Shown here in pieces: positions 1 to 40,069 of a stretch of 40,069 bases of DNA (positions within the stretch are counted from its first letter, which is position 1; each line of letters starts with the position of its first letter). A program made the translations under genes and the position numbers. The notes under the pieces are model-generated. The model saw only the letters and a program-made list of their open reading frames with translations. It was not told the origin of the DNA and did not search any database. Origin of the DNA: Xylographa opegraphella (taxonomy: Eukaryota); assembly GCA_022813865.1 (NCBI GenBank), contig JALDZX010000102.1, forward strand, positions 1 to 40,069. Reading direction: 5' to 3'.

Positions 1-62
1 AAAGAAAAAAGAAAAAAGAAAAAAGAAAAAAGAAAAAAGAAAAAAGAAAAAAGAAAAAAGAA
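1..62. repeat. (AAAAAAG)n heptamer microsatellite, runs off the window edge
   Basis: Perfect 7-bp period read directly. Confidence 0.95.
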
Positions 63-64
63 AA

Positions 65-2400
65 TTTTTTATATCGTACGGTCGTATAAAAATATTATAA
101 AATATATTAATAAAATTAATAAATAATAACATTTATAAATATTAAATTAACGCGTTATCAAAAATCACCCGATAAAATTCGATAAAATTATATTCAAAAA
201 ATTAATTAATTTTAAATTTTTAAATAAATTATAAATTTTTTATTTATAAATTTTTTTATAAAGAAACCTCGTATACTGTTTATGAATAACATAAACGTTA
301 TATTAATCGAGGAAAAGCTTGTTGAAAACCCTCGAAAAAAGCTTTAAAATTTATAAAAAGTTTAAATAATCGATTACGTTTAAAAATGTATGAAATAAAC
401 CTTATTATTTATTTAAAAGAAATTCTATTAATAATAAAGATTTTTATATATAATAATCTTTAAACGAAACGATTTAATCGATCAAAGTATCTAAAATGCG
501 TTATTAGTCGTCGAAATTCTTTCTATTTAATTATTTTAAAAAGTTTAATAAAAGTAATTTCGATAATTATTAATTATTAAAAGTCTTTTTCGTTTTAATT
601 TCAATAAACCTTATTATTATAAAACTATTTTTTTAATCTAAAAAGAAAATATAACAAAATAATTTTTATTGATTAAAATTGATATTAATTTAAAGATTTT
701 ATTATTTAAAATCGAGGGAAAATTTGACAATATAATATAATTAACGTTTTTAGCGAAAAATAATAAAATAATAAATTAATTGCAAAATTAAATATCGTTT
801 CTATTTCGTTAATATATAAAAAGCGGTTAGCAATTTAAAATAAAAAAATTTAGAAAAAATTATAAACGCGAAAGTCGTCGTATTTATATGGATTAAAATT
901 TAAAAAAAATTGTTAAAAAACGTTAATATCGTTATAAATAAATAAACATTTAAATCGAAATTTTATATTAATAATATATTAAATAAATTGAAGATTCATA
1001 TCGTGGCAAAAGAATTCTTTTAAAAATACGATATAAATTACGAAAATATTTTTATTTCAATTATAAAATATAATACGCTTCGTCTTTTCTTCGCGTTAAT
1101 AATTATAATAAATTTAAAATATAATTAAATAAACGTTAATAACGTTTTGATTGAATTTTTAAAAGAAATTATATATCGTTTGATGAAAGATTAAAGTTGA
1201 TATAAACTATTATTTAAAAATACTATAAAAACTCTACGATTTTAAATAAATAATTCGTAATTAATATAAACATTATATTTAAAATTTTAAACGAATCGAT
1301 TTTAAATAATACAACGCTAACTTTTATTTGTTAATTTATTTTAATAAAAAAATTTAACTACTTTTATACGTAAACGATATTAATATCGTAGTATTTTATT
1401 AAATTACAATTAATTAATTTAAAATTAAATTCGCGAAATTTTTTAAAATTAAAAATTTAAGAAAAATTAAAATTCTTGAAAATATTTAAATTACGCGCGT
1501 TGGAATGTTTAATTCGTTTCAATTAGATTTATTGTTTAAAAAAAATTCGTAAAATTATAGATAAAAAAATTAAATATAAATTACTAAAGATTTTAATACA
1601 TAATTATAATTTATTTCGATTACCCGACTTTAAGGATAAATAAATTAAATAACGCGAATACTAATACGTAATTAAAAATTTAATATACGCGATTATATAG
1701 ACGCGTTTTAATATTATTTTTACCCTAGGAAAATTAAATTAATATTTGAATAACTTTATTAAATATTACGACTGCTTATTAAAAATTTTATTTTATTACG
1801 TTCGATCGATGATGAATTCTAAAGTAATTTATCAAAATAATAAATTTTTTAATTTTAATTATATAGTAAACAAGTAAAATTAAAATTATATTGTTAAATA
1901 TATACATATACTTAAAGAAGGATTAATTGCATAAATAAATTTAAAATAAAAACCGAATACACAGCTCTGTCAAGTTACGCGAAATTTTTTTAAATTATAT
2001 AATTAGTTAGAAATTTCGACTGTAATAAATATTTCAATATTAAATGAAATAATATTAATGTTATAAAAAATAATTAGTATTAAAAAAACTCGTCGATATA
2101 ATTAAAAGAAATTAAATATTATTAACGCGTAGTAAAAACGCTTATATCTACCAAAAATCGAAACACATCAACGTTGTTTATTATTTTATTAAAGATTTTT
2201 ATTAAAGATTTTTATTAAAGATTTCTATCAAAAAATCGAGTTTAAATTAATTTTGTACTTACGTAAAATATAATGATAAACGAATTAATTAAATTACTAT
2301 TTGAATTCAACTTTAAAAGATTTATTATTTAATAAAATTTTAAAAATAGTAAAAATTAACGATTTAATGAATATCGAGTAGAAATATTAAAAATCGCGTC
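65..2400 (+). mobile_element. RIP-degenerated Ty1/copia LTR retrotransposon pol relic (RT + RNase H)
   Basis: De-RIP translation: ~985-1150 [26 protein letters not shown]...HQVDVNNAF (gtggcaaaagaattc at 1003); ~1365-1381 tacgtaaacgat = YVDD; ~2155-2300 KSKHIDVAYHFIRD...MIADGLTKPL (copia RNase H). Many stops and frameshifts. Confidence 0.9.
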
Positions 2401-2465
2401 ATTTAATAATTATTTTTATATTATTTAAAGGCAATATAAACGTTAACTTGTTACTAAATTATTAT

Positions 2466-2682
2466 AATTATTAATTTAATACAATTATTAATTTAATACA
2501 ATTATTAATTTAATACAATTATTAATTTATTACAATTTTTAATTTAATACAATTATTAATTTACTACAATTTTTAATTTAATACAATTTTTAATTTAATA
2601 CAATTCTTAATTTAATATAATTACTAATTGAATATAATTATTAATTTAATGTAATTATTAATTTAATATAATTATTAATTTA
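2466..2682. repeat. 17-bp minisatellite (AATTTAATACAATTATT)n, about 13 copies
   Basis: Tandem unit read directly, with scattered substitutions. Confidence 0.9.
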
Positions 2683-4697
2683 GTATATACCGCTAAACTA
2701 GCGTAATTGTATATTAAAAAATTTCCTTAAAACGAAAGCAATTTTTTACGCATTTTAATAAGTAGTTCAATAGAGTATTGATTTCATCCTTTTGATTTGA
2801 CTCATTCATTTCAATTAATCTTTTAAAATTAAAATTGGATCATAATTTAAATAATCTATCTGCGATTATATTTTACGTAAATACAAATTTAATTTACTTT
2901 CAATTTTTTAATAAAGTTGATTAATGAAATAATAAATAACGTTAATATACTTCGATTTTTCGTAAATATAAACGTTTTTAATTAACGTTAATAATGTTTT
3001 TTTTCCGCCACATTAACAAAATTTTTTCAAATATTGATTATTTTCTATAATATTAATACTATTTAAATCGATATTTAAATATTTATTATAATTAAAATCT
3101 TTGGATTTTTTTCGCCCAATTTAAAAGGGCTATAGATTTAATTTTAATAATTAAAATAAATAACGATTTTTATTTTTATTTGTTTAAATAATTGGCCTTT
3201 CACTAAATATATATATATATATGTTTTAAATAAAATTTCGATTTCATTTATTTATTGCGTAATTCAAATCGAAGTAATTAATAAAATTAAAATTCTTATT
3301 ACCCTCGTAAATTACTTTAAGATGAATCATTAATTAAACGTAATAAAATAAAAATTTTAATACGCGATCGTAATACTTTAAAAAGACATTAAAATATTGA
3401 TTTAATTCTTTTTAAAATAAAAACGATATTAAAACGCGTATAAATAATTATATGTATTATATTTTTAATTGCGTATTAATATTCGCGTTGACTAATTCTT
3501 TATTTTTAAACTCATTAATAAAAGCGAATTATAATCGTTTATTAAAAATTTTACTGCTTTATACTTATCGATTTTTATATATGTTTTTACAACAAGTCTT
3601 TTAACAATAAATTTAATCCAAACGAATTAAACGATTTTTTTATCACGCGTAATTTAAAGGTTAAAAAATTTCTTAATTTTAAATTAATCAATTTTAATTC
3701 GACGTTATTAAAATAAAAATCTACAGGCTCGAGTTTTTAAAAAACGCCCTCGAAAGGGGCTTTTAGCGCGAGTATAATTACTTAAGCATAAAATCTTCTA
3801 AAAATTAAACGAAAATCCTCCGTATTTTTTTTATTTTCGTTTTTATTTTGTTTCGAACTTTTTAAATTTAATTAATTTAAAAAATATTAGAATTTCGCCC
3901 TAAATATTTTTCATTTTTATTAAAATAAATTATATATTTCTTTAAATTTAATAGATTATAGACCCGGCTACGTTTTCATTACGCTAAAAAAATTAAAATC
4001 ATTATTAAATTATTATATTTTCTAAGATTTTATTTTTTAACATTACGATATCGTTTTTTATTTCATTTTAAATATTAGCTACAGAGCTTTAACAACTACG
4101 ATAAAAAACTACGAAAAATCGATATTTATTTATTATTATAAAATATGTAAACGTAAACGCAGGGGACAGAATTACGACTTTTATTATTTAAAAAAAATTA
4201 ATGTAAATAAAGTATTACGAGCGAAAATTAATATATTTGAAAACTTAATTTTAAATATATTAAATTTCGAGAAAAATACTTTCGCAGAATATATATTGAT
4301 TTAAAGATTATAATTAAAATCAAGGGCGTTTATAAATATTAAAAATAATAAATCGATATTTATAATTAAATTTTAACCCTACTGCGTAAATCAATTGATA
4401 TTAAATGCGATAATGAAACGTTTAGCTTTATTAACGGATCTATTTTATACGTATATTTAAAAAAATAATGATTTTTAAGAATAAAAATATAAATAATTAT
4501 TTAAAACAGAAATTTATTATAATTACTTTAGAAAACTTTTTTAATACATAGTTTTATATTAACGAAAATTTCTTTTTCCAGTCCCGTTTAAATTATTAAA
4601 AAAACCCTTTTATAATTATCGAATAAAAAATATTTTAATACAAAGATTTACCAAACAATAAAACATTTAAAAATATATTTATCGTGTCCTAAAAAGC

Positions 4698-4885
4698 TGT
4701 CACGAGTTAAAGCTATATAGTTTTAATTCCTGAAATTTAAGTCGCAAACCTTCGGCGTTATTGTTGAGGGGTATCATCACGTAATGCCCCTGGGTAGTAA
4801 TAAAATTTGAAGGCCTTCCCGCTTCTTTTTTTAGCAATTAATTTTAAAATAAACTAATTATTGCAAAATATTTCACATTATTACA
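4698..4885 (+). mobile_element. Putative LTR (TGTCACG...TTACA), likely 5' LTR of the following gypsy element
   Basis: TG...CA termini, locally higher GC, immediately upstream of gag-like relic; partner LTR not found. Confidence 0.55.
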
Positions 4886-6404
4886 AATTTGAAAATGAAG
4901 TTTTTTATTTAATTAAAGCCTTAATCCTTTTTAATTTTAATTGCTTTACTTTATTTAAATGATAATTTATTATACATCGCAATACCTAAAGCGCGAAAAA
5001 AAAGAACGAGCTGGCGTTTAACCACGAAAAACGAGTGCAATAATTTTAAAAATTATAGTATAAAAGAAATATGAAATTGTAAATCGAAAGAATAAAAGTC
5101 AAAATAACTTTAAATTAAAAAAACGATAATAAATCGCTAAATAAACGATTAATATAAATGATAATCGAACGGGCCCGACTGGAGAAATAACGTAAGGTAA
5201 AACAATTAAAAAAAATTATATATTACGTAACAGTATTGACGGCGAAATACCAGCGTAAAGTTTCTAAAGTATTTTTTTGATTTATTATAAATAAGGTTTA
5301 ATTAATACTCGTAATAATTACAACTAAAAAATTTCGATTTAAAAACCTGAATGTTTATATAATAATAAATTATTAAAAAATATATAAATTGAATTAAAAG
5401 TGCAAAAACTACTGTTAAAACTTACCTTAATCTTTTTTGACGAAAAAGCAAAAGATTCTCTGATGTATACAGTTTTTAAAAAAAACCTCGAAATACATAA
5501 TATCGAGTATATTATTAGAATAAAATTCTCGAATATGTTTAAAAGAAATTCACGAATTTTTTATTTAATATTATTATTAACTTAATAAACTGAGGGCTTT
5601 GATACGCTCAAGCTTATTTGAAAGTTATGTAAAAATCGAATTAATTAATTTATAATTTTCTAGTTTATATTAACCAGCTAGAAGCTTATTTGTTATTATA
5701 TAATAAAAAATGTATAAAAAATTTTTTATTATTAAATTACGACTTTTTTACAAAATGCCTTAGGAAACTATTAAAATATTTTGATAATAAAAAAAGTTTA
5801 ATAACTTTCGCAGTACAGCTAAAAGTCAATAGAGTTATAATAAATAAAAAACGTCGTTATTTTATTATATCGCTGACGATAATACAAGTTTTAATAAAAA
5901 AGTTTTAATTCGAAAGAATTTTAATCATAAAAGCTATAAACGCAAACGAAACGAGCAGTCGAAATAATATAATAATATTCAATTTAAAAGGAGTAATTAT
6001 AAGGGTGAATAAAATATTCGACGTAAAATATTAAACGTACGAAAAAGAAAATACTATTTTATTACGTATTTTAATAAGATTTTTAATTTTAGTTTGAACA
6101 AAATCTTTGTCAATTTCGTCATATCGTAAGAAAATTAATAAACAGCGTCGTTATTCTAATATCAACGCAAGGCCAGCAAAAAGTTAAGTTTAAATCTAAT
6201 TTAATAATAATTTTTTCATAAACTATAAATAATAAACTATTAAAATACTATTAAATACAGGCTTCGCAATTAAGATAAAAATGTATCGTTTTATCGTCGA
6301 ATATTCATTATTACGCATAAAAAAGGTATTATTAAAATCATAAATTATAAAAATAATTATTGCTATGATATTTACAAGTTTAAATATCAATGTAATAATA
6401 ATCA

Positions 6405-6829
6405 AAAGAAAATTAAAAAGAAAATTAAAATTAAAATTAAAATTAAAATTAAAATAAAAATTAAAATTAAAATTAAAATTAAAATTAAAATTAAAATTAA
6501 AATTAAAAGTAAAATTAAAATTAAAATTAAAATTAAAATTAAAANNNNNNNNNNNNNNNNNNNNNNNNNNNNNNNNNNNNNNNNNNNNNNNNNNNNNNNN
6601 NNNNNNNNNNNNNNNNNNNNNNNNNNNNNNNNNNNNNNNNNNNNNNNNNNNNNNNNNNNNNNNNNNNNNNNNNNNNNNNNNNNNNNNNNNNNNNNNNNNN
6701 NNNNNNNNNNNNNNNNNNNNNNNNNNNNNNNNNNNNNNNNNNNNNNNNNNNNNNNNNNNNNTAAAATTAAAATTAAAATTAAAATTAAAATTAAAATTAA
6801 AATTAAAATTAAAATTAAAATTAAAATTG
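6405..6829. repeat. (TAAAAT)n hexamer array spanning an assembly gap (N 6545-6761), inside gypsy pol between protease and RT
   Basis: Read directly on both sides of the gap. Confidence 0.95.
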
Positions 6830-9800
6830 ATATCTTTTACGCAATAAATAAAAAAGGCCTAGCGTTAATTTTAAATCTTTTTTTATAAAATAAAAATATA
6901 CAAATCGGTATTAAATCGCGAACCTAGCGTTTTAATATTAAATAATTATTTTTAACTTTCAAGAATATAACTATTTTTATAAAATTATCAAAGAATAAAT
7001 CAATCGTTTTCGCTTCATTAATATTTAAGGTTCTTATTTCTAAAAAAAAAAAAAACTATAATATTAATATACGTATCGCAAACACCAGCGTAATGCCTGC
7101 GATTTTAAAAAAAAAATTCGTTAACGTATTCTTTATTAAAAATATAAAAAAACTTTTATGGTATCAAAATAATAATTATACGATCGATTTTAAAAACAAA
7201 AAATCATCTTATAAATTTATATACAAATTTTTTTCTATAAAGTTGCAAATATTAATATCTTAACGACGTTTTAACGAAAGGTTGAATTCGATATTTTATT
7301 AATTCGATCGAAGTACCTTTTTTTTATTTTTGAAAAAATAAAAAATCTTTAATTGTACGTAAATTATAAAGGGTTAAATGAAATAATTATTAAAAATAAG
7401 CACGTATTTCCCCTTATTAACGAAACGCTAAATTAATTTGATAAATTTAAAAAATTTATTAAATTAAACCTTGATTTTTTTTATTATAAAATAAGAATCA
7501 AGAAGGGCGATAAATTAAAAATAATATTTCATATTTATTATAATTATTTTAAATATATGATTATGCGCTTTGACTTAACAAACGTATTAATTCCATTTTA
7601 AATTTATATTAATTATACTTTAACGAATTATGTACATATATTTTATACTATTGATTTAAACGATATTTTAAAATGTTTCGAAACGTCGAAATTCTATTGA
7701 GAATACGTTAAAAAGGTTTTTAAACGTTTAAAATATTTTAAATTTTGTATAAATATAAAAAAAATACGACTTCTTTATATATTATATTAAATTCCTGAGT
7801 TTTATTATTTTTATAAATAGTGTAGCGTTAAATTCGAGCCGTATAAATATTATCGTAAATTAATTAACTTTCAAATTTTTTTAAAAAAAATAAATTTTCT
7901 TTAAATTCGCTAATTTTTATAGGCGATTTATAGAAAATTATTTTAAAATTGCGTCGCCTTTAACGAGCCTTTTAAAAAACAGTAAAAACGGGGAAAAAAC
8001 GAACTATTAAAATAAAACGAATTTATCGAAAAAGTATTTATACAGTTTAAAGCCGCTTTTATAATAACGTTTGTTTTTATTTATTTTATTTTTATTAAAA
8101 AATCGAAAATTAAAACCGACGTTGTAGTGACGTTATTATAAATGTTTTTATATAACTTTTTAAATAAGAAAAACTGTACCCCGTCGTATTTTAATTAAAA
8201 AGAATTACTTAAAGAATAATATATAAAACGTAAAGTAAAGCTTTTAGCTATTATTATAGTACTTAAATATTAACGATATCATTTCGAAGGGAATATATAC
8301 TTTATTAAAATTTTGACGAATTATGATAATTTTCGAAAGTTTATAAATAATCGAGTTTTAAAATATTGACAGGCAATTAGGCTATAAACCTTGTTTTATT
8401 TGATTTTATTATTATTTATTGATTAAACAAAATTAATTTTATAAATACGTCTTTAAAATGATCGAAATATTAAAATATAAATAAAGTTATTAGTAGTTTT
8501 TTATTTATATGTTAATGAAAATTAACAGTAATAGTTTTAATATTGCAGAACAATTTATATTGAAATTATGATATAATTCGAGTAAAAATTAATAAAATAC
8601 GTAATCGTTTAAAAAAGATTAAAAAACTTTTATTTCGAGGCTAACCCCTTGAAAAATAAATAATAAAACGTTTATTTGAAATATATACAGCGCAGCCGTA
8701 CCGCTAAATTTTACTATTAAAATATTAATTATAAATAGTTTTTTTACGTATATTAATTAATAAATTAAGAGTTTACGAAACGATATTAAAGTGCGAAAAC
8801 AAATTTATATCTAAATTAATTATTAATTTACAACGAAAGAACGCTTTCGTTAAAAAAACGAAAAAAATTTAATAAAATAAATAAACGAAAGCGCTTCGCC
8901 GAGCGATTAAATTTATAAAATTTTAATTTTATAATTTTTTTACGTTATATTAAAATATTATATATTTCGACAGAAAAATCTTTTAAGGCGAAATTATTAA
9001 AAAAATATTATAACGACGTATTAGCGAGTTATTTCGAAGCTAAAAAAATTTACGAATTATTTAAACGTAAAGATTATTAAAATAAAATAATAAAATATAT
9101 TAAAAATATATATAGTTTTATGATATTTATTAAAGGGTTAAATCGCAACAATGTCGATTATGAAACGAAATACAAACGTTACCTTACTTAAAAAAGTCGT
9201 AATAGAAAATAATTATAAATTTTATTATAAAACTATTTTTTAATAAGCGCGACACCAGCCTTTATAATACAATATTAATAATTATAAATATATATATTGA
9301 AATAATAGAATATATTTTAACAATTAAAATGATTTTTGCGGTTTAATTATTAAATTCATTTTTAAAAAATTGTTTATTAAACTAATATATTTGCAAACTG
9401 TGTTTTTAGACAAAAATTAATGTCTATAGACTTATATTAATTCCATATTTATTATTATATATATAAAACGCCGGTTTAGCATCGCCTTTTATTCGCAAAT
9501 AAATAATCGAATAAAGAATTTAATTAAATTCTCGAACATTAGGTGCGAATTTACTATAATAATAACTAAAATAATTAAATCAGATTACTACCTTTAAAAA
9601 AATTCATTTATTAAACATTAATTTATTTTACTTCAAACTACAATTTATTCTATATTTACTACGAATATAAACCATTTATAAGCTACGACGTCGAGAACGA
9701 CTTCGAAAAAAAATTAATAGTAAAAAAATAAATATAATATATCAAAAATATTAAAATGACGTTAAAATAACGCTAAAAACCGCAATTGATTCGCAAACTC

Positions 9801-9905
9801 GTACGTATAATAGAAATTATATATTTTAACAATTTTTGATAAAGAATTTAATAAAGTTTTTTATTAAAAATTTAAAATAAAAATAATTAAGCAAAAAGTC
9901 TTTAT

Positions 9906-10163
9906 TGTTAAAATAACGGTACTATGCTGAACGATGTTAAACTAACATGCTAGCTGGGGCAGCTGAGTGTTATTCTTAAAATAACAGTCAGGGCAAGGCT
10001 TAGCGTGATCTAGCGCGATAGTATATAACGCCCCTTTTCTCCCTTAGCTAAAGAGTAACCCTTTTGAATATCTCGACACGGGCTCGAGTTGCTTTGGTAG
10101 CATTTCAGTGGTTCCACCATTTTGTTTCATAATAACCTACGGTGTAACGCATACAGCGCAACT
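9906..10163. mobile_element. 258-bp solo LTR inserted in the gypsy integrase C-terminus
   Basis: Begins TGTT, ends AACT (one change from AACA); TTTAT duplicated at 9901-9905 and 10164-10168; TATATAA at 10022-10028; host reading SKK...RFIGPF resumes across it; much higher GC than flanks. Confidence 0.85.
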
Positions 10164-10699
10164 TTTATATTGTTTTATTAAATTATTTCGAATTTAAAAT
10201 ATCGTAAAAAAAATTAATTTCTAAATTATCGTTGCCTTTAATTTATTGAATTTACTTAATTTTCTATATTTTTCTATTAAAATCGTGTTAGCGCCGAAAA
10301 GGCGATTATTTTATATTAAAATTATCGAAATTATCGCCGTTAAAATTTATTAATAATGACGAGCAATAAAAAATTAAGGAAGTAATTGATAAAAAAAATA
10401 AAAAGGCAACGTATTTTATAAAATAAATTAACTAAGTTATTTAAAAAATTATAATACATATTTTATCCAAAAATATAAACAACGCGCGGGATTTACGCTA
10501 AATCTTTTGTAATAAAGTTAAAGAATTAATGAAAAACGAAAAAGTTAAGTTATATTTTACAAATTAAAATATTTTTTTCTAATTTTCTTTTACAAAATTT
10601 ACAGGTTTTCTTAAAACTTACAATTTATTATTAAAAAATAATTTTTTTATTTAAATCAAAGGCCAGGCTTGTATTATAATAAAAATAAAACAAAATAAT

Positions 10700-12900
10700 T
10701 ATCAAAAACGCAATACTTTATTATTATAGAAATATATCTGTAATATGCAGAAAACAAGAAAAATATATTTATATAATTACCTCGAAATCATTCGAAAGTA
10801 TATTTAAAATTATAAAAATAACGCTATTTATTAAATTATTTGTAAAACGCGAATTCATTCAAATTTTAATAATTATAAGCAGATTCGCCTATATTTTTAT
10901 TACAATAAATTCAAGTTTAAAAAAAATTACTTCTCGTCGCATAACATTCAGAATATTAATTATTATTCCTTTTACCTCCTGAAATTTATTTAACACAAAA
11001 AGGCCTATATTTACTATAATATCTATTTTATATAATTTACGACGTGCGTTTAAGCGAAAAACCGTTTTTACTTCTTTTTGTATTTTTTTACTTTTTTAAA
11101 AATTTTAAAATCTGTACGCCCAATATTATTTATTGCTTTAAATTTTTCTGCCTAATTTATATTTTACTGTATTAAAAAATTACTTTATAAAATAAATATC
11201 GTAAATGTTTTATATTATTAATATTTAACCAGCGCATATAAAAAAATATAAATAATTTATTTAATCATATATTTTATTTATTTTTGTTATATTTTTAGCA
11301 GTGCGCGAGCGCAGACTTTTTATAGAAATAAAATAAAAATTTAATTAAATACTTAATACACTTTAAATAAAATAGGCGAAAAGGTTTAAAAAAGCCGAAA
11401 AAATAAGTTAATAAATTTGATTTCGCGCTTTTTTAACGCGTAGTTAATATAAAAAATTATTAAATATTCAAAAATATTTATAAAAAACTAAATATAACCG
11501 CGTTAATAATAAAATTTACAATTATTATAATTTGCAACGTTTAAATAATTACGTTTTATTAAATTATCGCTTTTATTATTTGGGCTAACGACGTTTTTAA
11601 CTATTAAATTCTCTGGCCATAAATTATTATAATATTAAATACTTAAAATAATAAAGTTTCAATAAAAGTTTATTAATAAAATTATATTAATATTTATTGA
11701 TTAATATTTTAATATCAAGCAAGAAGAAAGAAAAAAATAAAAGAAAAAAGATTTTAATTTTTAATTTTTCGAAGTTGTTTAATTTAACGTTTTATTCTTC
11801 GAAAATTTTTTAATTTATAAATTACTAACCTTTAATTCCCTTTTTTATTGTTATTAATTTCCATTTAGGGGTTATATATTTTATATTGAATATAAACTTT
11901 TGTTAAATTAAATTTCTCGTATGTTTTATTAATATTAATTTAATTGTTTAAAGCTAAAATAAATTTCGTATTCTTTTTACATAAAGATAGCTGATTTTTT
12001 TTAAATTTCGACTTTATCAAAATTTTTAGATATATATTTATTTATAATTTAAATACTTTATTTTTTGATCGACAATTTTTAGCAATATAGACAATTTTTT
12101 AATGTATATAATAATTAATTTCTATTTTTTTCTTCATAAATCTTATTTTCTAAACCCCTGCTTTTGCTTTTAAAATACGCGTTCATTTCTATTGGCATAT
12201 TTCCATAAAAATTTACCGTTTTATATTATATTTTTTTACTTTAAGATTATTTTTTTAATATTTAATTTTGCTATACCTTCGATCTCGTGTTTGCGTTCTA
12301 TAATTTTTTTATATAATTTATTATTAATTTTTATGTATACCTCAATGATCTAATTTATAATTCTAATTACGTTATTTAATTTTTATTGTTCTACTTTTTA
12401 ATAAATTTTTTAATCCCTGCGATACATTATAATTAAGGTAATATCGTTCCATTTAATTTAAGTTCCAAATTGTTGGAATCGAGTTAAATATTTTACGTAA
12501 AATCTTTTTATTTTAAAATATTATATAATTTATATAATTATATTTTTTTCTTAAATAATTTAAAAAAAATTGATTTCGATTTTAAACGTCGTAAAAAATT
12601 TGAACTAATTAAAATCTTTATTATTAAAATCATTAGAAAGTTTTCTAAAATAAAAAAGAATTTATTTTTAAACTTGTTTTCGTATACAAATAATAACGAA
12701 GAGCGATTTCTTTAGCTCTGGAATACTACTTTTTTAAAATTTAAAAAATAAACTCATTTATATAAATCAGTTTTTTAGGTAATTTTTATTTATTTTATAT
12801 TTATCGCGGTTTTTTACCTTAACGCGATCGTTTTTTATAGTGTTTTTTAATTATTTTTCTAATATTTAAAAATAGATTTAATCGTACTTTTAATACATTT
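10700..12900 (-). mobile_element. RIP-degenerated Ty3/gypsy gag relic (truncated element)
   Basis: Minus strand: KPDKYDG...LEDWL-like at ~12760-12830; EYLTRFQQFGTQTEWND.AL.AMYRRGLK at ~12410-12500; CCHC knuckle (TCYACGK.GHIARNCRS) at ~12068-12120. Left boundary uncertain. Confidence 0.75.
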
Positions 12901-13399
12901 ATTTTAATTTTTTTAAAGTATTACAATTCTGACTTTAACTGATATAGTTTAATCAAAAATTTAAATTAAATATATTAATAAATAAAAAAACAAGTATAAT
13001 AACAGATTTATTATTCTTAAAGAAATAATAGTTTTCGTACAGAATTATATTGAAAGTTCTTATTTTATAAAATGAATTATAATATATAAATTAAATACGT
13101 TTTTTATAATAAAAGGAATTATTTATTTCATATAAAAACTCTGTTTAAAATACTTTTTTATACCCTTAAATGCCCTCTACGGGAGTATTAAAAAACAACG
13201 AGAGACAGTTAAAATCGAGTTTTTTTTATCGAGCGTTATTACGCTAACGTCTCTAGTTTACCCTATGAAGGTGAGAACTTTAACGCACGAAATGTTTCTT
13301 GCAGTAAAATTATTTAATTTTATATTATAATTATTAACGAAATACTCGATGAAATTATAATATTGATGTAAATTATTTTTTAATTCATAATCGCGCTTG

Positions 13400-16300
13400 G
13401 TATTCGTTAAGCGTTTTTATTTTTGAAAAAATATTCGTTTAATCAAATAATATTAATATTTAAAGTATTTTTTAAACGTATTTTTATTTTAATTTTTTTA
13501 TTTACGTATTATTGACTTTTCGTTAAATATATTATTTATTAAGGCTATATTTATTTTCGTTTAATCTACGATTTATTCAAAAACCGCGTACTCTTACGAT
13601 AATTTAAGGAAATAACCCGTTATAATACGATTTGTTACTTTTTCTGACAATATTAATTATAAAAAATAATACACACGGCCTGGTCGTTCTATATTATACT
13701 GTTAAAAAATTAGAATTATTGATAAACTCCCGAAATAATTAATTCGAATTAAAAATAAATTATATTATTCAATTTTTCGCTATCGTATTTATATTTATAT
13801 TTTTATAATATTTTTTTACTCAAGCCTTTAAATAGTGCTATGAGATAATTATAAAATAATTATAGAATAAAATCCCTTTCTTTTAATAAATTATTATTAT
13901 TGTTTTACTATCGATTCGTTTTTCAGATTTTTCAAAACGTATAAAATCCAAGTTTCATTTAATTAAAAATATATAAATTTCGCTCGAAAATATTTCTTAT
14001 ATTTATTAATCAAAATTTGGAATCTTTAATTTTATTATAAATTAAAAACTATTTAAATAAAATTTTAAAAATATGGTAACCTTTTTTTTCGCTATACGAT
14101 AATAATAGTTCGAGAGTTTATATCAATAAGGTAGCAGTAAAATTAAACAAAATTATAAATAATTTCCCATTCTGCTATAATAATACTTTAATAATTAAGG
14201 CTTTAATATTTATAAATTTATTTAAAACTCTTTAAAGACTATTGCTAAAATATTCGTAAAATATTCCAAAAAATTCAAATATACTATACAATTGTTATTT
14301 CGTTATTTACTAAAAAATTTTAAAATTTTTAAATAAATAATAAATAATAAATTATGCCCCAAATTGAATTCGATCCGAATTAATTTCGCGAAGCGCGAAT
14401 TCTCAAGTACGTATCGATAATACGTATTTTAATATGAATAAATACTTATCGAGGTTTAATAATATAAACTTAACATATAAAACGGCCGTGCATAAATATA
14501 TGATACAAACAGACGACCTTTTATAATTAAATTTTAATTAAATTTATTAAGCAGTATTAATGGCATTTATACGCGTAATTCGAATAAATTTTTCGAGCTT
14601 TTTTAAAAGTACCTTACTGGTCAAGGGGGATTTATTGATTTTGTATTGATACATATATTGATATAATTTTGCATTCAGTTATATATCGATATATAATTAT
14701 AATTTTAATATTATAACAATTTATATACAATATTAATAATATATTTATATTAATATAGTATAAACTATGGATTAATATTTATTGTATTTATATATTAATA
14801 CTAGATTTTATGCAATATATGCTGAATTCTTGATATATTAATACGTTTATTATATATTAACAGACATTTTTGAATAAATAGTATTAATATAGTTGTTAAT
14901 TTATAATCGAGTTCAATTTTTATTTATGTTTAATATTTATTTTTATCAAATTATATAATTATTCAATATATAAAGTACTTACAGTTTTAGAGTAATTAAT
15001 ATATTTGTTAAATATTTTAAAATATTTTTATTTTTAAATATATTTATTACTTTTAAATGACGAACTGCCTGCTTGAATTATATTTCAATAAAGTTTATAT
15101 TTAGGCTTTTATTAAAACGTATTTATATATTTTCGAAAGATTTAAAAAAGATTAACGATTCAAGCTCTTTATTAATAATATAATTCTAATTATTATTATA
15201 AATTATCAATTCGCGCAGACGTTTTATTATCGAAATAAACGAGGCTTTTTCTAGATTTGTTAGTAAATATTTTTATTTTTTATTTTTAAAAACGTCGAGA
15301 TAAACGCAGATTTAAAAATATCGATTATATATTATATTTTAATATTAATAATCTCTAGGTAATCATAAGCTAAAATTAGCAGCCCTAAATAATATTGAAA
15401 CGATATTATTATATTCGCTTTTTAAATTTGACCTCGAAAATTTAATATTATATTTTTATTTAGTAGTAAATTTGGCTATAACGTTTTTGCTTTTTTTTAA
15501 TATACCTTTAACGTTTTTTCATTAAAAATTATTTTAAATCCAGAAATTTATGTAAATATTTATTAAAAATCGATGATACTTATTTAAAATAAATATTATA
15601 TTTAACTACAAATTTACAAAACTTCTGTAATATTTCGATACTTTTTAAAATAATATATACAATTACTATAATTAATAGCTCGTTACCGAGATTGATATAA
15701 GCTAAAATAGTTATTTTATTAAATTTTAATAACATTCTTCTAATTTTATTTGATAATAGTGTTAATAATAAAAACCCGGCATAATTTAAAATCAAGGCCC
15801 TCGATTTTTCGGTAATAATTATAAATTTAATTATATTCGCCCAGCCAGTTCATTTAAAATTAAATAGTTTACTATTAAATTTATAAACTTTTTAAAAATG
15901 AATATCCTACTTAACATAATTATTATTGTTTCGCAAAGGTTATTAAATTTCATAAACTTTGAAATCAATACGTAGTATTTTCATTATTATGAAAGAATTA
16001 AGTTAATTAATATAATAATATATAACGTCTCGTTATTATATTTAAAATTAATTTTTCAGCAGTTTTTTAAATCGTAAATTTATAAATACCCGACGAAAAT
16101 ATTTTCATCTATAAATACTGCGACGTTTTTAGCGTTTTATTCAAATTCTGTATTATAAGCAGCTCGATTTTTGTCAAAATTATATTTTTATAATTAATCA
16201 AAACAAAATTAACGCCGTAAACGTATATTATTTAATTAACGAATTAATCGGCTAATTTTATTTTTATTTAGTAAGTCGTATCGAAATAATTATAAATAAT

Positions 16301-16400
16301 ATTTAATAATTATATATTATTAATTAACGCAAATTCGAGAGCCTTACAACATATAATTATTATAATACTAAATCAAGAATTCATATAATTTTAAAAATTT
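13400..16400 (-). mobile_element. Plavaka-type (CACTA/EnSpm-related) transposase relic
   Basis: ORF 15580-15795 retains LLSNKI...AYINLGN (de-RIP LLSDKT...YINLGN); gattacctagag at 15353-15364 (minus) = DYPE after one C>T reversal, followed by a CxxC-like segment; VRHLK at 15051-15065; YST-like C-terminal motif near 13860. Order matches the Plavaka transposase motifs as I recall them. Confidence 0.62.
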
Positions 16401-16734
16401 ATAAAGAATTTTATTATCGTAAATTAGCTAAAAAGGTTTAAATACAATATTATACGATAAAAAGCCTTAAAACGTATTATAATATATAATAAATTTTATT
16501 ACTATATTTATAATTTTAGAAAAAAATTTAAAATAATTCCGCCTTTTAATCGTATTAAAAAGATATTGAAAGTTTTACTTATTAAAAATAATCGAATAAT
16601 AAATAATCATTTAAAAAGAGTATTTTAATAAAGACTATATGAACGGCAAGTCACACTTTACGCGAAAAAAGTAATAAATCATTTATATTATAATTTTTAT
16701 TTGTTGTAATTATTTATATTTTATATTTTATTAC

Positions 16735-16926
16735 GTTTTGCTCGTTTTTTTTACTTTCGTCTTTGTTTTCGCTTTCGTTTTCGTTTTCGCCTTCGTTTTT
16801 ATTTTCACTTTCGTTTTCTTTTTCGCTTTATTTTTCTTATTTTTTCAGTCAATTTTTCGTTTATTTCGCCTATTTCGCCTATTTCGCCTATTTCGCCTAT
16901 TTCGCCTATTCTGCATATTTCGCCTT
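16735..16926. repeat. Degenerate 6-bp (TTTTCG-like) tract plus 9-bp (TATTTCGCC)n array
   Basis: Read directly; on the minus strand it reads as a charged low-complexity frame upstream of the Plavaka relic. Explains ORFs 16738-16932 and 16763-16951. Confidence 0.85.
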
Positions 16927-17599
16927 TATTAAAAATTTTAAATATAATTGACTGCGTTATTATAATAATATATATCTTTATATTTTTACTCCTTCTTTTA
17001 TTAATTTTATATTTGTTTATATTAATTTACTTTTTATTAACTTTATTTTATATATTATTCAAATTTCGACAAATTCCGTATCAAATTATATTAATTATAT
17101 ATTAATCGTGTCATCGCTTTTATTAATATACGCCTTTTAAAATTATGAATTTTGAAAGCCTCGAATTTTTATAGATAAAATTTATAATTTAATTATAAAA
17201 GTTTTCTGTTCATAAAATGTTTTTTATGTTTTTTATGTTTTTGATTTTTTTTATTTTTATTTTTTATTTTTTGTTTTATTTTGTATCGACTTGTAATTTA
17301 TCGTTAAAAAATAGGCCTTTTTGTTTTAATTATTTAATTATTTAATAATTTATATAGTTTTAGTGAAATTTAATTTTTTTTAATATAATTCGCTATTTTT
17401 TTCCGTTTTATTTAATAGTTATAAATTTTGTAACGTATTTGTAAATTTACCCTTTTTATTAACTATACTTTTATAAATTATATATTATTTATATTATAAT
17501 TATTGAAAATAGAATTTATTATTAAAAATATATTCGATAAATTTAAAGTTCGTTAAAGTTTTTAAAGTATACGAATTATCATTTTAATAGTATTTTTAT

Positions 17600-18400
17600 A
17601 CTATAAGTATTTTTATCAATATAGCCTTAATTATACCCTTTCTGCGTAAATAATATATTATATAATAGAATTTACTAAATTTAATAAATGTACCAAGGTT
17701 TTTATATTATTAAAAAACATTCATTCGATATATAATAATATTTTAAATCATTTAGCAATTTTTTTATTACGACTACAGAATTAAAACGCTAAATATACGA
17801 ATTTAAATTAAATTTAAAACGTTACAAATATATTAAATTAAAAAAGTTCCTAAAGGGGTACGAAAATATTAATATAATTAGAAAAAAAAGAATAAAAACT
17901 TCAAAATAATTATATTTTTAAAATTATATCATAAAAATAAAAAAACGAGAAATTTAAATTTAATAACGATTATTTTTATATAAAAAAATATAGTAAACAT
18001 CGACAATCGCGATATAAATATGTAAAAATAACTTAAAAATTTAAATATTATAAAAATTTAAATATTACATAATTTATAATTAATAATTTAATTTAAAAAG
18101 ATTATTTCGTAATCGTGTATATAATCGGTAAATAATTTAAGTAAGTTAACGTATTTAAAACAATTAAATTTCGCGGTAATGTTTTTAAAAACGAATTAGG
18201 CTTTAAAAAGGTTATTTATTTCTTAATTAATAATACGCGTTGGAAAAAAGCGAGCCCGTTTATTATAATAATTATTAAAATTTATGTTGAATAATAAAAG
18301 CTTAAGTTAAATTAAAATATTTATAAAACAAATGAATACGATTTTAACAAATATTCTTTAATTAATTAACGTTTATTTATAATATAAAATTAAAAAAATT
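17600..18400 (+). mobile_element. Possible hAT transposase fragment
   Basis: Only weak motif: cattcgatatataataatattttaaatcattta near 17720-17755, resembling the IYN.LFDHL helix of fungal hATs. Confidence 0.25.
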
Positions 18401-19232
18401 TATATTTCGCACTTTTAACATTTTCATATCATATTTATTTTGCTTTAACGTTATTTTAATAATATATTAATTAATTTAACGATAATATATTTAATTATTC
18501 AAATTTAAAGCCGTATTTTGCGATTAAAAAATAAATAAAAATATTAAACGTTTATAATATTAGTTATTTTGAATTATATTTGAGGATTTTAATATAATAT
18601 TTCAAAAATTAATTTTTAATAAATAATAAACTGCTCGTGATACTGTTAAATTTATATTACGTATTTTAAATAAAACTTTATATTAAATAATTATTTATAT
18701 ATCGAGTATTATTTTCGTAAATCGCTAGTTCCATATTCATAAATACGTTATATTTTTAAAGGGTTATTTTGTTAAGAATTTTCGTAAATTTCGTAAAGTT
18801 TTTGGCGTACGAGGTTTTAAAAATGTAGTTAAAATTTTTTTAGTTTTTTATATTTTACCATTTTAAAATTTTTTAATAATTTTTATTATTATTAAACTTA
18901 AATTAATACTAATTCTTTTATAGAAAATTAAGCATAATATTATTATTAAATTTAGCGACACCGAAGAAATAGCCGTTAATAAATATATAAAAAATATATT
19001 TCATTAAAAAATATTAAAATAGAAAATACTGTTAATATAATTATTAAATTCGACAGCCTCAAAAAAAATATAATTTTTAAAATTATAATTATGATTCGAG
19101 TAATACAGTTAATATATTATTTAATAATATTTATCAACGATAATATAAAAAACGAGAATTTTAATTCAATAATTTAAAATTTAAACTTATTTTTAAATAA
19201 AAATATAATATATTTTTATTAAAATAAAAAAA

Positions 19233-19395
19233 GGTCACAACGCGATTGATAAGGTTCTGACCAATGTTGTGTGGGACAGGGGTCGAAGGAACCTTATTCC
19301 AGATGCCTCCTTTGCCTCCTTGGGAGGCATGGACGGCATGCTTTTTTTTGCCTCGATGACCTTCTTCGGAGGCATAAAAAGCATCTCAAAACAGA
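19233..19395. other. GC-rich, RIP-free island with three tandem inverted repeats
   Basis: ATAAGGTTC 19249-57 / GAACCTTAT 19289-97; ATGCCTCC 19303-10 / GGAGGCAT 19323-30; ATGCTTTTT 19338-46 / AAAAAGCAT 19376-84 with inner TGCCTC/GAGGCA. Confidence 0.85.
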
Positions 19396-21700
19396 ACTTT
19401 TATATAAAATAAAGAATTTCCTTTATTGTAGAAGGCGTATTTAATTCATGTTATAATTTTAAATTTATAGGCTTCAATACAATACTGTACGAAAATTATT
19501 ACCTTTTAAAAAACGATAAATTTATTACTGTGCCTTTTTATTTATTCATTGACGAATTAAACCCAGATTCTTAATCAAACTATATTAATGAGAAGCAGAA
19601 TCGTAACAGCAATCAATTCATTAAAAATTTAAATTTCTTTCAAATTGTCTAAAAAATTATTAATAATTTTAAAAAATGGAATATTAATACCTTTTATATT
19701 TAAGTAATTTTTCAATATTATGGAAATTATTTTAAAAAAACGCTCGGCAATATTATTAAATTAATATAATATAATAATCGTATTGTTATTATCGAACGCT
19801 ATAACGTAATAACTACGCTTAAAATAATCGATATTTATAATTTATAATTTATTATTATTAATGTAAATAGCTTAGACTTTAACTTATGAATAATTGATAA
19901 AATTATATATTTCGAAATTAAATAAAATAAAAATATAAAATCACAGGCAAACGTTCGTATATTTCGTTAAAATGAAATTAAAATAGTAAAAACTATGCGT
20001 TTTATTATAATTAATATATTAATAAATATTAAATTCTTTTATTATTAAATTTAAAAAACCAAGATTAACAATAAAATTGTAAAAATGTTATTACGTTAAA
20101 ACGATACTTTTTAAATATTTTTAAAACACTCGTTATTTAATATATATCCGAAAAGCTATAAGAGTTTAAAGTTAAAAATTCATAAATATATATAACAAGA
20201 ATAATTTTTTGATGAAGTTTAAAATAATAGCTGGCTGAATATAAATTATAGTAATTTTTTAAAATAAACGCTATATTAATACCTTGTTAAGTCTAAATAA
20301 ATATAATCAAAGTTTATTAAAAGATTATATAAAATTAAGCATTAAATATAAATTTTTATAAAGTCGAGTTTGGAATTAATTTTTTTATTACATATATTAA
20401 CGTATCAATTCAAATAGCGCGTTTTTTTATAATTTAAAAGCGTTTGCTTATATTTAGTATATATATACGCTTTCAGCCTTTTTTTCTGAAAATAGCGATT
20501 TTACGAAATATTAATATAAAATTTACAATCTTAATATTTCCATATTTTTACGATAACAATATTTCCTTAAAGAAATTATTAACTAAATATTAAAAAAAAT
20601 TTATAACCTTGCGATTTCAATTTATAAGTTAATTTAAATTTAGATTCGTTTTTGCTATTAAATTGCTATAAATATATATTTATAAACAATAATTAACAAC
20701 TAAAAAAGCTGATTTAACTTGTGTTTAAAATAATATAATATTTAAAATATTATTTTTACGATTATTTCTCATTTAATAAAGCTTTTAAGAAAATAAAAAA
20801 TACATAAAAAATTATTATAAAAGTATTTATTCGTAAACGAGTGCATTAATAAATCAATTTTATTTTTAAATTAAATAATATTATTAAATTGATTAATTTT
20901 ACTAATATTTTTTCTATATATTTATTTTCTTTTAACAATTAGGTTTAAAAACCTTAAATTAAATGATTTATACGTATTTCAATAACATTTTCATTTTTTA
21001 ATTTCGTTTAAATTTTATGAACTAAACTTTTCATAGTATTTTTTTACGATAATTTCAATAATATTATTTCGTTTTAAATCATTATAATATACTAAAAACA
21101 ATAAATAATAAATAACAAATAATCATTATTAATTATTGGAGCGTATACTTTAATCAATCATTCGAATTAACAATCATATTAAATATAAATATTTCGCGTA
21201 TATTGATTAAAATATATTGATTAAAAAACGCGATAAGTAGTCGTTGAATATGCGATTTTAATTAATAAAAGTTAATAACGCGAGAGCGATTTTTTAGCAA
21301 TATTATATTATATTATTATTTTATTTACTATTTTTTCGATAAAAATATCATAAATATATATACAATTATTTATATATATAAATATTTGCGAAAGTTGGGG
21401 TTAATTGGAAGGCAAAAAGCTTTAAATACGAAAAATATATATAAATACACGTAATATTTAATAGCTTTAATTAAATAAAGAGGTGAAACTTTGAAAGCTT
21501 CAATTATGAATTTTAATAAATATTAAATTTTTAAATTTTAATATTTTACTATTTTATTTCGAGTTTTATTGTGTTTTTTTTAAAAAAAGTTATTAATTCG
21601 AGGGCTTTAAATATATTTTAAGACATTTAGCGAAATTAAAAGTTTATAATCTAAAAATTGATAAAATTAATAGTTCGTGGCAGCGTAAAACGTGGTCTAA

Positions 21701-21770
21701 ATAATATATTTATTAATAATATATTTATTAATAATATATTTATTAATAATATATTTATTAATAATATATT
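21701..21770. repeat. 15-bp tandem repeat (ATAATATATTTATTA), about 4.5 copies
   Basis: Read directly. Confidence 0.9.
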
Positions 21771-21870
21771 TAATTTAAATATCTTTATATATTAAAGTAT
21801 TTTATAAAATAATTTCGTTTTCGAAAATTTGATTTGCCCTAGAATGATATTGTTTATAAAAATAGTAATT

Positions 21871-21871
<1 letters not shown>

Positions 21872-21903
<32 letters not shown>

Positions 21904-21910
21904 CATAATC

Positions 21911-21975
<65 letters not shown>

Positions 21976-22347
21976 NNNNNNNNNNNNNNNNNNNNNNNNN
22001 NNNNNNNNNNNNNNNNNNNNNNNNNNNNNNNNNNNNNNNNNNNNNNNNNNNNNNNNNNNNNNNNNNNNNNNNNNNNNNNNNNNNNNNNNNNNNNNNNNNN
22101 NNNNNATCATAATCATAATAATAATCATAATAATAATAATCATAATCATAATAATAATCATAATAATAATAATCATAATAATAATAATCATAATAATAAT
22201 CATTATAATAATAATCATAATCATAATAATAATCATAATAATAATAATAATAATAATAATCATAATAATAATAATAATAATAATAATCATAATCATAATC
22301 ATAATAATAATCATAATAATAATAATAATAATAATAATAATCATAAT
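21872..22347. repeat. (AAT)n/(CAT) compound trinucleotide microsatellite spanning an assembly gap (N 21976-22105)
   Basis: Read directly; produces the spurious poly-N and poly-I ORFs. Confidence 0.95.
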
Positions 22348-22449
22348 ACTATTGATTTAATCGTTTATATTATTTTATAATATAAATTTATTAATGAATT
22401 TCTATACAATTTTATCGCTTTAATTAACAATTTTATCGCTTTAATTAAC

Positions 22450-25400
22450 AATTTAATCATTTTCATAACAGTTTAAGTCGACGAAAATAGCGTTTTCGAC
22501 GTAAATAAAATAATTAAAAATTCACATACTAACGAATTTTCGAAAATCGAATTTATTATAAATATAATTACAACGGGGGAATAAATATTGAAGAAAAGTT
22601 TCGCCGACAATTTTAATTATATATTTTTAAAAACGAAAATTATAAATATTGTTATTAATTATATCAAAATTATTAAAACTCCTGGATTAAAAAAAGTTTT
22701 TATTATATTTAAAAATTCGTCAAAAGAAATCTTTGAGAAAAAAATAAATAAGATATAGAGTTAGATCAAGTTTTTACTTATTTTTATATACCTTATTGGG
22801 ATCTTTATTTTTATTACAATTATTTTTTGTTATAAAATTACTTTATTTTATAAGCTTGAGCATTTATTCAGGTGAAATATTAATTAAAATTCTTAAACTA
22901 ATGTTTTGTTATTAAATATTTAATTATTATTATAAATAGTTGATACCCTTAAACGCTGTATTCGCGGGCAGTTTTTTTTGCTTAAAATACGATATAAATA
23001 AATCGTATTAGATAATAAATAATAAATAATTTTAACGTTATAAAAAAAGATTCGCATACAGCCTACGATTTCTTAAGAATGAATATACGGATTTAATCTA
23101 TAAAAATTATTTTATATGATACTAAATTCAAATAATATACGAGAAAAAATGTATTTCGAAATGAGTTATTACGTTAATAAATCAACGGAATTATGGGACT
23201 CTTTCGTATAAATATTGTTTATTTAATTATATTTAAATAAATTCGCAAAGTTTCCTGATAATAAATCAATATTCCCGTAAAATATTATAAAGTTTAAATA
23301 CGCTAATTTATAATATAAATATTATAATAAAAATCGATTTTATTTTGCTCGTATTTATACAATTTATTAAAATATAAATAATAATACAAGCGAAATTAAT
23401 TTTTTTACGTAAAAAATTCTATTTATTACGCAAATTCGTAATATAATGCCTACGTTAATTACTATAATGAAAAAATATTTTTTATTTTGTATTCGCTATT
23501 TACGTTCTTCGAAAAATCATTAATATATATATTAATTATAGAAATAAAAAAGGGCGTTAAAAATATAAATCGTTACATAATGAAAATATTGAACGCTTAA
23601 AGCAAAGCTTTATATTCTGTATAATTGCTAAATTCTTTACGTAAAGAATTTAAACTATAGTACTATAAACGTTTATATTTCGAGGTTTTTGAATGATTTA
23701 AATACTATTTAATTCTTTTTATAATACTTATTAATACATTTAAAGTATACAAAAAATATATAGAAGTTTAATAAATATATATAATATATCGATTATTTTT
23801 CTGTTATCGAACGCTCGGAACGAAAAAATACGCCAATTTTTATACTCGATTTATATAAAAATAATTTTAAAAATATTATTAAAACATTAAAATTTAGCCT
23901 TGTCGTGTTGAATAAAAAATATATATAAATATAAAGAAATTCAATATTTATATACGCTTTTAGTATAATGTATATCAATAATATATAATAATAAATCGTT
24001 AATTTTAAATTTATATTTTAAATCGCTATTCGAAAATATTAATTTCTTTTAATTAAATTCTTTTTAAAACAATTTAATTTACAACATTATCCTATATTGT
24101 CGCGATTATTAATAAATTATTAATTATCGTTAAAAGATCGAGCAAATAAAGTCGAAAATTTTACATTTAAATTTCTTTTATATTTTAAAATTTAAAAAAT
24201 ATCATCGACATTGATATATTTAAAATTTTATATTGTATTTCATTCGAACAAAACCCGTTAATATTATTTATTTAGAATACGCAGGGATTGTTAAATAGAC
24301 TTAAGAATTATCATCAAACTCGATTTTAATTTTGATAATGAAATTAAAATATTATATAAAATTAAAACGATTTTTTTAATTAAAAACGTTTAAAATCTTC
24401 GAAACGGTATTTAAAAAACATAAAAATATTTTTATTATTATCTTTATACTATTTCGATTATAAATAAAATCGAAATATATTCGAACGATATAGTTAAAAA
24501 TAATAATTAGTACGATTTTAATAATTAATATCAAGGCCGTTAATTTAATTATTAAACGCTATATTTAAATAACTCGTAGCAATATGATTATAATAATACG
24601 CGCGATGCTTTTTAATGATTAAAAAAGATATAAATTAAATATTTTAAAAGTTTAAAAAAATTTAATTATTTTTTAAAATACGCTGCGTTGGTAGCGATAT
24701 TTACTTTCAAATAATTTTTTTATATCCATTTTGACTATTTATACCCGTAACTTAGATAAATTAATTTTAAAAATATATTATTAAATATAAAAAATTCGCT
24801 AAAATATTTAAAACAAATAATCAAGTATTTAAAGAAATATTAAAATTTCGTAAATTTTTAAAATAATTCAATACTTACATAGAATTATATTATCTGCTAA
24901 TAGATTTGAAGTTTACAAATTTAAATAATTATACAATGTTTTTTAGCGAAAATAAATATTAATTAATATATTTTATTTATAAAGTTTTATACTAACGTTT
25001 CGTATATATAGGCTCTGGAAGAAATTATTTATTATAAGTATTATAATCAACGTTATTTTTACGTTATTGAAGATAAAAAACGTTCATTAAACATTACGTT
25101 TTATAATAAAAAAACCTTCGAACAAGAAAAAAAAATATTCTAAATTTAATGATATATTATTCAATATTGATTAACGAAAATTTAACGTTTTTAAATTAAA
25201 TAAACTTTAATATGGAATTAAAGTATTTATCGTTATAAATTAATATAATTTACGAATTACCTTCGATTATATGTTATATTTTTAATTTTTACGTAAAAAT
25301 ATTGTAAATCTGCCGATATTCTTTAATCGATTAAAAATAATATATTGATTTTTTAAAAATATATAGCGAATTTATACTAAGTATTGTAATATAGTTAATA
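22450..25400 (+). mobile_element. RIP-degenerated ascomycete EnSpm/Plavaka-related transposase-like gene
   Basis: De-RIP motifs in order: LIDAFGVYRN.YRSLMGIY (23721-23780); LGPHGSNFEDII-like (~23845-23880); VCAF...YIGDMPQQ (~23950-23995); AHSEYAGI (gaatacgcagggatt, ~24269-24289); RLQSPKRHL (~24385-24415); NCNVLFGEDKH (~24925-24961). Confidence 0.65.
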
Positions 25401-26989
25401 AATAAATTTAAAAAAATTAAAGTCATAATAAATATATATAATTTAAATTAATTTATAGTACCCGACGAATATTTCTTACTATTATAAAACGATATTATTG
25501 CAGTAACTCATTAATATAGTTATAAAATAATCGTCGATTATTCGTTATTCTTATTACTAATTAATCGCTAGTAAATATAGAAATTGTTTGATTATAATAA
25601 ACAATTATAATAAAAAATTATTTGATATAATAATAACAAGGTACCGCAATTCCCTAATATTTATATAATAAAGGTTTTTTTTTAAATATTTTAAGGCTTT
25701 TTCGATCTCGTTATTCGTATTTTAAAATTAAAATTAAATATTTAACGTATTTCTTTGAAACAAAAACAATAATTACCGTAGCTATTGAATTAAATTAAAC
25801 GAAAAAACATTGAAATAAAAAACGATTTAAATAAACTTAAAAAAGGGTTAAAAATATTTTGTAAAGGAATAGCTTTTAAAAATAATCAAGAACATTCAGA
25901 ATTTTTTGAACTATTTTAAAAATTATCTTTTGAAAAATTTAAAGGGCTACAATTTCACTTACTTTTAATATTAAATTTTAACTACATTGAATTGTATGAT
26001 TACAAACGATTAAATAATTTATATTTATAAATTAGTTTACTTACTTTGATTTTAAAAACTTAAAAAAATGTTTATAACAGTATCGATATTTGATTTATTT
26101 AATAATTGTTGAAAAGTAAATTAATGTACATTTATGCTTAAATTATGAATTTAAATTTATTTTCGTTTTAATTATATTTTTTATAACAGCAGTAAATCTA
26201 TTAAGATAATTTACGAAATGATAACGATTTCGTATATTTTTAAAGTATAACGCGTATTAACATATTTATTAAAAATTTCGTTCCATAACGATCGAAAACG
26301 TCGCCTAAAGATTTTATAAAATTTTTCGACGCTATTTAAATAGACTAGCAGACCGAATTTTATAATTTTATTAAATTAAATATTTTATTATAATTCGAAA
26401 TCGTCACGAAAGTACGTATTTAAATTTTGTTCTATTTTCGCTATATTTTTAATGCTTGTTACGATACGTAATTAGTTTTTAAAATTATAAATATTTATTA
26501 ATAATGTTTTTTGGCCTTAACTCATTAATATATTTTATAATTTTATACAACACTTATATTCGTATTTATTTAATAAATCTACGTTATATTCGTATTATAT
26601 TTGTTGTTTTATATTCCATTTGTATTCGCGAATGTTTGTATTATATTTATATTCGCATTATTTCACATTTCGTTTATATTTATTTTATACGTTACGTTCG
26701 TGGTTGTATTTCACGTTACGTTTTTAAATTTTTCTAAGGCCAGAAAATATAAAAAGGGGTAAAATACTTTAAAATACAAATTTTAAAATATCATTCGATC
26801 TGCCGGCCTGTTTATTTATTATCTGCCTGCCTGCCTGCCTGTATTTTGAACGTAATTTTTGCCTGCTCGCATTTTAGGCGTGGCTTTTTATTTAAAAAGC
26901 TTAATATATATATACTTAAAATCTGCGGTTTTAAACTTTACTCTTTAATTTCAATTTAATAAATCAAAATACGCTTTGCACCTCGAGCC

Positions 26990-28200
26990 CAAAATCTTGC
27001 ATTTCCCAAGTATTATACCAATTCTTTTATTAAATTTATATATTACGATAAAGCAGCAGTCGTATTTTTATTATAATTTTAGTAAAATAAAAATAGAAAA
27101 TAATTATTACGCAGTAATAAAAAATGCCGAGCGTTATAATCGATTAAAAATTTCTTTAAAATTTATATCGTTTAATTTAATTCTTTTAATATAGCTAGTA
27201 ATGTTTAATATACGTTTTAAAATAATATTCCAATTAATAAATATACAGAAAAACCGTAAGTTTTTTATAAATACGATAATATTTAATATAATCGTATAAA
27301 TCGTACGTTATATATAATACGTTTTTTATTGAATCGTATTAAAATATATAGTTTTTTTCAATTACTTTCAGAATTTATTAAATAAAAATACCGCGTGCGT
27401 ATTTAAAATATCGTTCCTAGGAACTTTCTCAAATTTTACGTTAATAAATATCGCTTTCGTATTCAGCGATAAATTTAACTTCAAAATCAAATAATATTTT
27501 TATTATAATCGCCTAATAATTATATAAACAGTAAAAGTAATCATAAAAACTTTGGTAATCGTTACGCGTATCATCATTCTATTTAATTTAAAAATAGCGT
27601 TTAATATGATATAAAATCGATCGAATTTATATTTAACGATAAGTTTGAATGTTTGAAAATATTCTAAAGTTTTAACGAGCCGCAGATTAAAAGTTTTAAT
27701 ATTTATAATTAATAAACTAATTTAAATCGTAATATCAGTAATCGGAAAATAATCGATATATATTATTATAATTAAATTTTCCACGATTTTCAGCATATGT
27801 TTTTTTTAGTAATTTAAATCAACTATACTATTTTTATTTCAATAAATCAATATTCTTTTTATATTAATTAAAGCTCTGTTCGAAATTATAATAAATTAAA
27901 TATCAAAGTATTTTGTATAATTATATTAATTAGTTTTAAAATTGTTGCGAATATGTTTAAACCAGGTTATCTCTTTACATAATATAAATTTTACTTCAAT
28001 TTCTAATTAATTGCGAACTAATTCTACCTTTAATTTAACTTTATATATAATAAATTATAAATATATCGGGGCCCAGTTATTTACAATTATTCCGAATTAA
28101 AATTTGTAAAGTTTATAATTCATAATAATCGTTTTTAATTAACAATCAATTTATAACCAGTTCGTGACCGGTTTCTAATTTATATTATTATTTGTTAATA
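26990..28200 (-). mobile_element. CACTA/EnSpm Tnp2 (Transposase_21-like) relic
   Basis: Minus strand in expected order: C-x-x-C/E.R-like at ~27960-27990; IDYFP (for TDGF) at 27743-27760; F.L...I..GD at ~27508-27545; ttattttaaaacgta (LFENV-like, requiring one transversion) at 27211-27225; ..EW-like at ~27015-27030. Confidence 0.5.
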
Positions 28201-28669
28201 TTCAATTAAAAATTTCTCAACTTAATACTTTAAACACTGTATTAACAAAATAATTAAATTAATTATTAATTATAGCTAAACAAATAAGTTTTATATATCT
28301 TGCAGTATATATAAACTTTTATTATACTTTATACTGGTAGTACTGTAAATTATTAAATAGCAATAAAAGCTTAATATAATTATTTATACTTAAATACAAT
28401 TAAAAGCCGTAGAGTATTATATTAAATACCCAGCAAATTATAAACAAAAAATCGGTTTAATTTTATTAATAATATAATCCAGCGAAGCTCTTTATCGTTA
28501 ATTTATTATAAATTTAATAAATATAATTTTTATTTTTATTCATTATTTTTATTATCGATATTTAAGCCACCAACATTTTTGTTCTTTTCATTTAAATCGT
28601 TATTTTAACCTATTTCGTAATATTAATTATGAATAATATTCGAATCAGAATTTGCCTCGCTATTAATTA

Positions 28670-28860
28670 TTATAAACTTTTAATTTAAATCCTGATTGTA
28701 ATCCCGATTTTAATTTAAATCCTGGTCGTAATTTTAATTTTAATTTTAATTCCTGTTCGAATTCTCGTTTTCGTTTTGATCCCCGTTCCCGTTTCGATTT
28801 TAATTCTCGTTTTTGTTCTAATTCTCGTTATAATCTCTATTCTACTCCGCCTTCGACTTT
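28670..28860. repeat. Degenerate 6/12-bp low-complexity tract (TTCTCG/TTTTAA units)
   Basis: Read directly; charged low-complexity frame on the minus strand upstream of the CACTA relic. Confidence 0.7.
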
Positions 28861-29234
28861 AAATCCCGAGTGCGTATATTACACTTGTTTTCCGGCGGTC
28901 AGTTGTATTTTATAGCCAAAAAAATTTAAAACGTTATATAAAATTTTCAATATTAAATTTAGCATTCGAATTATTATTAAAATTAAAATAATTAGCAAAA
29001 GATTATAAACGTATTTTTTTTCGAGAAATTCTTAACCTTAAATTTTTTAAATATTTTTAAAATATTAAAAGAATTAAATCGTAACTTGCAATATAAATCT
29101 GTAAATATAATTGTATTAATATTTTGAAGGTATATTTCTATAATAATTATTCTACGATAAATAATATAAATTTAAATAAATATATTTATATAAATTAGCG
29201 ATCGACTGCAATATATTCAAAATATATAGTAATA

Positions 29235-29560
29235 AACAAAAATGAAAGTTTATAATAACAGAAGTTAATTTGATAATAGTAAAAATTAATTTTTTAGCAG
29301 TAAAAAATAATTTTATAACAGCAAAAGTTAATTTTATAGCAGCAAAACTGATTTCTATAGTAGCAAAAATTAATTTCATAGCAGCCAAAATTAATTTGTA
29401 GCAGCAAAAGTAATTTCTACAGCAGCAAAAATTATTTCTATTGCAGCAAAAATATAGCAGCAAAAGATTTTTATAACAGCAAAAATATAGCAGCAAAATA
29501 ATTCTATAATAAGAACAGTTAAAATTATAATAGCAATAATAACTCTTATAATATAAATAA
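29235..29560. repeat. Degenerate ~21-bp minisatellite (consensus about TAGCAGCAAAAATAATTTCTA)
   Basis: GCAGCAAAA recurs at about 21-bp spacing; accounts for ORF 29152-29496. Confidence 0.85.
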
Positions 29561-30276
29561 AAATATTAAGTATTATTATAATTTAGAACACAAACTATTC
29601 TTTTTTAATTGAAATTATTTTATTAAAGTTTACCACCGGCGTAGCGAATTTAAATATAAATTTTAATTAATAAAACTAGAATTCTTTTATTAAAATCTTT
29701 TTAAATTTTATAAATGTTAATTTTTAAAGCGGTGGAAAATTAAATTAATCTAAAACAATATTATCAACGAATATTTTTACGCTATCGTAAAATTAATTTT
29801 TTTATAATTTATTAAGATTTTTTATTTGTTTTACCGTTTTTTATTAAAATTTATAGCCTTTTCCGTATTAATAAACGTTATTGTAACGATTTCTTTGACT
29901 TTAATATTGGTTAATTAATATAAAAATATTTATTAACTACTAATTTTTAAATGTTTAAATATTAAGTATATCGTAGCCTTTCTAACCCTTTTATTATTTT
30001 TTATATTTAAAGTTAACTTATTGCTACTAATTACCGTATCTTTTACTATAATCTTTAACCTTTTAATATTAACATTGTTATCGACAAAAATAAATTATTT
30101 TTTAGAAATTTTAAATAATATAAACTATTTAAAGGGCTAAGGCTAAAAGACGCGGTCGGGGTAATATTAATGTATTAAATAATATTTTCAACGTACGCGA
30201 AAACTCGCTAATTTAAAAATCAATCGAAAATATAATACATTATTATTAAAGTTTCAATACAATATTAAATCAAGCT

Positions 30277-30380
30277 GTAAACGAACGTAAAGATTTCCAT
30301 ATAATAATAAATAAAAATATAAACGAGCGTAAAGATTTTAATATAATAATAGGTAAATTTATAAACGAACGCGAGAATTT
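30277..30380. repeat. 42-bp tandem repeat, about 2.5 copies
   Basis: TRTAAACGARCGTAAAGATTT..ATATAATAATA unit repeated. Confidence 0.8.
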
Positions 30381-33300
30381 ATATTTATAAAATTTTAATA
30401 AAAATTAGATAAACGGTTTAACTTTCGTTTAATTTAACTAATACTTCATTTAAAAACGTTTTCTAAAAAAGCTTCGATAATAATTAAGAATATTTACTTT
30501 TTTTAAATAACTTTCGACGTTTTAATATTTATAATATTTTAATTAAATACCGATTATATAAGTAAGAATTAATTTAAAATATAAACATATTATCATTTCT
30601 AAATTCCTGCGTATTTGAATCGACTTGGTAAATTTTTATTTTACGAAAATTTAATTTATTTTTCGATATTAACGTTATAAGCTTATTTCGTAAAAATTGT
30701 ATGAAAATCGTTTAATTTAAAATCGAGCGACCGTGGGCTTAAACTTCCTTAACTATTTTCGAAAAAATATTAAATATTATACTTACAGAAAGAATTACGA
30801 GAGATTACATATTTTTGTTTTTTAAATGTTTAATAAAAACAAAAATAAATATTAAATTATATTATCAAGGACGTTAACGTTATGATTAATTAACGTCGTG
30901 ATTGATTAACCTCGAAGGTTAATAAAGATTTGAATTTTACGCTTAAATTTTAATAAATAAAGGGCAATTTCAAGATTTTTTCGTTATTTTGTAATATTCA
31001 TGAAGGCTATTTAATATTTTATTAAAAAATACGCTGGCTGCGAATTTTTTAGATTGAATCCTTTTTACGAAATATTCAAAACTTTTCGTAAATAAATTAA
31101 TTAATAAAAGATTTTTATAATCTTTTTTAAATCTTTTGAAATTCCTACAATAACGTTATAATATATAAATTTAATACGTTATTTTTAATAAATTTATTAT
31201 TATTAAAAAAACGTTCGTTAATAAGAAAACGCTCGAGAACCCAGAGGAAATTATAGATTATAATTAGCGAAAAAATATAGATTTAAACTTAAATATACTA
31301 ATTATGATTAAAGTATTTAAAAATATAATTATAAATAATATATTAAATTTATTGTTAAATATTATGTTTATCTTTTCCCGTGCGATTAAAGAACTCGAGA
31401 GGAAAAAATAAAAATAAGAAATAAAAACGATTTATAAAATATTTTAATAAATATTATTTATTTTAATAAAATTATATTATACTAACGAATTATTATAAAA
31501 TAGTACTACGATTATAATTATATTATTAATTAAATAAAAGGTTTGAATTAGAAATTACTTTTTAAATTTAAAAAGCAGCTTTAATTCAAATACGGAATTC
31601 AGTGGATTAAAATACAATATTAAGGAATATATTGCTAAAATTATATTAAATTTTAAAAGTCGAGGGGTTTTTTTTCTATAAATAATATACTTACAATTTT
31701 TTTCGCTATTATTACTTTTTTTTCTTTGACATAATCGAGATTTATGTCGTAAAGGTTATAAATTCAATAATGTTAATTCTAAAATGGTACTTCAAAAAGT
31801 TTAAAGGCTTTAAAGAAAATTAGCGAAAATTTTAAAATTTTAAAATTATTAAATTTAACGTATTTTTTTGGCGATAAAGCCTTTATAAACGTCGCAGCTT
31901 TATTTTAAAAGTTAAATATATATAGACAACATATTCGAAAGTATTTATTGATTTTGAAATTGATAACCAAACTATTTTAATAATTATAAAAAATAGTTCT
32001 CATTTTTAATTCGCGATACAATAATGACCAATATTTATATTATGAATTAATTATATTAATTCTATTCTATTAATTCCAATCGAGTTATTTTGTTTTTTAT
32101 TAACTACGCGAAAAATGTATTTTAATATAATTTAATTAGTAGCTTTTCCGGCAAAACTTTAATATTTTTATATTTAAAGATAATCGATTAAATCTGCCAG
32201 CAAAAATAATATATATAATAAAGTTGAAAAATTTTTAATTACGAGCGATATTATTTTTCATTAAATTTCTTATTCGAAATTAAATATATAATATATAAGA
32301 AAACGTATACATTAAATCGCGAAAATTCTTTAAATTATACTATCGACGAGAAATAAGGCAGGGGTATAATTGAAATTTAATTTATTATTATTGGTTATGA
32401 AATTACGATACGTAAAAAAAATATAAAACTTTTAAAAAGTTTAAATCGTAGTTGTATTAATACGAATTTTTTCTTCTGGAAAATCAGCGTATTAAAGTAT
32501 TTATAAATTATATAATATAATAACTCGAAGATCAAGGTTTATTATATTAAATTTAACCCTTTTGATAAATAAATTATAGTACGAATAATAAATATAAAAT
32601 AATAAATCATACTATTTACGACAAATTTTCATTTAATATAATAAAAAACATTAACAATCGTATATTATAATCGTATATTATTATCGTGAATATTTAAAAA
32701 GGCTATGTCCGTTAAAATTTAATATATTTTTATTTAATTTATTCTTTTAGTCTTAATATTTTTTGCCCTTAATTGTATTTTATAATAATTTTAAAGTTTG
32801 CAAACATAAACATCATTCATTCAAAGGGTTTTGTTTAAGTTTTATAAATTTACTTTACGAAAAGAAAAAATTAAGTTTTTTTATTTTTATTTTTTCAACA
32901 TTTTAATATTTTAATTGAAAATATTATTAACGCTTTTTTCGTTAATACTATAATTAAATAAAAGCAATTATATAAATATTCAAAGAACTTTAAGTCGTAT
33001 ATACATTTTTATTATAAAAATAGCGAAAAATATATTAAATAAACGAATAATAATGACTTTATACGTTATAGTATTGTCAGGGGCTGTTAAATATATTTAT
33101 ACTCTAATATAAACATATAGAATTTCAATTTTAATATTATTAAAAATAGCCGTTATTATTGGCAGATCGTATAGAATCGAAAGTTTATAATTATTATAAA
33201 TAAAATTAAATAAAAATCAATTTTTTAAATATTAAAAATAAAATCGAATATTATAATTACATATTAACTGGCCTTATCGTTTAATTTTATTATAAATAAA

Positions 33301-33469
33301 TCTTACGATTTACCGTATTTTGAATAGCGTATTTTTAAAAGAACTTTATGATTTTTTTAAATATTGTTTAAAGACTAAAATAAAGGAGTATTTATACTTT
33401 TTTTTAAATATTTTTCTAATCGCTAACCTGGAATTCAAAGCTTATTATATTATATTGAAAATTGATCTG

Positions 33470-33735
33470 AATTTATTGAATTTATTGAATTTATTGAATT
33501 TATCGAATTTATTGAATTTATTGAATTTATTGAATTTATTGGATTTATTGAATTTATTGGATTTATTGAATTTATTGAATTTATTGAATTTATTGAATTT
33601 ATTGAATTTATTGAATTTATTGAATTTATTGAATTTATTGAATTTATTGAATTTATTGAATTTATTGAATTTATTGAATTTATTGAATTTATTGAATTTA
33701 TTGAATTTATTGAATTTATTAAATTAATTGAATTT
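33470..33735. repeat. 9-bp minisatellite (AATTTATTG)n, roughly 28 copies
   Basis: Near-perfect array; gives the LLN repeat of ORF 33320-33727. Confidence 0.95.
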
Positions 33736-34269
33736 ACTCGATCTAACGATTAATTTAGCTACCGCGCTTGTTCGACTAATTCGATTAATTTAATTTATAA
33801 TATCATTAATTTATTAACTAATTCATTAAATCGAAGTTAATAAAGATAAAATAAATAATATTTATATTTAAAATAAAAATTTCGTAAACTTATATAAAAA
33901 GTTTGATATTTTTTTTATTGTAATTGCCTTGATTATTCGTTTAAACGAAGTTTTTAACGGACGAAATAACGTTAGAAATAAATTTAAATTAAATTTTTAT
34001 CGCCGTAAAAACGATATTTATATTATATCCTAAGATTTAATGAAATAAAATCGGAATTTATTATCGCTAAATTTATAATAAAGGCGCTATTATTATAACA
34101 AGATATAAAGGTAACTCGATTATTATGTTAAAATATACGATATATTTTACGGGAATTATTTAAATATTTTAAATTTATTAGTTACAATTATTGATATTGG
34201 AATATATAAAATCTTGTTTCATAAATATATAAGGCTTGAAAAAATTGAATCATAATTCATTAATTTATT

Positions 34270-35980
34270 TAACGTAAATATTTCATATTTAGTTTAAGAT
34301 TTTATTAAATTTAACGTACTGTACATAATTAGTTAACGTTGATAATATTGACGTTAATAATATTAAAGCTGATAATATTAACGTTAATAATAATTAACGT
34401 TAACAGTATTAACGTTGATAATTTACAAGTCGCCTGTCTATAAAATTTTTAATCGATAAAGTAATTAAAAATTGAAAATCGATAATTAATTATATATTAA
34501 TAACTGATTTCATATTGATAATTTTCGATCATATATAAAACTTTAAGTCGCTGATTAATTCGAGACTAATTAACGACGATCGATTATTGATTTTCTGGTT
34601 AACGATTAATTTGTAATTGATTGATAATTATTATAAAGTTTTATCGAGGGTTTATATAGTAAATGGTTAATATCTTTGATTTTGTAACTATAAAAAATAA
34701 AAATAAAAATCTTATTTCTTTGAGTTCTCTTACAACGGTATGTAAATTTAAAATATATTTAAAAATAATTATATAATTTTATAATTACGTCGCGAAATCT
34801 ATTTAAATAATATCGCTATTAAGAAAATATAAAAAAATGTTTAATCGAAATCTCGTAAAACATTACGTTATTAATATGCGACGTAAAAAACGACAGTTAT
34901 TTTATTTATAAATAATTTAATTTTAGTTAAATCAAAGTTTTTAAAAAAAACTAAAAACGTTTCTAATAATTGTTTTAAAGTATTTTAAGTTACTTTAATA
35001 GCTTTTTTACGATATTAACAAGTTTTAGCAATGCGAAATAAAAGTTTATATTTATTACACTAATAAAAGTTTATATTTATTATACTAATAAATATTAGTA
35101 AATATTAAAATACGTTTTTATTTTATTTAATATCAAAATAATTTTTAAAATAATCGACGCTGAGGTCCGAAATATATTGTTTATATTAAAATATTTCGAT
35201 ATTTAGCTTATTATATTTTTAAGCAGAACTATAATTAAGGCAGAAAAAAATTATTCATTTATTAAAATAAAAATAATGTATTTAATTTAAATTATGAAAA
35301 AAATTTCACATATATTAAAGCCGTAAAAAACTAATTGTAATAATATATATGAATTATTTTACGATTACTGCCATCGCAATTAAAATTAATCTGTTAATCA
35401 TAATTATTAAAAATTTAATTTACAATTCGTTAAAGTTTTAGAATATTTTCAAAAGTTTAGATTTATTATTAAACATAAACTCGATCGGTTTTATATTATA
35501 TTAAATATCATTTTCAAATTAAATAACTATAATACGCGTAAAGATTACAATTATTTTTATGATAAATTTACCTATTTATATATTTATTAAGCGATTATAA
35601 TAAAAATATTATTTAATTTCGAAATTAAAATTATTATTCAATACGAAAACGACACCCGTTGACGTAAAATTTTTAAAAGAATTCGTAAAAATGTTATTTA
35701 AAATATATACGCGGTATGGCTCCAGTTAAAAAATAACGAATATTTTTATTAAATCAGTTTTAATAATAGCAGAAAAAATTATATATATCGTATAATTTAA
35801 TAAAAAACGTACTATATATAATGTACGATTTACACGATTATTCTGGGTATTATTATATTTATAAGAAATCACGATTTTTAGTATATTTACCAGCTCGAAT
35901 ATCATCTTAAAATCTACATTAATCATTATTAAAATATCCTTAAAGAATTAAACTAAAAAATACTAATTTTAAAGAAAATT
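34270..35980 (+). mobile_element. Probable hAT DNA transposon relic nested in the gypsy integrase
   Basis: Separates the two integrase halves; aaactcgatcggttttat (KLDRFY) at ~35477-35495; possible dimerisation-domain ER.FS-like motif at ~35715-35775; short repeats at the left end. Confidence 0.45.
34332..34425. repeat. 15-bp tandem repeat (TTAACGTTGATAATA), about 6 copies
   Basis: Read directly; palindromic core TTAACGTTAA in some copies. Confidence 0.85.
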
Positions 35981-37303
35981 TTAATTAATATTAATTCTGG
36001 AAATTCTTAATTAATATTAATTCTCGAAATTCTTAATTATTGCGTAGAAATAAACTTTATTCTTATTCAATTAAAATTATGATAAAAATACAACTACCAT
36101 TTGATCCTAATATACAAATTTAATAATATAATAATACAATGTTAAAAAAATAATATTACAATAAGAAATTAAATTAAAAACTTTTGAATATATTTTTAAA
36201 TATATTTTTAAATCGTCGAATCATTTATTTTAAAAGTTACATTTCTGAATATAAAAACAGAAAATTTTATTAAAATTATAAAAAAAGCTTTTTCAAGTTT
36301 TAAAAATAGAATTACTATATTTTATCGTATATTATATTTAAATTAACGGTTAATTAAAAAGAATCAATTAAATAATTAGAATAATTTTGTAATTTATAAT
36401 CGTAAAATAAAAAATACCCGGGGACTGGCCGAATTTGTTGCCAGCTTTATAAATAACGTATTTTAATTTAATAAATTTAATTATTATCAAATTCGCCAAC
36501 GAAATTACGCAAAGGATACTTACGTTTAAATCCAAAACTTGATATATTAAATTTAACAAATTTTTTAATAAATCTCGACGAAAAAACAACGGGGCATAAT
36601 TCCTAGTAATATAAAATCAAAATCAAAAAAACAATAACTTTTGCGAATATATTAATAAAAAAATACTACGATAAAAAATATATCGTAATTTTGTTATCGC
36701 TCGGTGATTACGCGATAATTCGTTTATATAAAAAATGTAATATTTTTATCGCTTTTAATGAAAAACTTTTTTTATAGTACGTAAAATTTTTTAAAATTCT
36801 TGAGAAAAATAAAATAATTAATATATCGATTTAAGCTATCTATAAATTAAAAAGTTTATTTAATTTTTATAATCGTATAATTTAATTTTATATTAAATTT
36901 AAAGTTCGATTTTTACTATAAAATATATGCCCGATTAATCTGCGGCGGTATATATTGATAATTACGAAAATAAATTCTTTAAATTTAAATCGATTATTAA
37001 ATAAACGAAAAAAAATATTTTGTAAAAGAACCATCGTAAAGTATTTAATTAAAAAAATACGGGGCAGAATATAATAAACAGTTAAAAAAATTAAACGAAA
37101 CACGAGAGTTTATCAACAATTATAATAAAACTACGAAAAATATATATATTCAATACGCTCAATTAAAAATTACTAAAGTTAATAATAAATAGTATTAACG
37201 TATTATTATAAATCAAAAATTAAAAATAATAATTCAAACATATTTATATTCGTATATAAATTTTATTTAGCGTGAACGTGAATTTTCTTCAATTAAAAAA
37301 ATT

Positions 37304-37473
37304 TATCACGAGTTCTGAGGTTTAAACCCTAATTTAATTTATATTTCCCTTTTTTTGCTCTGTTTGTATATTTAGCGAATTATTATATAATAAAGCTTTT
37401 ACCGTTATAATCATAATTCAGCTTTTATATTATTATATAATTGTAAATTCTATAGTCAAGCGCTCATCTTACA
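37304..37473 (+). mobile_element. 3' LTR (170 bp) of the upstream gypsy element
   Basis: TATCACG (RIP of TGTCACG)...CTTACA; colinear with 38855-39026; follows the chromodomain and an A-run at the polypurine-tract position. Confidence 0.85.
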
Positions 37474-38854
37474 ATAAATTAACATTATATAATGTAAAAT
37501 CAATTCATTCAAGATTTTAAATATAAAGCTTATATTAATTACAAGTTGTTTATCTAAAAGTGTAAAATTTTCTCAGTATTTTTAAATAATATTTGATTTT
37601 ATTTTTAATTTTCGATAAAGGCGATGTGTAATTTCTTTTAAAAAATTTAATAAAAGCGTTATTAACGTTTATTTAATCGTATTTTTAAGTTTTTTATGGC
37701 AATTAACGCGGAAAAACTCGAAATATATCGTATTTTATTATTAAAACGAAGATATTTTCGTAGTTTATATTATATTTATGAAATAAATCTTTTGTTACAA
37801 TATAAATTTTAAATTTGTTTATTAAATTATTAGCGCAAAATTTTGATTTAAATATTTGTTTATTTCTAACGATAACAAGATTTTTGAAGAGGAAATTTTT
37901 CAAATTCCATTGAACACGAACGCGATCATTTTTACGTTTACGATTTTTATTTTATTTTTACTTTGAATAGTTAATCGTTTTTTAATATATGTACGAAATA
38001 AAAAGAATAGTTAATTTTATAATTAATTTATCGTATCTGTTGTTCTTCGCTAAAAGCGCTAATTATATTGTATTATTAAATTTTCTTTCGATTTTAAAAA
38101 ATAAATTCTTCAAATTAAGTTAAAATATTTTTATTATTTTAAATTTTAAGCAATAAAATTTGTTTCGTCGAATTTTTTTTAAAAATTAAAAATTAATTTA
38201 TTAACGATAAATTTTGTTAAAATTCAAATGGGAGAAATTCGCAATCATGAATTATTATCAAAATTAATTTTATTATTTCTTTTTTTAAAATATAAAATAA
38301 AACAGAACTCGGCGAGCGATAACGCGTTTCAAATATTTTAATTGATTTAGTCGTTATATTCAGGAATTATTGTTTATAAAAAAAATTTATTACTAACAAA
38401 AGGGGTTTTTAAATTAATGAAAAAAATGAATCGATAAATTTCTAAACGGAATGAATTATTTCAATTTTTTGTAAATTTTAAAACTTTTTTCGAGATTTTT
38501 TTAATAATTTTTTTTGAATCGGTACGACATTTATATTGTTTATAAGTAATATACGAGGTTTTCTATAAAGTTTTTAATAAATAAAACTTTCGTAATTTAT
38601 TTTAAAAATTAAAAATCGATCGATTTTTTAAGTATCTTTTCCCGAATTTTACAGCGTAATTTTCAATAACGGGTTCAAAATTTAATATTTATAAACATTA
38701 TTATTTTTTAATTTTATTAACGTATATTATTATTACCCCTATACGATCGCGCGACTTAAATTTCTTTTATTTATTTTTTGAATAATAATTTTAAATTAAC
38801 GTAAAAATAATATTTATATTTTTAAATCTTAATATAATCATTGTTAAAAATAAT
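37474..38854 (-). mobile_element. Second Ty1/copia pol fragment, same family as 65-2400, inverted
   Basis: Reverse complement aligns by eye to ~70-1325 (e.g. aaacctcgtata, taaataaacgttaataacg); ORF 37703-37903 retains KFKIYIVTKD..KYNINYENIF = KFKARIVAKG..KYGIDYEDTF. Confidence 0.9.
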
Positions 38855-39026
38855 TGTTACGGGTTCTGGGTTCTGAACCCTAACCTGATTTGTACTTCCA
38901 TTTTTTTTCTCTGTTTACACATTTCAATGAGTCATTATATAATTAAATTTTCTATTCATAATTACAATTCAGCTTTTTCACATCATTACACGATTATAAA
39001 TTTTATAGTCAAACACTTACCTTACA
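38855..39026 (+). mobile_element. 5' LTR (172 bp) of another copy of the same gypsy family
   Basis: TGTTACG...CTTACA, followed by PBS-like AGTGGTAACA (39027-39036). Confidence 0.85.
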
Positions 39027-40004
39027 AGTGGTAACATTAATTTTATTTAACTATTCAAAACATCAAAGACAGCTCGTTCATTTCATCAGTTAAAAAATTA
39101 GCCCTTCAGCGAATTACTCTTTTTATAAAATAAAATAAATTTAATACTATTTCACAAAACCTTCAATTGCTTTTCTTTTTTTTCTCTTTTTTTTTCTTTT
39201 TTGCCTTATAAACATAAAAATACCCTTTAAATTAATAGATTATTATTTTTAAATTGTATATTCAAAAGATTTCACCGCTATAAATAACGCGGTTTTTCAT
39301 TTTATTTTTTTTAAAAATACCCCCAGTTTGTACTATTAAAAACGTTTTTAGTAAAGTTTTTAACATTTATCGTGGCTTTTTCAATCGAGAACGCTGCAAT
39401 AATTCAAGTCTACTTTCGTTTTAAGATCTTTATCGAAATTAATTATTAATTCGTTCGATACGTTCTTTTATTCTTTAAAAATTTATTAAGCAGATTATAA
39501 TGAGCAACGTTAAATTTATTCATTTTTAAATTAATTGATTTAAATTAATTAATTCTATTGATTTACCTTAAGCAACACGGGCAAGATTTTTAAAACTTTC
39601 AACATAAAATCAAAATTAAACAATTAATAAAATAACTTTTAAATTTAACGTAAAAGATTTATCGAGATTGTTTAATAATTATTATTAACATTTTTATAAA
39701 AAAAATTGATATTAAAAGAGTTTTTATTATAAACTTTTATCACTTTACGAATTTTACTGTTTTTATTAATAATGGATTAAGTATTTATAACGAAAATTAA
39801 TTCAAAAAATTAAACGTATTCGAATTTTTTAGTACCTTGAAAGGTTTAAAAACTAAAAACATAAACGATAATAATTATTAAAGCACTAGATTTAATAGAG
39901 TTTAATAAGAAAATTCTTTAAAAATTAATAATTTAATATATATAAACTTTCGCCTTATTAAAACAATTTAATTCCCTCAATTCGTTTAGCTTAGCTAATT
40001 GAAA
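39027..40004 (+). mobile_element. Probable gypsy internal region / gag relic
   Basis: Position after 5' LTR and PBS-like site; weak gag-like DVFEF segment at ~39813-39830. Confidence 0.5.
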
Positions 40005-40014
40005 TAATTGAAAT

Positions 40015-40045
<31 letters not shown>

Positions 40046-40069
40046 TAAAAATAAAAATAAAAATAAAAA
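40005..40069. repeat. (AATAAA)n hexamer array, runs off the window edge
   Basis: Read directly. Confidence 0.95.

Follow-up and report, generated by a model that had tools for sequence, protein, structure and literature searches.

A GC-rich, strongly folding island in a RIP-mutated contig of Xylographa opegraphella is the probable U3 part of a solo LTR from a Ty3/gypsy chromovirus

Introduction

The described elements closest to the one reported here are the Tf1/sushi-type chromoviruses, which include Tf1, Tf2, Tj1, and Tosmo as well as the fungal Maggy and Pyret clades, e.g., Cft-1, skippy, and Cgret. These elements are self-priming, with a PBS that pairs with the beginning of R and not with a tRNA (PMC4600332, PMC6317226, 10.1101/2022.12.06.519325, PMC2864245), and U3 has the general role of a promoter (PMC2664473, 10.1101/2022.12.06.519325). 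A U3 segment of ~140 bp differs strongly between Tf1 and Tf2 and among Tosmo1-3 while the rest is alike, and the promoter-bearing U3 is described as being swapped at minus-strand transfer (10.1101/2022.12.06.519325). Two other points of reference are that RIP vanishes gradually over ~150 bp at the ends of repeats (10.1101/344036) and that retrozymes have LTRs with hammerhead ribozymes (PMC4918200).

The locus described here lies on contig JALDZX010000102.1 of the Xylographa opegraphella assembly GCA_022813865.1, of which we analyzed positions 1 to 40,069 of the forward strand; this whole stretch of 40,069 nt is called the window. Near its middle is a GC-rich island that belongs to a 362-bp solo LTR at 19247-19608. 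The family of this LTR shares with the Tf1/sushi group a chromodomain integrase, TG..CA LTRs, a 5-bp target duplication, and an R-complementary PBS, but the copies examined here are broken by RIP. We take the primer to be 8 nt long in this family, compared to 11 nt in Tf1. As with the mosaicism of Tf1/Tf2 and Tosmo1-3, a divergent U3 sits beside a similar remainder of the LTR; unlike those cases, many more U3 types occur in one genome and an inverted-array layout is kept among them, whereas arrays go unmentioned in the accessible part of the Tosmo report (10.1101/2022.12.06.519325). The retrozymes likewise carry structured sequence within an LTR, but no hammerhead core is present here, and the family of the 19247-19608 copy has gag-pol.

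Results

The window has a GC content of 18%, retains CpG, and is depleted of CA/TG, the pattern seen after heavy RIP. Positions 19233-19395 are its GC-richest 163-nt stretch (GC of 0.49, compared to 0.14-0.16 in the 1-kb flanks) and keep CA and TG, so the abrupt GC-rich patch noticed in a first-pass annotation is real. All of the stems and motifs which that annotation listed are present. Stem 1 pairs ATAAGGTTC (19249-57) with GAACCTTAT (19289-97) and is extended by TGACC at 19258 and GGTCG at 19281; TGCCTCC at 19304 and 19313 is inverted as GGAGGCA at 19323 and 19368; ATGCTTTTT at 19338 pairs with AAAAAGCAT at 19376; and AGATGC at 19301 is complementary to GCATCT at 19381. The hexamer TGCCTC/GAGGCA was correctly counted five times in the island (six times in the window), against an expected 0.82.

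The island folds with z = -6.0 on the plus strand and -4.8 on the minus strand, and none of 200 shuffles folded equally well. The three consecutive hairpins first proposed appear in the centroid structure, whereas the MFE structure consists of stem 1 and a single long nested hairpin. The UUCG loop motif CTTCGG is indeed found at 19364, but as a tetraloop it is peculiar to this copy, as is the 9-bp arm of stem 3: hairpin loops differ among LTR copies, with CTTCGG in 3 of 42 and CCTCGG or other loops in most. A possible pseudoknot was spotted by eye in the 5' domain of U3.

Strong predicted folding and a sharp GC contrast are what might suggest a host noncoding RNA, or a retrozyme-like ribozyme, kept free of RIP by selection. 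We consider this very improbable and largely refuted, since the island is part of a multicopy LTR and carries RIP-type changes (see below). No Rfam family matched the window at the gathering score, and an E-value scan of six variant loci gave just four weak matches, all below gathering. The core CUGANGA..GAAA is absent from both strands of 26 U3 variants and 42 LTRs, in agreement with the earlier failure to find a hammerhead. A conserved structured RNA encoded by a stand-alone gene is accordingly not supported, given the missing Rfam match and the similar folding of both strands. No tRNA was found in the window.

A genome search yielded 46 matches, from 40 of 64 candidates scored. Of the 19 other loci retrieved, two are partial, and in the other 17 homology starts at 19247 and stops at 19606-19608; the left boundary first placed at 19233 is therefore off, 19233-19246 being flanking DNA. 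The LTR (plus strand, TG...CA) shares its boundaries with other copies and is bracketed by GCGAT (19242-19246) and GCAAT (19609-19613), a target-site duplication matching at 4/5 positions with a G/A difference. By their flanks the copies sort into three kinds, i.e., those followed by a conserved leader (5' LTRs), those preceded by a purine tract (3' LTRs), and those with neither (solos). The 19247-19608 copy is a solo, with neither a PPT before it nor a PBS after it. A 5-bp duplication matching at least 4/5 is found around seven of eight solo LTRs. Seven LTR pairs enclose elements of ~6.2-6.4 kb, with duplications that are perfect in four, 4/5 in two, and absent in one.

The suggestion of a transposon terminus has thus held up, in that a multicopy LTR bounded by a target duplication begins with this patch. 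The accompanying idea of transposase-binding sites has not: this is an LTR retrotransposon U3, where neither a transposase nor terminal inverted repeats play a part. Motifs reiterated in both orientations near an element end would also fit a DNA transposon or MITE, a reading to which we give next to no credence. It is refuted by the direct LTR pairs around gag-pol, the PPT, the PBS, and the 5-bp duplications; moreover, the array is at one end only, and the terminal repeat is just a short, imperfect TG..CA.

The left flank of the solo LTR is single-copy at the sensitivity of the search, no empty insertion site was found elsewhere, and neither flank matched among the loci fetched. Contigs often end 52-64 nt from the start of an LTR, which suggests that young, near-identical copies break the assembly and that the true copy number is above our count. 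At four places (L067 in C29, L082 in C144, L191 in C120, and L193 in C115) an LTR of the family starts inside the U3 array of another, either by nested insertion into U3 or through assembly joins. GC-rich repeats at L044, L049, L003, L053, and L141 have repeatedly inserted into copies of the chromovirus family and are apparently LTRs of unrelated families.

Several other repeats were seen in the window. On the minus strand, 13285-12919 is a further LTR of the chromovirus family whose U3 is of a different type (75% identical to the C49 variant); it is a 5' LTR followed by ~1 kb of RIP-mutated leader and gag to ~11930, a truncated element. A degenerate RT-like fragment at 7317-7995 on the plus strand, ~30% identical to the chromovirus pols, comes from another gypsy element. 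A second GC-rich island (0.47) at 9949-10111 has a TATA-like motif, and its adjoining sequence is repeated in L132 and L217; it is probably another spared element end. Large degenerate inverted repeats, with arms 72-84% complementary, join 27115-27780 with 35326-36013, 264-1323 with 37476-38561, and 1643-2326 with 2813-3497.

Full-length copies of the parent element, ~6.2-6.4 kb long, contain gag, RT, RNase H, integrase, a chromodomain, a PPT, and a Tf1-type self-priming PBS. With stops read as X, the internal region of the C28 copy gives above-cutoff Pfam matches to RVT_1 (74 bits), Integrase_H2C2 (55), SH3_Tf2-1 (39), and RNase H, and its chromodomain scores 37.3 bits with PF00385 against a cutoff of 25.1; gag is weak (22 bits, below the cutoff), and no protease was detected by Pfam in this copy. 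An RT fragment of the family matches Ty3 RT with an E value of 6e-18. The order of gag, RT, RNase H, and integrase between LTRs is that of Ty3/gypsy elements, and the chromodomain at the integrase C terminus is that of chromoviruses. A pol search at E<=1e-50 returned 349 homologs; those among the matches listed are 39-48% identical, all chromodomain pols, and few are named, e.g., Cercospora, Cryoendolithus, and Aureobasidium. L119/L107 (C2:213686-215508), a 3' LTR with little mutation, has kept its purine tract intact, yet Pfam detects no pol domain within the 1.5 kb that precede it; it may belong to a non-autonomous or interrupted derivative.

TGG is absent after all 19 of the 5' LTRs with flanks. 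Instead, bases +3 to +10 of the leader complement an 8-mer ~36-38 nt past the TATA box. The match is exact in one copy and spans 7 nt in two more, the rest being degraded by RIP; in the least mutated copies the PBS TTGAACAC at +3 pairs with GTGTTCAA. A longest-complement search over all copies did not set the PBS apart, AT-rich chance matches in controls being equally long. The 8-mer and its complement co-vary in related elements: among ten relatives with a 5' LTR end, the complement is exact in seven, which use three other 8-mers plus one RIP-type variant, two match at 7/8, and one is mis-anchored by 1 base. Searching metagenomes for the exact R-start pattern gave no match. The flanking duplexes of the "pretzel" fold are in the MFE structure of one of four RIP-mutated copies, and the end-of-U5 duplex is in three of four. 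On its chromodomain and PBS we assign the family to the Tf1/sushi-type self-priming chromoviruses.

The self-priming arrangement would put the start of R at ~19437 and make the island U3. Within the solo LTR, all on the plus strand, the U3 then comprises a 5' domain at 19247-19297, closed by the terminal stem (19249-57 with 19289-97, and 19258-62 with 19281-85), and an array at 19303-19386 of TGCCTCC/GGAGGCA units in both orientations, in two modules, with several units decayed in this copy. It is followed by a TATA-like box, TATATAA, at 19401-19407, which is in the same place in aligned copies and presumably functions as such. The putative start of R, or self-primer, is at 19437-19444 and reads GTATTTAA here where less mutated copies have GTGTTCAA. 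The predicted R-U5 (19437-19608) is common to sibling LTRs with different U3s in an identity comparison among 12 variants.

The island had been described as RIP-free, and this is not the case. Scored against two little-mutated natural copies as the reference, the solo LTR has C>T or G>A changes at 11 of 71 C/G sites in 19247-19376, compared to 34 of 84 over the remainder of its length, and it is only in the first 90 nt that mutations are almost lacking (3 of 45 non-CpG sites mutated). U3 is also intrinsically GC-rich, with 0.59 versus 0.37 for the rest of the LTR in a little-mutated copy. A positional comparison of 40 copies (19 5' LTRs, 14 3' LTRs, and 7 solos), with CpG sites left out, gave mutated fractions for the island of 0.23 in 5' LTRs, 0.43 in 3' LTRs (p = 0.004 between the two), and 0.17 in solos. 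For the last 108 bp of the LTR the corresponding fractions are 0.62, 0.39, and 0.34, while the LTR middle is similar in all three (0.53, 0.54, and 0.44). Paired elements go in the same direction in six of seven cases for the island and in seven of seven for the LTR 3' end.

The outermost LTR end is the spared one, and the sparing is mostly an edge effect: the island looks free of RIP because RIP fades near repeat ends and the U3 of a 5' LTR is the outer edge of the element. Sparing at both ends of solos is expected for a recombinant between 5' and 3' LTRs, which would inherit spared ends from both parents. A further factor is that no other part of the LTR differs as much between copies as U3 does. 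The spared island measures 130 bp here, compared to the ~150 bp of fading stated for repeat ends (10.1101/344036); of the two LTR ends, that of U3 has the broader sparing (~120 bp, versus 60 bp for U5) and the more step-like one. Our literature search, which covered older fungal LTR papers thinly, found no description of RIP at LTR edges.

Two observations speak against the edge as the sole cause: in 13 of 14 3' LTRs the island has fewer mutations than the LTR middle (0.43 versus 0.54), and the change at ~nt 120 in 5' LTRs is a step, not a slope. Both features would fit GC-rich inverted repeats that themselves block RIP, through sequence or structure, but we think this unlikely: in 3' LTRs the identical sequence has about double the mutation level, and the unstructured U5 end is likewise spared when outermost. 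The heterogeneity of U3, together with the collection of many copies by means of an island query, may explain the residual sparing.

Searches with R-U5 and with the LTR start gave 72 matches, compared to 27 for the control, and recovered sibling LTRs with the same R-U5 and a different U3. In the 12 of 26 variants with complete downstream sequence, median identity is 0.82 for TATA-R-U5 and 0.57 for U3, the part least alike among copies. The 26 variant LTRs examined are mostly barely mutated solos, with 5/5 duplications in 16 of the 19 that have both ends in view; a few of these apparent solos contain N gaps and may in truth be full-length copies that collapsed in assembly. The array motif is TGCCTCC, TGCTCCT, TGCTCAG, TGCCCTC, TGGTCC, or GCCCCT according to the variant, the reverse units are complementary, and the order is usually forward-forward-reverse-reverse. 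Copies differ in their number of modules through deletion between direct repeats (deletions in C12, C45, and C196; a shorter form in C43, C213, C78, and C21). Near the TATA box, a 6-mer occurs at least three times in both orientations in 17 of 19 variants, counted after dropping 7 near-duplicate or RIP-heavy variants of the 26, against 3.4% of shuffles. One genome thus holds many U3 types on one R-U5, in which the inverted layout is kept and the motif sequence changes.

The hairpins arise because the units lie as inverted repeats. The 26 complete U3s fold with a mean z of -3.6 on the plus strand and -4.2 on the minus strand, compared to -0.7 for R-U5 (14 evaluable), and the plus strand folds better in 9 of 26. 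A pairing-blind test over 14 classes scored 64 of 98, compared to 51.6 after permutation (p = 0.0006), with motif picking noisy for about half of the classes. A similar 5' stem is recovered from 23 aligned copies, with 5 of 18 pairs changed on both sides; slid controls gave 1-6, so that covariation is weak.

A search with a homolog found 77 metagenome loci, of which the 46 with sequence after pol were examined and the 32 with a purine tract followed by TG were taken. The U3s of these 32 relatives have a mean fold z of -2.9 (plus) and -3.2 (minus), compared to -0.7 downstream; 23 are below -2, and the plus strand folds better in 10. A TATA box is recognizable in 22 relatives; the 110 nt next to it hold three or more occurrences of one 6-mer, with both orientations represented, in 17 of them (shuffles, 5.5%), and 3 of 22 have direct-only arrays, two of which fold no better than shuffles. 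The relatives keep the same array layout with other motifs. TGCCTC is found in none of the 22, whereas CACGTG, which we take to be an E-box, is present in 16 (shuffles, 6%) and in none of our 26 variants. GCCARG, presumably a PacC site, was seen in 12 of the 22 metagenome relatives (L225-L292; shuffles, 22%).

Discussion

The 19247-19608 sequence as found is an ordinary solo LTR. Its island is very probably the U3 of a self-priming chromovirus LTR, with what is most likely an enhancer array in front of the TATA box, partly spared by RIP as the edge of the element. The solo LTR would have arisen when the two LTRs of a Tf1/sushi-type Ty3/gypsy element recombined; the promoter of that element would lie in U3, with the 7-mers reiterated in both orientations just upstream of the TATA box. 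These would be enhancer motifs, duplicated, deleted, and homogenized during reverse transcription.

As to what the arrays themselves are, we lean toward enhancer motifs that template switching would have copied and inverted in the course of reverse transcription. The lack of a plus-strand preference favors enhancer arrays over a functional RNA. The earlier notion of a conserved structured cis-element stands insofar as the inverted-repeat layout is kept across U3 variants of different sequence; the trait that is kept could be either structure or protein binding. Complementarity of the 5' and 3' array arms persists while the motif changes, usually with the order forward-forward-reverse-reverse, and arrays of binding sites would not require this. 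This raises a possible but clearly less probable alternative, in which selection acts on the nested inverted array through its structure (a hairpin in the 3' untranslated region of the genomic RNA, a fold of single-stranded cDNA, or a promoter cruciform) while its sequence is free to drift. The pairing-blind result, with 3' arms staying complementary as the motif differs, and the folding of U3 in our variants and in relatives fit such selection, but inverted duplication of one unit predicts the same result, and the forward units do not differ from one another, in line with recent copying. G.U and A.C mismatches stand at 7:8 and 5:14, a comparison of low power in that the R-U5 control shows no excess either. 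The changes on both sides of the 5' stem stay within the range of the slid controls, and some relatives have direct-only arrays. To the third reading, that the arrays are neutral by-products, we leave what weight remains, less than to either of the others.

A broader proposal is rather doubtful, and we offer it tentatively: a wide clade of fungal self-priming chromoviruses may carry a nested inverted U3 array upstream of the TATA box that is conserved in structure and turns over fast in sequence, so that the U3s of subfamilies become too unlike for RIP pairing and the promoter is partly shielded.

U3 mosaicism is already known from Tf1/Tf2 and Tosmo. For inverted arrays in the U3 of fungal gypsy elements, a literature search that covered older fungal LTR papers thinly found no description.

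Two cautions follow for similar loci. Where an island in an AT-rich repeat region of a fungus is GC-rich, folds well, and looks "RIP-free", it is often the edge of an element. In addition, when RIP hits both arms of an inverted repeat, the outcome can resemble compensatory change, and a UUCG loop can be created in this way. If structure is the conserved trait, the array would be a cis-element of fungal chromoviruses for which our literature search found no description, and the natural U3 variants make the choice between structure and motif directly testable.
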